Of a stretch of DNA of 64,000 nucleotides, positions 1 through 64,000 are shown one piece after another; position 1 is the first letter of the stretch, and every line of letters starts with the position of its first letter. This stretch comes from Candidatus Lloydbacteria bacterium RIFCSPHIGHO2_02_FULL_50_18 (GTDB lineage: Bacteria; Patescibacteriota; Minisyncoccia; Phycocordibacterales; UBA6899): assembly GCA_001821395.1 (NCBI GenBank), contig MHLM01000004.1, forward strand, positions 1 through 64,000, read 5' to 3'. Below the pieces are notes generated by a model. It worked only from the letters and a program-made list of their open reading frames with translations. It ran no database searches and was not told where the DNA came from. The translations under genes and the position numbers were made by a program.

Positions 1-917
1 TCACGCAATGCGTCTTCAAGCGCACGTACTTCTTGTTCCTGACTTTGCAGGTGCAGAAGCGAATGTTTTTTGCGCTCTGCAACAAATGTATGCGCAAGCT
101 CGTCGAGACTCTCCGGGTTAAGGTCCAATGATTGATCTCTATCTCCAACGTCCGGTTCGCCTCCTTTTATCCAGCCATTGATGGCAAGCGCGATGGTCTT
201 TCGAAAGATCAAGAGTGCCGCTGTCTCACCAAGCCCATAGAGACTGAAGGGGTCAAAAAGTATGTAGATATTGTTTCCAATGATCTGCACGACGTCATGG
301 TCTCCATCGGAAAGAATGATACCTCGCTTTACTCCAGGGATGAGGCAGCCATAAAGGCGTCCATCTATTTCAACGGGAACATCGAATATGGTTTCGGGAT
401 TGATGGACTCAAACCTTGGTACGGGCAAGCACTCGGCAAAAATATGGAGGACATCCTCTCTGACTTTGATCGGTGAATGGAATGCCGACGGGAGCCGTTG
501 GTGAAGGATGATGCTCATCCCACCGAGGACATTTGTCGCAACTGCTTTGAGATTGTCTAAAAAAAGCGCGCTAAGTATTTCTTGCCCATCTCCCGGCTTC
601 GCCTTTTTGATCTGCACATCAGGGGGTGGTTCAGCTATCTGTGCACTTCCGTTCTTCGGTGAGAAAAACGGATAAATGCGATCACCAATGCGGCACTCCG
701 TGTCCCTTGGAATAGAATGTTTATCGATGAATGCCAAGAGGCGGTCATGAGTAAAGATGCAGACGGGGAGGGCGAATTTTTCACCGCCGAGAATGACCTC
801 GCCCATGATCTCTGATTCAATGATGGTCGCACCTGCTTTTGTGAGCAACTCCCGCGTCGAGAATGGTGCACAAAAATGTTCAGGGGGTTTTGTGCTCGAT
901 TTCGAACGTGATGCCAT
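1..917 (-). CDS. hypothetical protein (gene continues past the left window edge; start codon at 917)
   Basis: Read by hand on the minus strand as a stop-free frame of >300 codons starting ATG at 917..915 with GGAG 8 nt upstream; absent from the ORF track only because it runs off the window; no family recognised. Confidence 0.55.
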   Translation of the reverse strand, partial: MASRSKSSTKPPEHFCAPFSTRELLTKAGATIIESEIMGEVILGGEKFALPVCIFTHDRLLAFIDKHSIPRDTECRIGDRIYPFFSPKNGSAQIAEPPPDVQIKKAKPGDGQEILSALFLDNLKAVATNVLGGMSIILHQRLPSAFHSPIKVREDVLHIFAECLPVPRFESINPETIFDVPVEIDGRLYGCLIPGVKRGIILSDGDHDVVQIIGNNIYILFDPFSLYGLGETAALLIFRKTIALAINGWIKGGEPDVGDRDQSLDLNPESLDELAHTFVAERKKHSLLHLQSQEQEVRALEDALR

Positions 918-1194
918 AAGGTTTCTCCTGTGTATCAATGAGCGTTTGTCTAGACACAGTTCTGCACTAAAAACGAGAAGAAGTCAAGGGGTACTCCAGC
1001 GCCGTTTTGTTCTTGTGAGTAAGAAAAAACGCCCTATTTGTAAGGTTAAACGTGTAATTATACCAGGAGCATATTGAGGGATGGAATGAGTTTTTTTGGT
1101 AAACGAATTTCAGTAATCGCGGTTGTTTTTGTACTTACTTTCTTTATACTGTACGCAGTTGTCCCGTGAGTCCTAAGTGAATGGAGGTTTTGAG

Positions 1195-1500
1195 ATGATA
1201 TCGCCCATCGCGATTGTTAAATGTATGTATCCCGGATGCGGCAAGTGGATCGCAGGGCACCCGAAGCGCCAGTTCTGTAATGCGCATAGCAAAAAATTGC
1301 TTGAAGTGGCGAAGAGGCAATGTGAGAATGATCCACTCTTTCCGCCCCCACCGTTAGCCGGTCGACCTCCCACCCCAGAGCAAAACAGAGAAGCATCACC
1401 TCCTACCGAAACCCCCGTGCACCGGCGCGTACGGAGTGTCCATCAGCGACAGATCGAGGTATTGAAGCGAAAGATCGCAAGGAAAGCCCATGAACCATGA
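1195..1500 (+). CDS. small Cys/His-rich zinc-ribbon-like protein
   Basis: ATG at 1195 preceded by GGAGG (1181-1185); CPGCGK...CNAH motif; Pro-rich C-terminus. Confidence 0.4.
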   Translation: MISPIAIVKCMYPGCGKWIAGHPKRQFCNAHSKKLLEVAKRQCENDPLFPPPPLAGRPPTPEQNREASPPTETPVHRRVRSVHQRQIEVLKRKIARKAHEP

Positions 1501-1576
1501 TAGAGATCCGTACACGATCGTGTGCGGTTTTTTGTTTGTGGCCGATACGTATATCGTGTATTCAGTGATAGGTAAA

Positions 1577-1602
1577 AGTGCGCAGCATACTTGCTGCGCA
1601 CT
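1577..1602. terminator. bidirectional rho-independent terminator hairpin between convergent small genes
   Basis: Perfect 11-bp inverted repeat agtgcgcagca / tgctgcgcact with 4-nt loop, A-run upstream and T-rich downstream. Confidence 0.5.
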
Positions 1603-1620
1603 GTTCGTTGCGGGGGTTGA

Positions 1621-1851
1621 TCAATTAACTGCCCCGCCGAATGCCTTTTTGTAACAATTGTCGATGGCCCCGGTCACAGCCGTGAGTTCGCTTGCATTAA
1701 GGCAAGTACTCTTTGTTCCTGTCATGTGAGACGCGCTTGCCGTTGCACAACAGAGCCCGTTTTCATCGATGGCTGAAGTCATCTCAACAGTGACGCCACA
1801 GAGAGCAGCGGAAGCAATGGCTTCTGCGATTTTTGCACGATCGGTTTTCAT
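1621..1851 (-). CDS. small cysteine-rich protein (6 Cys in 76 aa), function unknown
   Basis: Complete ORF; spaced Cys pattern reminiscent of Cys-rich four-helix-bundle metal-binding proteins; low certainty. Confidence 0.35.
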   Translation of the reverse strand: MKTDRAKIAEAIASAALCGVTVEMTSAIDENGLCCATASASHMTGTKSTCLNASELTAVTGAIDNCYKKAFGGAVN

Positions 1852-2086
1852 GATGGATCCTTTCGAAGTGCGATGATTGGGTGATTGTCCGTAATGAATA
1901 TAGCATGCTTTTGACTTAAAGTCAATAGCTACGCATACGAGAGATGGCGGGGGAGGTCACAGATAATTTCCTCGCCGTCGCTCGGAAATTTCCGCGACCC
2001 CGACTCGCCGTTTTTTCTGCTGAAAAAACATGGCTCCGTCTTTCGCCCCCTTCGCAACTTGCAGTTGCTCCATCTCCACAATAATA

Positions 2087-2121
2087 AAAAACACCCTTAC
2101 GGGCGTCTTTTTATTATTGTG
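2087..2121. promoter_or_regulatory. 14-bp perfect AT-rich inverted repeat (cacaataataaaaa / tttttattattgtg) with 7-nt spacer, upstream of the Z1 ATPase gene
   Basis: Read directly; lies in the non-coding leader of the island. Confidence 0.4.
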
Positions 2122-2313
2122 GACACCCTGTCGGCAATTTGGAACCAGCTCGAAAGCTACGTCCTGCGCTCATACGAGCTCATAAAAGGCTCTGGTATCA
2201 CGATGGCGCCCAGAGAAATGGCCGCATAGTCTCACATACCGGTAATACAACCACTACAGAAATGAAGGGGTGGCGCGTAGTAGGCCTCGCTGTTCCTTGA
2301 GTGTCAAAAGGTC

Positions 2314-2319
2314 TATAAT
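2314..2319 (+). promoter_or_regulatory. candidate -10 box TATAAT only 6 nt before the Z1 start codon (near-leaderless transcript)
   Basis: TATAAT at 2314-2319, ATG at 2326; no convincing -35 at 17-bp spacing. Confidence 0.3.
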
Positions 2320-2325
2320 TGGGGC

Positions 2326-4413
2326 ATGATAACCAATGGTGAATTTTTTAACGCTACCCTTGAAGCCCTTGATTTTGAGGGTGACGACCAGCAAAGGCGT
2401 GACACCGAAGCCAATGCCGGCAACATAGTCCAAGCGGTCATGACCGCTTACGGTGCGCCGGCGGGAGGGGTTATTGACCCCACCTCAACACCCACACCTC
2501 CTCCTGTCGGACTAGTCTACGGACGTATTCAAAGCGGTAAGACTCGAGCGATGATCGCCAGTACTGCTCTTGCATTCGATAACGGTTTCCGCATTTCGGT
2601 CGTTATGACCAGCAATATAAATGATCTGGTGACACAGACGCATGGAGACTTTACGAGCGGCCTTCATGGTGTGATGACCTTCACAAAAGATGATGATCTT
2701 GGGCGTGAGGTTGAGAATGTGAAGATGCAGATGGAAAGAGGCAATGGACGCCTACTCATTGTCTGTTCTAAAGGGGCGGGAAGCCTTCAGAACGTCTCTA
2801 CTTTTCTAACCAACATTGGAGCCGGTGAGTACCCCGCAATCATCTTCGACGATGAAGGAGACCAGGCGTCTCTCGACACGAACACAGCAAGGCGCGCTCG
2901 AGGCGAAGTCGCCATAGACCCCAGTACGATAAATCGCATCATTCAGAATAATCTCAAGGGTGCTTTGATTCGTCACGTCTACGTTAGTGTTACGGGGACG
3001 CCTCAAGCTGTACTTCTCCAGAGTGTTGGGTCAACACACCGCGCTTCGTTTATCACAATGCTACCTCCCGGCAGGTCATACATTGGAGGCGATCACTTTT
3101 TCAGCACAGGTGAACCGGAGGACAATCCTGATCGTCTAATCGAAATTGTTGAGCACGATGAGAAGGATCAGCTCCTAAATATGGACGCTATCGTGCCTGA
3201 TGGATTAAGGCACTCGATACTCTTTTTCCTTGTTTCAGCCTCTGCCGCGATTCTAACAATAGGCCCCAAATCGAAAGGATATGCGCATCTATCTCACCCG
3301 AGTCTTCGGAACAATGAACAGGAGTGTGCTGAAACGCGTATAAACGTGTTCCTGGCTGAAGTCGCTTCAGCATTATTTGAGGAAGGAGAAACTGAGATTG
3401 AGAGAGAGCTACGAGCGGCCTATGAGAATCTCCGTACGACACTAGGAGATGAGACTCCTGACTTCGCCGATGTGGTAGAGACCATCAAGAAGCAACTCGC
3501 AACGAGAAAGATTCTTGTGATAAACGCAAAGGTAAAGAGACAAGGTATTGCATACGGTCCCGGCCTAAACTTCTTAATCGGCGGTAACACTTTAGGGCGA
3601 GGTATTGCGGTAAAGAACTTGCTCGTAACCTACTACGTTCGGGATGCCCGAGTGTCACAAATAGATACAATGCACCAGCATGCCCGAATGTATGGGTATC
3701 GGTTGGCGACGTTAAAGCACACTAGGCTCTTTATCCCTAGACATCTTTACTACCGCTTCAGGGATATACACGAAAGTGATACGGATCTACGGGCATTCAT
3801 CGAGGCTCACAAGGATCAGCTACCAGGCTCGTTTCCAGTTGAATATACTGAGGAGCTTCGCACGACTCGGGGGAACGTTCTTGATGTGAACAACATGGAT
3901 GCCTTGCGTCCAAGGATGCATGTGTTCCCAAATTACGTAATAGTCCCTCAAGCTGTGAGGGGCTATGAACAAACTATCGAAAGAATGCGAGCGCGGTTTG
4001 TGCTTCCTACTGCAACAGAGCATGAGCTTGCCGCCGCGTATCCTGATGGACTGGAAATAAGTAAGGATGAAGCGATTGAATTAGCAACAGGCATCAAGAC
4101 TCATTCAAAGAATACATGGAGGGATAAGACCATCGCTGTCGTTATTGGAAAAGTCGCGGCACATTACAATGATCGAGTACTCCTTCGTTTTCGAACAGCG
4201 AACAGAACGGTGGGTGTCGATGGATTTATCTCGACGGGAGCAGTCTCCGGTGATGAACTCCGCACAGCACGCGATGGAGCAATCCCAACCCTATGGATCA
4301 TGTCGGTAACGACAAGAGGTGGAGACGGGGTTCCCGCAGGAGAACGTTTTATGTACCCAACATTCATCATCCCCGAGAACTTCCCTCGACTGTTCATGTT
4401 CAATCGTGGATAA
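2326..4413 (+). CDS. Z1-domain-like SF2/P-loop NTPase, putative restriction/defence component partnered with the adjacent cytosine methyltransferase
   Basis: Walker A GRIQSGKT, DEAD-like DDEGD, TGTP and helicase motif-VI-like HQHARMYGYR; immediately upstream of a Dcm-type MTase. Confidence 0.75.
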   Translation: MITNGEFFNATLEALDFEGDDQQRRDTEANAGNIVQAVMTAYGAPAGGVIDPTSTPTPPPVGLVYGRIQSGKTRAMIASTALAFDNGFRISVVMTSNINDLVTQTHGDFTSGLHGVMTFTKDDDLGREVENVKMQMERGNGRLLIVCSKGAGSLQNVSTFLTNIGAGEYPAIIFDDEGDQASLDTNTARRARGEVAIDPSTINRIIQNNLKGALIRHVYVSVTGTPQAVLLQSVGSTHRASFITMLPPGRSYIGGDHFFSTGEPEDNPDRLIEIVEHDEKDQLLNMDAIVPDGLRHSILFFLVSASAAILTIGPKSKGYAHLSHPSLRNNEQECAETRINVFLAEVASALFEEGETEIERELRAAYENLRTTLGDETPDFADVVETIKKQLATRKILVINAKVKRQGIAYGPGLNFLIGGNTLGRGIAVKNLLVTYYVRDARVSQIDTMHQHARMYGYRLATLKHTRLFIPRHLYYRFRDIHESDTDLRAFIEAHKDQLPGSFPVEYTEELRTTRGNVLDVNNMDALRPRMHVFPNYVIVPQAVRGYEQTIERMRARFVLPTATEHELAAAYPDGLEISKDEAIELATGIKTHSKNTWRDKTIAVVIGKVAAHYNDRVLLRFRTANRTVGVDGFISTGAVSGDELRTARDGAIPTLWIMSVTTRGGDGVPAGERFMYPTFIIPENFPRLFMFNRG

Positions 4414-4464
4414 GTTGCGTCATTGCCCCTCGAGTTTTTCCCCGATTAGTTCTATAATTCATAC

Positions 4465-5568
4465 ATGTCATCAAGACGTGCTAATAAATCAAAAGATATA
4501 AAAGTTGTTGACCTGTTCTGCGGTGTTGGAGGGCTGACACACGGTCTCATTCTTGAAGGATTGGATGTGGTTGCGGGTGTAGACAATGACGTCTCCTGCC
4601 AGTTCGCATTCGAACAAAATAACTCATCAAAGTTTATATACAAAGACGTTTCAAAGTTCTCGTCGAAGGAGCTGGAGGAACTATACGGGGATGCACCTGT
4701 GAAAGTATTAGTTGGTTGCGCTCCGTGCCAACCATTTTCGGCAATAAGTAAATCAAAGGCCATCGGAAAGGATGATGACCGTAATCGATGGGCACCGTTG
4801 TACCGGTTCATAAAACTTATACAGGACACAAAACCGGATGTGGTCTCAATGGAGAACGTTCCCGATCTTTGTAATACCAAAAAGTATCCGGTCTTCGCTG
4901 ACTTCCTGAAGTCTTTATCGGTGGCGGGATATAACGTCTCATATAAGGTTGTGGACGTTTCAAGGTATGGCGTGCCGCAGAAGAGGAGAAGGATGGTTTT
5001 GCTCGCATCTCGTCTGGGAGAAATTAGTCTCATTCCAGAGACGCACGATAAAACTAACGTCGTTACCGTACGAGAAACAATTGGACACTTGGAAAATTTA
5101 AAGGATGGTGAGGTTCATAAGCTCGATGTCCTACACCGTTCAAGCAGGTTGAGTGAGATGAATAAGAGGCGAATTATTGCCACACCAAAGAATGGCGGTA
5201 GCGCAAAGAGTTGGAGCGATGACCTGATGCCTGATTGTTTCAAGCGGGATAGTGGTAAGTCATACATGACGACTGTCTATGGAAGAATGAGGTGGGACGA
5301 TGCTTCTCCTACGATAACAACACACTGCACTACGTTAGGTGCTGGTCGGTATGGTCACCCAAAACAAAACCGAGCAATCTCTCTTCGTGAAGCCGCCTTG
5401 CTTCAAAGCTTTCCTGAGTATTATCAATTTGATCCGCCTGAAAAAATTTCGATGGTTAAGACAGCGAGACATATCGGAAATGCTGTCCCAGTTCAATTGG
5501 GCCGAGTAATCGGTGAAAGTATTAAAAGGCATATCGAAACTCATAGGGCTACAGCCCGGAGGAAGTAG
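4465..5568 (+). CDS. DNA (cytosine-5)-methyltransferase
   Basis: Motif I DLFCGVGG, motif IV GCAPCQPFS, motif VI ENVPDL, motif VIII QKRRRMVLL, motif X region ISLREAALLQSFPEYY. Confidence 0.9.
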   Translation: MSSRRANKSKDIKVVDLFCGVGGLTHGLILEGLDVVAGVDNDVSCQFAFEQNNSSKFIYKDVSKFSSKELEELYGDAPVKVLVGCAPCQPFSAISKSKAIGKDDDRNRWAPLYRFIKLIQDTKPDVVSMENVPDLCNTKKYPVFADFLKSLSVAGYNVSYKVVDVSRYGVPQKRRRMVLLASRLGEISLIPETHDKTNVVTVRETIGHLENLKDGEVHKLDVLHRSSRLSEMNKRRIIATPKNGGSAKSWSDDLMPDCFKRDSGKSYMTTVYGRMRWDDASPTITTHCTTLGAGRYGHPKQNRAISLREAALLQSFPEYYQFDPPEKISMVKTARHIGNAVPVQLGRVIGESIKRHIETHRATARRK

Positions 5569-5818
5569 ATTCAGCTCGCCTAAAAAGGTAGAATGAAGGT
5601 GTCACATCCTGTGACCACATAGCCTAAACCAGGAGCAATCCTGGCATGGCCACATAAATCCTACGCGACAGAAGCGGCCTCATAGGTCGGCTCTACTCGC
5701 GTAGGTCAGGTGTCCCGAAAGGGCCCTGGGTAATGCCCGAAAGGGTGTTATCGCCGATTCTGTGGGGCCACTTCTGTACCTACAGCTTCGGGATTATCAG
5801 AAAACCTACGCGAACAAT

Positions 5819-6325
5819 ATGAGAAATTCTCACCGGGGATTCATCCCTCTGGTGGCAATCATCCTACTCGGCCTAGTGGCTGTGGGTGGAGGGGTGGTTG
5901 CGACCATATCACTTAAGGGGCACGAAAGGGCTCCTGCTTCACCCGAGCAAATCGATTCTTTGGCCCCTGTTGCGGCACGTGTCGAGAGTTCTGCCACCAC
6001 TACGACAAGTACGAGCCCGGCGGGCACTAAGCCACCCGTTGAACAGATTGAGGTAGTGACCGAAAAGCAGGTCGTTTTAGATACAAAATCCAAGGAGATC
6101 TGCGACCAAATCGCCTCGGTTCAAATCGATACCTCCAAGCAGTCCCTTGTTGAGGACATGAGAGTGCTCTGTGAGCTGATCGATAAAGGGCGCTATCAGG
6201 AGGGAGAGGAGCTTGATACGGCAACCACACGACTACATGAGAAGTGGGAGTTGTGGCTCAAGGTCCAAACGGCCCAAGAATCAGCAGAAAGCAGGGCCCA
6301 GGACATAGAAAACGGTACCAGATAG
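5819..6325 (+). CDS. membrane-anchored hypothetical protein (single N-terminal TM, Ser/Thr-rich linker, acidic C-domain)
   Basis: Track ORF 5762..6325 starts with GTG; ATG at 5819 gives MRNSHRG + TM helix; island cargo. Confidence 0.45.
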   Translation: MRNSHRGFIPLVAIILLGLVAVGGGVVATISLKGHERAPASPEQIDSLAPVAARVESSATTTTSTSPAGTKPPVEQIEVVTEKQVVLDTKSKEICDQIASVQIDTSKQSLVEDMRVLCELIDKGRYQEGEELDTATTRLHEKWELWLKVQTAQESAESRAQDIENGTR

Positions 6326-6335
6326 CCTCACACAT

Positions 6336-6445
6336 CGAATTACAGCGAATTAAAATAGGGGTCTTGGACCGAATTAAACCGAATTAAATACGGGGGTCTG
6401 GAGCGGATCAAAGCGAATTAAATCGAGGGGTATGGAATGCGCCGG
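6336..6445. repeat. iteron-like array: five CGAATTA(AA) copies, three followed by a G-run and TCTGGA-like tail
   Basis: cgaatta at 6336, 6346, 6370, 6380, 6414, read directly; just upstream of the recombinase operon. Confidence 0.5.
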
Positions 6446-6704
6446 AAACTGAAAAAATACGAGAGATCGTTATCCACAAGGGTGGCACAGGTGTGCAACC
6501 TTGTGCGATTTGTGCAGAAGCATAAACTAAAGAGGTACCTATCTGGTTAAACCAGATTAGTCTCGGAGTAAGACCCGGGCTAAACACTGAGGCTGGGAAC
6601 CTCGCTAGGCAGGGATCATCGAGAGGCTGCCATTTCATCTCACGAACGTGGGGTGCGATGGCAGTCTCTTTGCTGTTAAGCATCACACGCCGTGCACACA
6701 CGGC

Positions 6705-6884
6705 ATGCTATCTCTCGAAGAATGTAAGAAACACATACGAAGTCTGGACTTACCTGATGATGAGGTCGAAAAAATCAGGGACCTTTTGTATGCCTTTGTG
6801 GAAAGAACGCTGGACTATGGCCTTGAAAAAGGCATGTTTGTTGTTGCACATAAGCCATGTCATCCAACCGATCAAGAAAACTAG
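6705..6884 (+). CDS. possible small acidic protein upstream of / overlapping the recombinase start (excisionase/regulator-like by position only)
   Basis: Inner ATG of track ORF 6648..6884; charged helical-looking sequence; overlaps the recombinase start by 28 nt. Confidence 0.25.
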   Translation: MLSLEECKKHIRSLDLPDDEVEKIRDLLYAFVERTLDYGLEKGMFVVAHKPCHPTDQEN

Positions 6885-8458
6885 ATTCAAGCTCAGCACT
6901 AATCTATTGCCGAGTCTCCTCGGATCGCCAGGCGAAAGAGGGTCATGGACTCGATAGTCAGGAGCATCGATGTCGCGAGTACGCGAAGTCGAAGAGTTAT
7001 GAAGTGGAAGACGTATTTACCGATACCTTCAGTGGCGGCGGTGATTTCTTGAAACGGCAAGGCATGGTCGCGTTACTACATTACATAGATAAGCACCCGC
7101 ATAGAAACTATGTTGTGGTCTTCGACGACTTAAGCCGATTTGCTCGAGATGTCGCGGCTCATATAAGGCTTCGACAAGAGTTTGATAAAAGAGACACAAA
7201 GATTGAGTGCCCAAACTTCACGTTTGAAGATACGCCAGAGGGTGAATTGGTGGAGAACATTATGGCGGCACAGAATCAGTACCACAGGAAAAGCAACAGG
7301 AGACAGGTAATTCAGAAGATGAAAGCTCGACTTGAGAAGGGGTATTGGCCTCACTATCCGCCACCGGGCTACAAGCAAGCGAACGATCCAGTACACGGTA
7401 AGCTCCTAAAACCAATAGAGCCTCGGGCAAGCATAATCAGAGAAGCCTTTGAAGGGTTTGCTTCTGATCGCTTCATGACTCAGACCGACGTCATGTACTT
7501 CCTACGAGGGACTGAATATAACAATGGCAGACCTGTTTACGTGGAAGGAGTCAGGCGTCTGCTCCGCCGGGTGGTATATGCCGGTTATGTCGAGCGTGAG
7601 GAATGGGATGTGTCGAGACGTAAGGGACAGCATGAAGCACTGATTAGTTTGGAAGTGTTCGAAAAAGTCCAAGCAAAGCTCGATGGCAAGTGTAGGGTGC
7701 GCACGCGGATAAGTGACAAACTCGACTTCGCACTGAGAGGCTCAATCCTGTGTCACGAGTGTAGGCGTCCACTAACGGGAAGCTGGAGCAGAGGGAGGAG
7801 CAAGATGTACCGATTCTACCGATGTAACACGCCGTCATGCGCGCGCTATAACAAGAGCCTCAATGGTGATTTCGTGGATGAGAGATTCAAAGTGTTACTT
7901 GAGTCTGCTGTACCGCGAGCAGAACTTCTTGAACTCACACGGGCGATTGCTCTAGACGTATGGTCAAAGAGAATTAAGACCATAGATGAGCGTCGGACAG
8001 AGCTCGAGAGGAAGCTCACTGAAACACGACGGCAGGTAGAGGTATTCTCAGACCGGATCGTCAGAGCAATAGACGAATCGATGGTTCGAGTGTACGAGGA
8101 GCAAATTGTCCGAATAAGGGAAGAGGGACTTCTCATCCAAGAACAACTGCAGAAACTCGGAGTATCAGCCTCGAGCTTTGAAACCGCACTTGAAGTGGTG
8201 ATGGGATTCCTAAAAGACCCAGTGTTCATATACGAAAATGGAGACATGAACGCAAAAAGACTAGTCCTAGGACTAGTCTTCGCGGAGAAATTGGCGTTCC
8301 ATCACAAGGATGGCTTTGAAACCGCTCAAAAGCCAATGTTAATCGGGCTATTTGAACAGATTCACACCAAGGATTCCCAAGATGTGGAGATGGCGGGGGC
8401 GAACCCGCGTCCAGCAGAGAAGAGTACAAAGATCTACGTGCGTAGGTTGTCTCATTGA
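6857..8458 (+). CDS. large serine recombinase (resolvase/invertase-type catalytic domain + recombinase and zinc-ribbon C-terminal region)
   Basis: N-terminal ALIYCRVSSDRQ catalytic serine motif; 533 aa; Cys cluster CHECRRPLTG...CNTPSC; coiled-coil C-terminus. Confidence 0.9.
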   Translation: MSSNRSRKLDSSSALIYCRVSSDRQAKEGHGLDSQEHRCREYAKSKSYEVEDVFTDTFSGGGDFLKRQGMVALLHYIDKHPHRNYVVVFDDLSRFARDVAAHIRLRQEFDKRDTKIECPNFTFEDTPEGELVENIMAAQNQYHRKSNRRQVIQKMKARLEKGYWPHYPPPGYKQANDPVHGKLLKPIEPRASIIREAFEGFASDRFMTQTDVMYFLRGTEYNNGRPVYVEGVRRLLRRVVYAGYVEREEWDVSRRKGQHEALISLEVFEKVQAKLDGKCRVRTRISDKLDFALRGSILCHECRRPLTGSWSRGRSKMYRFYRCNTPSCARYNKSLNGDFVDERFKVLLESAVPRAELLELTRAIALDVWSKRIKTIDERRTELERKLTETRRQVEVFSDRIVRAIDESMVRVYEEQIVRIREEGLLIQEQLQKLGVSASSFETALEVVMGFLKDPVFIYENGDMNAKRLVLGLVFAEKLAFHHKDGFETAQKPMLIGLFEQIHTKDSQDVEMAGANPRPAEKSTKIYVRRLSH

Positions 8459-8775
8459 TTTCATGTCGTAAGGGCTAGGCAAACAAAACCTTACGAGCAC
8501 TACTCCCTTAGTTTTCGTTATCGTATTCGGGTACTACGATTCTTATCCTGAAAATATGACACGAAGGATGGGCCTATCAGGCGTACTCCCGCTTCGCGCC
8601 GTCTACTTAAGCGTAGGCGAAAGCGAAATTGTTGGCCTTAAAGTAAGGCGTCGCAATTCCACCGGTGCTTTTCTTGGCACTTTCAAGTTGTTCGCGTGAT
8701 TTACGAGACTACGAACATGCTCGGCACGCACGATATACTACTTCTTCCACTGTCGAAACATTTCATCCCCCTAAA

Positions 8776-8797
8776 TCATCCCGCTGCGGGATGATCG
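8776..8797. repeat. palindrome atcatcccgc-tg-cgggatgat
   Basis: Read directly. Confidence 0.4.
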
Positions 8798-8893
8798 GGC
8801 GAACAATTTGTCTGACAAATTGTTTTAGCCAACATCATCCAACAGCAAAATTTGTTCGGGCGAACATTTTTGTTGGACAAAAATGTTTTAGCC
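8797..8893. repeat. two tandem ~35-bp units GGGCGAAC-[11-bp perfect palindrome arms around central TG]-TTTAGCC, 61 bp apart; candidate att/operator sites
   Basis: Unit 1 8797-8830 (aacaatttgtc t gacaaattgtt); unit 2 8858-8893 (aacatttttgt tg gacaaaaatgtt). Confidence 0.5.
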
Positions 8894-8928
8894 GTAAACA
8901 AACCCATTAAATATGTCTGCATATTTTA

Positions 8929-9195
8929 CTATGCCTTATGTTGTTTCAAGAAATCATCCTTGATTTTTCGCTTGAATCTTGAGCCCCACAGACTTTTTAG
9001 AAATCGTTCTCGATTGAAGGCGTCAGCTTTGTTTTCAAATACTTCCTGATGTATACACACCAAGGAAAGTCTGTGTTTAGTCGCTGGTATTTCACCGCGC
9101 TGGTGTCTTCCGAGTCTTTTTTCTATATCTGAAGTACATCCCACATATAGCTTCAAGTCTTTTTCGCTATAGAGAATGTAAACGACATAAGGCAT
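8929..9195 (-). CDS. GIY-YIG nuclease family protein (UPF0213-like)
   Basis: YVVYILYSEKDLKLYVGCTSDIEKRLGRHQRG matches the GIY-YIG core. Confidence 0.75.
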   Translation of the reverse strand: MPYVVYILYSEKDLKLYVGCTSDIEKRLGRHQRGEIPATKHRLSLVCIHQEVFENKADAFNRERFLKSLWGSRFKRKIKDDFLKQHKA

Positions 9196-9218
9196 AACAA
9201 ACTAAATTTTCAAAGAGC

Positions 9219-9692
9219 TTATCTCAAATGTCTGCTGATCTTCTCAACCCCGCGCTTCACTTCTCTGGCAATATCGCGAAGGGCCTCACGTTTTTTTATC
9301 GACTCACGCTTGTCGCCTTTTTTCTTTCCACGGGCAATCGCAAATCGGAGTTTAATGACCCTTCCTTTATTATACATCGAAAGTGGGACTAATGTCAATC
9401 CAGCCTTTTCCTCTGCACTTGCGAGCTCAGCGAGTTCTTTTTTTGTGAGCAAAAGCCGTCGATTTCGGACCGGATTATAGTCTCCGCTGGTGTTTTGGGG
9501 CTGGTAGGGCTGAATTTCAGCGTTGATCAGAAACGCCTCCCCACCGCGTACGGTAATGTGCGCACCTTCCAGCTTGCCTCGGTGTTCTCGCAGTGATTTC
9601 ACTTCGGTACCAAAAAGCTGAATGCCCGCCTCGAAATGCTCGAGGAGTTCATAGTCAAAATGCGCCCGTTTGTGTTCGATCAAATTACTCAT
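9219..9692 (-). CDS. smpB: SsrA-binding protein SmpB
   Basis: Conserved SmpB blocks KSLREHRGKLEGAH, NPVRNRRLLLTKKE, GLTLVPLSMY; start trimmed to MSNLIEHKR (track ORF carries a 20-aa extension). Confidence 0.85.
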   Translation of the reverse strand: MSNLIEHKRAHFDYELLEHFEAGIQLFGTEVKSLREHRGKLEGAHITVRGGEAFLINAEIQPYQPQNTSGDYNPVRNRRLLLTKKELAELASAEEKAGLTLVPLSMYNKGRVIKLRFAIARGKKKGDKRESIKKREALRDIAREVKRGVEKISRHLR

Positions 9693-9829
9693 ATGGTACG
9701 GTATCGTCATACTACTACGTCTGGCGAGGAAGGAAAACAGGCAAGCCTCCATTTTTTTGCAGATTTTCCCAGTTATTCACGATATCGGGTTTTCCGCTCC
9801 GGCGGGCTCTCTGCTATACTGTCTCCAAT

Positions 9830-11911
9830 ATGGACTTTAATCAATTCAACAGGGGAGATGGGGCGGAAAAAAAAGATAAGAAGGGAAAAGACAATGGACC
9901 TGTGGCACCATCATTCTTTTCGAATATGCTCACGGTGTTATTGGTTTTTCTGCTCATTGTTTCCGCTTATTCGTTCTTTGCGGATAAAAAAGCGAAGATC
10001 GAAGTGGTCTCACTGTCGCAGCTGGCGACTGATGTGCGCCAAGTGCGTATCTCTACGATAGATATCGAGGGGACAGACTTGCATCTCACGTATGTTGACG
10101 GTATGAAAAAGGAGTCAAAAAAAGAACTTGAAGCTTCATTCTCGGATACAATGAAGAATTACGGGGTCCTGCCCGAAGAACTCTCCGCGGTAAAGGTTGC
10201 GATCAAAGAACCAAGTGGTCTCGCCTACTGGCTGTATGCACTTGCACCGTTTTTCTTCCCGCTTCTGTTCCTTGGAATCATCATTTGGTTCCTCACGCGC
10301 CAGGTAAAGCAGTCCGGTGGCATGCAGGCGTTTTCGTTTGGACAATCAAAAGCGCGCGTCATCTATCCTGATGATACGGCGCAGAAGGTCACCTTCAAGG
10401 ATGTTGCCGGCGTCAAAGAAGCAAAAGAAGAACTCCAGGAGATTGTTGAATTCTTGAGGGAGCCGAAGAAATTTTTGGAGATTGGCGCACAGATCCCGAA
10501 GGGGGTGATGCTGATGGGGGGGCCAGGTACCGGAAAGACCTTGCTCGCGCGCGCGGTCGCGGGCGAGGCGGGTGTGCCGTTCTTCCATCTTTCCGGTTCT
10601 GAATTTGTTGAAATGTTCGTTGGTGTCGGTGCATCCCGTGTACGTGATCTTTTCCGTATGGTGAAGAAGGAGGCTCCTGCAATCATTTTCATTGATGAGA
10701 TCGATGCTGTTGGACGAGTACGCGGTGGCGGAGTCGGAGGAGGAAATGACGAGCGTGAACAGACATTGAATCAAATTCTCGTCGAAATGGACGGATTTGA
10801 GCCAAACGAGAAAGTGATCGTCATGGCCGCGACCAATAGACCAGACGTGCTTGATCCTGCCTTGCTTCGCCCCGGACGTTTCGATCGCCGTGTTATCCTC
10901 GATCTCCCCGACCTTGCAGACCGTGAGCAGATATTGACCATTCACGCACGCAAAAAACCGCTTGGCGAAGACGTCAATTTGCATGTGATCGCTGAACGCA
11001 CCCCCGGATTTTCCGGTGCAGATCTGTATTCGCTCATGAACGAGGGAGCGATCCTCGCGGCGCGCGAAAGCAGAAAAAAGGTTTCGCAGTATGACCTCAT
11101 TCGCTCGATCGAGAAGGTGATGATCGGGCCTGAGCGGAAGAGTCATATCTTGAACACGGATGAGAAGAAGATCACCGCATATCATGAAGGTGGTCATGCG
11201 CTGCTTGCGTCACTCCTCGCGTACGCAGATCCTGTGCATAAGATCTCGATCATTTCACGCGGACACGCCGCCGGGTATACGCTCAAGCTTCCTCTCGAGG
11301 AACGCGTTTTCCATTCACGAAAAGAATTTCTTGATGACATTACGGTGTCCTTGGGCGGCTATGTCGCCGAGCTGATGATGTTTGATGACCTTACGACGGG
11401 TCCGTCGAATGACCTTCAGGTGGCGACAGGGCTCGCACGCGATATGGTCTCGAAATATGGAATGTCCTCAACGATGGGGCCGATCGCCTTTGAGGCTTCG
11501 GGCAGCATCTTGCTCGGGCGTGGCGGATTCGTCGAACGTGAGTATTCACAAGATGTTGCGAGACGCATTGATATTGAGGTGGAGAAGATCATGAATGACT
11601 GTTTGGTCCGCGCAAAAGACCTCCTCATCAAATATAAACCTGTGCTCGATGCGATCGCGATGGAATTGATTCGCGTGGAATCGATCGAACGGGAAGAATA
11701 CGAGAAGTTGCTCACCCTTCACGGGATAAAACCAAAGGTGAAAATAGGCGATGAAGTCTATGTTGCCCCACAGGCTAATCCGAACGCAGTGCCTACGGTG
11801 ACGCACGGACACGTTGAAAGTCATGTCGGGCTCCTAAAAGAGAAAAGCGAGGGCGAAGAGAATGACGAGATAAAACCCGTTCGTCGTCAGAAGCGACACG
11901 ACGGAACATAG
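9830..11911 (+). CDS. ftsH: ATP-dependent zinc metalloprotease FtsH
   Basis: Two N-terminal TM segments, AAA Walker A GPPGTGKT, second region of homology, HEGGHAL zinc site; start set to ATG 9830 because the track GTG at 9593 overlaps smpB. Confidence 0.95.
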
Positions 11912-11916
11912 AAACA

Positions 11917-11942
11917 AAAGACCGGCATAAGCCGGTTTTTTG
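11917..11942 (+). terminator. rho-independent terminator after ftsH
   Basis: accggc-ataa-gccggt followed by TTTTTT. Confidence 0.6.
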
Positions 11943-12028
11943 TTTCGGTAGCATGAAAGCAGTCTTTGCTATTTGTGTTGCACGATGATCTCTGGTAGAC
12001 CGAGGGAAGAGACAGACGGGAGTATGAA

Positions 12029-12430
12029 ATGGCGGAACTGCTATCTTTGAAGCCTTATGCTGCGACGATGGAAGTCTCACTTGAGCTACCGCTCATTACG
12101 ATGCAGGTCGTGCTATGTTTTGGTCCGTTCAACTCGCTTGAAAAGGCGGAAGAGTGGACCGGAGAGGTAGAACGTCTTCATCGGGGAATCGAGACCGAGG
12201 AGGTATCCAAGAGTGGCGAAGTCTTCGACGCGACGGGGCTTCCGACCGGTGCATTCGTTCGGTCGTATGTTCATGGAACGGACATCATTCAAGTTGGTCA
12301 GTCCGCGCGGAAACAGGGAAATCTTATTCCGGTAAACACACCCGAAGTTGACGCGCGCGATCTGCATATCTATGCTCTCCGGGCAATTGAAGAGGCAACA
12401 AATATGGCATTCATGGCGCTCGGTCTGTAG
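12029..12430 (+). CDS. hypothetical protein
   Basis: GGGAG 7 nt before ATG; protein-like composition; followed by a terminator. Confidence 0.45.
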   Translation: MAELLSLKPYAATMEVSLELPLITMQVVLCFGPFNSLEKAEEWTGEVERLHRGIETEEVSKSGEVFDATGLPTGAFVRSYVHGTDIIQVGQSARKQGNLIPVNTPEVDARDLHIYALRAIEEATNMAFMALGL

Positions 12431-12449
12431 CATCGTGCGGTGTCTGAAT

Positions 12450-12474
12450 CAGGGGCGCTCCCCCTGGTTTTTTC
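12450..12474 (+). terminator. rho-independent terminator
   Basis: cagggg-cgctc-cccctg then TTTTTT. Confidence 0.55.
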
Positions 12475-12518
12475 TTTGATTGAATGAAATGCAATAATAG
12501 ATTACTCTATAGGAGTTG

Positions 12519-12676
12519 TACCCACCCGTAGCAGAGTTGGTAAGCCAGCTCACTACGTGAGGCCTGGCTGGCTTTTTCGAAAATGAGCCGGCCACCGCCA
12601 GCGCATTCACACAACTCGTCTTCTCCGTTACACTACGAAGGCGATCTCGAATAGAGCGGTCGTCTTTGGAAAGGCA
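12519..12676 (+). pseudogene. degenerate tRNA 5' fragment (copy of the 5' half of the downstream tRNA-Ile) with a ~111-nt structured element inserted in its D-loop
   Basis: cccacccgtagcAgagttgg ... tagagcggtcgtcttt matches the tRNA at 12860 except D-stem mismatches; no intact 3' half. Confidence 0.5.
12541..12651 (+). ncRNA. copy 1 of a conserved ~112-nt hairpin-rich element (terminator-like hairpin + TTTTT, CACC-loop hairpin, ACACAACTCGTCTTCTCCG and CGATCTCGAA blocks)
   Basis: Same element at 58634..58746 with compensatory changes in two stems (AGCCAG/CTGGCT vs AGCCAA/TTGGCT; GCCGGC..GCCAGC vs GTCGCC..GGCGAC). Confidence 0.55.
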
Positions 12677-12857
12677 GCGAGAGATAAATGAAAGTTCTAC
12701 TTTCATTTGAATCGAGTGAACCTTTCCGTTCTTTGAGAATTTTGTGCACGCATAGCTCAGTTGGTAGAGCGGTCGTCTTTAGAAGAGCAACGAGAGATAA
12801 ATGAAAGTTCTACTTTCTTTTGAATCGAGTGAACTCTTCGCATTCTTTGAAAACTTA
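12677..12857 (+). repeat. two tandem ~110-nt units, each [~77-nt spacer with gaaagt-tct-actttc hairpin] + [tRNA 5' half]
   Basis: Spacers 12677-12745 and 12781-12857 are ~85% identical; second unit contains tRNA 5' half 12746-12780. Confidence 0.6.
12746..12780 (+). other. tRNA 5' half (acceptor GCACGCA, D-arm, anticodon stem GTCGT, loop start CTTT); its matching 3' half is at 12952..12986
   Basis: Acceptor 5' GCACGCA pairs with TGCGTGC at 12979-12985; stems GTCGT/ACGAC perfect. Confidence 0.55.
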
Positions 12858-12859
12858 GT

Positions 12860-12932
12860 CCACCCGTAGCTCAGTTGGTAGAGCGGTCGTCTTATACACG
12901 ATTGGTCCCTGGTTCGAGTCCAGGCGGGTGGA
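12860..12932 (+). tRNA. tRNA-Ile (anticodon UAU; loop CTTATAC), no encoded CCA
   Basis: Hand-folded cloverleaf: acceptor CCACCCG/CGGGTGG, D-stem GCTC/GAGC, anticodon stem GTCGT/ACGAT, T-arm CCTGG-TTCGAGT-CCAGG. Confidence 0.7.
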
Positions 12933-12951
12933 CTCAGTTTTGAAAGAATTT

Positions 12952-12986
12952 ACGACTGGTCCTAGGTTCGAGTCCTAGTGCGTGCA
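12952..12986 (+). other. tRNA 3' half (anticodon-stem 3' strand ACGAC, T-arm CTAGG-TTCGAGT-CCTAG, acceptor TGCGTGC) matching the 5' half at 12746..12780
   Basis: Read directly; separated from its 5' half by ~170 nt that contain the intact tRNA-Ile. Confidence 0.55.
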
Positions 12987-13001
12987 CAAAGATTTGAAAG
13001 G

Positions 13002-13030
13002 CCGTACGATTGGTCCCCGGTTCGACTAAG
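13002..13030 (+). pseudogene. truncated tRNA 3' fragment (ACGAT TGGTC CCCGG TTCGACT then unrelated sequence)
   Basis: Anticodon-stem 3' strand and T-arm 5' strand only; T-stem 3' strand and acceptor are missing. Confidence 0.4.
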
Positions 13031-13160
13031 AGTCAGTAGATTATTTTTTGAAAGCCGGAAGTGCTTTTTTTGAGAGGCAACGCCGCTTAATGCTTGCATG
13101 TTCAGAGTTTTTGATTAGCATGAAGAGTAGCAGCGTACATCAACAAAAAGAGGGGGTGTT

Positions 13161-13715
13161 ATGTTTTTCCTTCGAATGTTTTTATCTCTCGCGTGTGCAC
13201 TGAGTCTCTTTGGGTGCGGAAGCGTCGGATTGCTGACTGTCGATAACAAAGTAAATCTGTCCGTTGGAAGCATGGATACGGTCATCGTGCGTTATGAGGC
13301 GCTTGCAGAGCGAGTCAAGGCGGGGGAGAAGGTCGATCGAAAGTCGGCATTGCTCGCACTCGGGATACTCGATGAGAAAAAAGTGACCGTCGAGAGTCTG
13401 CGTCGCACCGATATCCAGGCATATCTTTTCGGTGGCGCATCGATCTTTGCGGGTGACACGAATGTCATTCAACTGCTTGATCACATGACCGGCGTGCGTA
13501 TTCCATTCATCGAACGTAAGGAGCATATCACCCTCTCTTCTGGGGTGTACGTTAGTACCAATGAATCCGGATATGATTTTGCCATTGTCCTCATTTTCAA
13601 AGATGGCTTCATCCGGAATGCGGACCAGATCGGGGTACTCGCGATCAATCGCACGTCGAAGCGCATCATCTGGAACCCCGCATCGCATATAGATGGTGCT
13701 CCAGGTCGTAAATAG
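13161..13715 (+). CDS. lipoprotein, function unknown
   Basis: Strong RBS AGAGGGGG; signal peptide with lipobox LFGC; antisense ORF 13182..13730 rejected. Confidence 0.6.
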   Translation: MFFLRMFLSLACALSLFGCGSVGLLTVDNKVNLSVGSMDTVIVRYEALAERVKAGEKVDRKSALLALGILDEKKVTVESLRRTDIQAYLFGGASIFAGDTNVIQLLDHMTGVRIPFIERKEHITLSSGVYVSTNESGYDFAIVLIFKDGFIRNADQIGVLAINRTSKRIIWNPASHIDGAPGRK

Positions 13716-13721
13716 TTTTTT

Positions 13722-13748
13722 CACCCCCACTCTCGTGGGGGTGTTTTC
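13722..13748 (+). terminator. rho-independent terminator
   Basis: cacccccac-tctc-gtgggggtg then TTTT. Confidence 0.6.
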
Positions 13749-13789
13749 ATTCCTATTGCGTAACTTTTCGTATGACGTAGCATGAGTGC

Positions 13790-14227
13790 ATGAATATGCA
13801 TATTCGCATCAAGCGGATCGACAAGACACTACCGCTCCCTGAATATAAAACACCCGGTGCGGCGGGTTTTGATCTCTCTGTGCGTGTGACGACGATGATA
13901 CCGGCGCATGTCATTGGCTACGTGCCGCTTAATGTCGTGATCGAGCCGCCAGAGGGTTACTATGTGGCTCTTGTTGCGCGTTCTTCGTTACATAAGCGCG
14001 GCCTCATGCCAGCCAATGGATTCGGGGTTGGTGATCGTGATTTTTGTGGCAATGGTGACGAGTACACTGCCGCATTGTTGAATTTTACTGATCATGACAT
14101 CACCATAGAGCGCGGAGACCGCATTATGCAGGTAGTGATCAGCCCGGTTGCCCGCGTCAACTTTAAAGAAGTGGACGATATGGGCAATGATGATCGCGGT
14201 GGTTTTGGTACGACGGGAGAGAGGTAG
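13790..14227 (+). CDS. dut: dUTP diphosphatase
   Basis: dUTPase motifs GAAGFDL, RSSL, GVGDRDFCG, C-terminal RGGFGTTG. Confidence 0.85.
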   Translation: MNMHIRIKRIDKTLPLPEYKTPGAAGFDLSVRVTTMIPAHVIGYVPLNVVIEPPEGYYVALVARSSLHKRGLMPANGFGVGDRDFCGNGDEYTAALLNFTDHDITIERGDRIMQVVISPVARVNFKEVDDMGNDDRGGFGTTGER

Positions 14228-14238
14228 TAATAAACCTT

Positions 14239-16461
14239 TTATTCAAAATGCGAACGCGTACGCTCTTCCAGCTGCGCCATGAGTGTCGGATATTTCGTGA
14301 GTGAAATATCTTCGCCAAGAATGCGTTTTGCTTCCTCGCGTGCTGCTTCGACCATCTTGAGGTTCTTGATTGCTTCCATGCCGATGTCGGAAATTCCCCA
14401 CTGACGTCCGCCACCAAGTTCACCCGAGCCGCGGAGCGCAAGGTCCATTTCCGAAAGTTCAAAACCATTCTTTGCGGTCGTAAGCGCCTTGAGTCGTTCA
14501 AAAGTTTTGTCGGTCTTCGTCTCAGAAAAGAGAAAGCAATATGCTTGATGGTTACTACGGATCACACGCCCGCGTAATTGGTGGAGCTGTGCAAGACCAA
14601 AGCGTTCCGCGCCCTCTATGATAATGAGTGTGGCGTTCGGGACGTTCACTCCGACTTCAACGACCGACGTTGCGACGAGAATGTCTGTATCACCCGCAGC
14701 AAAGAGCTCCATCACATCGTCTTTCTCAGACGGCTTCATTTTGCTGTGAAGTATATCGATCTGGAATTCGGGAAAGACCTTTTCCTGCAAGCGCTTCGCT
14801 TCTTCCTTGACCGATTTAGCGATGAGCGCCTGTTCTTTGTCCGGATCGGGTTCATCAATGCGCGGGCAAATGATGTACGCTTGCCGTCCCGACCGGATCT
14901 CCGCGCGGATCATTTCGTAGACCGTTTCGCGTTTTCCGGGTGGGACGATCTCGGTGATGACGGGCTTTCTTCCTGACGGCATTTGGTCAAGGATCGAAAG
15001 ATCAAGGTCGCCATAAAGCGTGAGCGCTAAGGTGCGGGGGATAGGGGTAGCGGTCATTGAGAGGAAGTGCGGCGCGCGCGTGGCGTCGCCTGTTTCTTTT
15101 TGGACAAGTTTCGCGCGTTGCTTTGTTCCGAAACGATGTTGTTCGTCGATGATGACATATGCCAAATGTTTCCATTTTACACTTTTCTGGATGAGTGCAT
15201 GTGTACCGATCACGATGGGGATCTCTCCGTTCGCGACCCATTTCAAGAATTGCGTCCGGGAAACATCGGTCCACCCTCCCGAATTCACCTTTGAGGGAAA
15301 CTTGCGGCAGCCGGACCCTGTGATAAGACCGATGGTCATTCCCGTTCCGACAAAGTATTGAATGAATGATTCAAAGTGTTGGGTCGCGAGAATTTCCGTC
15401 GGGCACATATATGCGACCTGGAGTGCCCCGTAGGTTTGTCCGCTTGGCCGTGTGGTGACGGCGGCAAACGTCGTCGCGGCGGCAACAGCGGTCTTTCCGC
15501 TGCCTACGTCGCCCTCGAGGAGACGGAGCATTGCTCGTGATGAGGCGAAGTCGGCAAAGATCGTGTTGACGGCGCGCTCTTGGGCGTCGGTAAGAGGAAA
15601 TCCCAAACGCGCAACGAATTCCTCGACCCTTTTTTTGTCGGGAGTAATAAGGAATGTCGGATTTTGCTCATACAGCATGCGCGCCTGTTGGCGTTCGAGT
15701 TGAATGAAAAAGATCTCCTCAAATGCGAAACGCTTTCGTGCGGAGAGCGAATGCCGTTCTTCGCGTGGAGCATGGAGCCATACGAGCGCCGTCGCGAGTG
15801 AGGGAAGGCTATACCGTAGGAGCACATCGGAGGGTATCGGGTCGACGAGCAAGGTAAGGATGCCGCTTGCCGTTACGCGGCGAATGGAATGATAGAACCA
15901 ACGCGAGGTGATTCCTCTCGACTCCGGATACACGGGCAAGAATCGGTCTTCGGGGTCGATCCCGCCTTCGTTGAAGAGCGATGGCCCCGTATCGCGCGGT
16001 AGTTCAGGGATCTTTTCTATTTCGGGATTGATGAGTGATATGGTCGCGCCGCGTTTTTTTACCGTTCCGGATGCGCGCACAAAATCTCCGGGCTGAACCA
16101 TCTTTGCCATGTATGCTTGGTTGAACCATATCAATTTCATTTTTCCCGTTTTGTCGCGCAGCACCGCTTCGCCCATCGGGACGTGTCCGCGGAAAGACTT
16201 TTTGGTTCCGGTCTTTTCGATCTGGCCGTAGAGGGTGACGCGTTCGCCATCCTCTGCAAGTTCGATCGCGGAGGACTTTCCCGCATCGATGTGCCGTGTA
16301 GGGAGATGATAGAGAAGGTCGCGGAGAGTGAGAAGCCCCAATTTTATCAGTGCCTTTTTTTGCGCGTCGACGAGACGAAAATGTTTTGTGATGAGGTCGG
16401 AGGGATGCATCGGAGCTTTTTCCATACCATCCATCATACGCAATAGGACGGGTGGTGTCAC
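14239..16461 (-). CDS. recG: ATP-dependent DNA helicase RecG
   Basis: N-terminal wedge/OB region, helicase motifs GDVGSGKT, DEQHRFG, QLHQLRGRVIRS. Confidence 0.9.
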   Translation of the reverse strand: MTPPVLLRMMDGMEKAPMHPSDLITKHFRLVDAQKKALIKLGLLTLRDLLYHLPTRHIDAGKSSAIELAEDGERVTLYGQIEKTGTKKSFRGHVPMGEAVLRDKTGKMKLIWFNQAYMAKMVQPGDFVRASGTVKKRGATISLINPEIEKIPELPRDTGPSLFNEGGIDPEDRFLPVYPESRGITSRWFYHSIRRVTASGILTLLVDPIPSDVLLRYSLPSLATALVWLHAPREERHSLSARKRFAFEEIFFIQLERQQARMLYEQNPTFLITPDKKRVEEFVARLGFPLTDAQERAVNTIFADFASSRAMLRLLEGDVGSGKTAVAAATTFAAVTTRPSGQTYGALQVAYMCPTEILATQHFESFIQYFVGTGMTIGLITGSGCRKFPSKVNSGGWTDVSRTQFLKWVANGEIPIVIGTHALIQKSVKWKHLAYVIIDEQHRFGTKQRAKLVQKETGDATRAPHFLSMTATPIPRTLALTLYGDLDLSILDQMPSGRKPVITEIVPPGKRETVYEMIRAEIRSGRQAYIICPRIDEPDPDKEQALIAKSVKEEAKRLQEKVFPEFQIDILHSKMKPSEKDDVMELFAAGDTDILVATSVVEVGVNVPNATLIIIEGAERFGLAQLHQLRGRVIRSNHQAYCFLFSETKTDKTFERLKALTTAKNGFELSEMDLALRGSGELGGGRQWGISDIGMEAIKNLKMVEAAREEAKRILGEDISLTKYPTLMAQLEERTRSHFE

Positions 16462-16510
16462 ATTGAATATTTTGTATGAAATCTTCGCAAATTGCGCCCC
16501 GTACTAACTA

Positions 16511-16539
16511 CATAAGGCTGCCTTATGTAGTTAGGAGGT
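16511..16539. promoter_or_regulatory. 13-bp perfect palindrome taactacataagg ctg ccttatgtagtta between apbE stop and recG start
   Basis: Read directly; overlaps the apbE stop codon. Confidence 0.35.
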
Positions 16540-17415
16540 GAACAGCGTCGCGTCAAAATTTGGTGAACGGAGCGTGGAGGAGTCCGCATTCATGATGAGG
16601 TACTCAAAGGTAAACTCTTTCATGAGAAGAGCGGGGTCTTTGAAAAAGAGCGCAGTCGTCATTGCATCGGCAAGTATCGTCGTATCTGCGACTGCCCACA
16701 CTGCGATGATATTTTTAGGCGATCGCTGTGTGTGGGGATCGATGATGTGATGCATATCTTCCCACGCGCGGCGACTCCCTGATGATCCGCAAATGCTTTT
16801 GTTCACGATATTGATCTTTCCGATCGCTAGGTTCTTGTCGATCGGATGTTCAAGCCCAATGGAAAGAGGATTGCTGCAGCTACCTCGCTGACGAATATCC
16901 CCCCCAGCATTGATATGGTACTGGTTGATACCGTGCTCTTCAAGTAGGAGCCCGACGATATCAATGATGTATCCTTTTCCGATCGCACCGAGATCAAGCT
17001 GTGTCGGAGAGAGCGCTGTAAGTTTCGGAAAGTCATAGATGAGGACGTCATCCCATGCCGGCGGTGCATGCAGTACTCCCTTTTTGAGGGAATAGTGTTT
17101 GTCGTATCCCGCTTCAACGAGCGTGTTCCCGATGAGCGGTGTCACTGCACCTGATGTTGTGTCGTACAATTCCTTATAAAGGTCGAACATCTGTTTTGCA
17201 TCGGCGGGAAGCGTGTATGCACCCGCATGATGTGCGACTTTATCAACCAGTGAGTCATCACGAAATCGTGAATAGGTCGCTTCAAAAAGCTCGATCCGTT
17301 TTCGCAGTGCAAGAAACAACTCCTGCTCTGCCGCAGAGGTCATTTCTTGGTCGATTACGATGTCCCATGATGTTCCTATCGCCTCAAAAGATCGTCTGAC
17401 TATTTCGGATTCCAT
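16531..17415 (-). CDS. apbE: FAD:protein FMN transferase (ApbE family)
   Basis: ApbE-like blocks GAIGKGY, HHIIDPHT; overlaps upstream FMN-binding protein gene (ATGA-type coupling). Confidence 0.8.
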   Translation of the reverse strand: MESEIVRRSFEAIGTSWDIVIDQEMTSAAEQELFLALRKRIELFEATYSRFRDDSLVDKVAHHAGAYTLPADAKQMFDLYKELYDTTSGAVTPLIGNTLVEAGYDKHYSLKKGVLHAPPAWDDVLIYDFPKLTALSPTQLDLGAIGKGYIIDIVGLLLEEHGINQYHINAGGDIRQRGSCSNPLSIGLEHPIDKNLAIGKINIVNKSICGSSGSRRAWEDMHHIIDPHTQRSPKNIIAVWAVADTTILADAMTTALFFKDPALLMKEFTFEYLIMNADSSTLRSPNFDATLFTS

Positions 17416-17888
17416 TATGCTTTTGCTTGTTTTACGATGCTTGCTACTGCCGCGTTGAATCCTTTTCCGGTGAGTGAGGAACCGGAGACGACGCCGATAT
17501 TGATGTCGGTGATCTTCTTTCCTGTGACGAACTCTTTGTAGCCTGCAGCAAAGACCTGCTGATAAAGGACGGATTTTTGCTCCCGTGCATTTTGTTGGAT
17601 TGAGCTATCGACAACGATCCCGTTCTTGAGCGTAAGAGTCACGGTGATGGTTTCCGTGTTTTCGGGTGTCTGGTACGCACCGTCCGCAGTGTAGACACCG
17701 TCGTTGTATGTCGGTGCGGTCACGGTTATCCCGGCAGAGGGAGCTACGGGCTTCTGCGGTTCGGTGGCAACGACAGTTGTGTTTTCCGGGGTTATCGCGA
17801 TCTGGCTGCTTTTTTTGCCGAGCGTGTAATATGCGCCGCCCGCGATCAGGACTGCGACGATGACAATGATGGGTACGAGTTTTGACAT
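17415..17888 (-). CDS. membrane-anchored FMN-binding domain protein (likely flavinylation substrate of ApbE)
   Basis: N-terminal TM helix; C-terminal SGSSLTGKGF resembles the FMN_bind S-G-A-T flavinylation motif; gene order with apbE. Confidence 0.55.
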   Translation of the reverse strand: MSKLVPIIVIVAVLIAGGAYYTLGKKSSQIAITPENTTVVATEPQKPVAPSAGITVTAPTYNDGVYTADGAYQTPENTETITVTLTLKNGIVVDSSIQQNAREQKSVLYQQVFAAGYKEFVTGKKITDINIGVVSGSSLTGKGFNAAVASIVKQAKA

Positions 17889-17914
17889 TCCTTTCTGTGG
17901 ATCATGCATAGGTG

Positions 17915-18373
17915 TTATCGAGTTATCGGTGTATTGATAATTTGTCGACTTAGCTCCTCCGGGCGAAGCTGTAACGACGCTGCGGTAATGCTCCCGTCGG
18001 GGTTTGCCTTACCGGTTACTATTATACTCTTTCCTGCCGAAAGGTCAGCCACAGACCCTGCGGCCATCAGGGTGATCGGTGTTGTCGAGGAGTAGAACAC
18101 GATTGTTGAGCCGCCACCTTGCGGTCGCACGGTAAGACTTTGTGCGTCGATATTGATGATCTCTCCACCTGAAAATCCTCCACCAGTTCGCGCGCCGCGC
18201 ATTCCGCCGGTTATACTCTGACCGACCTCTCGGTTGCCGTTCCACATACCCCCGCTTCTCGCGTTCGTAGTGCTTTCGGGAGATGTACTCTTTTTTGTGC
18301 CGATGTAATACCCTCCGCTGCCGAAAACAAGCGCACACAAGACCATTGATACGATATATTTTTGATTGTTCAT
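17915..18373 (-). CDS. secreted/membrane-anchored Gly-rich hypothetical protein
   Basis: N-terminal hydrophobic segment; start trimmed to MNNQKY. Confidence 0.4.
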   Translation of the reverse strand: MNNQKYIVSMVLCALVFGSGGYYIGTKKSTSPESTTNARSGGMWNGNREVGQSITGGMRGARTGGGFSGGEIINIDAQSLTVRPQGGGSTIVFYSSTTPITLMAAGSVADLSAGKSIIVTGKANPDGSITAASLQLRPEELSRQIINTPITR

Positions 18374-18412
18374 AAATTTTTTAACAGTAATGATATTTTT
18401 CACGAAGATCGA

Positions 18413-19639
18413 TCACTCATAACGTAGCGCTTCAATCGGATTCAGTCTCGCCGCGCGCTGCGCAGGATAGTATCCAAAGACGATGCCAATACCGGCCGAC
18501 ACTCCGAATGCCAAGAGTACCGAAGTGAGGGAGATCGATGTTTGGATAAGGCCAAGCGAACTAAACGCATAGGCGATGAGCCAGCCGAGGATGACACCGA
18601 GAAGTCCGCCAATGAACGTGAGTGCGACCGCTTCGGCAAGAAATTGTCGACTGATATCGGCACGCTTCGCTCCGATAGCTTTTCTGAGTCCTATTTCTTT
18701 TGTCCGCTCAGTGACCGTGGTCAACATCATGTTCATGATGCCTATCCCTCCCACAACGAGTGATATGCCTGCGATTGCAGAGAGGAGTAGCGTAAGTGTG
18801 GTCGTAATGCTTGATGCACTTGAGACGAGGTCCGCCTGATTTAATACACTAAAGTCCGCCATCGTGGGGTCAGTGATCTTGTGTCGCTCTGAAAGCAGCG
18901 CAGTCACGCTTTCCTGTATAGCGGTCATCGAGGCAGAGTCCGGTGCCTGGATACTTATGGTGCTCACATAAGAACCACCGGCTAATAATTTCTGAGCACT
19001 CGAAATGGGAATAAATATCATGTCATCCTGACTCCCGAACCCCGAACCACCCTTTGATTTTGTGACTCCAATGATCTTAAATTCCATCCCTTTAATGCGA
19101 ATGGTCTGACCGACGACACTGCCTGCGTCAAGGCCAAAAAGGTCGTCTCGTGTGGTGGGACCAAGTACGGCAACTTTTGCCATGCTTTGAACTTGCCCCG
19201 TACTGATAAAGGAGCCGTCATCAATTTGTATATTGCGTACATCAGGATATGCGGGGACCGTACCAACGATAGAGGTGTTCGTGTTTTTCCCTTTCGTCGT
19301 GACTTGATATCTTCCCGTGGTTTCCGGTGCAACCGCTTGTGCTGCGGTGATCGTGGCGGTTATTGCCTCCGCATCCGCTTGGGTGAGTGTGCGTGCGGTG
19401 CCGCGCCCCGCGCTTACTTGAAATCCCGGACTGCGTTGCTGTCCAGGCGAAACGATGATCAAGTTGGAACCGATCGATTGAATGCTTGCTTGGATCGTTC
19501 CCTGTGCACCTTGCCCGATCGAGATCATCGCAATAACCGAACTGATACCGATGACGATACCAAGTACGGTAAGCCCGGAACGGATCTTGTTCGAGGAGAG
19601 CGCGATGTAGGTTTCTTCAAAAATGTCTTTGTATTTCAT
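18413..19639 (-). CDS. ABC transporter permease (MacB/FtsX-type, 4 TM with large periplasmic loop)
   Basis: Topology and C-terminal FtsX-like TM cluster; adjacent to MacB-type ATPase. Confidence 0.8.
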   Translation of the reverse strand: MKYKDIFEETYIALSSNKIRSGLTVLGIVIGISSVIAMISIGQGAQGTIQASIQSIGSNLIIVSPGQQRSPGFQVSAGRGTARTLTQADAEAITATITAAQAVAPETTGRYQVTTKGKNTNTSIVGTVPAYPDVRNIQIDDGSFISTGQVQSMAKVAVLGPTTRDDLFGLDAGSVVGQTIRIKGMEFKIIGVTKSKGGSGFGSQDDMIFIPISSAQKLLAGGSYVSTISIQAPDSASMTAIQESVTALLSERHKITDPTMADFSVLNQADLVSSASSITTTLTLLLSAIAGISLVVGGIGIMNMMLTTVTERTKEIGLRKAIGAKRADISRQFLAEAVALTFIGGLLGVILGWLIAYAFSSLGLIQTSISLTSVLLAFGVSAGIGIVFGYYPAQRAARLNPIEALRYE

Positions 19640-19650
19640 ATGTGCATTGC

Positions 19651-20340
19651 TTACTGCTTGTGCGTGCGTTCAACCTCAGCGATCTTCCCGTCTCGAATAT
19701 AGACGATCCTGTCCGCATGCTCTGCCACCTCCTGTTCGTGGGTAATAATGATGATCGTCCGTCCTTCATCACGATTCAATCTTTGAAATGTCTCAAGTAC
19801 AATCTCACCGGTTTTGGTATCGAGATTCCCCGTTGGTTCATCGGCCAAAATGAGCGTCGGATCGTTTACGAGTGCACGAGCAATGGCCACGCGTTGGATC
19901 TGTCCGCCGGAAAGTTGATTTGAAAGATGTGTAAAATGTGTCTCATCAAGTCCTACCGACAGGAGCGCTTTTCGTGCGCGAGCATTACGCTCTTTTCCTT
20001 CGACTCCTTCATAAACGAGCGGAAGCATGACATTGCGCAGCACAGTAGTACGAGGGAGAAGGTTGAACGACTGAAAGACAAATCCGATATGTTCACGGCG
20101 TATGTCCGCAAGTTCATCGTCGGAAAGCGTCGAAACATCCTTGCCATCAAGTGTGTATGTTCCTGATGTTGGCGTATCGAGTGCCCCGATAATGTGCATG
20201 AGTGTTGATTTTCCAGATCCGGACGGACCCATGATCGCGACGAATTCTCCGTCTTCGACACGAAAACTGACGTCACGGAGCGCTTCGTACGCACCCTCTC
20301 CGGTACCATAGCTTTTTGAGATATGTTGTAAGTCGATCAT
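19651..20340 (-). CDS. ABC transporter ATP-binding protein (MacB/LolD-type)
   Basis: Walker [10 protein letters not shown], signature LSGGQ, Walker B ILADEPT; start set to MIDLQH (track ORF has a 91-aa extension that overlaps the upstream gene). Confidence 0.9.
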
Positions 20341-20341
20341 G

Positions 20342-22129
20342 TTAGTTGCGAAGCGCCCGTGTCGCACCGCCACCGCCGCCAAAGAGACTCGGTGCAGCAG
20401 CGGTCGCCGCTGTCGGCGCGATCGTCCTCGTGACGACAAGTGCCCCTTCGGTGATCCCGGATACGATCTCTGTAGTTGTATCATTTGACATTCCGATCTC
20501 AACGACCTGCTCTCGCGGACTAGTCTTACTGGGGACACCTTGAGCATCAGACACTTTCGTTTCCGAATCAATGATAAGGACATAAGATGCGTTTCCCCGT
20601 GACTTGACTGCACTCGCGGGAATGCTTAAAACATCTTGCTTTACATCGGTGATGACCGCTGCGTTTACCGTCATTCCCGACTTTACGCGTTCGTCTTGCG
20701 TGTCAAAAGATATTTTCACATTGTAGGTTACCACTCCCTGTGAGACGGTTCCCATAGTATCGATCTCCGCGACATTTCCGGCGATCGAAAGTCCCTCTAT
20801 CGCATCAAAGGTCAGTGTCGCCTTTTGTCCGACCGCTATTTTTGCGGCATCGACCTCATTCAGTGATATCTCTGCGATCTTTTGCTTGGTGATGAGTGTG
20901 GCGATCACTGTTGCTGAAGAAACGCTGTCGCCCTTTTTGCTGTTCAGTTTTGCGATCGTTCCATTGAATGGCGCACGAAGGTAATAATCAGCAAGTGCGT
21001 TCTTTGCATCCTGGAGAGTTGCGTTACGCTGGTCTACCGTGAGCTGCGACGAGCGCAGGTCGAGCGTGTCCGTACCCGCTTTCAGTTTTGCGAGCGATTG
21101 TGTGCCTTCATCAATTGATCGGGTCGCATCAATGATGGCATTTTTGTCATTCTTTATCGTTGTCGCCATTCCAAGAAGATCTGTGAGTAGGGTATTCGCC
21201 TTTCCCGTGTAGCTGTTTAGGGTCGCGAGTTGTGTGTCCGCAAGCGCGGGAATCTTTTTGTTATTCTGCGTCATCTGGTCTTCAAAGAATTGAATGAGAT
21301 TATTCGCGCTTTTTACCGCATCGGATATTGCGAGCGCCGTGTCATAGGTCTCAGTGATGAGTTCTTCTATGTTTGCGGGATCACTTGTGCGGGTCAGTGC
21401 CTTGAAGTCTTGAAAATTCTTGTTGTATTTCGCGAGGGCGATTTGATACTTAGTAGTTGCTTCGGTTCCATAGGTTGCGCCACGTGCATCAAAGATCGAC
21501 GCAGTGCCTGCATAATAGTCGACATTGTTCACGTTGGAGCCGCCAAGCTGTGAGTTTGGCAGATAGAGGAGGTCATGAAGACCGGTGATCATGACTGGAA
21601 GGTCAAGAAAAGCATTGGAAATACTGTTGAATCCGTCATCATATGCTTTTGTAAGGTCATCTTCCGCATTTTGTTTCGAGTTTATCGCACGGGCGAGTGC
21701 ATTCTCTGACTGGGTCAATTCCAGTTGGTCCGGAGGCTGCTGCAATTTTTCTAATGACAGTCGCGCCGTTTCAAGACTGATTGCGGCATCCCTGACCGCT
21801 TTTTCTGCATCCGTGGCATCGATCTGTGCAATGAGTGCACCCGCCTTCACCCCCTGTCCGCTCGTTGTTACCCCGAGATATACAATATCTCCCGAAACTT
21901 TTGGTTTAAGGTCGATCTGATTCACCGTCCCCACTTGCCCTGAACCGGTCACTGACGAAATGATCGTTTGTTTTGTTGCCTGGCCTATGACGTAGCGTGT
22001 CTCGGCGGCGGTCGAGGTGAGTGACACATATTCCTTGTACCCTCCGTAGCAAACGACGAGCAGAATGACGCCGCTTAAAAGCTTGTGAACAAGTATGAAA
22101 TTCTTTAGCGCGATCAGTTTGGTGTTCAT
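20342..22129 (-). CDS. efflux periplasmic adaptor (HlyD/MacA membrane-fusion family) with very long coiled-coil hairpin
   Basis: N-terminal TM anchor, beta-barrel/lipoyl-like segments flanking ~300 aa coiled coil, C-terminal Gly-rich tail. Confidence 0.75.
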   Translation of the reverse strand: MNTKLIALKNFILVHKLLSGVILLVVCYGGYKEYVSLTSTAAETRYVIGQATKQTIISSVTGSGQVGTVNQIDLKPKVSGDIVYLGVTTSGQGVKAGALIAQIDATDAEKAVRDAAISLETARLSLEKLQQPPDQLELTQSENALARAINSKQNAEDDLTKAYDDGFNSISNAFLDLPVMITGLHDLLYLPNSQLGGSNVNNVDYYAGTASIFDARGATYGTEATTKYQIALAKYNKNFQDFKALTRTSDPANIEELITETYDTALAISDAVKSANNLIQFFEDQMTQNNKKIPALADTQLATLNSYTGKANTLLTDLLGMATTIKNDKNAIIDATRSIDEGTQSLAKLKAGTDTLDLRSSQLTVDQRNATLQDAKNALADYYLRAPFNGTIAKLNSKKGDSVSSATVIATLITKQKIAEISLNEVDAAKIAVGQKATLTFDAIEGLSIAGNVAEIDTMGTVSQGVVTYNVKISFDTQDERVKSGMTVNAAVITDVKQDVLSIPASAVKSRGNASYVLIIDSETKVSDAQGVPSKTSPREQVVEIGMSNDTTTEIVSGITEGALVVTRTIAPTAATAAAPSLFGGGGGATRALRN

Positions 22130-22134
22130 AGAAA

Positions 22135-22650
22135 TTATTGGGCTACGCTCGAAGTCGATTCGGTCGCGCTTATTGATTGGTTGGGACGAGTAAATTCCGG
22201 TGGTGGCGGGAGGATGCGAATGAGACGAGCGACGATCTCCCCATGCTCATTCGGGGTTCCGATCACAACGATATATTCATCGAGCGCAAGCTCCGAGGCT
22301 GATGCCTCATCACGAAGGCGCCTTACTTCCGTGCTTTGATCGGTCGTAATGACCTTTTCGATATTGTCCGTTCCGAGCACGGTTATCGTGGGGAGGGAGA
22401 GTTTGATGATGCGCCCAATGGCACCGTGCGCATTAGGAAATCCACGGTCTCCCATCATCCCGATCCCCGGTCCGCGCGGAGCGTCTCCGAATGCGCGATA
22501 ATAATCCTCACCCATGTGATAGGAAAAACCCGCACGGTGAAAACCGACGGAGATACCGGCTTGGAACACAGCAAGGAGGATGACGAGTGCTCCGAGGACG
22601 AGCATGACGAGCGTGAATTTTTTGGAGCGTGCGAATTGTTTGATATTCAT
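22135..22650 (-). CDS. membrane-anchored hypothetical protein
   Basis: Start trimmed to MNIKQFARSKKFTLVMLVLG (signal anchor). Confidence 0.4.
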   Translation of the reverse strand: MNIKQFARSKKFTLVMLVLGALVILLAVFQAGISVGFHRAGFSYHMGEDYYRAFGDAPRGPGIGMMGDRGFPNAHGAIGRIIKLSLPTITVLGTDNIEKVITTDQSTEVRRLRDEASASELALDEYIVVIGTPNEHGEIVARLIRILPPPPEFTRPNQSISATESTSSVAQ

Positions 22651-22660
22651 AGTGGGATAG

Positions 22661-23068
22661 TTAGATGAATTGATGAGTAAAAAATGCACCTGAATTCTTT
22701 GCTGCCAGCCGGAATGTCTGCAGCATGGTAAGTAGCGCTAGCAGAATGAGCGTGAGTCCAAGCAATGGAAGCGATTCAACGAGTGTGACGCTGAATTCCC
22801 GCCAATATGAAAGCACCGCGCCGCTGTCGGAGAAGAGGAGTGAAGCATAGTCGATAAATCCCGACTCAAGCATTTTTGCCGAAGTAGATGAGACAAGAGC
22901 GAAGAGTGCTACCCCCGATGCGAAACCAAATGCGGAAAATAGTGCAAATTTGATGCGCATGATGCGCAGACGTGCTTCGTCTATCCGTGCGATCACCGAC
23001 TGATGCAATCCTAAGGGTGCCCTCACTTTTGAAAGCCGCCGAAAAAGCTCCTCATAATTTTGTTTCAT
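22661..23068 (-). CDS. putative anti-sigma factor (membrane protein immediately downstream of ECF sigma)
   Basis: Gene order; N-terminal cytoplasmic helix then two TM segments; no sequence family confirmed. Confidence 0.4.
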   Translation of the reverse strand: MKQNYEELFRRLSKVRAPLGLHQSVIARIDEARLRIMRIKFALFSAFGFASGVALFALVSSTSAKMLESGFIDYASLLFSDSGAVLSYWREFSVTLVESLPLLGLTLILLALLTMLQTFRLAAKNSGAFFTHQFI

Positions 23069-23119
23069 AAAAAGTATACGTGCGAGCAGTTATTTTGGGT
23101 GCACAAGAGGGGGAGGGAG

Positions 23120-23692
23120 CTACGTTTGTGATGGAAGGAGGAGTGCGCGGAGTTTTTCCACGGCGCGTCGTTGTTGGCTCTTCACGGTGTTCCTCGATTT
23201 TCCGAGCATCTCGGATATTTCTTCGAAGGTAAGCCCTTCTTCATAATGGAGTGTGAGTACTTCGCGTTCTGCAAAGGAGAGGATCGCGAGGGCGCGACCG
23301 AGTTCTTCCCCAAGTTCTTTCCGTGCAAAGAGTTCGTCGGGGAGTGGCTCGGGGTCTTTGGTCGTGTCGAGGATCGCGTTGCCTCCCTCGGCACTATCAA
23401 AATACGATAATGGTACGCCTTTCTTTTTGCGCAGGATGTCGACCGATGCATTATGTGCGATGGCGAGGAGCCACGTAAGAAAACGCCGATTCGTATCATA
23501 TGAGGCAAGGCGCTTCCACGCATTGATGAATACTTGCTGTGTCGCGTCTTCTGCAGTATGCGGGTCTCCCGAGAGGCGCAGGGAAAACGCATACACCGCG
23601 TCAATGTACTTTTCGACGAGTTGCGTGAATGCATCCTCGTCACCTTTCAGATATTTTTTTATCAAAATACCGTCCTCGTCGTTCATTCCCAT
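23120..23692 (-). CDS. RNA polymerase sigma factor, ECF (sigma-70 group 4) family
   Basis: Region 2 FINAWKR...FLTWLLAIAHN and region 4 LTFEEISEMLGKSRNTVKSQQRRA. Confidence 0.85.
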   Translation of the reverse strand: MGMNDEDGILIKKYLKGDEDAFTQLVEKYIDAVYAFSLRLSGDPHTAEDATQQVFINAWKRLASYDTNRRFLTWLLAIAHNASVDILRKKKGVPLSYFDSAEGGNAILDTTKDPEPLPDELFARKELGEELGRALAILSFAEREVLTLHYEEGLTFEEISEMLGKSRNTVKSQQRRAVEKLRALLLPSQT

Positions 23693-23945
23693 AAGCTAAG
23701 CATGGAATGAGCATGAGCGAAAGAAGAGCAGGCCTGAGTTCAACAATCAATTGCAACACTTGTGTGAGCGGTCGGTTATTAGAGGGGTGTTCATATTTGT
23801 GCTCCGATCTGTCTTTTGCTGTGCGGTGTTTATATTGTCTCCCTCTCTATATACAGAGAGATGGGGGATGAATATCCGAGCGGTTTTTGAACGTAAAAAG
23901 CATGATCATCGCCCCAAAGTATCGACTGTGATAAAATAAAGTATA

Positions 23946-25445
23946 GTGAATAACAAAGAACCCATCACCAGATCGAGAGATATGGCGCAGGCATCCGCAT
24001 CAGGCGCAGGTGCGGGTAGTGCGCATGCCAGGCACAGTCTGTCAAAAGTAGGACTGCTGAGAAAATATCTGACACTGGACGGGGACGAACCGAGTTTGTT
24101 TCGTCCGGTGCTGATCCTCTTCATTCTGCTGGTAAGCACCTTTGCGGTTGAACTTGGTGTCATGTTTCTGCCGTTATTCTTCTCGCTGTCACAATTTTGG
24201 GTTAGCGTGATAAGTGCGCTACTCCTCGTTGTCGTAGTGTATCCGCTGCTTATCAAATTTGTCTTCAGGGTGTTGGTTCGAGAAAGAACGGATGTGCAAA
24301 AAATAAAATGTATCGCGGAGGGCGCGTTCGAGAATCTCGTTCGCGAGGAATTACGCTACGAAATGATGGCAAAAGATCTGGAGAAATTCAAATTAGCCAT
24401 GGACAACGTTTCTGATCAGATCATTATCACCGATTCAGAAGGAATGCTGTCCTATGTTAATAAGTCGACAGAAATAATAACCGGAAAATTGCTGGAAGAC
24501 GTGATAGGAAAAAAGGCCGGTGTGCTCTGGGGGGCACCCATGACGACCGCCTTCTACGCAAACATGTGGGACACGATCAAGAAAGAAAAAAAAGTCTTCA
24601 GTGGAGAGATCCAAAATAAAAACAAAGAGGGAAAGCTCTATACCGCGATGATCAATATTTTTCCCGTGCTCGATAAAAAAGGCGAGATACTTTTTTTCGT
24701 CGGCGTAGAGCGGGACATCACGAGAGAGAAGGCGCTTGATCGGGCGCAGATCGAATTTCTGTCACTGGCGGCACACCAGTTGCGTACTCCGTTGACCGGT
24801 ATCGAGTGGACGGCCGATCTCTTTATGCGCAAGGAGCAATTGAGCGAGAACGGAATGAAATATCTTGCTGATATCCGATTTTCTGTGCAACGATTGAATA
24901 CGCTCGTCAGACTGTTTTTGAATTCCTCTCGCTTGCAGGGAGGAAAGCTGCGCGTCGAACCGCGGCCGGTTGAGGTGGTCGGCTTTGTCAGCGCTTTTCT
25001 TTCACGGTATGCGGTGGTGCATGAGAAGAAGCAGCTTCACGTTGCTTTTACGGAGCATCCGGAGAAGTTGGTCGTCATTACCGATCTCAACATGTTCGAG
25101 CAAGTCGTTCAGAATCTCATCGGGAATGCGATCGATTATACCCCGGCGGGTGGGAGTGTCACCATTGCGATCAAAGAAGAAAAGGATGACTTTCTCTTTG
25201 AGGTTCGCGACACGGGTATTGGTATCCCTGCGATCGAACAAGCACTGATCTTCGAACGGTTTAAGAGAGCAAGCAACGCGATCAGATCAAAACCGGATGG
25301 TAACGGAATGGGGCTTTACATCGTCGCGGAGACGATAAAACTCTTGGGCGGAAGGGTCTGGTTCGAGTCGACGGAGGGCGTGGGATCGACTTTTTACGCA
25401 AAAATCCCGCTGCGTGCTACAGAGATAGATACGAGGAAGTCATAA
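23946..25445 (+). CDS. sensor histidine kinase (2 TM, PAS domain, HisKA + HATPase_c)
   Basis: H-box AAHQLRTPL, N-box GNAIDYT, G-boxes DTGIGI and GMGLYIV. Confidence 0.85.
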   Translation: MNNKEPITRSRDMAQASASGAGAGSAHARHSLSKVGLLRKYLTLDGDEPSLFRPVLILFILLVSTFAVELGVMFLPLFFSLSQFWVSVISALLLVVVVYPLLIKFVFRVLVRERTDVQKIKCIAEGAFENLVREELRYEMMAKDLEKFKLAMDNVSDQIIITDSEGMLSYVNKSTEIITGKLLEDVIGKKAGVLWGAPMTTAFYANMWDTIKKEKKVFSGEIQNKNKEGKLYTAMINIFPVLDKKGEILFFVGVERDITREKALDRAQIEFLSLAAHQLRTPLTGIEWTADLFMRKEQLSENGMKYLADIRFSVQRLNTLVRLFLNSSRLQGGKLRVEPRPVEVVGFVSAFLSRYAVVHEKKQLHVAFTEHPEKLVVITDLNMFEQVVQNLIGNAIDYTPAGGSVTIAIKEEKDDFLFEVRDTGIGIPAIEQALIFERFKRASNAIRSKPDGNGMGLYIVAETIKLLGGRVWFESTEGVGSTFYAKIPLRATEIDTRKS

Positions 25446-25534
25446 GGTTAGTTAATAACTAGCTTGAGTAAATAAATGATCGTTGTTAAAATGAACCCGT
25501 GTGAGCAAGACGGTATTAACGGAACGATCGCCTA

Positions 25535-25957
25535 ATGAATAAAAACCTTATGAGTATGCAAACGATAGTACTGGTGGAGGACGACGAGATACTCGCTGAG
25601 GTGCTTGCGACCGAGCTCAGTGATGCCGGTTTTAAAGTTTTTCGGGCATCTGACGGAGAAGCCGGTTTAGCGTTGGCAAAAACAAAGAACCCGGACCTTG
25701 TCTTGCTTGATCTCATCCTCCCAAAGAAACATGGTTTTGAGGTGTTGGAGGAACTTAAGGGTTCTCCTGATACCCATCACATCGCTATTATCGTACTCAC
25801 ACTGCTCGGTGAAGACGACGACATAAAAAAAGGACTCAGTTTGGGTGCCGATGACTACATCGTTAAATCCAGTCATGCGGTGGCCGAAATTGTAGAAATG
25901 GTAAAAAGTTTTTTGTTAAAGAAAAATGCAACACCAATCCTTAAAAAGTCGAAATAA
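25535..25957 (+). CDS. single-domain response regulator (receiver only)
   Basis: VLVEDDE, phospho-acceptor LLDLILP, K in DYIVKS. Confidence 0.85.
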   Translation: MNKNLMSMQTIVLVEDDEILAEVLATELSDAGFKVFRASDGEAGLALAKTKNPDLVLLDLILPKKHGFEVLEELKGSPDTHHIAIIVLTLLGEDDDIKKGLSLGADDYIVKSSHAVAEIVEMVKSFLLKKNATPILKKSK

Positions 25958-25990
25958 TAATTCTCGTCATCTTCATTGTCGGATGCGATC

Positions 25991-26046
25991 GTCATCATTA
26001 CCGATGGCGTTTTCGACGATCGTGCTCTTTTTTTTGTTTTCTTTTT
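25991..26046 (+). terminator. hairpin (cgatcgtc ... gacgatcg) followed by long T-run after the response regulator gene
   Basis: Read directly. Confidence 0.4.
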
Positions 26047-26128
26047 TTGTGCATACGAGTAAGTCACCTTTTTATCCTTACTGCTCACACTCATGAACAC
26101 CATTCCCTGCTATCCCGAACCTGAAGGT

Positions 26129-29100
26129 ATGAAAAAGAAGATCAGCGCATTTTCTTTTGCGATACTTTGTGCGGTGATCCTTTTTTTTGGTGGGGCGAAC
26201 ACCGCCATGGCCGCAGCAAGAGTGGCTTCAGTCTCTGGTAATTGGAGTAGCACTGCGACATGGGGTGGATTGTCGGTGCCGACTTCTGCGGATACTGTCA
26301 CGATCAATAGTGGTATCACGGTCACGATAGATATTGCAGCAGCCGCCAGTACACTTACCTTTGCTGCAGTCACTACAAACAGTGCGGTAAACATAAGCGG
26401 GACAAACTCGCTTGCGGTAACCGGCCTAGTAAGCATGCCGAGACCATCGACTGGTCGAACAGCAACAATTGCTGTGGGTGCGGGGACATTCAATGCGGGC
26501 TCTCTCACGATGAGTGCGACGACCCTGGGGCGGAATGATATTTTGAGTATTTCGACCGGAACGGCCACGATAGCCGGAACGATCACTACCGGAACTACTG
26601 GCTGTCAACTGACTCTTACCGATGCCGGGACGCTGAATATCGGTGGCAACTTCACCAGTACTCCGACGCTCACGACATTTACCGGTTCTATGGTGAACTA
26701 CTATGGCAATGCCACGCAAACTATTCGACCGATCATCTATAGCAATCTCACACTCTCAGGTGCAGGCACAAAAAATTTTCCTGCAGCTGCAACGGTAAAT
26801 GGTAATTTGACTTTGAGTGGAACGGTAACGTCGACAACAGCCGCGGCAGAGATCATTGGCGGAAATCTTGACGTGGGTGCAGGGGCTACTTTTCGTACGG
26901 GAACAACGAACACTTGGACGCTTGGTGTGACGGGTACCACGAACGTCACAGGAACTCTGACGCTTGCAAATACCGGTACCAAAACATTCACCGGTGCGGT
27001 TACGCTGAATAGCGGTAGCACTTGGAGTGAGACCGGAATTGCTGCGGTGACCTTTAATGATGATCTGACAAACAACGCCACTACTTTTATGGCAAATACC
27101 GGAACGCATACCTTTGGTGGCATAACTCATACGTTAAGCGGTGCAACTACGATAGCGATTCCCGGAACGGCAACTTTCACAGGTCCTTATGCAAATAATG
27201 GAACGCTTACTGCCGCAACGCTCAGCGCAATTGGTGGAACTGCGGTTCTTACCAACAACGGTACCATAACTGTTTCTACTGCCTTGTCAGGAAGTGGCGG
27301 ATTCACTCAGGGAACTATGGGCGCATTGAATCACGGTGGTTCAACGATCGCTATCACCATATTTGAAGCTAGTGCCGTCGGGAATACGGTGAATTATACT
27401 GATGCAGCGCAGACGGTAAGAGCGGTAGCGTATGACAATCTGATCCTTTCCGGTTCTGCTGCAAAATCCATGGCCCCAGGCACTTCAGTTGCCGGTAATT
27501 TGAGCATTGCGCCTACTGGTTCAGCTTCGGCCAGTATTGCGGCAGGTCAAAATATCAGCGTTGACACATTGACACTTGGCGGCGCAGGGAAAAGTGACGG
27601 CACTTGGGGCTCAACCAGCTCTACTGCGACCAATCAGAACAATACCTATTTCGCTCCGACGACCGGCATCCTGACCGTCACGACTGATAGTCGAGTGCCC
27701 CAGGTAGCCCTGACTGCTACTGCCTCTCTGTCGACTGTTTCATATGGCTCGACGTCAACGCTCTCTTCAACGGGAGGATCCGGAACGGGGGCGGTATCAT
27801 TTTCAGTTGGTGCTTCGACCGGGTGTTCGATCACGGGGGGAGCAATTCTGAATGTAACGAATGTCTCTGGCACATGCGCGGTCACCGCAACAAAGGCTGG
27901 TGATGATACCTATAAGCCGGCATCATCGTCACCATTAACAGTTACCTTGACGAAAGCCACCCCAATCCTCTCCGTCACGAACTCACCCGTCACATACAAC
28001 GGTACATCGCAGTCGGCGACCGTGACCGGTTCAGTGTCCGGTACACCAAGCAATATCAAGTATGACGGTTCGGGAACCGCTCCCACGAACGCCGGCACAT
28101 ACGCCGTCACCGCGAACTTCACTCCCGCTGATACTACCAACTACTTCTCCCTCACCGACGCGTCGGCAGGGAGCTTCGTGATCACGAAGGTGACCCCGAC
28201 GCTCTCCGTCACGAACTCGCCCGTTGCCTATGACGCCGCACCTCATGCCGCAACTGTCTCGGGTTCCGTCGCGGGCTCCGCAAGTGCTATCCTCACGGGC
28301 GGTGCCGCATCACAAACGAACGCCGGTACCTATGCCGTCACCGCGAACTTCACGCCCGCCGACACCACGAACTATTTCTCTCTCACTGATGCGTCTGCAG
28401 GGGATTTCGTGATCACCGGAGTGGATCAGACGATAACCCTTGATGCTCTCTCGGATAAAATGCTTGGTGATCCCGATTTTGTCGTCTCAGCTACTTCCTC
28501 TTCAGGTCTGACTGTCTCATTCTCATCGCTTACTACGAGTGTTTGCACAGTGACTGATCCAACGGTACACCTTGTCTCTGTGGGAACGTGTACGATCCGC
28601 GCCGCACAAGGTGGGAGCGGTAACTACAATCCTGCTCCAAACGTAGATCAGTCATTTTCAGTCAATCATCCGGCGACAAAATTCGTCATTCTTCCACCCA
28701 CGGATGGTACAACGGATGCGCCAGTCACTGTTACTATTCAGGCACAGAAAGCGGATAATAATATCGATACCAGTTATCAGGACGATGTGACGCTCGGTAC
28801 CACCGGATCCGCATCGGGTGGCGGACTCGTTGATATCGAAAATGGCATCGGCACGAAGAATATTTCTGACATCATGGCAGAATCGATCACACTTTCGCTT
28901 GATGACTCGGAGCTTACGGGGCTTGATTTCTCATCAACGCAACCGCTCGTGTTCCACGCAGGCGCAACCGCTCAGTTTTCCCTCAGTCACCCTGCGACGT
29001 TGGCCGCAGGAGAGCGGGCACCGTACGTTGTTACTCGTCAAGACCAGTATGGCAACAACACTGCGAGCGCAACAAGCACCGTGTATTTCTTCAGTTCATC

Positions 29101-31747
29101 ATCCGGCGTGAATAAGAAATTTTATGATGCCGCATCCGGAGGAAGCATTGTTTCGTCGATCGTCATCTCCGGCGGGCAATCATCGGGGAATGTGTGGTAC
29201 TACGATGAACTAGGAGGAGAATGGACGATCACCGTATCCGATAATGCAGGAGGCCCCGATGGGAATGCTGGGGTCAATGATGCCATCGACTTACTCCAGG
29301 TAAACGCGGGTTTCGTGTCTAAATTCTTATTCAATGATCCTGGTGATATGATGGCAGGCACCCGACTTGCATATACCGTTACTCGTAAAGATCAGTTCGA
29401 TAATCTTGCCTCAGTCGGCATCACCCCCGCCTATCTTTACAGCGATTCTACCGGCACCAGCGCTCCTCAATTCTACGATTCCGCGATCGGGGGAAGCGTC
29501 ATCTCCATTCTTTCAATTCCGAACGGCTCTTCGACTGTATCCGTTTGGTATTCCGATCCGAACCCCGGGACTTGGACGGTTACCGCGTCCGATCACGCGA
29601 CCGCTCCGGACGGAGCGGCGGGTATCATTGATGCTACTGATGCGGTGGTCGTTGGTGCCGCCCCCATCGTTGCAACGCGATTCGTGATCAGACCATCGGT
29701 GAATGGAACAGTAGATGCACCGATTACGGTCACTGTGCGTGCGGAAGACGCAAACGGAAATGTTGATACGTCGTATCAAGAAGATGTGACGTTGAATGCA
29801 GATGGTTCTGCCTCAGGTGACGGACTAGTGAATATCGTCAACGGCGTTGGCACTATCGCGCTCGCTGATACTGTTCCGGAAGATGTGAATCTTTCGCTCA
29901 CTGACAGCGAAGCAACCGGTCTCGATTTCTCGTCAATGCGGGTAGTGACCTTTGCTCCCGGTGCCGTCGCACAATTCTTGCTTGATAATCCGGGTGATGC
30001 TGCTGCCGGTATGCGCATCGCATACAATGTCACACGTCTAGATCAGTATGGTAACTCGGTGTCATCCGGGGCAACAACGGTTCATCTCTATAGCACGTCA
30101 GACGGAGTGAATAAAAAGTTCTATGATGCGGCGATCGGAGGCAGCGCGATCACGTCGATCGTCATTCCGAACGGTTTCTCTTCCGTCGGATTCTGGCAGT
30201 ACGATGAAAAGAGCGGCAACTGGTTCGTTACGGCTTCCGATAATGCTACGGTACCCGACGGTGCGGACAATATAGATGATGCGAGCGACGCCATCACCGT
30301 GCAACCGGCAGCCCTTGCGGCATTTGTGCTTAATGAACCGGGAAATATGACCGCGGGTACGCGACTGGGCTACACGGTCACGCGCCGGGACCAATTCGAG
30401 AACCAGGTTACGAGTGGTGTGGCTCTTGCATATCTCTACTCATCTTCACCTGCGACGACAACTGCGTTCTATGCGGCAGCGACCGGAGGGTCACCAACGA
30501 CCTTTATCACCATCAATGACGGCAATGCGGTCGGTAATTTCTGGTACTACGATGAGACGGACGGCACTTGGCTTGTGACCGTCTCTGATTCGGCCGTCGC
30601 GCCTGATGGTGCCGTCGGTGTACGTGATGGGTCTGACCTGGTATCAGTGAGCGCAACGCCAATCACGGCAACTCGTTTCGTGATCCTTCCCGTATCATCG
30701 GTGCAGGTAGGCTCGCCTGCGACGGTTACCGTGGAGGCACAGGATAATGCGGGGAATATTGATACTACCTACCAGTCTGATGTGATGCTTCATGCAAGCG
30801 GATCGGCGACCGGAGACGGACTGGTGAACATCGTGAATGGCGTGGGGACAATGACCCTCAGGGATGCAGTTGCGGAAGCAGTTACATTGTCGCTTTCTGA
30901 CACGGAAGACACTCTTCTTGATGTGTCTTCGACTCGGCTGCTTACCTTTACCGCGACCCCTGTTGTTCCATCGTCAGGTGGTATCGGGAGCACTGCATCC
31001 ACCCCGGCACCGGCCCCCTTCGTTCCACGCGTTACGGGAGTGCAGATCTCGGGGGTAGCATTTCCGCAAGCATTCATCCATGTTCTTGCGACCTCGGGAG
31101 AAGGATCGGCAATGCAAGGTCAAACGACTGCTACTGCGAACGGCTCGTTCTCATTGTTGTTGAAAAATGTGAAAGTAGGTGCCGGCTCCTACGGTATCAT
31201 CGGCATTGATAAGCTTGGATTCACAACTCAGACGAGAGTGTTCAACGCGAATTATGCGAATAAAGATACATTGCTCGATCTCGGTGCGCTACTGCTTTCT
31301 CCAACACTCAATCTCGTTCATCCGACGGTGCGAAAGAGCGATGTAGTGGGATTTGTGGGGATGGCGGGACCAAGGTACGCTGTTGACGTAGAGATTGACG
31401 GAGAGTCCGCAACTGCTCGTACCGTAGCGTCTGCTGACGGCTCCTACAAGGTACTCTTCCCGACCGGCGAACTCGCGCTGGGTAGTCATACGGTTCGAGT
31501 GCGCCAGACATCACCAAGCGGTAAACAGAGTGAAAATTCACCTCAAAAGATATTCACCGTTACAAGCCTTTTCACTCCGCAGACTGATTTTAATCAAGAT
31601 GGTATAATCAATGTACAAGACTGGAGCATCTTCATCTCACGATGGATGTCTTCTATCGAGGCGACGCGTCTGCTTGATGACCTGAATAATGACGGTAAAG
31701 TGGATGTCTCGGATCTCAGCATCTTCGTTCGCACAATTAAAAGATAG
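26129..31747 (+). CDS. giant repetitive cell-surface protein (Thr/Gly/Ala-rich beta-repeat N-region, Ig-like tandem domains, C-terminal dockerin-like double calcium-binding repeat)
   Basis: Signal peptide after MKKKIS (RBS GAAGGT); internal repeats; C-terminal DFNQDGIINVQDWSIF...DLNNDGKVDVSDLSIF matches the dockerin repeat pattern. Confidence 0.85.
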   Translation: MKKKISAFSFAILCAVILFFGGANTAMAAARVASVSGNWSSTATWGGLSVPTSADTVTINSGITVTIDIAAAASTLTFAAVTTNSAVNISGTNSLAVTGLVSMPRPSTGRTATIAVGAGTFNAGSLTMSATTLGRNDILSISTGTATIAGTITTGTTGCQLTLTDAGTLNIGGNFTSTPTLTTFTGSMVNYYGNATQTIRPIIYSNLTLSGAGTKNFPAAATVNGNLTLSGTVTSTTAAAEIIGGNLDVGAGATFRTGTTNTWTLGVTGTTNVTGTLTLANTGTKTFTGAVTLNSGSTWSETGIAAVTFNDDLTNNATTFMANTGTHTFGGITHTLSGATTIAIPGTATFTGPYANNGTLTAATLSAIGGTAVLTNNGTITVSTALSGSGGFTQGTMGALNHGGSTIAITIFEASAVGNTVNYTDAAQTVRAVAYDNLILSGSAAKSMAPGTSVAGNLSIAPTGSASASIAAGQNISVDTLTLGGAGKSDGTWGSTSSTATNQNNTYFAPTTGILTVTTDSRVPQVALTATASLSTVSYGSTSTLSSTGGSGTGAVSFSVGASTGCSITGGAILNVTNVSGTCAVTATKAGDDTYKPASSSPLTVTLTKATPILSVTNSPVTYNGTSQSATVTGSVSGTPSNIKYDGSGTAPTNAGTYAVTANFTPADTTNYFSLTDASAGSFVITKVTPTLSVTNSPVAYDAAPHAATVSGSVAGSASAILTGGAASQTNAGTYAVTANFTPADTTNYFSLTDASAGDFVITGVDQTITLDALSDKMLGDPDFVVSATSSSGLTVSFSSLTTSVCTVTDPTVHLVSVGTCTIRAAQGGSGNYNPAPNVDQSFSVNHPATKFVILPPTDGTTDAPVTVTIQAQKADNNIDTSYQDDVTLGTTGSASGGGLVDIENGIGTKNISDIMAESITLSLDDSELTGLDFSSTQPLVFHAGATAQFSLSHPATLAAGERAPYVVTRQDQYGNNTASATSTVYFFSSSSGVNKKFYDAASGGSIVSSIVISGGQSSGNVWYYDELGGEWTITVSDNAGGPDGNAGVNDAIDLLQVNAGFVSKFLFNDPGDMMAGTRLAYTVTRKDQFDNLASVGITPAYLYSDSTGTSAPQFYDSAIGGSVISILSIPNGSSTVSVWYSDPNPGTWTVTASDHATAPDGAAGIIDATDAVVVGAAPIVATRFVIRPSVNGTVDAPITVTVRAEDANGNVDTSYQEDVTLNADGSASGDGLVNIVNGVGTIALADTVPEDVNLSLTDSEATGLDFSSMRVVTFAPGAVAQFLLDNPGDAAAGMRIAYNVTRLDQYGNSVSSGATTVHLYSTSDGVNKKFYDAAIGGSAITSIVIPNGFSSVGFWQYDEKSGNWFVTASDNATVPDGADNIDDASDAITVQPAALAAFVLNEPGNMTAGTRLGYTVTRRDQFENQVTSGVALAYLYSSSPATTTAFYAAATGGSPTTFITINDGNAVGNFWYYDETDGTWLVTVSDSAVAPDGAVGVRDGSDLVSVSATPITATRFVILPVSSVQVGSPATVTVEAQDNAGNIDTTYQSDVMLHASGSATGDGLVNIVNGVGTMTLRDAVAEAVTLSLSDTEDTLLDVSSTRLLTFTATPVVPSSGGIGSTASTPAPAPFVPRVTGVQISGVAFPQAFIHVLATSGEGSAMQGQTTATANGSFSLLLKNVKVGAGSYGIIGIDKLGFTTQTRVFNANYANKDTLLDLGALLLSPTLNLVHPTVRKSDVVGFVGMAGPRYAVDVEIDGESATARTVASADGSYKVLFPTGELALGSHTVRVRQTSPSGKQSENSPQKIFTVTSLFTPQTDFNQDGIINVQDWSIFISRWMSSIEATRLLDDLNNDGKVDVSDLSIFVRTIKR
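27940..28440 (+). repeat. in-frame tandem repeats of ~231 nt (77 aa) inside the giant gene
   Basis: Near-identical DNA at 28111-28220 and 28342-28440. Confidence 0.6.
28675..31000 (+). repeat. three ~1-kb (about 333-aa) tandem domain repeats inside the giant gene
   Basis: Blocks beginning ATKFVILPPTDG (28675), ATRFVIRPSVNG (29677), ATRFVILPVSSV (30670), each with a conserved VNIVNGVGT / FYDAAIGGS subdomain. Confidence 0.6.
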
Positions 31748-31758
31748 CAATCATTGTC

Positions 31759-33480
31759 ATGTCGCATCAGTACACCGGTATGTCTGTCGGGCAACATCTC
31801 CTTTTTGGTGTGATTGCCGCCATCTTCGCTTTTTCTGCCCCAGTAATGGCGTCTGCCGCATCATACGATCTTACTGTCGATAAAGACACTTTCGTCATCG
31901 GGGACACGTTCAATGTCGATGTAAAAATAGCAAGTGCTGATGTGGGTATCAATGCTGCTCAGGCGACCATCACCTACCCCAACGATATCCTCCTGGTGAC
32001 CAATCTCGACAAAGGGAATTCCGCATTCAATTTTTGGCTTCAGGGTCCTGAATACGCCAACGAAACCGGACGAGTGACATTCATTGGAGGAAGCCAGAAC
32101 AGTATCTCAGGGAAAGCTCTTCCCGTGCTCCGGATCACTTTCAAGGTGAAAGGGGCTGGACCGATCGCGATCATCTTTTCTGACGGTGCGGTTACCGCGA
32201 GCGACGGAAGCGGTACGAACGTCCTTTCCGCGATGAACGGCCTGCATCTAACAAGCATCACGAAGCAGGATGCAACGTTCATTAAACCTCCCCAGATCGA
32301 ACGCCCGGCAACGCCGTCGGTCGTGCTACCCGTGAAGCCGGTGATCACCGTCCCCCTCTACCCGGAACAGGAAAAATGGAGCAATGTATCCGCACGATTC
32401 TTTGTAAGTTGGAAATTGCCGTCCGATGTCACCGCGGTTGCAGTGGCGCTCAATAAGACCCCTCTTTCATCACCAGCGGTGTCGGAAGGACTTTTCGAAC
32501 TCAAAGAGTTCGCTCCGCTTCAGGATGGGGTCTATTATCTTCATGCGCGCTTTATGAACGACGAAGGATGGGGGAAGGCCCTCCATTATCGTATCGCTGT
32601 CGACACACTGCCCCCACCGCTTTTTAAGATCGACATTGCCGCACTGAGCGATAATCCTACTCCAACAGTGGTCACAAACGTGGAGGATGCGCTTTCGGGT
32701 ATCTCTAGCGTAGTATTTCTTGTTGATGACAAGGAAGTACTTCAAACTGCAAGTACGTCAGCAAAACTGCCCCCCGTAGGTCCAGGATCGCACGTATTGC
32801 GGGTGAAAGTCATTGACCGTGCGGGGAATAGCTCCGAGGAGAGCACCTCATTTGAGATCACACCGCTTCCGACGCCGATCATAGAATTTCTTTCCGTTTC
32901 TGCTACCCTCGAAGAACCCGTTATTGCACTTGGAAAATCCATTCCAAATGCATTCATTGATGTCAGCGTATTGAACGCTCTGCAACAGGAGATATTGAAG
33001 GATACCGTTGAAAGTGACACTTCAGGAGTCTGGAGAGTGAACCTAGGGCAATCGCTCCATTCTGGGAAATACACGCTTGCGGTAACCGCTCGGGACGTGC
33101 GTGGGGCATTAAGCTATCCCACCAAAGACGGAGCATTCAGGGTGCGACCGCAAGTGGTGCTGTCGTTCGGAGGGCTTATCGATCTTAGTTGGTTGGAGAT
33201 ATTTCTTATCACATTAGTCTTCATTATCGTTGGAGGAGGTCTTGCCGCATGGCGCTATGTTTCGGAGAAGCGGGTTCGAGAAGCGTACAAGATCGTCGTG
33301 AGCCAGGATGTTGAAAAGTTTGGCTCCATGCTCTCGTCTTCTCTGAAAGAACTTGGGGCCATACAAAGAGTTCCCGAGCCGGGTCGGTCAGCAAAGGTAG
33401 CGTCACTCGTTGCATCGATGAAAGATCGGGTCGCAAAATTGAAAAAGTATATCGGTACGGAGGTGAGTAAAATGAAGTAA
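31759..33480 (+). CDS. cohesin-like domain membrane-anchored surface protein (signal peptide, N-terminal cohesin-like beta-sandwich, Ig-like domains, C-terminal TM anchor)
   Basis: N-terminal region YDLTVDKDTFVIGDTFNVDVKIASADVGINAAQATITYPNDILLV...VLRITFKVKGAG resembles cohesin modules; C-terminal TM helix + basic tail. Confidence 0.6.
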   Translation: MSHQYTGMSVGQHLLFGVIAAIFAFSAPVMASAASYDLTVDKDTFVIGDTFNVDVKIASADVGINAAQATITYPNDILLVTNLDKGNSAFNFWLQGPEYANETGRVTFIGGSQNSISGKALPVLRITFKVKGAGPIAIIFSDGAVTASDGSGTNVLSAMNGLHLTSITKQDATFIKPPQIERPATPSVVLPVKPVITVPLYPEQEKWSNVSARFFVSWKLPSDVTAVAVALNKTPLSSPAVSEGLFELKEFAPLQDGVYYLHARFMNDEGWGKALHYRIAVDTLPPPLFKIDIAALSDNPTPTVVTNVEDALSGISSVVFLVDDKEVLQTASTSAKLPPVGPGSHVLRVKVIDRAGNSSEESTSFEITPLPTPIIEFLSVSATLEEPVIALGKSIPNAFIDVSVLNALQQEILKDTVESDTSGVWRVNLGQSLHSGKYTLAVTARDVRGALSYPTKDGAFRVRPQVVLSFGGLIDLSWLEIFLITLVFIIVGGGLAAWRYVSEKRVREAYKIVVSQDVEKFGSMLSSSLKELGAIQRVPEPGRSAKVASLVASMKDRVAKLKKYIGTEVSKMK

Positions 33481-33504
33481 GAATTATTTCTTTGTTCAAC
33501 AAAA

Positions 33505-33529
33505 ACCAGCATGACAGTGCTGGTTTTTT
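33505..33529 (+). terminator. rho-independent terminator
   Basis: accagca-tgacag-tgctggt then TTTTTT. Confidence 0.65.
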
Positions 33530-33673
33530 ATGTGCGGAGGGGGCGAGATGTTCGACGCCTACTGCGTCAGTACCCGTTTCCCATTTTCTCAACATAAGAA
33601 TGTCTCGAAAATAGGGGAGAACGGCTTCGAATCTCGCACGAAAGTCGAGCAGTCGACTTTCTCTCCTCCGCAT

Positions 33674-33707
33674 AAAAAAATCACGCTCATGCGAGCGGAT
33701 TTTTAAA
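33674..33707 (-). terminator. hairpin + T-run immediately downstream of the minus-strand type II tRNA
   Basis: Minus strand ccgctcgcatgagcg followed by ATTTTTTT. Confidence 0.45.
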
Positions 33708-33796
33708 TGCGGAGGGGGCGAGATTCGAACTCGCGGACCGTTTAACGGGTCGACAGTTTAGTAAACTGTTGATTTAAACCACTCATCCACCCCTCC
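33708..33796 (-). tRNA. type II (long variable arm) tRNA, Ser-like; anticodon loop TTACTAA gives nominal anticodon ACU (unusual); CA after the discriminator
   Basis: Hand-folded: acceptor GGAGGGG/CCCCTCC, 3-bp D-stem, anticodon stem ACAGT/ACTGT, long arm, T-arm GCGAG-TTCGAAT-CTCGC. Confidence 0.5.
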
Positions 33797-33829
33797 CTGA
33801 TTCCTGTACTGTAGCATAAAATGCAGCCA

Positions 33830-34360
33830 TGAAAGAGAGAGGGCGGGAATTGGTCACAAGTCATACCATCTCCAGTTAACTCTTTCTGCTCACAGAAGTT
33901 TCAAAGGTCAGTCCTTGGCCCTGCCTGCGCAGGCAGGTTTGAAAGGTCTCTCCTTGGAAACTGATTCGGAAGACCTTAACGAGAGATGGTATCACTAAGC
34001 GTATGCGGAGCAAGGCTCCTTATCCGTTAAGTGCACCACGGAGAGGGCGGGAATTTCTCGGCTTACAGCCGCAATACACCTTTGCGATTTATTCAGCATA
34101 AGAATGCTTCACAAATATCACCACGAGGAGTACTTCATTTTTCTAAGACGGAGTACCGTTAAGAAAAATTGGTCGCGCAAAGCTTTTCGAATCTCTTTGC
34201 GAGAGGGCGGATGCGGTCACGAGTTACTAAGCTTTTTATTTCGCTTCGCTCATAAAAATCTAAGTACTCTCGACCCCGACTCGGCTACGACCTTCGACGA
34301 GCTCAGGTCGGCTTCGCGCCTCCGTCTTTCGAATCCCGCCCTCTCGCGCAATGGCATATT
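33830..34360. repeat. array of partial copies of the tRNA-Ser 3' end, plus an 18-bp palindrome cctgcctgc|gcaggcagg at 33920-33937
   Basis: Copies at 33831-33860, 34038-34066 and 34199-34230 are direct (same orientation as the gene); 34340-34356 is inverted. Confidence 0.55.
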
Positions 34361-34381
34361 AAAAAAGACCTTTCGGTCATT

Positions 34382-34471
34382 TTTAAGCCATTGGCGGAGA
34401 GGGCGGGATTCGAACCCGCGAGGGGTTTTATCCCCTGCCACGTTAGCAGTGTGGTGCCTTCAGCCGCTCGG
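34382..34471 (-). tRNA. tRNA-Ser (anticodon GCU), CCA encoded
   Basis: Hand-folded type II cloverleaf: acceptor GGAGAGG/CCTCTCC, loop CTGCTAA, long arm, T-arm GCGGG-TTCGAAT-CCCGC. Confidence 0.8.
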
Positions 34472-34581
34472 CCACCTCTCCAAAATATTATTGCTCATGT
34501 AACTTAGCATATTGAGCGCTACTTATCAAAGTACCCCAAGAGAAAGCAGCATTTGGGAAGTTCTGGCTATTTCCCGCGAAC

Positions 34582-35271
34582 ATGCTAATTTGTGTCGAGA
34601 ACTATTTATGGGGGTTTCACGTGGATCTTTGTCATCTCGCGGTAGAAAAAAACGTGCGGGCGTTCATGAATATTATTGTGGAGACTTGCCGCAGGCTTGA
34701 CGTCGAGGTACTCCTCTGCGAGGGTGATCGTGTTGAATATGGCGGTATTTACAGCAATGGATATTTTGGCAACATAAGCCCTCTCTCTGTGCGTTACGCA
34801 GTTGCCGTTGGAAAGCCGACGTCTCTGTGGCTTCCTGTTGCGCTGCATGAATTCTGTCACTTGGAACAATGGGCTGAGGGCGCTCCCGTTTGGATCGATC
34901 AGGAGTTTTCAAAGACAATGTGTGCCTTTGATCTGGTGATGGAATGGTGTGGGGGTAAGGACCTGTCAAAAGAAGAGGTAATCCGACTTGTTCGCCTTGC
35001 GCGCGAGTTGGAGCGGGATTGTGAAGAACGCGCACTCCGGAAGATCACGCAGTTTGAGCTTCCGCTCGATCCTCTCGAGTACACACAAAAGGCAAATAGC
35101 TATTTGTTCTTTTATACCGCCATGATTGAGACGAAACAATGGTACGTCCGTGCGCCGTATGAGGTTCCCGAAGTGTGGACGTTGATGCCCACCATACTTT
35201 TGCCGGCGGGCGATTACGATACGCTTCCTGGGGAATACCTCGAGGCATTCAAGAAGCATCTCTTTGCATAG
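34582..35271 (+). CDS. hypothetical protein with HExxH-like motif (HEFCH)
   Basis: Complete ORF, start uncertain (alternative ATG 34666); no family recognised. Confidence 0.4.
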   Translation: MLICVENYLWGFHVDLCHLAVEKNVRAFMNIIVETCRRLDVEVLLCEGDRVEYGGIYSNGYFGNISPLSVRYAVAVGKPTSLWLPVALHEFCHLEQWAEGAPVWIDQEFSKTMCAFDLVMEWCGGKDLSKEEVIRLVRLARELERDCEERALRKITQFELPLDPLEYTQKANSYLFFYTAMIETKQWYVRAPYEVPEVWTLMPTILLPAGDYDTLPGEYLEAFKKHLFA

Positions 35272-35292
35272 CCGCGATATATTCGCGGTTTT

Positions 35293-35961
35293 TTAATGCG
35301 CGACGGCAAGCGCAAGAATACGCTTCGGTTTCCAGACCCTTACGACCCGCCGCGCCTCACTCATCGTGGCGCCGGTGGTGATGACATCGTCGATAAGGAT
35401 GACCGTTTTTCCGAATAGTTTTTCGCCGTCGCGGATGTCGAATGCATTGGCGACATTTTGGGCGCGCTTTACTCTTCCTCTCGCTTTTACCTGCTGGAGG
35501 ACCTCTTTCTTCTTATAGAGCACGTTTCTTGGGGCGGAGATGCGCATCCCATCCGCCTTTCCGCATTTTACGATAGTTTCGGCGATGATCGCTGCATGGT
35601 TGTACCCGCGCGACGCAAGCGCTTTCTTATTCGCAGGAATAGGGAGCAGTATGATCTCTTCACCAAGATGTTTCCCCCCTTTTATGAGCTGCTTGAAGAA
35701 TTCACGATAGAGTGCCGTTCCGAAATATCGTCCAAGCGCACGCCTCCGGTGGTATTTGAGTGCCCAGATCGCTTTTTTGACAAGTGGTTGTTGATAGTCA
35801 AAGAGTATCGCCGTCGTCCCCGAAAGCGCCTTCGCTTTTGTGGTAATCGCGCGTTCGCAGATGGCGCAGAGAGCGCTTCCTTCCCGACCACAGCCGATAC
35901 ACCGTTCGGGGAAAATAAACGAAAGAATGTCTTCCCATATCATATTTACCACAGTGTACAT
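35293..35961 (-). CDS. comF: ComF family protein (phosphoribosyltransferase-type competence protein)
   Basis: N-terminal CxxC...CxxC zinc finger, C-terminal PRTase motif VILIDDVITTGAT. Confidence 0.8.
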   Translation of the reverse strand: MYTVVNMIWEDILSFIFPERCIGCGREGSALCAICERAITTKAKALSGTTAILFDYQQPLVKKAIWALKYHRRRALGRYFGTALYREFFKQLIKGGKHLGEEIILLPIPANKKALASRGYNHAAIIAETIVKCGKADGMRISAPRNVLYKKKEVLQQVKARGRVKRAQNVANAFDIRDGEKLFGKTVILIDDVITTGATMSEARRVVRVWKPKRILALAVAH

Positions 35962-36059
35962 GCCTTTATCGTCCCCGCAAGGTGGTACGCTGGCGTTCTC
36001 GCTCTTGTAGTCCCCACCTCGACTTCACTATTGATTTTATGCCGTGGTATGATTGTGTC

Positions 36060-37175
36060 ATGCCGAATCCGTTTGAAAAATTACTTGCCTCGTTCGCACC
36101 AAAAAAAGGGGGGAATGGCGTCGTGGGGGTGGACATTGGAAGCGCATTCATTAAGGTCGTAGAGTTGCACAAAAAGAATGGTAAGGCGGTGCTCGATACC
36201 TACGGCGAGATCGCTCTTGGTCCGCTTGCATCCCTTGAGGTTGGACAGGCGACAAACCTCACGACGGACAAGCTCGTTGAAGCGACGAATGATCTCTTTC
36301 TTGAAGCCAACGTCAAAAGTCGAAATCTCGTTTTTTCCCTTCCGCTTACATCGACCTTGGTGACGGTCATTGAAATGCCCGATGTCGGAGAGGCTAAATT
36401 GAAAGACATGATCCCGATGGAGGCGCGAAAGTATATCCCAACGTCTGTATCTGAAGTATCACTTTCACATTGGGTTATACCGAAGATCTCGCGTACCTAT
36501 ATCGATCCTGATAAGGCTGATGCGGAAAAAGGGGCACCTGCGAAGGTGGATGTGCTCCTTGCCGCAGTGCACAATGATGTGTTGGCAAAATACACCGATA
36601 TCGCCAAAAAACTTGGTGCAACGGCAACCGCATTTGAGATCGAGATATTTTCTACTATCCGTTCAACGATGAGCCGTGATACTACGGCGACGATGGTCGT
36701 TGATATCGGGGCGGGAAATACAAAGATCGCGATCGTTGAAGAAGGCGTTTTGCGGAGTTCTCATCTTATTAACGTAGGGTCCCAAGACGCAACGCTTGCA
36801 CTTTCACGTGCAAAAAGCATCAGCCTCCTCAGGGCGGAGGAGATAAAGCGCGAGTTCGGACTCTTGGGTGATCCGTCGGATGCATCGATCGCGGAGATCA
36901 CACGACTAGCTGTGGAACGCATCTTTTCCGAAGCAAGCCGAATTATGATGAACTACCAGCATGAAAAGCGCGTCAGTATCAATCGTGTCGTGCTTTCCGG
37001 AGGAGGGGTACTCATGAAGGGTGTCATGGATCTTGCGCAAAAAAGTTTTGAGACGACGGTGGTTAATGGTGATCCGTTTGCAAAGGTTGAGTCGCCTGCC
37101 GCCATCACTCCGCTCCTCAAGGAGTCCGGACCTGAGTTTGCGGTCGCCATTGGACTTGCGCTTCGAAATCTGTAG
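36060..37175 (+). CDS. pilM: type IV pilus assembly protein PilM (actin-like ATPase)
   Basis: VGVDIGSAFIKVVEL N-terminal actin fold start, DIGAGNTKIAIVE second phosphate motif; start trimmed to ATG 36060. Confidence 0.85.
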   Translation: MPNPFEKLLASFAPKKGGNGVVGVDIGSAFIKVVELHKKNGKAVLDTYGEIALGPLASLEVGQATNLTTDKLVEATNDLFLEANVKSRNLVFSLPLTSTLVTVIEMPDVGEAKLKDMIPMEARKYIPTSVSEVSLSHWVIPKISRTYIDPDKADAEKGAPAKVDVLLAAVHNDVLAKYTDIAKKLGATATAFEIEIFSTIRSTMSRDTTATMVVDIGAGNTKIAIVEEGVLRSSHLINVGSQDATLALSRAKSISLLRAEEIKREFGLLGDPSDASIAEITRLAVERIFSEASRIMMNYQHEKRVSINRVVLSGGGVLMKGVMDLAQKSFETTVVNGDPFAKVESPAAITPLLKESGPEFAVAIGLALRNL

Positions 37176-37265
37176 TCGAGATCAAAAACCCGCATCTCTT
37201 TTTACTCAACTGTAGACAACTTCCTCGCAAAGTTTCTCTATTTCTTGTAAAATAAGGGTCTAGGA

Positions 37266-37973
37266 ATGCAAAATTCATTCGATACATCATTTATTCCGCA
37301 ACAGCCACTGCTTAAGGTGGCGGGGTTTGACCGCCGTCGCGAGTCGCTGAATCTCGCAATAGTGCTTTCGCTTGGCGCGTTTTTTATCGTACTTTTTGTC
37401 GCGGTGGGCGTCTATTTCTTTCATCGGAAGGTAGTGGGAGAGGTGCTTGCGCTTGCCGTGGAACTAGAGGATAAAGAAAAATTGATCGACATCGACGAGA
37501 TCGATCGTCTTAAGAGCGTCGATCTTCGTATCGTGGCAGCAAAAAATCTACTTCAAGATCATACGGTATTTACGATCATTCTTAATTTTCTGGAGGCGGG
37601 AACACTGAAAAACATAGGAATAACATCACTTTCCTACGCAAATAGTCCAGGCGGTTCTATTGTAAGTCTCGTCGCAGAGGCGCCAACCTACGAAGCGGTT
37701 TATTCGCAGGGAGAAACGTGGAGGAGCATGAAACCATTGGTTGAGAAAGTCGATATCTCCTCGGTTGTTCTTGCGGAAGCAACCGGTGTTGTTACTTTTA
37801 TTACAAAGATCACGATCAATCATGGTTTGACGCGTTATGCTGAATTTTTGAAGTCGGAAAAGATGAGTAAAAATGAGGAAATTACCGAGCCGGGTATTAT
37901 TCCGGTAATGAATGACCAATTCGAATTAGACGGAACGACATCATCCATACCAGTTAGTCCAGCCGCGCTATGA
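37266..37973 (+). CDS. PilN-like pilus assembly protein (single TM, coiled coil)
   Basis: Position after pilM, bitopic topology. Confidence 0.5.
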   Translation: MQNSFDTSFIPQQPLLKVAGFDRRRESLNLAIVLSLGAFFIVLFVAVGVYFFHRKVVGEVLALAVELEDKEKLIDIDEIDRLKSVDLRIVAAKNLLQDHTVFTIILNFLEAGTLKNIGITSLSYANSPGGSIVSLVAEAPTYEAVYSQGETWRSMKPLVEKVDISSVVLAEATGVVTFITKITINHGLTRYAEFLKSEKMSKNEEITEPGIIPVMNDQFELDGTTSSIPVSPAAL

Positions 37974-38533
37974 TCAATAGATATCTCACTCCCGTGTTTC
38001 TCATGATCCTTTCGGGGGCAGTATATGTCATCTGGGTTGATGCACCATACAAAGATATTGCAGCACAACAAGCAAAGGCGGAGGTGTTGCGAGGCTACAT
38101 CGCTGATGCCGATAATGCACAGGAAGAATTACAAAAGATTGCGGCGCAGTATGATGCATTCCCCCCAGATGGTGATCGTCGTCTTCAGGTATTACTCCCC
38201 AAGGAGATCGATACCGTCCGTCTCATCATCGATGTGAATGAGATCGCCGCGCGTCATGGCATGGGCGTTAATGATCCGATGGTCGGGAAAGCGGCGACCG
38301 ATGAGTCGCGACCGCAAGCATACGTTCCGTACTCATTGAGTTTCAAAACGACCGCTACCTACGATGTATTTCGCGATTTTCTTGCTGACCTCGAACGATC
38401 GCTCGCGTTGCGTGATATTGTAACGGTGGAATTCTCTTCAGTCGCTTCTATCGCGGCTAGTAGCGGGTCGCAGCCTCCTGATGTCGCTATATTTAATTTC
38501 AGCATACATATCGTCAGTTACGGACTTCACTAA
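37970..38533 (+). CDS. PilO-like pilus assembly protein
   Basis: Single N-terminal TM, coiled coil, gene order; 4-nt overlap with upstream gene. Confidence 0.5.
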   Translation: MINRYLTPVFLMILSGAVYVIWVDAPYKDIAAQQAKAEVLRGYIADADNAQEELQKIAAQYDAFPPDGDRRLQVLLPKEIDTVRLIIDVNEIAARHGMGVNDPMVGKAATDESRPQAYVPYSLSFKTTATYDVFRDFLADLERSLALRDIVTVEFSSVASIAASSGSQPPDVAIFNFSIHIVSYGLH

Positions 38534-38534
38534 C

Positions 38535-38972
38535 ATGCATATGACCAAACAAGTTTTACTCGATATCCTTATCGTTCTCGTAGCCCCGATCATCCTCGTG
38601 GTGGGTTATTTGTATGTTGGAGCAGATAAAATGTCTTCTCTCTTTCTTGTGGCGCCACTTGATGTTGCTGCACTCCCCGGCGGAAACGGTGAAGAGATGG
38701 GGGCGAAAAGTACGGCTGCATTGAACGAACTTAGGTCAATTCATTTTGATGAAGCTCTTTTTTCTGACCCTACCTTCCAGTCGCTTATCGATTTCACCGG
38801 GTCTATCAGTACGACTACTGCTGGACGTCGCTATCCATTCTCGACACCCGATGAAGTAAAAATACTCTTGAAAAGGTCAGTCCAATCGGAGCCTGCCTCA
38901 TCGCAGAAGAATGGTGGTGCGGTAGTAAGTTCTACCGTTAAGATCGATACGGTCAAAAAGATCGCAAATTAG
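38535..38972 (+). CDS. membrane-anchored hypothetical protein (PilP-position)
   Basis: Start trimmed to ATG 38535 just after upstream stop. Confidence 0.4.
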   Translation: MHMTKQVLLDILIVLVAPIILVVGYLYVGADKMSSLFLVAPLDVAALPGGNGEEMGAKSTAALNELRSIHFDEALFSDPTFQSLIDFTGSISTTTAGRRYPFSTPDEVKILLKRSVQSEPASSQKNGGAVVSSTVKIDTVKKIAN

Positions 38973-39247
38973 ATCGCGTTCGTTAAGGATGATGTGCGAA
39001 AAGGATGTAGTGTACGGCCTCATACTTATTCAGAACAACTGACACCGCATAACCCTTGTTTCACTTGGGGTGTTTTTTTGTTATCATAAAGCTATAGAAG
39101 ATCCGAGGTCCTTGGGCGGAAATCGTATCAGCGTTCCACGTTATCACCCACTCATATGAAGTACATGGCGGTCAAAGTATATTTACATAATCATAAGAAT
39201 GACCTTGATCTCTTACCGGGAGATAGTCATTTTTTGCCAACAACAAG

Positions 39248-40993
39248 ATGAGCTTTCCTCTATTTTTGGCACAAAAAGGATTGTTCCGCGAAGATGATAT
39301 TCCTGAATTGACGAAGGAGGCTGAAAAAGCGCTCGGAGGCATCGACGAGGTGCTTTCTCGCGGTGGTATGAGCGGAGATGATATTCTTACGCTCAAAAGT
39401 GAGTATTATGGAATGCCCGCTCGAACACTTGATGGCACCAAGATTCCCGTTGATGTGCTGAAGTATATTCCTGAAGATTCCGCACGACATTATCAGGTCG
39501 CCCCACTTTCGGTGGAAAATCAGATCCTCGAGATAGGTATCGTCGACCCTGATATGACGCAGGCGCGTGATGCCGTGCAATTCATCGCTGCGAAGCTCGG
39601 AATGCCTTTTAAATTCTTCCTCATTACGCAGACCGACTTCAATCAGATCCTTGTACAGTATCAAAATCTTTCGGGTGAGGTGGGAAAAGCGCTTTCCGAG
39701 CTGGGCACCGGAGAACATAAGGAGCTTACCGAGGCCTCGGCACAGGGTGATGTTTCAACGATCGACGAACATGCACGCGTTGATGTAAAAGGGGAGGAAT
39801 CAAGGATCGTTGAAGATGCACCGGTCACCAAAATCGTTGCCGTGATATTGAAACACGCCGTTGAGGGTAATGCGTCAGATGTGCATATCGAACATACGGG
39901 GGAGAAGGTCCGTGTGCGTTTTCGTGTCGATGGCGTCATGTATACCTCGCTTATTTTGCCCGTGAATGTCCATAGTGCCGTCGTTGCGCGCATCAAAATA
40001 TTGGCCCAGCTGAAATTGGACGAAAAGCGAAAGCCTCAGGATGGGCGCTTCTCTGCGCGGATGGATGACAAGAAAGTTGATTTCCGTGTCTCTACATTCC
40101 CAGCGTATTATGGCGAAAAGGTCGTGATGCGTATTCTGGATACCGGAAAGGGTGTAAAATCGCTCGATCAGATGGGTCTTTCCGCGGAGCATTTAAAGCT
40201 CTTGCGCGATGCGATCAGTACCCCGTACGGTCTTATTTTGGTGACGGGTCCGACCGGATCGGGAAAATCAACAACGCTGTATTCCATGCTGAACGAGCTT
40301 GATCGCGAAAAACGCAATGTGATCAGTCTTGAGGATCCGGTCGAGTACAATATCCCCGGAGTGAGCCAGTCACAAGTACGTCCCGAGATAGGGTATACCT
40401 TTGCGAGCGGACTTCGCTCGATCCTTCGTCAGGACCCCGATATCATCATGGTGGGAGAGATCCGCGATAAAGAGACTGCTCAGCTTGCGATACAGGCGGC
40501 ACTCACCGGGCATCTTGTGTTTTCGACGCTACATACGAACAACGCGGCAGGCGTCATTCCTCGTCTTATCGACATGGAAGTCGACCCATACCTCATCGCA
40601 CCAACCCTCATCATGGCGCTAGGTCAGCGACTGTTGCGTACGATGTGTCCCGAGTCGAAAAGCCCCGTACCGCTGACCGAAAGCATGAGATTGATGATCG
40701 AGAAGCAGCTTTCCGATCTCCCGAAGGAAGCACGCGACCTCATTACAATACCGGATCATGTATATGAAGCCGTCCCGTCTCCCTCGTGTCCGTCAGGAAC
40801 AAAGGGGCGCACGGCCGTATTTGAATTTTTGAAAATGGATCGAGATCTTGAGCATATTGTACTCACAAATCCTGTTGAGCAGGCGGTATATGAGGCGGCG
40901 CGGGCCAAGGGAATGCTTACTATGAAGGATGATGCCATTAAGAAGGCTTTTGAGGGCATAATTCCGTTCGAAGAGATCAACAACATCGTCTGA
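39248..40993 (+). CDS. pilB: type IV pilus assembly ATPase PilB (GspE family)
   Basis: N-terminal GSPII domain, Walker A GPTGSGKSTT, Asp box, Walker B and His box, tetracysteine CPESKSP...CPSG. Confidence 0.9.
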   Translation: MSFPLFLAQKGLFREDDIPELTKEAEKALGGIDEVLSRGGMSGDDILTLKSEYYGMPARTLDGTKIPVDVLKYIPEDSARHYQVAPLSVENQILEIGIVDPDMTQARDAVQFIAAKLGMPFKFFLITQTDFNQILVQYQNLSGEVGKALSELGTGEHKELTEASAQGDVSTIDEHARVDVKGEESRIVEDAPVTKIVAVILKHAVEGNASDVHIEHTGEKVRVRFRVDGVMYTSLILPVNVHSAVVARIKILAQLKLDEKRKPQDGRFSARMDDKKVDFRVSTFPAYYGEKVVMRILDTGKGVKSLDQMGLSAEHLKLLRDAISTPYGLILVTGPTGSGKSTTLYSMLNELDREKRNVISLEDPVEYNIPGVSQSQVRPEIGYTFASGLRSILRQDPDIIMVGEIRDKETAQLAIQAALTGHLVFSTLHTNNAAGVIPRLIDMEVDPYLIAPTLIMALGQRLLRTMCPESKSPVPLTESMRLMIEKQLSDLPKEARDLITIPDHVYEAVPSPSCPSGTKGRTAVFEFLKMDRDLEHIVLTNPVEQAVYEAARAKGMLTMKDDAIKKAFEGIIPFEEINNIV

Positions 40994-41271
40994 ACTTTGT
41001 TTTTGGCGCATTGCTCGGCCTTCCCTTGGCAGGATTGGAAGCAGTATAACCCATACAGCTTCTCAATCACTGCCGCAGTCCAGACCTTCGCACTGCATCC
41101 AAAAACAAAGTTCAGATATTGCTCGGATATGAGCTTTTCCCGCACCTTATGATGCACCCACTTGCAGAGACGGGTCGAAAATCGCGCTACGCGCGGTCTC
41201 AGGACGGGTTGATTATTCCCTATGGTTATGAGTTGTATGAAAAGAGAGAAGTCATGATATTATAAACGCAT

Positions 41272-41673
41272 ATGCCAAAAGAAAAAAAAGAACCCACGAT
41301 CCTTATTATCGACGATGATTCATTTCTTCTCGATATGTATGCCTTAAAGTTTTCCCAGAAGAATTTTCATGTGACGACGGCATCCGGTACGCTCGAAGCT
41401 CTTGAAAAACTGCGCGGCGGATTTGTTCCGGAGATCATGGTTGTCGATCTCGTAATGCCGGCAATGGACGGGTTTGAATTCCTCGAAGTCGTGCGGGGAG
41501 AAAAGCTCGTGAAGGACTCATTGGTGATCATCCTCTCCAATCTTGGCGAACAGGAGGATATCGACCGCGGACTCGGACTTGGTGCGGCCGGGTACATCAT
41601 AAAGGCATCCGCTACGCCATCTGAGGTGGTGGAAAAAGTATCGGAAGTGCTCGGAAAGAGAGATAAAAAATAA
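41272..41673 (+). CDS. single-domain CheY-like response regulator
   Basis: ILIIDDD, VVDLVMP phospho-acceptor Asp, K in YIIKAS. Confidence 0.8.
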   Translation: MPKEKKEPTILIIDDDSFLLDMYALKFSQKNFHVTTASGTLEALEKLRGGFVPEIMVVDLVMPAMDGFEFLEVVRGEKLVKDSLVIILSNLGEQEDIDRGLGLGAAGYIIKASATPSEVVEKVSEVLGKRDKK

Positions 41674-41687
41674 GACAAACCTATCAT

Positions 41688-42758
41688 ATGACCCAAGCTG
41701 AGTATAAAAAAGAACTAGAGGATCTCGTGCTGACGGTTATCCATGAAGGCGCTTCCGACCTGCATCTCGTTGTGGGTCGCCACCCGACGATCCGTGTTTC
41801 CGGAGAATTGATCCCGCTGGTCAAAAAACCACTACTCACACCCGAAGTGACGGAGGGATTGATAAGGGAATTGCTTACCGAAGAGATCTTCGTCAAATTC
41901 AAGCAGGATAAGGAGGTAGACTTTTCATTCTCTTTCGGTAAGGAGGCGCGTTTCCGCGGAAACGGTTTTTTTCAAAAAGGTACGATCGCAGTGGCACTCC
42001 GTCTCATTCCGAAGAAGATCAAAACTCTTCAGGAGCTTGCTTTGCCTCCGGTCTTGGAAATGTTCACCAAGCGAAAGCAAGGATTCTTTTTGGTCGTCGG
42101 TCCGGTTGGGCAGGGAAAATCGACCACACTTGCCGCAATGATCGAAATGATCAATCGCGAGCGTGCAGAGAACATCATCACCATCGAGGATCCGATCGAG
42201 TACGTGTTCACACCTGATCGTTCGATCATCAGTCAGCGTGAAGTGCATTTTGACACGAAGGATTTTCAGATCGCGTTGCATGCATGTTTTCGAGAGGACA
42301 TCGACATCATCTTGATCGGTGAAATGCGAGGACTTGAAACGATCTCGACGGCAGTGACCGCTGCTGAGACGGGGCATATGGTATTTTCGACGCTCCATAC
42401 CAACAATGCGTCACAAACGATCGACCGCATTATCGACTCATTTCCTCCTGAGCAGCAAGACCAGATCCGTGTCCAGCTTGCTGGTTCGCTCGCGGGAATA
42501 TTCTCACAACGTCTCGTTCCACGCATCTCCGGCGGTCTCGTTCCGGCATATGAACTCTTGATCAACAACAATGCAGTGGCCAACTTGATCCGTGAGCGTC
42601 GTACGCACGAGATACCGATGGTCATCGAGACGGGAATGGAGCTCGGCATGATCGATATGAACCGATCACTCGCGGAGCTCGTACGCGCAGGGGAGATCAC
42701 GGCGGAGAATGCGTATTTGCACTCCTTCAATCCGCGGTCACTCGAGCGAATGATCTAA
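41688..42758 (+). CDS. pilT: twitching motility ATPase PilT
   Basis: Walker A GPVGQGKSTT, TIEDPIEY, GEMRG, His box HMVFSTLHT. Confidence 0.9.
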   Translation: MTQAEYKKELEDLVLTVIHEGASDLHLVVGRHPTIRVSGELIPLVKKPLLTPEVTEGLIRELLTEEIFVKFKQDKEVDFSFSFGKEARFRGNGFFQKGTIAVALRLIPKKIKTLQELALPPVLEMFTKRKQGFFLVVGPVGQGKSTTLAAMIEMINRERAENIITIEDPIEYVFTPDRSIISQREVHFDTKDFQIALHACFREDIDIILIGEMRGLETISTAVTAAETGHMVFSTLHTNNASQTIDRIIDSFPPEQQDQIRVQLAGSLAGIFSQRLVPRISGGLVPAYELLINNNAVANLIRERRTHEIPMVIETGMELGMIDMNRSLAELVRAGEITAENAYLHSFNPRSLERMI

Positions 42759-42769
42759 CCATGACTTTC

Positions 42770-43080
42770 ATTTTTCGCGCCTCACTTTGTTACGGGGCCC
42801 CAGCGACTCGGTCAACATATATGAATATGTCTTCCTTGTCGCTTTCCCCGCGCCTCGTGACGCATCGAAAAATGAAAGTCATGAAGGGTGTCGTTGTTCG
42901 ACGCCTCGCCCTGTATCAAAAAATAGGCCTCAGGTCTTATGTCGTGGGTCCGACAAACGTACTTTGAGTACGTCTGCTCGGACACCACTTCCTTGACGCC
43001 TCGTATTGCATCAGAAACCACGTCGAATTTGCATCTAATGCTCAACGCCTCGTGACGTATCGAAAAATGGAAGTGCTCTT
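42770..43080. repeat. intergenic repeat cluster: two 30-nt direct repeats CGCCTCGTGACG(C/T)ATCGAAAAATG(A/G)AAGT and related GACGCCTCGT-core variants
   Basis: 30-mers at 42851-42880 and 43046-43075; related cores at ~42900 and ~42995. Confidence 0.55.
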
Positions 43081-43238
43081 GTGGCGCCTTGAGTACTGAA
43101 TTTTAGCAGTACGCTTATGGTATATCAAAAAATATTACTTCATATCGTTGATTGCTCGAATGTACTCCGAATATGTCTATCGGATATCGCCGCGTAAGGA
43201 GCCACCCTTCTTTGGTGGTTCGTTTTTATAAAGATGCT

Positions 43239-43244
43239 GTATAA
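43239..43244 (+). promoter_or_regulatory. candidate -10 box (cTGTATAAT) for pilC
   Basis: TATAAT 33 nt upstream of the pilC ATG; no good -35. Confidence 0.3.
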
Positions 43245-43276
43245 TATACTGGTCAGCTAAGTGACATCAACCACAT

Positions 43277-44488
43277 ATGCTTTATCGTTACAAATCCATT
43301 GATCAGTTAAGTGGAGAGGAGAAGTCCGGCACCATCGATGCGGCCTCAGTGGATATCGCGATAGGCTCGCTTCAGCGTCGAAAGTTGATCATCGTCTCTA
43401 TCGTCCCCGCAGACAACGTTCCGTTTTATGAAAAGATGATGTCGATCGGGCAAAAGGTCGCATATCGCGATGTCGTTATTTTGTCGCGCCAGATAGCGAC
43501 ACTCTTCAATGCGCAGGTCTCTGCGCTCCGTGTTTTTCAGCTACTCTCCCTTGAGGCGGAAAATGATATTCTCAAAGTACGCCTGAATGAGGTGACCGAA
43601 GATATTCAGGGCGGAATGTCTCTTTCCGATGCGCTCCATCGACATTCCGATATTTTCTCTGATTTTTATGTAAACATGGTGCGTGCGGGTGAGGAGTCAG
43701 GTAATCTTTCCAATACATTCAACTACCTCGCCGATTATCTTGATCGTTCGTTTGAACTTGTGTCAAAAACAAAGAATGCCCTGATCTACCCCGCTTTTGT
43801 TGTGGTGGTATTCATTATCGTGATGATCTTGATGCTGGTGATCGTCATACCAAAACTGTCAGCGATCATTACGGAGACCGGTAAAGAGCTTCCTTTTTAT
43901 ACAAAGGTCACGATCGGCGCCTCGAACTTTCTTATCCACTATGGCTTGTTCCTGCTCGTTATCGTGGTTATCGGAGTCTTTGCGCTCCTTCGTTTTATGA
44001 GCACTGATAAGGGAAAGGAAGCACTTTCTCAATTTTCCCTTACTCTTCCCTATATTGGCGATTTATACAAGAAGCTCTATCTCGCGCGTATCGCCGACAA
44101 CTTGAACACGATGCTTACATCGGGTATCGCCGTGGTGCGCGCGGTCGAGATAGCGGCTTCTGTCGTGGGGAATAAGGTCTATGAATCCATCCTGCTCGAG
44201 GTCTCGTCCGATGTGCGAACAGGTGTGTCGCTGTCACAGGCGATGAGTAAGCACCCAAAGGAGATTCCGGGGATCATGGTGCAGATGATCAAGGTGGGTG
44301 AGGAAACGGGAGAGGTGGGAAATATTCTTGAAACACTTTCAAAATTCTATAAACGAGAGGTTGATAACGCGGTTGAAACACTGATATCACTCATCGAGCC
44401 TGCAATGATCATCATGCTTGGACTTGGTGTGGGAGGGCTTCTGGTTTCGGTGCTGATGCCTATTTACGACATCGCCGGCTCCTTCTAG
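43277..44488 (+). CDS. pilC: type IV pilus platform protein PilC (GspF family)
   Basis: Two GspF repeats, three TM segments. Confidence 0.9.
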   Translation: MLYRYKSIDQLSGEEKSGTIDAASVDIAIGSLQRRKLIIVSIVPADNVPFYEKMMSIGQKVAYRDVVILSRQIATLFNAQVSALRVFQLLSLEAENDILKVRLNEVTEDIQGGMSLSDALHRHSDIFSDFYVNMVRAGEESGNLSNTFNYLADYLDRSFELVSKTKNALIYPAFVVVVFIIVMILMLVIVIPKLSAIITETGKELPFYTKVTIGASNFLIHYGLFLLVIVVIGVFALLRFMSTDKGKEALSQFSLTLPYIGDLYKKLYLARIADNLNTMLTSGIAVVRAVEIAASVVGNKVYESILLEVSSDVRTGVSLSQAMSKHPKEIPGIMVQMIKVGEETGEVGNILETLSKFYKREVDNAVETLISLIEPAMIIMLGLGVGGLLVSVLMPIYDIAGSF

Positions 44489-44519
44489 TCAAGAGTTCGC
44501 TAAGGTCGCGTCTACGTCG

Positions 44520-44700
44520 TTATCTGCGGAACGAACCCCGCTCGTCGTACTCCGAGTACGCCTCGGGAGGTGTCGTTCCTTGATGCCTCGTATCCACGAT
44601 CTTATCGGACTTTTGGGTGCGGCCTGCTCGCGGACCCTGTCACTTGGTCAACATATTTGCGTCAGCATCTTCCTTTTTTCCATTTTGGAACGACTTCCGT
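44520..44700. repeat. second copy of the pil-locus intergenic repeat family (GAGTACGCCTCGG ... TTCCTTGATGCCTCGTATCC ... GGTCAACATATTTG)
   Basis: Matches blocks in 42775-43010. Confidence 0.5.
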
Positions 44701-44766
44701 TGTTCTTTTTCTTAGGTTTGGTTAAAAAGACTCATATCGCATATAATACCTTCATCTATAAAGCGT

Positions 44767-45630
44767 ATGAATGCTATTGAAATTAAAAAATTATCAAAAG
44801 AGTATTATACGGTGGTTGGCACCGTGGCTGCGGTGCATGAGCTTTCGCTTACCGTTCCGAGCGGAAGCGTCTTCGGATTTCTCGGTCCGAATGGGGCCGG
44901 TAAGACGACGGCGATGAAAATGTTCGTCGGACTCACGGAGCCATCGTCGGGAGAGATCACTATCGCCGGGGGAAGCCCGAAAGACATTCTTACGAGGAAG
45001 CGCATCGGTTTTATGCCGGAGTCGCCCTCATTCTACGCGTATCTTTCGGGAAGAGAGTTTCTCGAACTGGTCGCTGCGATCTTTGGAACGGCAAATGCGA
45101 CCTCGCGTATCAATGAAGTGCTGAAAGAGGTCGACTTGGTCGGGAGGGAAGGGCGACAGATCCGCACGTACTCAAAGGGGATGCTGCAGCGGCTGGGCCT
45201 TGCACAGGCCATCCTTAATGATCCGGATATTCTCTTCCTTGATGAACCGCTTGACGGACTTGATCCGCTGGGGCGCGCGGAGATCAAGCAGGTCATCATT
45301 GCGCTCAAGGAGCGAGGGAAGACCGTTTTTCTCAATTCACACATCCTCGCCGATGTCGCAGAGATCTGTGATCAGGTCGGGATCATCGACAAGGGGTGTC
45401 TCATCGCTTGTGAGAGTCCTGAGATACTGTCAAAGGGCTATCGTGATCTTGAGGATGCATTTGTGCATATTATAAAGAACAAACGAGATATTTCAGGTGT
45501 CGGACATAAGCAAATGCAAATGGATGAAATTCGAGACGTGGGGGATGAGACGAGGAAGACGTATTCTGATACGTTGACTGAGTCTCGGGGGCCCCACAAC
45601 GAAGAAGTTCGCCATTTACATAAGTCCTAA
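44767..45630 (+). CDS. ABC transporter ATP-binding protein (ABC-2 exporter type)
   Basis: Walker A GPNGAGKTT, signature YSKGMLQRL, Walker B LFLDEPLDGLDP. Confidence 0.85.
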   Translation: MNAIEIKKLSKEYYTVVGTVAAVHELSLTVPSGSVFGFLGPNGAGKTTAMKMFVGLTEPSSGEITIAGGSPKDILTRKRIGFMPESPSFYAYLSGREFLELVAAIFGTANATSRINEVLKEVDLVGREGRQIRTYSKGMLQRLGLAQAILNDPDILFLDEPLDGLDPLGRAEIKQVIIALKERGKTVFLNSHILADVAEICDQVGIIDKGCLIACESPEILSKGYRDLEDAFVHIIKNKRDISGVGHKQMQMDEIRDVGDETRKTYSDTLTESRGPHNEEVRHLHKS

Positions 45631-45635
45631 TTATT

Positions 45636-46406
45636 ATGATGAACAGGATCCTCGCCATTGCTCGTAATACCTTTCGCGAAACGCTGCGTGACCGCATCTT
45701 GTGGTCGGCGCTCGTCGTCATGCTCGCGCTCATCGCATTTTCGCTTTTTGTCGGTTCGGTTTCATTGGGACAAGACCAGCGCATGATCATTGATTTTGGC
45801 TTGACCGCGATCTATCTGCTGCAGATCTTCGTTGCTATCTTCATCGGCTCGATGCTCATGTACCGCGAGGTTGACCGTAAGACATTCTTTCTGATCATTC
45901 CGAAGCCGATCCATCGGGAAGAGATCATTCTGGGAAAATGCCTTGGTCTCACCGCTACCACTATCGCGGTAACGGCCCTTTCGACCCTCGCACTTTTTTG
46001 TATCCTGTTCATAAGGGGGATTCATGGCGCATACCTTGCGATCCTCCTCTCGGTCCTCCTCTCGGTGTTCGAATCGGTCATTCTGATACTTCTTTCGATC
46101 TTGCTGTCGGGGCTAACCTCCCCGATCCTTGCCGCCATCTATACTATTGCCTTCTTTTTGATCGGTCATTCAAGCGACATCCTACGGACACTGATCGCTG
46201 CGCAAGAGTCGGCGGTGTCAGGTTTTTTCTTGAGTACGGCGTATTACGTCATGCCGAATCTCGAGAAATTCAACATTCGTAATGAGGTGGTGTATGGCGT
46301 GCTTCCCGATACGCGCGGTATTGCCGTTTCGGTTCTCTATGCGTTTTGCTATTCCGTCTTTCTTTTCCTTCTTGCGCGTGCCATGTTTAATAAAAAAGAG
46401 TTTTAA
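45636..46406 (+). CDS. ABC-2 family transporter permease (6 TM)
   Basis: Hydropathy and gene order. Confidence 0.7.
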   Translation: MMNRILAIARNTFRETLRDRILWSALVVMLALIAFSLFVGSVSLGQDQRMIIDFGLTAIYLLQIFVAIFIGSMLMYREVDRKTFFLIIPKPIHREEIILGKCLGLTATTIAVTALSTLALFCILFIRGIHGAYLAILLSVLLSVFESVILILLSILLSGLTSPILAAIYTIAFFLIGHSSDILRTLIAAQESAVSGFFLSTAYYVMPNLEKFNIRNEVVYGVLPDTRGIAVSVLYAFCYSVFLFLLARAMFNKKEF

Positions 46407-46472
46407 TTTCTTGCGACAAAGAGGTGATCCCTTAGCTTTGGAAGGTGTCACCTCAGAAATACCACCACTCTA

Positions 46473-47309
46473 ATGATCTTACATCCCCGCACATTCAACA
46501 TCGTCATGGTACTCGCCCCCCTCTTGTTTCTAGGCGCGTCCATCGGGGCGCAGCTTCGGTATGACGCGGTGCTGATGGAGCATTTTAACCTCCGGGAGCC
46601 GATGCATCGTTTCATCATGCCCGCTCCGGTCGTTCGCTATTTTGCTTTTGGATTTGAGAATATCCTCGCCGATTATTATTGGGTTTCCGCCATTCAGGAT
46701 CTCAACAAATGGGATAGACGTGATACATATTATCCGGAATATTTTCGTATCATTGCGACGCTCGACCCAAAATTTGAATACCCGTATACTTTTGCCGCAT
46801 TGACCATTCCGTCAAAAAAAAATCCCGAGTCGCTTACTTGGCTTGCTGATATTAGTGAGCGGGGGATGGTGGCACTCCCGTCAAGTTGGCAGATACCGTT
46901 CTACACCGGCTTAGAGTTTCACACCGTCGGGAGATTATACGAGCGAGCTGCGTATTATCTTGGTATCGCTTCTGCTATAGAATCAAGTCCGGAAGCGGCA
47001 CGTACCGCATATGGACTTTTTCTGCTTCATTCATCGACTGACTACGAGCGGTCACGCGCACTGTTCACTGCGATCTATGAAACTACCGATAGTCAGGAGA
47101 CCAAAAAGATAGCGCAAGAACGTATCATATTGCTCGATTTTATCGAAGCTGTTGATAGGGCATCGGAACTATATAAAGATCGCCATTTGATATATCCCGA
47201 ATCCCTTGAAGTGCTGGCAAGCGATGGGTTGATCCAAGTCCCTCCTGACCTCATCAAGCGATTTCCCATTGAGATAGACCTTCAAACTGGAAAAGCCTCT
47301 TTGTTGTAG
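46473..47309 (+). CDS. hypothetical protein with N-terminal TM/signal segment
   Basis: Complete ORF, no family recognised. Confidence 0.45.
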   Translation: MILHPRTFNIVMVLAPLLFLGASIGAQLRYDAVLMEHFNLREPMHRFIMPAPVVRYFAFGFENILADYYWVSAIQDLNKWDRRDTYYPEYFRIIATLDPKFEYPYTFAALTIPSKKNPESLTWLADISERGMVALPSSWQIPFYTGLEFHTVGRLYERAAYYLGIASAIESSPEAARTAYGLFLLHSSTDYERSRALFTAIYETTDSQETKKIAQERIILLDFIEAVDRASELYKDRHLIYPESLEVLASDGLIQVPPDLIKRFPIEIDLQTGKASLL

Positions 47310-47509
47310 CCATTTCTGTGAACGGAGCAGCCGTTGCGGCCTGAGTCCCCACCCTCCTCCCTCGTGTGCAAGTACGACATAAAATACTCATGGTTATCCA
47401 CACCTCTTACATGCGGGAAATGTCCCGCGTGGTACCATTAATACATTGCCTGCTTCGGCTAATGAGGCAGATATATCTTGGTAATTATTAATTATTATTT
47501 AAATTTTTT

Positions 47510-48049
47510 ATGATGTTTATTTCATTGAAAAATCGTACGAAGGGTTTCACCCTGATCGAGCTCCTCGTTGTGATCGCGATCATCGGTATTCTGTCGTCCG
47601 TCGTGCTTGCATCGCTCTCGACTGCGCGGGCAAAGTCACGTGACGCAAAGCGCATCTCGGACCTTGGTCAGGTACAGCTTGCACTCGAGCTTTACTTCGA
47701 TTCAGCTCAAAGTTATCCGATCAGTGCGGCGGCTGCTCCGTACGTGATTCCCGCAGCTCTTGCGCCAACGTATATTCCGCTAGTTCCCGTTACTCCTGGA
47801 GGCGCGACTGCATACCAGTACCTCGGATTAGGGACTCCCGCAGCGAACATATATCCTAATTGTACCGTTGTTACGTGCAATTCGTATGGACTTTTTGCCG
47901 AGCTTGAGCGCAACGATAATACCATCGTTACGACGGACACTGACACTATCACTTCCGGCGTTGTTATCAGAGGTGATTCAGTCGCCTGTTTGGTGGCTGC
48001 TGCAGCAGCCGGTGCGGGACTTGAGCGTTGTTACGATATTAGGCCGTAA
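47510..48049 (+). CDS. pilA: type IV major pilin (prepilin-type N-terminal cleavage/methylation domain)
   Basis: Leader MMFISLKNRTKG then FTLIELLVVIAIIGILSSVVLASL. Confidence 0.85.
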   Translation: MMFISLKNRTKGFTLIELLVVIAIIGILSSVVLASLSTARAKSRDAKRISDLGQVQLALELYFDSAQSYPISAAAAPYVIPAALAPTYIPLVPVTPGGATAYQYLGLGTPAANIYPNCTVVTCNSYGLFAELERNDNTIVTTDTDTITSGVVIRGDSVACLVAAAAAGAGLERCYDIRP

Positions 48050-48085
48050 TACGGTTTTCATGGATCTCATTCGCGATTCGAAAAA

Positions 48086-48116
48086 CACCCCGAGCTCATG
48101 CTCGGGGTGTTTTTTG
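48086..48116 (+). terminator. rho-independent terminator after the pilin gene
   Basis: caccccgagc-tcat-gctcggggtg then TTTTTT. Confidence 0.7.
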
Positions 48117-48437
48117 TTTCCTTGAACCCCCCTCCAATGTCAAGGTTTAACCTTGACAAAAAATGATGAAAATATGGCTATAAATGGTAAATAAAAGCGT
48201 GTCAGTAGACTTTGCTTTCGTGTGCTTGCTTTGACTTCAGAGCTTTTGGGCCGACGTAGTATCTTACTGCCATTGTATTGAGGATAGCCTGCAAATATGA
48301 AGTTTTTTGGGGACATCACTGTTGAGCGCCGATGAACGAAATTTGAACAAGGGTGAGAGATCCATTAGCACTGCGCCGTTCGTGCCCTGCATAACTGTCG
48401 CAGTGATCTGCGGTACTCATGGTATAATTGTTGCTAT

Positions 48438-49265
48438 ATGGATGGTTATCATTTGGTTCTTCTTGCATTGACATTCGTTCTTGGTGTCTCTATCGGGAGC
48501 TTCGTGAACGTACTTATTTTTCGCCTGCGCAGCGGTTCTCGGCTCACTGGACGCTCTAAGTGCATGTCCTGCGGGAGGACGCTCACTCCGTGGATGCTCA
48601 TTCCGCTTTTCTCGTTTTGTTATCAGCGCGGGAAATGTGCATACTGCGGAGCGCGTATCGCACTTCAGTATCCGCTCGTAGAGATCATCCTCGGAATGCT
48701 CTACGTCGTCATTGCGCTCGTTCACGGGTACGACCCTCTTCAGACCTCGGTCAGCCAGACTTTTTTTGTGCTTGGTGACATGGTCATTTGGACGACATTG
48801 CTCGCCGTTACCGTCTACGACCTCCGACACAAGATCATACCTGATAGCTTCTCCCTTTTCCTTGCCGCTACGGCAGGTATGTTGTTGCTCGTGAAGTGGA
48901 AGTTAGGAATACTCCCCACTGCCTATTTGCCATTTTGGGAAACGATGCCCTCATGGATAGACCTTCTTGCGGGACCACTAGTGGCGGCACCGTTCGCTCT
49001 GCTCTGGTTCTTTTCGGGTGGGCGCGCGATGGGGTTAGGTGACGCGAAGCTCGTCTGGGGGATTGCTTGGTTCTTGGGTTTTGCGGAGGGCATTTCTTCC
49101 GTCATTCTTGCGTTCTGGGTCGCGTTCTTCCCCAGCCTCATGCTGTTGTTACTTCGATCAAAGCATTTTACAATGAAAAGCGAGATACCCTTTGCACCCT
49201 TTCTTGTGGCTGGAGCGTTTCTCGCATATGTATTTCAGATCAATATCTTGAATTGGACATTTTAA
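48438..49265 (+). CDS. pilD: prepilin peptidase / N-methyltransferase PilD (A24 family)
   Basis: Tetracysteine CMSCGR...CAYCG, multiple TM, conserved Asp-containing GLGDAKL. Confidence 0.85.
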   Translation: MDGYHLVLLALTFVLGVSIGSFVNVLIFRLRSGSRLTGRSKCMSCGRTLTPWMLIPLFSFCYQRGKCAYCGARIALQYPLVEIILGMLYVVIALVHGYDPLQTSVSQTFFVLGDMVIWTTLLAVTVYDLRHKIIPDSFSLFLAATAGMLLLVKWKLGILPTAYLPFWETMPSWIDLLAGPLVAAPFALLWFFSGGRAMGLGDAKLVWGIAWFLGFAEGISSVILAFWVAFFPSLMLLLLRSKHFTMKSEIPFAPFLVAGAFLAYVFQINILNWTF

Positions 49266-49308
49266 TATGCGTACATTTTTACCGATACAAAAGTGCGAGA
49301 GAAGAACG

Positions 49309-49953
49309 ATGATTAACCTCGATACTCCTTGTGGGAGGGGCACACGATCCTACCCCGTCACCGCGGGATTCACCCTTCTGGAGATGCTTGTTACACTGTC
49401 TATCTTTGTGATAATCACTTCAACGCTGTTGATCAGTTATAGTGGCTTCAATAAGCATCTCAGTGTTGATACGCTTGCGCACGAGATCGGTCAATGGATC
49501 CGTGATGCTCAGGTTTCTGCGATGAGCGTGAAGAGTGCGAGGACGGTTGCGGGAATGTATCCGGGCTATGGGGTCCATTTCACACTCAGCGATCCAGGGA
49601 AATTCATTTTTTTTGCCGACTTGGACAGCGATGATCAATACGACCCCGGTGTTTGTGGTGCGGCAGGATCGGAGTGTGAACGAGAAATAGTGTTAACCCA
49701 AGGAAATAAGATCGATGCTCTTTGCGGGGTGACCACGGGTGGTATTTTCACTGCAAAATGTCTTTCGCCGAATGGCGCATCGAGCGTGTTCGATATCGTC
49801 TTTACGCGTCCTGATCCGGATGCTGTTATCAGTGGAGACCTGAACGGTGGGGCTTCGAGCGGATACAGTAGCGCACGCATCACGATCGTTTCGCTCCAGG
49901 GGTATCGTCGCACCGTCGAAGCATGGATCACGGGGCAGATATCTATTCAATGA
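49309..49953 (+). CDS. pseudopilin / minor pilin
   Basis: TAGFTLLEMLVTLSIFVIITS. Confidence 0.7.
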   Translation: MINLDTPCGRGTRSYPVTAGFTLLEMLVTLSIFVIITSTLLISYSGFNKHLSVDTLAHEIGQWIRDAQVSAMSVKSARTVAGMYPGYGVHFTLSDPGKFIFFADLDSDDQYDPGVCGAAGSECEREIVLTQGNKIDALCGVTTGGIFTAKCLSPNGASSVFDIVFTRPDPDAVISGDLNGGASSGYSSARITIVSLQGYRRTVEAWITGQISIQ

Positions 49954-50612
49954 TCAATTCCAACATGAAATTTTCACTTCGCAACGATAATCAAAAAAAG
50001 ATCAATGACACGGGTGGGTTCACCCTGCTCGAAATGCTCGTTTCGACCTCACTCTTCATCGTCGCCATGCTCGTTATCGTGAGCGCGCTTATCTCGCTCG
50101 AGACGGCAAGTAGAAAAGCGCGAACGATCCGTATTGCCGCAGATAATGTGAGCGCCGCTGTCAGTTCGATGTCGCGTGCAATTCGCATGGGTAGTTATAT
50201 TCATTGCGGGTGCACAGGAACGCACGCAGTGCTTGCTGCGCCGCAGGACTGTGAGATCAGCGGTGCAGGTACGGGAGAGCTCCCGGCTAGTGGTGGTACC
50301 TGTCTTGCATTCGAGGCTCAGAACGGAAATCCGCTGATAGACAGTGATCAGTACGTCTATCGGTTGTGGAACAACCGCATTCAGCGCTCAGTTAATAGTG
50401 GTGACGACTGGCTCGATATGACCGCGCCGGAGATCAGGATCGATGCTCTCGCCTTTTACGTTGGGGGGACGGAACTCAACGAGAACCAGCCGTATGTGAC
50501 CATGCTCGTCCGTGGAACAGCGACCTCTCCGATTGTAAAGATTAATACAACATTCGATATCGAGACCACCGTCGCCGTGCGCACCCCAAACCTTAATCTC
50601 TTCATTCCATGA
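49950..50612 (+). CDS. pseudopilin / minor pilin
   Basis: GGFTLLEMLVSTSLFIVAML; ATGA overlap with upstream gene. Confidence 0.7.
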   Translation: MINSNMKFSLRNDNQKKINDTGGFTLLEMLVSTSLFIVAMLVIVSALISLETASRKARTIRIAADNVSAAVSSMSRAIRMGSYIHCGCTGTHAVLAAPQDCEISGAGTGELPASGGTCLAFEAQNGNPLIDSDQYVYRLWNNRIQRSVNSGDDWLDMTAPEIRIDALAFYVGGTELNENQPYVTMLVRGTATSPIVKINTTFDIETTVAVRTPNLNLFIP

Positions 50613-51205
50613 CTTGCATAAAAACAACCAGACCAAGCACCGCTGGATTCACCTTGATCGAAGCACTCGCCTCGATCACGCTTTTGGTGATGGCGATATC
50701 GGGGCCTATGGTGCTTTCCGCACAGAGTCTTCGCGTTTCGCGCGAAGCTCGTCTTCAACTTGAGGCGACGCAGCTTGCGGAGGAAGGTATCGAGATCGTC
50801 CATTCTTTGCGCGACGACAATTCCGCCGATGGCACACCTTGGATGACTGACATTTTGAGTGAGTGTAGTAATCCTGCTCAGCCTTGCATTGCAGATATCA
50901 CTGAACATTCCGGACTGAGCAGTACGGCGTGGCATCATAATGCACTGAAGAGCTGTGCTTCCGCTTGTGCATCCTTGGCGTCGCTCTACAAACACAATGT
51001 AAGCGGAATATATCGGCAAAAGACGAGTGGCTTTGGAGCAGGTTGGACAAAAAGTGATTTCACTCGGCTCATCACGCTGACGGAAGTTGTCGCGGGGCGT
51101 GAAGTGAAGGTGACCTCGACGGTGACGTACAAAGGCTATTCCGGTCAGACACGGACGATCACGGTGACCGGGGATCTCTATAATTGGTTCCCAGACCTCC
51201 ACTAA
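50609..51205 (+). CDS. pseudopilin / minor pilin
   Basis: TAGFTLIEALASITLLVMAIS; ATGA overlap. Confidence 0.7.
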   Translation: MTCIKTTRPSTAGFTLIEALASITLLVMAISGPMVLSAQSLRVSREARLQLEATQLAEEGIEIVHSLRDDNSADGTPWMTDILSECSNPAQPCIADITEHSGLSSTAWHHNALKSCASACASLASLYKHNVSGIYRQKTSGFGAGWTKSDFTRLITLTEVVAGREVKVTSTVTYKGYSGQTRTITVTGDLYNWFPDLH

Positions 51206-51209
51206 ATGT

Positions 51210-51743
51210 ATGCAAACAATCCGACAAAAATCGTCATGCGAAAAAAAAGAGGGATTCATCCTGCTGCTCACTGTACTGGTCACGAGTGTGATCCTGGCCA
51301 TCAGTTTTAGTATTTTTAGCATCAGTTTGAAGGAGTTGATCATGGCGTCGTTTCTAAAAAATTCCGCACAGGCATTCGCTGCCGCCGATCGCGGGGTCGA
51401 GTGCGCGCTCTTTTGGGATAGAACTCCGACCCCGGTAAATCCGCAAAGCGGAATTACTTATACGATATTTGCCACGTCGAGCGCTTATCAGGCGCCGACA
51501 AATTTATCTAATGCGACCTGTGATGGGATTCAGCTCGATACCTCTGCTTGGTTGGTAAGCGGGCTGACTACGACACAGGGGAAGACCGTATTTCAGATCT
51601 CGTTCGCAGATTTGACCTGCGTAGAGGTATCGGTGCTTAAGGATAGCGGTGAAACAACGGTGACTGCGAACGGTTTCAATACTTGCAACGCATCGAGTGA
51701 GCGAAAAACACAGCGCACTATTCAAGTTCGTACGAATCTGTGA
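51210..51743 (+). CDS. pilin-like protein (PilX-like minor pilin?)
   Basis: KEGFILLLTVLVTSVILAIS degenerate prepilin-like N-terminus. Confidence 0.5.
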   Translation: MQTIRQKSSCEKKEGFILLLTVLVTSVILAISFSIFSISLKELIMASFLKNSAQAFAAADRGVECALFWDRTPTPVNPQSGITYTIFATSSAYQAPTNLSNATCDGIQLDTSAWLVSGLTTTQGKTVFQISFADLTCVEVSVLKDSGETTVTANGFNTCNASSERKTQRTIQVRTNL

Positions 51744-51819
51744 TCGGCGTGCACCTTGAGCTCTGCCCCTCACTATTTTTTGAGGATGCATTTTTTCATT
51801 CTGTGCAGTATTGCGGTGA

Positions 51820-53865
<2,046 letters not shown>

Positions 53866-53881
53866 GGTCGTATAAAAAACA

Positions 53882-53909
53882 AGGAGCATAATGCTCCTCG
53901 TGGGTTTTT
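53882..53909. terminator. weak hairpin (aggagcat a atgctcct) + T-run after ligA, also downstream of the minus-strand small ORF
   Basis: Read directly. Confidence 0.35.
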
Positions 53910-53914
53910 CTGTC

Positions 53915-54223
53915 TCAGCGGTATGAGTTCAGCATGGTCACAATCTGCGCCATGATGGCGTATTGTTGGCATTGTGGCACGACTATCCATTTGTTTGATC
54001 TAAAGTCAGTTGCGTTCATGATGATCTCACGAAAGTGTGGGACCTGACTTCGTGGGATAGTCAATGGCGGAAACCCTGCTTCTTGAGGAGAAACTAATTC
54101 CGCGATCAGCTCAATTGCCTGGGCCTGGTCGGACTTACTTGATCCGCAGTTTTGCAGTTGCTTCGCTTCGGCTTGAAGCCACTCTTTGATCCCCACAAAT
54201 TGTTCCGCTGGCATCGTATTCAC
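53915..54223 (-). CDS. hypothetical protein
   Basis: Complete ORF, no family recognised. Confidence 0.35.
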   Translation of the reverse strand: MNTMPAEQFVGIKEWLQAEAKQLQNCGSSKSDQAQAIELIAELVSPQEAGFPPLTIPRSQVPHFREIIMNATDFRSNKWIVVPQCQQYAIMAQIVTMLNSYR

Positions 54224-54317
54224 TGTGTGCCCCCTTGTGTTCAGTTGATTCCTGAATCTATTTACCCCAATTATGCAAATCTGTCAATCGTACGCAGTGA
54301 GGGAGAAATAGTGTAAT

Positions 54318-54611
54318 ATGAAGACCATGCTCACGAAAGATGATATCAAACACCTCTCCACACTCGCGCGGATCGCGGTTTCGGAAGCAGAGGAGGAAAG
54401 TCTTGCAAAGGACCTTGATGCTGTCCTCGGCTACGTTTCTGAGGTTGCCGCGGTCGCGACCCAAAAAGATGCTATCCCCCCGGCGGGCGATCTGCGTAAT
54501 ATCATGCGTGATGATGACGATGTCCATCCCGGCGGCGAGTTTACCGATATGATCCTCAAGAACGCGCCCGACACTGAAGACGGTTATTTCAAGGTAAAGC
54601 AGATATTTTAA
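54318..54611 (+). CDS. gatC: aspartyl/glutamyl-tRNA amidotransferase subunit C
   Basis: GatC hallmark LTKDDIKHLSTLARIAVSEAEEESL ... NAP...DGYFKVKQI. Confidence 0.85.
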   Translation: MKTMLTKDDIKHLSTLARIAVSEAEEESLAKDLDAVLGYVSEVAAVATQKDAIPPAGDLRNIMRDDDDVHPGGEFTDMILKNAPDTEDGYFKVKQIF

Positions 54612-54623
54612 TTCGCGCACCGT

Positions 54624-56060
54624 ATGTCTATCGATATTTCAAAACTGACCATCACGCTTGCTGCAAAAGCGCTTCGAGCAAAAGACTTCTCGTCAAAGGA
54701 GCTCACGGAGGCGGTGCTCACGGAGGCAAAAGCAAAGAACAAAGCTATCAACGCGTATGCGGAGATCTTTGATGATGCGATGGCGCTGGCGGCACATGCG
54801 GATGATATGCTCGCGAAGGGGGATGCCCCAATATTGGCGGGTATCCCGATCGCGATCAAAGATAATATGCTCTACAAGGGGCATGAGTCGACCTCCGGCT
54901 CAAAGATATTGCGCGGACATATCGCCGCCTACAGCGGAACGGCAGTGGAGAGATTGCTCTCGTGCAGAGCGGTCATCATCGGGCGTACGAACATGGACGA
55001 GTTTGCAATGGGGAGTTCAACAGAAACATGCTCATATGGACCGGTAAAAAATCCGATTGATACTACGCGCGTACCCGGCGGCTCGTCAGGCGGATCTGCG
55101 GCATCCGTGGTGATGGGTGGGGCGCTTGGTTCTTACGGCTCTGATACCGGTGGTTCTATTCGTCAGCCAGCCTCTTTGTGCGGTCTGGTGGGGCTGAAGC
55201 CCACTTACGGAGCAGTATCGCGCTCAGGGCTTATGTCGCTTGCGTCATCCTTTGACCAGATCGGACCGTTCGGAAAGACCGTGGCCGATGCACAGCTGCT
55301 CTTTGATGCAGTCCGCGGGCATGATCCGATGGATAGTACGACGGTCCCGGAAGGGCATAGTCTGCGAAAGGCGAAGCCGCTTGGTGAAAAATTAACCATC
55401 GGTGTGCCAGAATCACTGATCGCCACGGACGGAATCGATGAAGATGTTCGTGCGAACTTCCGTGCACAGATCGCCGCACTCCGTTCACAGGGGCACACAA
55501 TAAAAAATATTGATCTTCCGCTGATCGCTCGCTCGCTCGCTGTCTACTATATTATTATGCCTGCCGAGGCATCCGCGAACCTTGCACGTTTTGACGGTAT
55601 TCGCTACGGATTCTCTAAAGAGGCGGATAAGCTCATTGAGGTGTACATGAATTCGCGAGGGGAGGGATTTGGTAAAGAGACGCGCAGGAGAATACTGCTC
55701 GGGACATATGTGCTTTCGGCCGGATACTATGATGCATACTACAATAAGGCGGTCGCCGTGCGTCGTATGATTCGTGACGAATTGGATCGAGCGTTCGAGA
55801 GTGTCGACGTGATCGCAACCCCCACCTCACCGTCTCCCGCGTTCAAGATAGGAGAAAAGATCGCTAATCCGCTCAAAATGTACATTGAAGACATTTTTAC
55901 GGTATCGGCAAACATCGCGGGGGTACCGGGAATTTCCGTCCCCGGCGGTACGGTGATCCGTGATGGTGTCTCACTTCCTGTTGGTATCCAATTCATGGCC
56001 GCAGCGTTCCAAGAGGATGCCTTGTTCCGCATGGGAACCGCCATTGAACAAAGTATATGA
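54624..56060 (+). CDS. gatA: aspartyl/glutamyl-tRNA amidotransferase subunit A (amidase signature family)
   Basis: Amidase signature GGSSGGSAASV, catalytic Ser-cisSer-Lys context, gene order after gatC. Confidence 0.9.
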   Translation: MSIDISKLTITLAAKALRAKDFSSKELTEAVLTEAKAKNKAINAYAEIFDDAMALAAHADDMLAKGDAPILAGIPIAIKDNMLYKGHESTSGSKILRGHIAAYSGTAVERLLSCRAVIIGRTNMDEFAMGSSTETCSYGPVKNPIDTTRVPGGSSGGSAASVVMGGALGSYGSDTGGSIRQPASLCGLVGLKPTYGAVSRSGLMSLASSFDQIGPFGKTVADAQLLFDAVRGHDPMDSTTVPEGHSLRKAKPLGEKLTIGVPESLIATDGIDEDVRANFRAQIAALRSQGHTIKNIDLPLIARSLAVYYIIMPAEASANLARFDGIRYGFSKEADKLIEVYMNSRGEGFGKETRRRILLGTYVLSAGYYDAYYNKAVAVRRMIRDELDRAFESVDVIATPTSPSPAFKIGEKIANPLKMYIEDIFTVSANIAGVPGISVPGGTVIRDGVSLPVGIQFMAAAFQEDALFRMGTAIEQSI

Positions 56061-56713
56061 GCGAGGAAAAAGGAAACGATAAAGCAAAAGCGAAGCCCCC
56101 CGTCATTATCTCGACCGGGTTGGGGCAACAGGTCGGAGAGATCGTCCTCATCGTATTATTCCTTTCTATTCTTTCCGGTGCGGTAAGTTTGCTGCTCGGT
56201 TTTTTTGGTGATGGCGACATCTACGGTCTTAGGGCTACGTTCGCACATCTTTATGCGGTCGCGAATATGGTAGCAACAGTCATTGCGATGGTCGCTATCG
56301 TCATTGCAATCTATTCCTTCATGCGTATCAGTGAGATCGCGGGGGAAGAGACCAAAAAACTCGGGCTCGCACTCAATTGGAATAGTGAACGGAAGCAAAA
56401 AAATGCGCGCTGGTCGCGCGTAGAAACTTATATGACATCACTGAATCCCTCCGATTGGAAGATCGCGATACTCGAAGCGGATAATATTCTCGACGAGGTG
56501 GTTGAGCGGATGGGTTATATCGGTGAAACACTGGGTGAGCGCATGAAAAAGATCGAGGCGAGTGATTTCCCGTATCTGGAGGATGCATGGACGGCACATA
56601 AGACGCGTAATTCGATCGCGCACAAAGGAACGGATTATGAGCTTAGTCGAAGTGAGGCGGAGCGCGTGATCAACATGTATCATCGCATATTTACGGAATT
56701 GGGTTATTTGTAG
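56057..56713 (+). CDS. hypothetical membrane protein (3 TM + cytoplasmic C-domain)
   Basis: Overlaps gatA stop (ATGA). Confidence 0.5.
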   Translation: MSEEKGNDKAKAKPPVIISTGLGQQVGEIVLIVLFLSILSGAVSLLLGFFGDGDIYGLRATFAHLYAVANMVATVIAMVAIVIAIYSFMRISEIAGEETKKLGLALNWNSERKQKNARWSRVETYMTSLNPSDWKIAILEADNILDEVVERMGYIGETLGERMKKIEASDFPYLEDAWTAHKTRNSIAHKGTDYELSRSEAERVINMYHRIFTELGYL

Positions 56714-56811
56714 GAGAGATTTGATTTTGAACTGAAATATGCTATAAATTGCATACCGTCGATGTATGCAGCATACCTCGACGGTACTCGGATGAATTGG
56801 CGCTTCGCTCA

Positions 56812-56870
56812 TTTTCGTGATGATGTTCATAAAAGCAAGCACGCTTTCTTTTATGAACATCATCACGAAA
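56812..56870. repeat. 23-bp perfect inverted repeat (tttcgtgatgatgttcataaaag / cttttatgaacatcatcacgaaa) with 12-nt spacer
   Basis: Read directly; lies 30 nt upstream of tRNA(CAU). Confidence 0.6.
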
Positions 56871-56902
56871 GATCTGCATATTGCGCCGACTCATCATCGT
56901 TT

Positions 56903-56979
56903 GTCGACGTAGCTCAGTTGGTTAGAGCGCGGGACTCATAAGCCCGAGGTCGGAGGATCGTTCCCTCCCGTCGACACCA
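56903..56979 (+). tRNA. tRNA with anticodon CAU (Met/Ile2/fMet class), CCA encoded
   Basis: Acceptor GTCGACG/CGTCGAC, D-arm GCTC..GAGC, loop CTCATAA; unusual T-loop ATCGTTC and A31·G39 mismatch. Confidence 0.6.
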
Positions 56980-57111
56980 TCCAATAGGCATTATCGCGTT
57001 GGTAGTGGACTATCGGTGAATAATTTGCAGTGGTAAGAAGAAAATCCTTCTTTTCACCGCGGCATTCGCAAAAAATGATAATAGATGCTATTCTCATTTT
57101 GTCGCTTATTT

Positions 57112-57185
57112 GCGGTGGTAGCTCAATTGGTTAGAGCACCCGCCTGTCACGTGGGAGGTTGCGAGTTCGAGTCTCGTCCGCCGCG
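57112..57185 (+). tRNA. tRNA-Asp (anticodon GUC)
   Basis: Acceptor GCGGTGG/CCGCCGC (G·U), loop CTGTCAC, T-arm GCGAG-TTCGAGT-CTCGT. Confidence 0.85.
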
Positions 57186-57192
57186 CAAATAC

Positions 57193-57218
57193 AAAAAAAC
57201 TGCTTTTGCAGTTTTTTT
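57193..57218 (+). terminator. rho-independent terminator after tRNA-Asp
   Basis: aaaaaaactgc-tttt-gcagttttttt. Confidence 0.6.
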
Positions 57219-57235
57219 GTGTTTGCACGGTGGAG

Positions 57236-57262
57236 GAAGCATCTGCATGCTTCCGACGAGAC
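57236..57262. repeat. palindrome ggaagcat-ctgc-atgcttcc followed by an inverted copy of the tRNA-Asp T-arm/3' end (gacgagactcgaactcgc)
   Basis: 18-nt exact reverse complement of tRNA-Asp 57161-57178. Confidence 0.55.
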
Positions 57263-57329
57263 TCGAACTCGCCATCACCATGATGAGTACTTCCAATTTC
57301 ATACTCTCTGTAGTCGTTGAAATTTAGGT

Positions 57330-57385
57330 CGCTCCATAAAGCCTGCGATGACGATCTCGAATAAGCTTCGCTTCTCGTCCGTCCC
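57330..57385. repeat. third, fragmentary copy of the tRNA-associated element family (CTGCGATGACGATCTCGAATAAGC + TTCGCTTCTCGTCCG)
   Basis: Matches the 3' block of the elements at 12541-12651 and 58634-58746. Confidence 0.45.
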
Positions 57386-57393
57386 GTAAATAC

Positions 57394-57417
57394 AAAAAGT
57401 ACCTAAAGGTACTTTTT
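57394..57417. terminator. bidirectional terminator hairpin aaaaagtacc-taaa-ggtacttttt (downstream of minus-strand tRNA-Met)
   Basis: Read directly. Confidence 0.55.
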
Positions 57418-57424
57418 GTTCTTG

Positions 57425-57495
57425 TTGCGGGACCTGGAATCGAACCAGGGCCTTCAGGTTATGAGCCTGACGAGGTACCGCTCCTCTATCCCGCT
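57425..57495 (-). tRNA. tRNA-Met (anticodon CAU); 1-72 pair mismatched (A·A), so possibly initiator-type
   Basis: Hand-folded: D-stem GAGG/CCTC, anticodon stem TCAGG/CCTGA, loop CTCATAA, T-arm CCTGG-TTCGATT-CCAGG. Confidence 0.6.
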
Positions 57496-57588
57496 ATATT
57501 CACACCACGGTCAACTTTGTTTGATACGCGGATTGTAGCCAAAAAATCGATTTTTCGCAAGCGCGAATCTTTGGTATGCTATAGCAGT

Positions 57589-58209
57589 ATGAACGCGCTC
57601 GAAAAATTGATGCATTCTCGCCTAGCAAACATTTTACTCGGTACCTTCCTTTTTACTCTCTGGATGCTCTTCGTGTGGGTGCATATTCGTGCATTCATTG
57701 ATACGGACAAGTTCGCGTATCTGGTCTTTTGTGTTTCAGAGTCTTTACAGGCAATTCTTTTCCTTTTCCGCTCGATGCCAAAAGTGGTATCCATGGACCC
57801 CTTCGATTGGCTCGTTGCGGGAGGGGGGACACTCACTCCGCTTTTGTTGCGTCCGACGGACGTGCTTTTATGGGGGCACGGGGACATCATCGTTGTCGGC
57901 GCGGTGATCATCCAGATCATTGCATTGCTTTCGCTCAATAGGAGTTTTGCGCTCGTCGCTGCAAACAGATCGATCAAGACGCTTGGCGCGTATCGTATTG
58001 TGAGGCATCCAATGTACGCAAGCTACATTTTTCTTTTTTCAGGATATTTTTTGCTCAATGCGTCGATGATGAATGCGGGGCTGATCATCTTTGCTTGGGT
58101 ATTCATGGGCCTTCGACTTATAAGGGAAGAGAAGCTCTTGTCGGAAGACGTTGCATACCAGGAATACAAAAAACAGGTCAAATGGAGGCTGATTCCGTTT
58201 GTTTATTGA
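57589..58209 (+). CDS. isoprenylcysteine carboxyl methyltransferase (ICMT)/phospholipid methyltransferase family membrane protein
   Basis: C-terminal RHPMY...EE..L...FG..Y..Y motif, multi-TM; start uncertain (track ORF begins 57517). Confidence 0.65.
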   Translation: MNALEKLMHSRLANILLGTFLFTLWMLFVWVHIRAFIDTDKFAYLVFCVSESLQAILFLFRSMPKVVSMDPFDWLVAGGGTLTPLLLRPTDVLLWGHGDIIVVGAVIIQIIALLSLNRSFALVAANRSIKTLGAYRIVRHPMYASYIFLFSGYFLLNASMMNAGLIIFAWVFMGLRLIREEKLLSEDVAYQEYKKQVKWRLIPFVY

Positions 58210-58300
58210 AAAATTGAACATTTAGAAGAAATAGTGTACGATTTTGCTTGTTGTTCCATTTGCCTGCTTGATATTTACTGTTCAGCTGTTTGTTGCAGAG

Positions 58301-58326
58301 AATATTTGAAGTGCCGTCGTAGCTGT
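58301..58326 (+). repeat. partial upstream duplicate of the tRNA-Thr(GGU) leader + first 13 nt
   Basis: atttgaagtgccgtcgtagct repeated at 58338-58362 where it continues into the intact tRNA. Confidence 0.55.
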
Positions 58327-58348
58327 TTTGGTAGATAACATTTGAAGT

Positions 58349-58424
58349 GCCGTCGTAGCTCAGCTGGTAGAGCATCTCCATGGTAAGGAGAAGGTCCCCG
58401 GTTCGATCCCGGGCGACGGCTCCA
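58349..58424 (+). tRNA. tRNA-Thr (anticodon GGU), CCA encoded
   Basis: Acceptor GCCGTCG/CGACGGC, loop ATGGTAA, T-arm CCCGG-TTCGATC-CCGGG. Confidence 0.85.
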
Positions 58425-58436
58425 TGATCGGGATAG

Positions 58437-58485
58437 TGTGCCGCCTTAGCTCAGTTGGCAAAAGAAAGTCAGACAGCTCACTCGT
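58437..58485 (+). pseudogene. partial 5' duplicate of tRNA-Thr(CGU) (first 23 nt) followed by a degenerate anticodon-arm-like hairpin
   Basis: gtgtgccgccttagctcagttgg identical to 58531-58553; then cactcg-tta-cgagtg. Confidence 0.5.
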
Positions 58486-58534
58486 TACGAGTGTTGAGGA
58501 AGATGGTGTAAAATAGTGAACAATTGAATAGTGT

Positions 58535-58610
58535 GCCGCCTTAGCTCAGTTGGTAGAGCATCTCACTCGTAACGAGAAGGTCCGCAGTTCGATCCTGCGA
58601 GGCGGCTCCA
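58535..58610 (+). tRNA. tRNA-Thr (anticodon CGU), CCA encoded
   Basis: Acceptor GCCGCCT/AGGCGGC, loop CTCGTAA, T-arm CGCAG-TTCGATC-CTGCG; A31·C39 mismatch. Confidence 0.75.
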
Positions 58611-58620
58611 AGTAAATAGT

Positions 58621-58803
58621 TTCGCTCAGTTGGTAAGCCAAGTCCGCAAAGCCAGACACTGGGTTGGCTTTTTCGTAGCAGTGTCGCCCACCGGCGACGC
58701 ACCACACAACTCGTCTTCTCCGCTACGCTGCGAAAACGATCTCGAATAGAGCATCTCACTCGTAACGAGAAGGTCCGCAGTTCGATCCTGCGAGGCGGCT
58801 CTA
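58621..58803 (+). pseudogene. partial copy of tRNA-Thr(CGU) lacking the 5' acceptor strand and ending CTAG instead of CCA, with the ~113-nt structured element inserted in the D-loop
   Basis: gctcagttgg | element | tagagcatctcactcgtaacgagaaggtccgcagttcgatcctgcgaggcggctctag. Confidence 0.55.
58634..58746 (+). ncRNA. copy 2 of the conserved ~112-nt hairpin-rich element
   Basis: Aligns with 12541..12651 over full length with stem-preserving substitutions. Confidence 0.55.
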
Positions 58804-58923
58804 GAAAAAGAACGTAGTATTTTTTTGTCCGCCTCAAGAAAATAACTGCTTGTTTTCTGGCAGGATCGAATAGCGAAGCTAAAAAGCCGCGCATATGCGC
58901 GGCTTTGTGTACTCACTCATTTC

Positions 58924-59403
58924 TCATGAAAGTTTTCCGGAGAAGAATAAGCGTCGAAGGATGCAGGGAATGAGGAGTATATTCCCCAGCAGAAAGAGTA
59001 GCGACCCCATCCATCGGCAAATGTCTCCGATGCTGACGAGATTGACTCCTCCCTCGAAAGGGTAGTCGAGCCATTTGCCCCACCACCTGATCGCGATACC
59101 TGGCGCGCCTTCCGGTATGTACTTCTCCCAATCGGGGAAATCGACCCGAATATGATCTGCGAGAAAGAGCAGCTTTCCGTCGGAAACGAATTTGCGCGGA
59201 GTCCCGTAGTTGGTCATGATAAATCCGGGTGTTTCAGAAATGACCGGCATAACTCCGTCGTTCACTTCGACCACAACTCCGTTCATGACGATCCCCCATG
59301 CATTCAATGCCAGGCCGGTCACAACAAGAAGGGCGAGCATGGTATCAACGAGACCCCACATCGTACGATCTCTCGTCAAAGAGAGTGTGTTTTTCAATCC
59401 CAC
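58924..59403 (-). CDS. hypothetical membrane protein (N- and C-terminal TM segments)
   Basis: Complete ORF; no family confidently recognised. Confidence 0.45.
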   Translation of the reverse strand: MGLKNTLSLTRDRTMWGLVDTMLALLVVTGLALNAWGIVMNGVVVEVNDGVMPVISETPGFIMTNYGTPRKFVSDGKLLFLADHIRVDFPDWEKYIPEGAPGIAIRWWGKWLDYPFEGGVNLVSIGDICRWMGSLLFLLGNILLIPCILRRLFFSGKLS

Positions 59404-59581
59404 TGAAGTCTCCTGTGTAATTTATCTAGTGTAATTATATCTCAATTTATTCAATTTGTCAATAATACCGTAATACTTCGTAAGACTCGTATGGTCTTTC
59501 GGACGTCGGAAAACGTTGGAGATGAGTCATGATGGGCTTGTTGTTCTTTACATTTTGTTTCTCACGTGTTACTCATAGTTT

Positions 59582-60274
59582 ATGTCGAAACACCAACAAT
59601 TCTGGGATAGAGAGTATAAGACATCTGAATACTTAATGCTTTCCGATGAACCGGCTGAAGATCTGGAGAAGTTTTGCCGTTTCCTTGAACGTAATCACGG
59701 GAAGAAATATTTGAACGTCACCACACGCGTGCTCGATCTCGGGTGCGGTAACGGCCGCAACCTCATTTATCTTGTGCAGAATTACGGAATGCGAGGAGTA
59801 GGGTACGACATTTCCGGCGAGGGGATCAAAATAGCGAAACGCGCGTCAGCGGAGCTTCCGATCGTTTATACTGCGCGGACGATCGAAGGAACGATTGATA
59901 TGCCCGATCATTCGGTGGATATCGTCCTCGATATGATGACTTCGCACTTCCTTCGGGAGAAGGAGCGTGAAGCATTGCGTAATGAGATACTGCGGGTGTT
60001 GAAACCCGGCGGATGGCTCTTTTTTAAATCTTTTCTTGCCGAAGAGGACATGCATGTGAAGCGTCTGCTGAAGGAAAATCCCGCTGATGAAAAAGACTCC
60101 TATATCCACCCGGAACTTGGTCTTTATGAACACGTGTGGACAGGAGAGTCGCTCCATGAGTTTTTTTCGGCTGATTTTATGATTGAGAAGATCGAACGTT
60201 CATTCAAGCATATTCGTGACGGGAAGCCATGGAAGAGACGTACAGTATCGGTATATCTACGAAAGCCATTTTAG
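59582..60274 (+). CDS. class I SAM-dependent methyltransferase
   Basis: Motif I VLDLGCGNGRN, motif post-I GYDIS, motif II IVLD. Confidence 0.8.
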   Translation: MSKHQQFWDREYKTSEYLMLSDEPAEDLEKFCRFLERNHGKKYLNVTTRVLDLGCGNGRNLIYLVQNYGMRGVGYDISGEGIKIAKRASAELPIVYTARTIEGTIDMPDHSVDIVLDMMTSHFLREKEREALRNEILRVLKPGGWLFFKSFLAEEDMHVKRLLKENPADEKDSYIHPELGLYEHVWTGESLHEFFSADFMIEKIERSFKHIRDGKPWKRRTVSVYLRKPF

Positions 60275-60394
60275 AAAAAAGACCCCAAGCGGGTCTTTTT
60301 TGACACCAAAAAGATTCTCTTGCAAAACGGTGGCACTTCGTTAGGATGATGTCAGATTGTTGTTTTACAGATTCTTCATTATGGGAGGTATGAC

Positions 60395-63013
60395 ATGTGG
60401 CCATTTAAACCTCGTAAGGAAACGCCTGAGGAAAAAAAAGAGAGCGGAGACCGGCGCGAATCGGACTTGTTCAAACGGCTCTTTCTCGCGACGTGGAACT
60501 TCATCGTTGGTATCGTGTGTTTTTTCGGACGATTGGTGAGACGATTTCTCGTCACTGTTGGTGTTATGGTGCTCCTCATCGGAGGGTGCTACTTCTTTGC
60601 CGAAGACATCATTCGCGGAATAGACAATTGGAAACCGCAATTCTTCGATGCACACATCGGAAGTGATCGGGTAGCAGTCTCGCGATTGCATGACCCCGGA
60701 TACTTTGCCGAGCAAACGGACTTTGTGTCTGAGGACCAACGGTCGGTTGCGTGTATCTCATCGCCGGAGCGCCGCGTGCTCATCACTGATCCCGCTGCTA
60801 TCCCGCCGTTATTCAAAGATGCGATCATCGCATCCGAGGACAAACGTTTTTATGAACACGAAGGTGTTGATAAGGAGGGCGTGATACGAGCAACGATCAA
60901 GCGATATTTCTTGCACACGAGTTCATCGGGTGCGTCGACGCTGACTATGCAGATGGCCAAAGACCTTCGCCACGGTGCCGGTCGCGCGTCTACTCCAAAA
61001 GAGAAGGTGGGCGATATCATCATGGCGTTGCGCATCGAGCAAGAGTTTTCCAAAGGGCAGCTGCTCGAAAAATATACGAACACCCCATACTTGGGGCGCG
61101 GGGCGTACGGGATCGAGGCCGCAAGCCGTGTGTATTTCGGTAGACCGGCGAAAGACCTCAAGCTGCACCAGGTTGCGTTCATTGTCTCATTGATCAACAA
61201 GCCGGGACTTCCGGACCGTTCGTTCGCGAACGATCGTTCGGCGAAGACTCGTGAGCAGGTCCGTGCCGCGAATTGGCAAGAGGTGAAGCATGGAACGCGT
61301 CGTGTGCTTGAGCTTATGTCCGATGAAGAAAAGATCACTGCCGATGACTATACACGTGCGGCGGATGCTATCGACAATAGTTTACGCGCGGAAGTATTAC
61401 CGCGCGGAACGAACTGTGGTACGAATGGCTACTTTGCCGAATACGTGCGTCAAGACTTGATCAAGCGTGGTTTTCGCGTCGATAAGGGTGGCTTCACCGT
61501 GCCGATCACTCGTGATGACGGTATTCAGGATGCGCTTGAAAAAGCCGTGAACATGACGACGAACACGTATCTTGCCCGACATGTTGGCGATCCGGATAAC
61601 GGAGAGTTGCGTGCCGGTGCGGTGGCGATCGAGTTTACCGGGGACGTGCTTGGTGAGGTTGGGAATATCGACTTCAGAAAATTCAAGTATGACGTGATGG
61701 CGCAAGGTTTTCGTTCGCCCGGTTCGACATTCAAGCCGTTCGTATACGCTGGGCTGATCGAACGATTGGTGGAAGAAGCGCTTGCTGCAGATCATCCACC
61801 TGAAACACTTGATGACATCGTCGCGGAGGTGACAAGAAAATGTGTTGTGCTTGATGCCCCGATCGCTGTAGGGATGGGGCGTGGTCGTGCACCAAAATGG
61901 ATCCAAAATTTTCACTCGAACAGTGAACCTTTGTATCGAGGACAGATCTCTTGCTCCCTTGCGATTGCAGAATCGCGGAATGCCGCAGCAATGCGAGCCG
62001 GACAGCAGGCGGGCATAAAGAATGTACTGAGTCTCCTGTACGATCGTTTGGGGATGCCGAGAGATCCGAACCATGTGTGTCTTCCATACCCAACGACCGC
62101 AATCGGTGCTTGTGACATGAATCCGCTCAGAATGTCCGTTGCTGCCGCGCTTGCAAATGGCGGATTTAAAGTTACGCCGCGATTCATGAACGATGTTTGC
62201 AAGGGTGGAAAGTCGTTGCTCTATAAAGATGACAATGGCGGACAGCGGGATTGTGATACGAAAGGTGATCATCGTGAGCCCTTGGAGCGCGTTATTCATC
62301 CTGCGGTCGCAGCAACGACCATTGAGATGCTGAGAGGCCCTCTTGACCAGCCAACGGGCACTGTGCACAGCTTGCGTACCGGTATTATTCCGGGGCTTGA
62401 TCCGCTCAGTCCTGAGACATGGAAGATAAAGCCCGCCGACAAAAAGAAACGGCAACTCGTATTTTCCATTGAAGAAGCGGGAGAGATCGCCGGGAAGACT
62501 GGTACTGCGACGAATGCAGACGGACGCACCTCCGATGTATGGCTCCTCTTGTTCATTCCCGGTCCGACTGCACAGCCGGAAAAAGGGATCATGCTCATCT
62601 TCTGGATGGGCAAGGACTCGAAGGATCATCCGCTCGGTGAGCGCGGGTCTACCGGAGGCAAAGGGTTTGCCGAAACAGGTGGGCGCAATTGGACCCATTC
62701 AGCAGCAACAGTGCTCGCATTCCTGCAAAAAGAGCGCGGATACCTCCAGCCCGGATTCAAGTTCCAGCCCATGATGAAGGATGAAGTGCTCTTGGGTTTT
62801 GAAGCCAAGAGATACACTGAGCCACAGCAGGAGGTCTATCCAGAGCCCGATGGGACCCCCGTTGATGGTTCGGTGGTCATTGATCCATCGGATCCGGCAA
62901 CACCCCCGGAGCTTCTTAAGGAACTTCCGGAAGAAGAGCTATCGGAACTTCCCTCCTCTACGGCCTCTGCGCCGATAGATGGAGAGCAGCCACCGGCTAT
63001 GCTGAAGGATTGA
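60395..63013 (+). CDS. class A penicillin-binding protein (PBP1A-type bifunctional transglycosylase/transpeptidase)
   Basis: N-terminal TM; GT51 motifs IASEDKRFYEHEGVD, GASTLTMQMAKDL, KYTNTPYLGRGAYGIEAAS; transpeptidase SPGSTFKPF, KTGTA. Confidence 0.9.
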   Translation: MWPFKPRKETPEEKKESGDRRESDLFKRLFLATWNFIVGIVCFFGRLVRRFLVTVGVMVLLIGGCYFFAEDIIRGIDNWKPQFFDAHIGSDRVAVSRLHDPGYFAEQTDFVSEDQRSVACISSPERRVLITDPAAIPPLFKDAIIASEDKRFYEHEGVDKEGVIRATIKRYFLHTSSSGASTLTMQMAKDLRHGAGRASTPKEKVGDIIMALRIEQEFSKGQLLEKYTNTPYLGRGAYGIEAASRVYFGRPAKDLKLHQVAFIVSLINKPGLPDRSFANDRSAKTREQVRAANWQEVKHGTRRVLELMSDEEKITADDYTRAADAIDNSLRAEVLPRGTNCGTNGYFAEYVRQDLIKRGFRVDKGGFTVPITRDDGIQDALEKAVNMTTNTYLARHVGDPDNGELRAGAVAIEFTGDVLGEVGNIDFRKFKYDVMAQGFRSPGSTFKPFVYAGLIERLVEEALAADHPPETLDDIVAEVTRKCVVLDAPIAVGMGRGRAPKWIQNFHSNSEPLYRGQISCSLAIAESRNAAAMRAGQQAGIKNVLSLLYDRLGMPRDPNHVCLPYPTTAIGACDMNPLRMSVAAALANGGFKVTPRFMNDVCKGGKSLLYKDDNGGQRDCDTKGDHREPLERVIHPAVAATTIEMLRGPLDQPTGTVHSLRTGIIPGLDPLSPETWKIKPADKKKRQLVFSIEEAGEIAGKTGTATNADGRTSDVWLLLFIPGPTAQPEKGIMLIFWMGKDSKDHPLGERGSTGGKGFAETGGRNWTHSAATVLAFLQKERGYLQPGFKFQPMMKDEVLLGFEAKRYTEPQQEVYPEPDGTPVDGSVVIDPSDPATPPELLKELPEEELSELPSSTASAPIDGEQPPAMLKD

Positions 63014-63038
63014 GCAATAGCGTATCTTTGTTTGACCC

Positions 63039-63071
63039 ACTCCGAGTATGAATATACTCGGAGTTTTTTTG
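63039..63071 (+). terminator. rho-independent terminator after the PBP gene
   Basis: actccgagtat-gaat-atactcggagt then TTTTTTT. Confidence 0.7.
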
Positions 63072-63199
63072 TATTTACCATTATGAAAAGTATATCGGTC
63101 GATATATATTACATAATTGTTTTCATGGGTATGGGGCAGGTTGCTTTTTTGTGTATGAACGTTAGTGTGGAGAGAGAATCGTTTTTTGAAAAGGCATTC

Positions 63200-64000
63200 A
63201 TGCAAAAGATCATTTTACGGATCATTGCGGTACTGATGTGCAGTGCCCCGCTTCATGCACTCTGTGCGAATGAAGCTGTGGAGCCACTGTCTCGTGCCGA
63301 ATACATCCTCGCAAAGATCAAAGAAGGTGATGCAGTCTGTGCGAACGCCCCGCTTACTCCAGCGGTCGAAGTTGATGTCGAAAAGGGAGTTAAAAATAGT
63401 GCGCCTACGAGCCGCATTACTGAGCGCCCAGTCGTACTTTGTGCATATAGTGAGCAAATGAAGACTTGGCAGGTCATAGAATTGCGCATGCAATATCCTG
63501 TGCCGAAGGATTACGTTACGTGTGTGAAAAACGCACCGACCATCGATCTCCGCAAGGATTGCGTTTTGCCTTACCGGGTGGTGACTCCCGGCTACCGCGT
63601 CCTCCACCTTCGTGGGTATGGAATCACGCGGATGATTTTCGATGTGTATGCGGACAATGCGTCGAGTGAGAAACTCACCGTATATCGCACGCGGCACCTG
63701 TGGCTCGATGATGTTGCGCTTGCATCGGGTGATGTCGAGCGCATTATCGCCACGGCTGGTGCAAAAAATTACACGCCGTATCATCCTGATCTCGGCGATC
63801 CCGAATTGGTAGACATTGGTACGCAATTCTTGTATGAGACGATAGCGGCGGTGAGACAAGAGCTGGGTAGTGACGTGTCGGACCCACTAACGGTCCGCTC
63901 ACGGGCGTTCCCCGATCGTGCGCTTGCGGACGTCGTTCCTTGGGAGACACCCTTGGCGCTTGCGGTCATCGAGCAGATGGACGACAAAACATTTCTCGAA
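63200..64000 (+). CDS. secreted hypothetical protein (runs past the right window edge)
   Basis: Read by hand as a stop-free frame from ATG 63200 with signal peptide MQKIILRIIAVLMCSAPLHA; not in the track because incomplete; antisense track ORF 63215..63859 rejected. Confidence 0.5.
   Translation, partial: MQKIILRIIAVLMCSAPLHALCANEAVEPLSRAEYILAKIKEGDAVCANAPLTPAVEVDVEKGVKNSAPTSRITERPVVLCAYSEQMKTWQVIELRMQYPVPKDYVTCVKNAPTIDLRKDCVLPYRVVTPGYRVLHLRGYGITRMIFDVYADNASSEKLTVYRTRHLWLDDVALASGDVERIIATAGAKNYTPYHPDLGDPELVDIGTQFLYETIAAVRQELGSDVSDPLTVRSRAFPDRALADVVPWETPLALAVIEQMDDKTFLE

Follow-up and report, generated by a model that had tools for sequence, protein, structure and literature searches.

Partial tRNA gene copies and a conserved 18-nt core upstream of tRNA-Thr genes in Candidatus Lloydbacteria

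Tandem repeats that carry a terminal piece of a tRNA gene are known from the tyrT locus of E. coli, where each of the distal repeats contains the 3' end of tRNA-Tyr and the array is attributed to unequal recombination. In the plastid trnL-trnF spacer of Brassicaceae, Solanaceae and others, tandem partial trnF(GAA) pseudogenes lie upstream of trnF (PMC3786074). Fragments of tRNA genes also mark genomic islands: the Islander criteria consist of an intact tRNA gene, a displaced end fragment and an integrase gene between the two, over 2-200 kb, and 159 of the 3919 tRNA-gene islands (4%) leave 5' fragments (PMC4383910). A 5' fragment of tRNA-Thr(GGU) upstream of the functional copy is described in Caldiarchaeum subterraneum, at a locus that is heterogeneous in the population (PMC3293823). 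The tRNA genes of Patescibacteria are known for their group I introns (PMC13011429); term searches of the main text of that paper turned up nothing on partial or duplicated copies of tRNA genes, and literature searches likewise returned no description of such copies. Here we describe partial copies upstream of two tRNA-Thr genes in a 64,000-nt stretch (the window) of a Candidatus Lloydbacteria (CPR/Patescibacteria) MAG from the Rifle aquifer.

Partial copies at the two tRNA-Thr genes

The two genes are found among housekeeping neighbours, assigned by Pfam as ligA, gatCA, an ICMT-like methyltransferase and a class A penicillin-binding protein. An ICMT-like protein of identical sequence is attributed by NCBI to a Candidatus Lloydbacteria bacterium RIFCSPHIGHO2_01_FULL MAG, on which the assignment of the window to CPR/Patescibacteria of the Rifle aquifer is based. 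Fifty shuffled versions of the window contained no exact direct repeat of at least 16 nt within 250 nt, whereas the real window contains ten, eight of them at tRNA loci and two within a repetitive ORF of 1884 aa. Over the whole 715-nt intergenic region the JGI contig L001 and NCBI MHLI01000005.1 (L002) are 100% identical to the window, and two more assemblies (L003 and L004) share its 5' part without a difference. As no shuffle produced such repeats and four independent assemblies agree, chance and assembly artefact are excluded. The initial annotation had considered that the fragments might be absent on re-sequencing or prove to be common low-complexity matches; the assemblies, produced by different pipelines, concur, the sequences are not low-complexity and homologous modules exist in other species, which leaves this explanation a negligible probability. 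At gathering and at permissive thresholds, Rfam recognised only tRNAs at the Thr and Ile loci, and no ribozyme, intron or leader family. The features are collected in Table 1.

Table 1. Features of the tRNA-Thr and tRNA-Ile loci, in window coordinates
Feature	Position	Strand	Basis
Conserved sigma-70-like promoter of the tRNA-Thr operon, TTGAAC-17 nt-TACGAT	58214..58242	+	read from sequence
Older diverged leader unit ACTGTTCAGCTGTTTGTTGCAGAGAAT, extra repeat	58277..58303	+	36-nt tandem family
Exact 21-nt copy ATTTGAAGTGCCGTCGTAGCT, 9-nt leader + tRNA-Thr(GGU) positions 1-12	58304..58324	+	repeat finder, k-mer scan
Core motif M GTTTTGGTAGATAACATT, 18 nt, diverged D-arm copy	58325..58342	+	cross-species alignment
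Intact tRNA-Thr(GGU)	58349..58424	+	ARAGORN; Rfam tRNA model, 66.9 bits
Exact 26-nt copy ATAGTGTGCCGCCTTAGCTCAGTTGG, 7-nt leader + tRNA-Thr(CGU) positions 1-19	58433..58458	+	repeat finder, k-mer scan
Body of the pseudo-tRNA-Thr(CGU) unit	58459..58527	+	alignment with L020, L012
Intact tRNA-Thr(CGU)	58535..58610	+	ARAGORN; Rfam
Third, decayed 5' copy: leader ATAGT + TTCGCTCAGTTGGTA, acceptor strand deleted	58616..58635	+	repeat family, alignments
D-loop insert of ~110 nt, in the third, dead copy	58636..58746	+	shared 20-mer, alignments
Displaced original 3' part of tRNA-Thr(CGU), positions 20-76	58747..58803	+	repeat finder, k-mer scan
Native downstream flank of the ancestral tRNA-Thr(CGU) gene	58804..58845	+	alignment with L008
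tRNA-Ile 5' half, upstream, split by the D-loop insert	12522-12542 + 12652-12666		
Second tRNA-Ile 5' half, upstream	12746-12779		
tRNA-Ile(UAU), nested among fragments	12860-12933		
tRNA-Ile 3' halves, downstream	12952-12986 and 13006-27		

The promoter of the tRNA-Thr operon starts right after the stop codon of the ICMT-like gene and 60 nt upstream of the first repeat unit. Its equivalent, TTGAnA-17-TACGAT, is common to all the syntenic relatives described below; it occupies the same place in L008, L012, L016, L018 and L020, and in L012 it is called by a consensus promoter scanner. As this promoter is upstream of all units, we infer that the units are inside the primary transcript; standing between the operon promoter and the live genes, the pseudo-units would presumably form part of a transcribed leader or spacer.

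The 21-nt copy upstream of tRNA-Thr(GGU) has its twin at 58340-58360, 36 nt away from start to start and separated from it by 15 nt, and it is contained in a tandem repeat of 36-nt units (58290-58325 and 58326-58361, 83% identity). The initial annotation had reported a duplicate of the leader and the first 13 nt of this gene at a distance of 37 nt; the copy is where it was claimed to be, and its limits are corrected to tRNA position 12 and 36 nt. The older leader unit that precedes it is missing from the closest relative, L015. For tRNA-Thr(CGU), where 23 nt of the gene had been said to recur about 98 nt upstream, the duplication likewise stands with other limits: it comprises tRNA positions 1-19, and its twin is found at 58528-58553, at a distance of 95 nt and with an interval of 69 nt between the copies.

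Position 58433 is at the same time the start of a pseudo-tRNA-Thr(CGU) unit, in which CAGCTCACTCGTTACGAG (58474-58491) agrees with the anticodon arm of tRNA-Thr(CGU) in 16 of 18 nt. From this arm comes the hairpin CACTCG-TTA-CGAGTG (58479-58493) with a perfect stem of 6 bp, in confirmation of the degenerate anticodon-arm hairpin that had been described after the CGU copy. The unit with its hairpin is present in L012 as well, while L020 carries two near-identical tandem units of 94 nt. Features specific to the pseudo-copy, namely GGCAA (GGTAG in the gene), TCACTCGTT and GT-A-A-AG after the hairpin, are kept in both L020 and L012, and the purine-rich stretch following the hairpin is a conserved trait of the pseudo-copy and not of the gene.

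Conservation of the 18-nt core among relatives

Relatives were found through homologues of the ICMT-like neighbour, a selection that is unbiased as to repeats or motif; a protein-based synteny search of genome contigs with this neighbour gave no match, and the contigs of homologous proteins were used instead. Synteny comparison places the 5' modules at the orthologous site in relatives whose neighbouring protein is 60-89% identical. L015 (89%) has one GGU unit where the window has two, its alignment being short by exactly 36 columns. In L012 (60%) the order of the two tRNA genes is swapped and each gene retains its own module: the GGU gene is preceded by GCGTATTGCCGTTGTAGCT, GTTTTGGTAGATAACATT and AGCGTATTGCCGTTGTAGCTCAG, with an exact 20-nt repeat, AGCGTATTGCCGTTGTAGCT, whose leader is unlike that of the window while the 18-nt core is identical. 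In L008 (62%) the acceptor copy has decayed to 7/12 and the core is retained (GTTTTGATAGATAAACATT), and a core is found upstream of the CGU gene too. The GGU regions of L016, L018 and L011 (59-70%) are devoid of a unit. As three of the seven relatives lack it, the GGU unit is dispensable. Where it is present, the core matches at 18/18 positions in L015 and L012, at 17/18 with an indel at the GGU gene of L008 and at 16/18 at its CGU gene. The match to the tRNA is itself not required, for the acceptor copy has decayed in L008 and in L021 (9/12), where the core retains 16-18 of its 18 positions.

In JGI metagenomes the 19-mer TGTTTTGGTAGATAACATT was met with exactly in 13 contigs, ten of which have no tRNA nearby and presumably match by chance. 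The other three carry the core immediately upstream of a tRNA gene, Thr-GGU in L020, Thr-CGU in L021 and tRNA-Phe(GAA) in L026. These contigs were picked by the exact core and have perfect cores by construction, so only their tRNA context is informative, and in all three the sequence before the core is the acceptor strand of the particular tRNA that comes after it. At the tRNA-Phe(GAA) gene of L026 there are two identical 38-nt units, GGTATGACGCTTGGATAGCT plus core, each composed of the gene's own leader, tRNA-Phe positions 1-12 and the core, and the gene itself begins with the same 20 nt.

In any one genome, upstream copy and gene agree down to the leader, and the leaders differ between species. 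The number of units varies among close relatives, with two GGU units in the window and one in L015, two pseudo-CGU units in L020 and one in the window. Conservation of the core and of the pseudo-CGU body persists where the adjoining leader and intergenic DNA can no longer be aligned, which argues for purifying selection; invariant across species and present before tRNA-Thr(CGU) and tRNA-Phe in other CPR contigs, the 18-nt core is probably under selection.

Such co-variation between copy and gene might also be expected if the tRNA match itself were selected, the upstream acceptor copy competing in the precursor against the true 5' strand to pair with the 3' acceptor strand and so serving as an RNase P decoy or timer, or as a sensor that tunes mature tRNA. 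The units are downstream of the conserved promoter and should therefore be in the precursor, copy and gene change together in the window, L012, L020 and L026, a different tRNA included, and when leader and tRNA are folded together the minimum-free-energy structure predicts a cloverleaf disturbed by the leader. We nevertheless consider this reading quite unlikely: L008 and L021 have let the acceptor copy decay and L016, L018 and L011 do without it, the identity spans the leader, which has no pairing partner, and concerted evolution of tandem repeats yields equal co-variation without function. Nor is the folding energy better than that of shuffled sequences, neither for the GGU leader with its tRNA (z = -0.68) nor for the GGU-CGU spacer (z = +1.41), and for this reason a structural RNA role of the 5' fragments was dropped. 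Identity to the own gene, tandem arrangement in variable number and free decay of the acceptor copy are the signature of homogenised tandem repeats rather than of selection on the tRNA match. The exact 5' match is a by-product of homogenisation, and is neither the functional part nor an attachment site.

As to what the core might do, the promoter scanner (at least 9/12 matches) detected nothing inside the units of the window, L012, L020 and L026. Within the core, the -10-like TAACAT (58337-58342 in the window) is situated 7-9 nt before tRNA position 1 in five compact units and has no -35 partner, and at other loci the distance from core to gene is 20-58 nt. With no -35 element, no call by the scanner, a canonical promoter upstream in every case and a variable distance, the core as a promoter is conceivable at most. 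Weak promoter-like hexamers were picked out by eye in the pseudo-CGU body, TTACGA (58485-58490) and, 18 nt on, TAAAAT (58509-58514), together matching at 8/12 positions. Compared by eye with a DnaA box, a LexA box and CRISPR repeats, the core matched poorly.

The 3' side of tRNA-Thr(CGU) and other tRNA loci

tRNA-Thr(CGU) is followed in turn by a third, decayed 5' copy, the D-loop insert and a 3' fragment of the gene; the initial annotation had overlooked all three, as well as the debris at most tRNA loci of the window. The CGU locus reads as three tandem copies, that is pseudo-copy 1, the live gene and an insert-bearing pseudo-copy 2. The 3' fragment is exact over 55 nt (58747-58801), or 57 nt counting a change of CCA to CTA, and the interval on this side is 136 nt. 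As its flank aligns with the flank of the intact gene in L008, the fragment at 58747 is the displaced original 3' end. The pattern of duplication and decay on the 3' side is thus like that on the 5' side, with a displaced fragment that retains its native flank.

Strains differ here. In L004 the identity extends to the T-arm of tRNA-Thr(CGU) and gives way to 2 SNPs and wholly different downstream DNA, which carries a short 3'-end repeat of its own and an ORF whose translation gave no hint of identity; in L003 the divergence starts within the 3' fragment, where substitutions accumulate. The 3' ends of tRNA genes are here breakpoints of recombination between strains, with no island-sized element involved.

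The insert is positioned exactly in the D-loop, between GGTA and TAGAGC, and is built of a terminator-like hairpin with a T-run, two more hairpins and a helix that closes it. Its homologue at the tRNA-Ile locus, 12543-12651, has the exact 20-mer CACACAACTCGTCTTCTCCG in common with it (0 expected by chance), and the insert is present in L007, a separate MAG labelled Saccharibacteria in which the ~110 nt are conserved, and absent from strain L004. It has no match in Rfam, and a covariance model built on it found no extra copies in the 147 kb searched. Compensatory pairs are seen in the insert and in the ~85-nt spacer of the Ile locus, with only 3 sequences for each. As a MITE the insert was rejected: TA is duplicated at both junctions, but there are no terminal inverted repeats at its ends.

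The initial annotation had taken the duplication of 5' fragments to be recurrent at the tRNA loci of the window. Recurrence of fragment duplication is borne out, since six of the eight tRNA genes (Ile, Ser-ACT, Ser-GCT, Asp and both Thr) have copies of their own ends nearby; the bias towards 5' ends is not, direct and inverted 3' fragments being at least equally common. At the tRNA-Ile locus, the 5' half that starts at 12746 and its 3' counterpart at 12952 have complementary acceptors (GCACGCA and TGCGTGC) and together equal the intact tRNA-Ile of L007; the two halves were once one gene. L007 carries the spacer of this locus besides the D-loop insert; the spacer has no match in Rfam. Downstream of tRNA-Asp, of both tRNA-Ser genes and of the tRNA-Gly gene of L026, an inverted copy of the 3' end is interrupted by a perfect hairpin and followed by a direct 3'-end copy with its own trailer and terminator.

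Halves with complementary acceptor strands around an intact gene, as at the Ile locus, and D-loop breakpoints that are complementary within 1-2 nt could suggest a split, permuted or intron-containing tRNA, its 5' fragment (ending in CAGTTGG) and 3' fragment (beginning with TAGAGC) being joined at the RNA level. We regard this as extremely improbable. An intact copy of each tRNA is present, the third copy is without the 5' strand of the acceptor, the 3' fragment has CTA for CCA and gathers substitutions in L003, and the 'B' tRNA-Ile is simply intact in L007. The inserts, of 69-288 nt and in one case holding a whole tRNA, are unlike any known intron class, and the Rfam scans revealed no group I or II intron or other family, a result to be read with the tRNA introns of Patescibacteria in mind, some of which are divergent enough to escape Rfam (PMC13011429).

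The layout of the two Thr genes, with 5' fragments upstream, a 3' fragment downstream and all in one orientation, is also the one that a site-specific integrative element, since mostly deleted and, for the upstream fragments, of the kind restoring the 5' end, or a miniature element moved in trans would leave in the form of displaced tRNA ends. The initial annotation had called the duplication of 5' fragments unusual, classical integrase scars being duplicates of 3' ends, and had pointed to integrases aimed at the 5' portions of tRNA genes. Scars with 5' fragments are indeed in the minority, but they are not unheard of, as the 159 of 3919 islands demonstrate (PMC4383910), and in an archaeon a 5' fragment of tRNA-Thr(GGU) stands beside a recombinase element (PMC3293823); the true strain polymorphism on the 3' side, in L004 from the T-loop of tRNA-Thr(CGU) and in L003 within the 3' fragment, and the native flank of that fragment would suit an integrative element as well. 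An integrase directed at 5' portions, on the other hand, finds no counterpart in the 5' intervals of 15-69 nt, which hold no ORF, or within 6 kb, where there is no integrase. The three intervals of the Thr locus (15, 69 and 136 nt, none with an ORF) compare with an integrase gene and at least 2 kb in Islander, Pfam shows no tyrosine integrase among the genes at 51.8-63.9 kb, and the sole recombinase in the 18 window ORFs scanned is of the large serine type, ~50 kb off beside the tmRNA gene. The 5' modules, moreover, are identical in L001-L004, orthologous in L015, L012, L008 and L020, and made of tandem units of variable number. In viral contigs the core has eight exact matches, all in unrelated and apparently protein-coding sequence and none beside a tRNA, and the D-loop insert and the Ile-locus spacer have zero. 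As viral contigs thus lack core, insert and spacer beside a tRNA, there is no sign of a phage attP. Integrase scars are therefore very unlikely overall; for the 5' fragments this reading is close to refuted, and the 3' side speaks less plainly against it.

Origin of the modules and comparison with known systems

Our preferred reading, which we hold to be rather probable, is that in the 5' duplicates we see what is best preserved of old pseudo-tRNA units, partial or decayed copies of each tRNA-Thr gene that arose by tandem duplication, evolve in concert and have a core kept by selection. In an ancestor common to several Lloydbacteria-like lineages, tandem duplication of the leader and 5' part of the tRNA gene, or of the whole gene, would have given rise to the upstream copy. 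The flanking direct repeats could then mispair in replication or recombination, so that units are gained and lost, leaving one or two, and unequal crossing-over or gene conversion would time and again replace the leader and acceptor strand with those of the live gene. Such overwriting would explain why the identity within a genome is 100% despite leaders that are specific to the species, and it is from this pattern of identity that we infer recombination, gene conversion included. The parts that do not resemble the tRNA, that is the 18-nt core of the GGU unit and the hairpin body of the CGU unit, would escape drift under purifying selection and may act in cis on the expression of the downstream tRNA, as a secondary promoter, a regulator site or a signal for leader processing. 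That the core persists because it is a cis-acting expression element is our best guess from its conservation.

One observation speaks against this origin, as independent duplications would not yield an identical 18-nt core upstream of three tRNAs in different lineages. The core shared by Thr-GGU, Thr-CGU and Phe-GAA needs common descent together with strong selection, transfer between genes, or another mechanism. It is conceivable, although unlikely, that beyond products of decay we are looking at an undescribed family of tRNA-derived cis modules in Lloydbacteria-like CPR, consisting of the leader module with its core, the ~110-nt D-loop insert, or both. The candidate leader module, own leader and own acceptor strand followed by GTTTTGGTAGATAACATT, recurs at these three tRNA genes in different lineages, and the candidate insert is found between GGTA and TAGAGC in Ile- and Thr-derived copies, with a 3'-end remnant beside an Asp-derived copy. 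If this were true, either candidate would represent a novel class of element, the core as a dedicated control element of tRNA expression or the insert as a miniature element, mobile or intron-like, with the D-loop as its target.

CPR/Patescibacteria have streamlined genomes of ~1 Mb, and in such a genome the finding, which is real and conserved, is somewhat surprising; it is most simply explained by local duplication and homogenisation. Around most tRNA genes of the window there are several hundred bases of debris from the genes themselves, partly conserved across species. Should the core or the pseudo-tRNA body control tRNA output, this would be a compact regulation of single-copy tRNA genes in cells with few regulators. 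If the modules are products of recombination only, tRNA loci would be the main sites of small-scale duplication and strain-level exchange, and the modules would be apt to mislead both island finders, which rely on the signature of a tRNA with a fragment, and the annotation of tRNAs in MAGs.

The tyrT repeats of E. coli resemble the Thr modules in that each tandem unit holds a terminal piece of the tRNA, and differ in being downstream, in containing 3' ends and in belonging to one species and one locus. With the islands found by Islander the locus has in common an intact gene and a terminal fragment on the right side and in the same orientation; unlike them it has intervals of 15-136 nt, no integrase, no insertion polymorphism on the 5' side and tandem orthologous units (PMC4383910). 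Caldiarchaeum offers a 5' fragment of the same tRNA-Thr(GGU), also upstream and at a heterogeneous locus, but there a 1.8-kb recombinase-encoding element separates fragment and gene and the genes have introns, neither of which applies here (PMC3293823). The closest described parallel is plastid trnF (PMC3786074), as in both cases partial tRNA copies are arranged head to tail just upstream of a functional gene (here in units of 36, 94-95 and 38 nt), adjoin or lie between sigma-70-type promoter motifs, vary in number among close relatives and last for millions of years. The plastid copies, however, are mostly without acceptor strands, whereas here the 5' acceptor strand and the leader are best kept; and in these free-living (episymbiotic) CPR bacteria several tRNA genes are affected, with an 18-nt core that is common to different tRNA genes and lineages.

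The tRNA-Ile(UAU) locus and its spacers

The tRNA-Ile(UAU) locus has a nested layout (window 12522-13027), in which tRNA halves flank the intact gene on both sides. As the acceptor strands of the halves at 12746 and 12952 are complementary to each other, and as these two halves combined equal the intact tRNA-Ile of L007, a separate MAG labelled Saccharibacteria, the halves are the remains of that gene, split in the window. The window counterpart of the L007 gene is interrupted at anticodon position 34/35 by a unit made of the 85-nt spacer, a new tRNA-Ile and a trailer.

Each tRNA-Ile 5' half is followed by a spacer of ~85 nt, the outer stem of which covaries (GAAGAG/CTCTTC, GGAAAGG/CCTTTCC and GGGGAGG/CCTTCC), as does the inner hairpin, and the internal loops of which, CGAGAGATAA and TGAATCGAGTGAAC, are invariant. 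Possibly the spacer began as a 3' half, decayed, and turned into a structured element.

The anticodon of tRNA-Ser(ACU) (window 33709-33796), a neighbour of tRNA-Ser(GCU), is unusual, and that of tRNA-Ile(UAU) is likewise unusual; A34 is rare in bacteria except in tRNA-Arg.

Coordinates of tRNA-derived copies, inserts, spacers and debris
Feature	Location	Strand	Remark
tRNA-Ile(UAU), intact	window 12860-12933		
tRNA-Ile 5' half, two-piece	window 12522-42 plus 12652-66		upstream of intact gene
tRNA-Ile 5' half	window 12746-79		upstream of intact gene
tRNA-Ile 3' halves	window 12952-86 and 13006-27		downstream of intact gene
~85-nt spacer	window 12667-12745, 12780-12859; L007 6986-7070		after each tRNA-Ile 5' half
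~110-nt D-loop insert	window 12543-12651, 58636-58746; L007 6864-6971		
3' remnant of ~110-nt insert	window 57347-57363		includes CGATCTCGAATA at 57352-57363; adjoins decayed tRNA-Asp copy
Asp debris	window 57187-57400		
Ser-ACT debris	window 33520-33708	-	
Ser-GCT debris	window 33837-34391	-	
L026 debris	L026 2715-2870		

A D-loop insert and a breakpoint between strains

Dead copies derived from tRNA-Ile and from tRNA-Thr carry an insert of ~110 nt at the identical position of the D-loop, between GGTA and TAGAGC, and its copies at different loci have an exact 20-mer in common. The insert has three hairpins, one of them terminator-like, and a helix that closes it, and compensatory changes occur among its copies. 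It also contains the promoter-like TTCACA-17-TACACT; it has no match in Rfam.

The insert is absent from strain L004, one of two further assemblies that match the window at the 5' part of the tRNA-Thr intergenic region. The breakpoint between strains falls within tRNA-Thr(CGU) (L004 1640-2141 versus the window from 58590 onward): L004 equals the window as far as the T-arm and then shows two SNPs, one in the T-loop and one that turns an acceptor-stem pair into G-U. Downstream of this gene the DNA of L004 is unrelated to that of the window and has a 3'-end repeat of its own ~146 nt further on. The other assembly, L003 (4740-4772), departs from the window inside the 3' fragment of tRNA-Thr(CGU).

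Debris downstream of tRNA genes

Four tRNA genes, three in the window (Asp, Ser-ACT and Ser-GCT) and the tRNA-Gly of the metagenome contig L026, share one downstream layout. After a first terminator the T-arm and acceptor 3' strand recur in inverted orientation, broken in all four by a perfect hairpin of 15-25 nt at the T-stem/acceptor junction. Another ~60-130 nt downstream the 3' end of the tRNA is repeated in direct orientation, and this copy has a trailer of its own and a second terminator. At Ser-GCT three direct 3'-end copies stand in succession. The tRNA-Gly, although on an unrelated contig, shares a debris core, TCGAAAGACGGAGGCGC...GCCGAGTCGGGG...GTGACCG.

Other contigs and further features of the window

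In the metagenome contig L020 (1071-1135, - strand) a ~60-nt hairpin with perfect arms of ~25 bp, ATTTTCCTTCATTAAATTTTAAAAA ... TTTTTAAAATTTAATGAAGGAAAAT, stands as an insertion between two copies of the acceptor-plus-core module upstream of tRNA-Thr(GGU). Upstream of the tRNA modules of L021 (~2500-2520) and L026 (~1330-1345, - strand) stands the identical TATAATAGGGTC, a perfect -10 hexamer with the bases after it, which may be a promoter typical of stable RNA genes in the lineage.

Away from the tRNA loci, close exact direct repeats occur only at window 27968-28354 (17 and 20 nt, ~232 nt apart); they fall within an ORF of 1884 aa (26093-31747), whose protein probably has repeated domains. 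At window 6857-8770 the ORF of a large serine recombinase (+ strand, 533 aa, with Resolvase and Recombinase domains) overlaps at its 3' end the tmRNA gene (8382-8770, - strand), perhaps a sign that an element has integrated near this end of the window. Just upstream of the recombinase region, window 5621-5752 matches the LOOT RNA family (RF03000) with 51.9 bits, the gathering score being 46.4.

Follow-up and report, generated by a model that had tools for sequence, protein, structure and literature searches.

A candidate family of small non-coding mobile elements at tRNA loci of Lloydbacteria-type CPR bacteria

The stretch of 64,000 nucleotides analysed here (the window) harbors two copies of a short structured insertion, termed element E, and E represents a new family that combines features of several kinds of small mobile elements. 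On balance, E probably constitutes an undescribed family of small, non-autonomous and non-coding mobile insertion elements of Lloydbacteria-type CPR bacteria, and a non-autonomous DNA element is the reading that we rank first, with a confidence a little above even. We argue that E is mobile because its ends are fixed, a TA is found at both sides, three different target contexts are used and its presence is polymorphic between relatives. Since E encodes nothing, it would have to be moved in trans. The window is part of a bacterial chromosome (GC ~49%) with genes for FtsH, RecG, the NAD-dependent ligase LigA, GatA, PBP1 and type IV pili. The ORF immediately upstream of the tRNA-Thr(CGU) locus is 100% identical to a protein from a Candidatus Lloydbacteria MAG of the Rifle aquifer, which places the host in the candidate phyla radiation (CPR/Patescibacteria). 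Despite their very small genomes, CPR bacteria put up with numerous insertions in RNA genes.

Copy B of E resides at the tRNA-Thr(CGU) locus, which is organized as follows:

58535..58610, + strand: intact tRNA-Thr(CGU), the functional paralogue, ending in ...GGCGGCTCCA (ARAGORN; Rfam RF00005, 63.3 bits)
58611..58623, + strand: spacer of 13 nt, agtaaatagtttc, separating the gene from its truncated copy (sequence)
58624..58635, + strand: 5' piece of the truncated tRNA copy, D-arm gctcagttggta / gctcagttggTA, tRNA positions 10-21 (sequence; alignment to the intact gene)
58636..58746, + strand: element E, copy B, 111 nt, AGCCAAG...GATCTCGAA, with TA at either side (covariance model R1, 117.9 bits, E=6e-24)
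58747..58801, + strand: 3' part of the truncated tRNA copy, positions 20-73 (blastn, 55/55 identical to 58554-58608)
58802..58845, + strand: TAG replacing CCA, then the ancestral tRNA trailer (alignment with the trailer of L015)

A first-pass annotation of this DNA had described the intact tRNA-Thr(CGU) at 58535-58610 followed by a second, E-bearing copy, and this was borne out by ARAGORN, Rfam and the sequence itself. The second copy was correctly said to begin in the D-arm, its start being at 58624 rather than at 58634, and the reported 113-nt element is real, its length being 111 nt, or 113 nt with a flanking TA whose assignment is ambiguous. The remainder of the copy is perfect, as claimed, and the copy does lack the CCA end, terminating in TAG (...GGCGGCTCTAG compared to ...GGCGGCTCCA in the intact gene). 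It is devoid of tRNA positions 1-9, the 5' strand of the acceptor, and copy B occupies the TA in its D-loop, with the same boundaries as in seven other full copies. The spacer agtaaatagtttc matches the leader of tRNA-Thr(CGU) itself, CAATTGAATAGTGT, at 11 of 14 positions.

The Thr(CGU)-E locus recurs in independent assemblies from different samples, with 100% identity in L012 and 98.5% in L013 (related loci are cited by L numbers). The 3' part of the truncated copy in L013 has two substitutions, one of which breaks the T-stem, and these tell the two tRNA copies apart. An assembly artefact such as a collapsed repeat had been named as a possible objection, and a chimeric repeat would be another form of it. 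In this lineage, short-read assemblies are indeed interrupted at repeats of tRNA fragments, many contigs stop inside the tRNA-Ile locus described below, and L031 looks chimeric. We exclude this explanation because independent assemblies reproduce the Thr(CGU)-E locus, L013 with SNPs of its own, and the Ile locus is likewise reproduced in L024, L025 and L032; its probability is negligible. A further objection, that the downstream copy might be the expressed and spliced tRNA, is ruled out as far as the sequence allows, given the missing 5' acceptor strand and the mutated T-stem of L013.

Comparison with relatives reveals that E is a variable component of this locus. Strain L014 is 99.5% identical to the window through the intact tRNA-Thr(CGU) and then diverges, without E; beyond the tRNA it contains a segment of ~155 nt, termed F, which is delimited by a repeat of 19 nt from the tRNA 3' end. 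In the distant syntenic relatives L015/16, L018/19 and L021 tRNA-Thr(CGU) is a conserved single gene, and both E and the partial copy are absent. The trailer of the single gene in L015 aligns with the window sequence after the E-bearing copy (42/64 identical, nearly continuous over the first ~43 nt), and hence the DNA was added upstream of the ancestral trailer. The addition comprises ~190 nt, namely the tRNA 3' part, the 13 nt, the D-arm piece and E. These alignments indicate that copy B entered the Thr(CGU) locus recently. A similar distribution was observed for tRNA-Thr(UGU), where L008 and L038 have an intact gene followed by an E-bearing partial copy and where L040 and L138/139 have the gene and a terminator alone. 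In L037 the partial copy of tRNA-Thr(UGU) comes after about 105 nt that resemble a degraded E.

In every tRNA-hosted case examined, the host of E is an incomplete, disabled tRNA copy adjoining an intact gene. The proposal that E is always hosted by a disabled tRNA copy next to an intact paralogue therefore holds for all tRNA hosts, and fails for L010, where the host is a non-tRNA RNA. Since the E-less relatives are also free of the partial copy, duplication and E appear together. Their joint appearance is no less compatible with a single coupled event, or with an incoming unit that includes a tRNA segment, than with a duplication followed by an insertion. The duplicate-and-insert mechanism of the first-pass annotation is thus one possible order of events, and as an ordered mechanism it is not demonstrated, given that both E and the partial copy are missing from L015/16, L018/19, L021, L040 and L138/139. 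Survivorship could also yield the dead-copy pattern, as an insertion in the only functional gene would be lethal. No simple cut-and-paste model accounts for the coupling between E and the partial tRNA duplication beside it. Host fragments decay while the fold of E stays: the T-stem of L013 is disrupted, and the fragment in L038 is barely recognisable with E still scoring 91.5 bits.

The arrangement has the direct repeat that is expected of an integrative element (58554-58608 = 58747-58801), and L008 and L038 are laid out alike. As in islands and prophages that target tRNA genes, an intact tRNA is followed by an insert and by a 5'-truncated direct repeat reaching the tRNA 3' end, the ancestral trailer stands after the displaced copy, and the anticodon loop serves as a site. 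E might be the conserved arm, or scar, of larger tRNA-targeting integrative elements, with the loci as interior-deleted remnants or integrase-mobilised miniatures. This proposal is in line with the classical attL...attR layout around a short insert, with the tRNA-Thr(CGU) 3' end being a strain-variable junction in L014, and with the sister inserts G and F, which have repeats of 7-19 nt from the T-arm and tRNA 3' end on their flanks. However, E interrupts the repeated tRNA segment and does not lie between the repeats, which begin 13-25 nt after the gene. The inserted unit of ~190 nt is non-coding and an integrase gene is absent from it. Identical E ends at three positions in three hosts, one of them a non-tRNA hairpin, are not expected of a decaying scar, and covariation in hairpins is unexpected in integrase arm sites. 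Furthermore, the D-loop is not known to serve as a crossover site for integrases. We consider an origin of E as such an arm quite unlikely.

Other small inserts in the same lineage are flanked by repeats of the tRNA 3' end as well, namely G (L028, L034) and F (L014). The start of these inserts resembles the tRNA 3' end. Their location at tRNA repeats implies that tRNA genes are general targets of small integrating units in these bacteria.

The second copy in the window, copy A, is found at a nested tRNA-Ile locus:

12519..12668, + strand: host of copy A, X1, the outermost 5' half of the nested tRNA-Ile locus, cccacccgtagcAGagttggTA + E + TAgagcggtcgtctt (sequence, alignment)
12543..12651, + strand: copy A of element E (109 nt), inserted into the D-loop of a 5' half resembling tRNA-Ile (R1, 124 bits)

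Copies A and B share 70.5% identity and sit at an identical junction, gttggTA|E|TAgagc. The D-stem of the copy A host is mutated (ctc>aga). A 20-mer from the core of E, CACACAACTCGTCTTCTCCG, occurs exactly twice in the window, in copies A and B, with a chance expectation of 0. The same Ile site is filled in L003, a syntenic Lloydbacteria MAG (E 90.8% identical to copy A), and in L005, a MAG labelled Saccharibacteria (78.1%), in which the module of X1, E, spacer and tRNA-Ile is surrounded by other genes. Between the window and L003, the spacer that adjoins E is about half identical, judged by eye. E is better conserved than this spacer, suggesting selection in place and not a passive passenger.

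We collected E copies by exact-pattern scans of genome and metagenome collections, which yielded five further real copies, in L003, L005, L008, L009 and L010, the last three from a metagenome. Two of seven matches in the genome collection and three of four in the metagenome collection were real. Diverged copies such as that in L038 escape these scans, so that the family count is a lower bound. The covariance model R1, built on six E copies, detected copies A and B and none elsewhere in the 64-kb window, and additionally found the diverged copy at L038:3160-3272 (91.5 bits). Altogether, the family has at least eight full copies (seven distinct sequences) and two that are truncated by contig ends, all in Lloydbacteria-type genomes or metagenomes. 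Full copies score 91-128 bits with R1, are 109-116 nt long and have the same boundaries throughout, with AGCCA fixed at the 5' end and CTCGAA at the 3' end. L038 is probably the same genome as the window, and E copies within this probable single genome are 60-73% identical to one another. The sampled copies are 70-77% identical to copy B, and none is its intragenomic source. The low identity within the probable single genome, together with the lack of a sampled donor, gives no sign of recent intragenomic bursts.

The insertion sites follow a common rule. E targets the TA within YKG-TA-RRG in a hairpin loop, and GTA precedes every copy. In all eight full copies TA is present at both sides, and uninterrupted genes have a single TA; the truncated copy L009 has GA at the 3' side of E. 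In all copies E is in the sense orientation relative to the host RNA gene. The first type of site is position 21/22 of the tRNA D-loop (...TTGG-TA|E|TA-GAGC), used in tRNA-Thr(CGU) in the window and L013 and in tRNA-Ile in the window, L003 and L005. The second is position 37/38 in the anticodon loop of tRNA-Thr(UGU) (...TTTG-TA|E|TA-AAGT; L008, L038). The third is the loop of a non-tRNA hairpin in L010 (ggtccTGTA|E|TAaggacc), which lies within another small structured RNA adjoining a LAGLIDADG-like ORF.

Alignment of the copies revealed three hairpins and a single-stranded core, with the following positions in copy B:

58636..58673, + strand: P1 (AGCCAA/TTGGCT) around an inner hairpin P1a, then a T5 run (alignment, RNAalifold)
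58683..58698, + strand: P2, a 6-bp hairpin GTCGCC-CACC-GGCGAC (compensatory change in 4/6 pairs)
58705..58746, + strand: core CACAACTCGTCTTCTCCG, P3 (TCGTCTTC/GCGAAAACGA) and the 3' tail TCTCGAA (alignment, folds)

P1 has the consensus AGCCAR/YTGGCT across copies, and the inner hairpin P1a shows compensatory change in 4/5 pairs. The sequence GGCTTTTTCG and the T5 run after P1 are invariant in all copies. P2 varies among copies (GTCTGC, GTCCGC, ACCGCC and others) with CACC or CGCC as the loop. The single-stranded core comprises CACAAC, and P3 has 8 bp. An 18-mer of the core is invariant in seven of the eight full copies and in L009, the one truncated copy spanning that stretch; in L038 the 18-mer is altered and the change in P3 is compensatory. 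The tail ends in TCGAA, being ATCTCGAA in most copies and AACTCGAA in L005, and in the predicted fold its CGAA is able to pair with TTCG after the T-run, such that the 5' and 3' ends meet. In the three-hairpin fold of the seven distinct sequences 95.4% of cells are paired and 10/25 pairs show changes on both sides. None of 500 shuffles reached the observed covariation score, and pairing fell to 22-47% in a slid control, in which the 3' partners were moved by 1-3 columns. The thermodynamic z-scores of E are ordinary (-0.3 to -2.3), and the case for structure is hence one of covariation.

Covariation and the joining of the E ends in the modelled fold are seen more typically in RNA-level elements than in DNA transposons. 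We therefore weighed a tiny intron- or ribozyme-like RNA that enters loops by reverse splicing or cleavage-ligation and becomes fixed in DNA via cDNA, the truncated tRNAs being retro-copies recombined beside the gene. Consistent with this idea, E is always sense, it is inserted into RNA loops, among them 37/38, the canonical site of tRNA introns, and, along with the strong covariation, P1 and the TTCG/CGAA pairing join its ends. At two independent loci the partial tRNAs begin at about position 10, the product expected of a blocked reverse transcriptase, and the core CACAAC is able to pair with GUUGG or UUGU directly 5' of the insertion point. This guide-like pairing to the 5' flank was rejected as a candidate, as it amounts to 3-7 bp and convincing covariation with the target is absent. 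The mismatch types in E (five C-A versus two U-G) do not favour the + strand. Each tRNA-hosted E sits in a dead copy beside an E-free gene, a redundancy that efficient splicing would make needless. With 111 nt, E is far below the size of any self-splicing intron, has neither group I or II hallmarks nor an Rfam ribozyme match, and no reverse transcriptase was seen. An RNA-level origin of E is in our view unlikely.

Patescibacteria are rich in tRNA and rRNA introns (PMC13011429), which fits an RNA-level element, and group I introns occur in their tRNA anticodon loops (PMC13011429; 10.1101/2020.01.27.920355). E is undescribed in these two reports, which were the only related ones found. Like these tRNA introns (PMC13011429) and archaeal bulge-helix-bulge introns, E has a sense orientation, interrupts tRNA loops (at position 37/38 and in the D-loop, among others) and is a structured RNA whose ends are together; with the former it also shares the intron-rich bacterial group. 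Unlike tRNA introns, E is 111 nt long without a group I core, lacks U at -1 and a terminal G, and its hosts are non-functional fragments beside an intact, intron-less gene. A group I intron was rejected in view of the absence of an RF00028 match at E<=10, the length of 111 nt compared to about 200 nt or more, and the terminal A. For a group II intron, the ends are AGCCA...CGAA and not GUGYG...AY, and Rfam gave no match. A bulge-helix-bulge drawn by hand fits L008 alone (UUUG/CGAA); the D-loop sites give UUGG/CGAA with a G-G mismatch and L010 gives 2 bp, so that the geometry suits a single type of site out of three. No match at E<=10 was obtained in 58200-59000 and 12400-13100 for known self-cleaving ribozymes (hammerhead, twister, pistol, hatchet, HDV-like and others).

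P1 and the T5 run make up a GC-rich hairpin directly before a U-run, the predicted arrangement of a rho-independent terminator, and on the tRNA strand P1-T5 looks like an intrinsic terminator that probably terminates transcription of the tRNA operon. A simple terminator scanner missed P1 because its loop exceeds 8 nt. The E copies of the Ile locus additionally contain a promoter-like TTCACA-17-TACACT upstream of tRNA-Ile. E could hence serve the host as a regulatory cassette or ncRNA, either a terminator-plus-promoter insulator or a leader or attenuator of tRNA operons that is vertically inherited at tRNA loci. The invariance of P1 and T5 and the promoter-like hexamers of the Ile-locus copies speak for such a role, as do the persistence of E relative to the spacer between the window and L003 and the retention of the Ile module in L005. 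However, copy B is missing in the 99.5% identical strain and in all syntenic relatives, and the promoter-like hexamers are degenerate in Thr-type copies. In addition, E precedes the tRNA at one locus, follows it at two others and lies within an unrelated structured RNA in L010. We therefore regard a host-serving cassette as very unlikely.

Coding potential and known families did not account for E. Reading frames on both strands lack conservation among copies. A minus-strand mini-ORF behind an SD-like GGAGAAGA (GGAGAAGA-N-TTG/GTG) was rejected, as its frame is not kept from copy to copy and the peptides show no relation past the start. Rfam scans of both E loci and related loci, with gathering thresholds and at E<=10, returned tRNAs alone for the region and no family for E. 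A blastn search of E against 50,697 phage and 72,556 plasmid records gave no match, and pattern scans of viral contigs gave 0 or chance matches alone. No transposase or integrase was seen next to any E copy, and the only such gene among the annotated ORFs of the window codes for a serine recombinase, next to the tmRNA and at a distance of about 50 kb. TnpA (Y1) or TnpB was found in none of the 20 larger window ORFs scanned. The lack of an adjoining transposase or integrase, of terminal inverted repeats and of a sampled donor for copy B all count against a mobile DNA element, the reading we nevertheless favour.

E shares several traits with TA-target MITEs such as the Neisseria Correia elements and IS630/Tc1-type MITEs, being about 100-150 bp in size, non-coding, flanked by TA at either side, as in a MITE target-site duplication, polymorphic between strains and equipped with possible terminator- or promoter-like signals. 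Unlike these, it has no terminal inverted repeats, contains three covarying internal hairpins and an invariant single-stranded core, and is inserted strictly in sense in hairpin loops of RNA genes, with partial duplication of the target gene. A MITE of the inverted-repeat type was rejected, since the 5' end AGCCAAGTCC... and the reverse-complemented 3' end TTCGAGATCG... are dissimilar. E resembles derivatives of IS200/IS605 (PATEs) in part, by the absence of inverted repeats, by subterminal hairpins and by a short motif at the insertion point, GTA in the case of E. The terminator-like 5' hairpin of E recalls the left-end terminator hairpin of IS200, and strand-specific insertion is likewise shared, E lying on the strand with positive GC skew. 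In contrast to IS200/IS605, E has unlike hairpins at its two ends, and its extra TA could represent a duplication or belong to the element itself; the double TA suggests a duplication or a crossover dinucleotide, which IS200/IS605 elements do not make. E thus falls outside the standard classes of MITE, integrative island, and group I, group II or bulge-helix-bulge intron, and it does not fit well with an IS200/605 derivative.

If E is a non-autonomous DNA element, its mover would be an enzyme encoded elsewhere, possibly a site-specific recombinase or a transposase that recognises single-strand hairpins, and the hairpins of E may be required for the transfer reaction or for transcription termination. 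E would persist in redundant tRNA fragments alone, loss of a sole functional tRNA presumably being lethal. The survivors could be those insertions that were coupled to a partial tRNA duplication; alternatively, the incoming unit might bring a tRNA segment that restores the gene, as in classical tRNA-targeting integrative elements. By ending transcription of the tRNA operon, the 5' hairpin with its U-run might render the insert tolerable or mildly useful. A mobile DNA element of this kind would imply a new targeting system specific for hairpin loops, and an RNA-level element would rank with the smallest known mobile introns or ribozymes. In a bolder proposal, E, the inserts G and F and the nested spacers of the tRNA-Ile locus would form a new class of miniature elements that parasitise tRNA genes as folded single strands, either as a minimal ribozyme- or intron-like RNA entering hairpin loops with GUA or as a ~200-nt integrating unit whose tRNA sequence just suffices to rebuild the interrupted gene. 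We hold this to be rather unlikely. Should insert-and-restore classes prove true, CPR tRNA loci would be a record of repeated events of this type.

E-type repeats break metagenome assemblies at tRNA loci, and the tRNA pseudogenes that they create can mislead the tRNA counts used for genome completeness. Elsewhere in the window, the other Rfam matches were to the tmRNA and to LOOT RNA.

The tRNA-Ile(UAU) locus (window 12519-13040) consists of tRNA halves that are nested like Russian dolls around an intact gene. The outermost tRNA-Ile-like 5' half, X1, carries the non-coding insert E and is followed by a structured spacer of about 80 nt, the 5' half of a second split copy, X2, a further spacer, the intact tRNA-Ile, the X2 3' half and finally a degenerate X1 3' half. 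The positions downstream of X1 are:

from 12746, X2 5' half
12860-12933, intact tRNA-Ile
12953-12987, X2 3' half
from about 13007, degenerate X1 3' half

The nested 5' halves end with the bases C32U33U34, and the 3' halves begin at position 39. Pairing of leader and trailer lengthens the acceptor stem of the inner tRNA-Ile by about 17 bp, and we observed compensatory changes in the spacers of the locus (ggaaagg/cctttcc versus gaagag/ctcttc versus tgaccgg/ccggtca). The nested locus was also found elsewhere:

L003:5440-5870, minus strand, in a syntenic Lloydbacteria MAG
L005:6840-7160, in a MAG labelled Saccharibacteria
L022 and L028

Numerous short-read contigs, assembled from different samples, terminate within this locus (upstream ends of L026, L027, L029, L030, L022, L023 and L031), and one of them, L031, has a junction of chimeric appearance there. 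We conclude that the tRNA-fragment repeats systematically break assemblies at this site.

Within the Ile-locus copy of E we noted a promoter-like sequence, TTCACA-17-TACACT (window 12606-12634), which is kept in L005, reads TTCCCA in L003 and is degenerate in the Thr-type copies of E. A second conserved promoter-like site, TTGATT-16-TAGATT, lies upstream of X1 at about 12476-12503.

Another small structured insert of about 180 nt, here called G, contains ...GGGTTTTCGGTGACGAGTCGACGAGTCCGAAAACCACC..., and its opening stretch resembles a tRNA 3' end. A variant strain has G within the T-arm of a tRNA-Ile 3' half, between copies of the 7-nt repeat GAGTCCT; G is not present in the window tRNA-Ile 3' half (12953-12987). 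The RNA that hosts E in the metagenome contig L010 is related to G, and the G-type structured RNA of the following three contigs had no Rfam match:

L028:350-535
L034:120-245
L010 (oriented) 1-230

At tRNA-Thr(CGU), the 3' acceptor strand is complementary to a trailer stretch about 25 nt downstream (window 58790-58836; L015:3925-3975 in a more distant syntenic relative). Since the pairing sequences differ and yet match in each (gaggcgg...ccgcctc in the window, gagacggctc...gagccgtctc in L015), the trailer complement changes together with the tRNA. In L014, a strain 99.5% identical upstream, the gene is followed by a different segment of about 155 nt, F (L014:1664-1830), which includes an inverted T-arm-like piece and has a 19-nt repeat of the tRNA 3' end at its borders; beyond F lies DNA absent from the window. 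The tRNA-Thr(CGU) 3' end is a strain-variable junction.

Each tRNA-Thr gene is preceded by a short pseudo-copy of the tRNA 5' part (window 58304-58339 and 58432-58476; gccgtcgtagctgttttggtagataacatt and gccgccttagctcagttggcaaaagaaagtcagacagctcactcgttacgag). These are old and independent of E, because they are conserved in L015 and in a second distant relative, L018, where they co-vary with the tRNA.

Elsewhere, window 2326-8770 is probably an integrated island at the tmRNA gene:

2326-4413, Z1-domain protein
4465-5568, C5 cytosine methylase
5621-5752, LOOT RNA (Rfam 51.9 bits)
6857-8458, large serine recombinase
8382-8770, minus strand, tmRNA (Rfam 119.9 bits)

At its 3' end, the recombinase ORF overlaps the tmRNA, which ARAGORN missed at 8382-8770. 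Furthermore, two tRNA-Ser genes lie about 600 nt apart on the minus strand (window 33709-33796 and 34392-34481); ARAGORN assigned the unusual anticodon ACU to one and GCU to the other.
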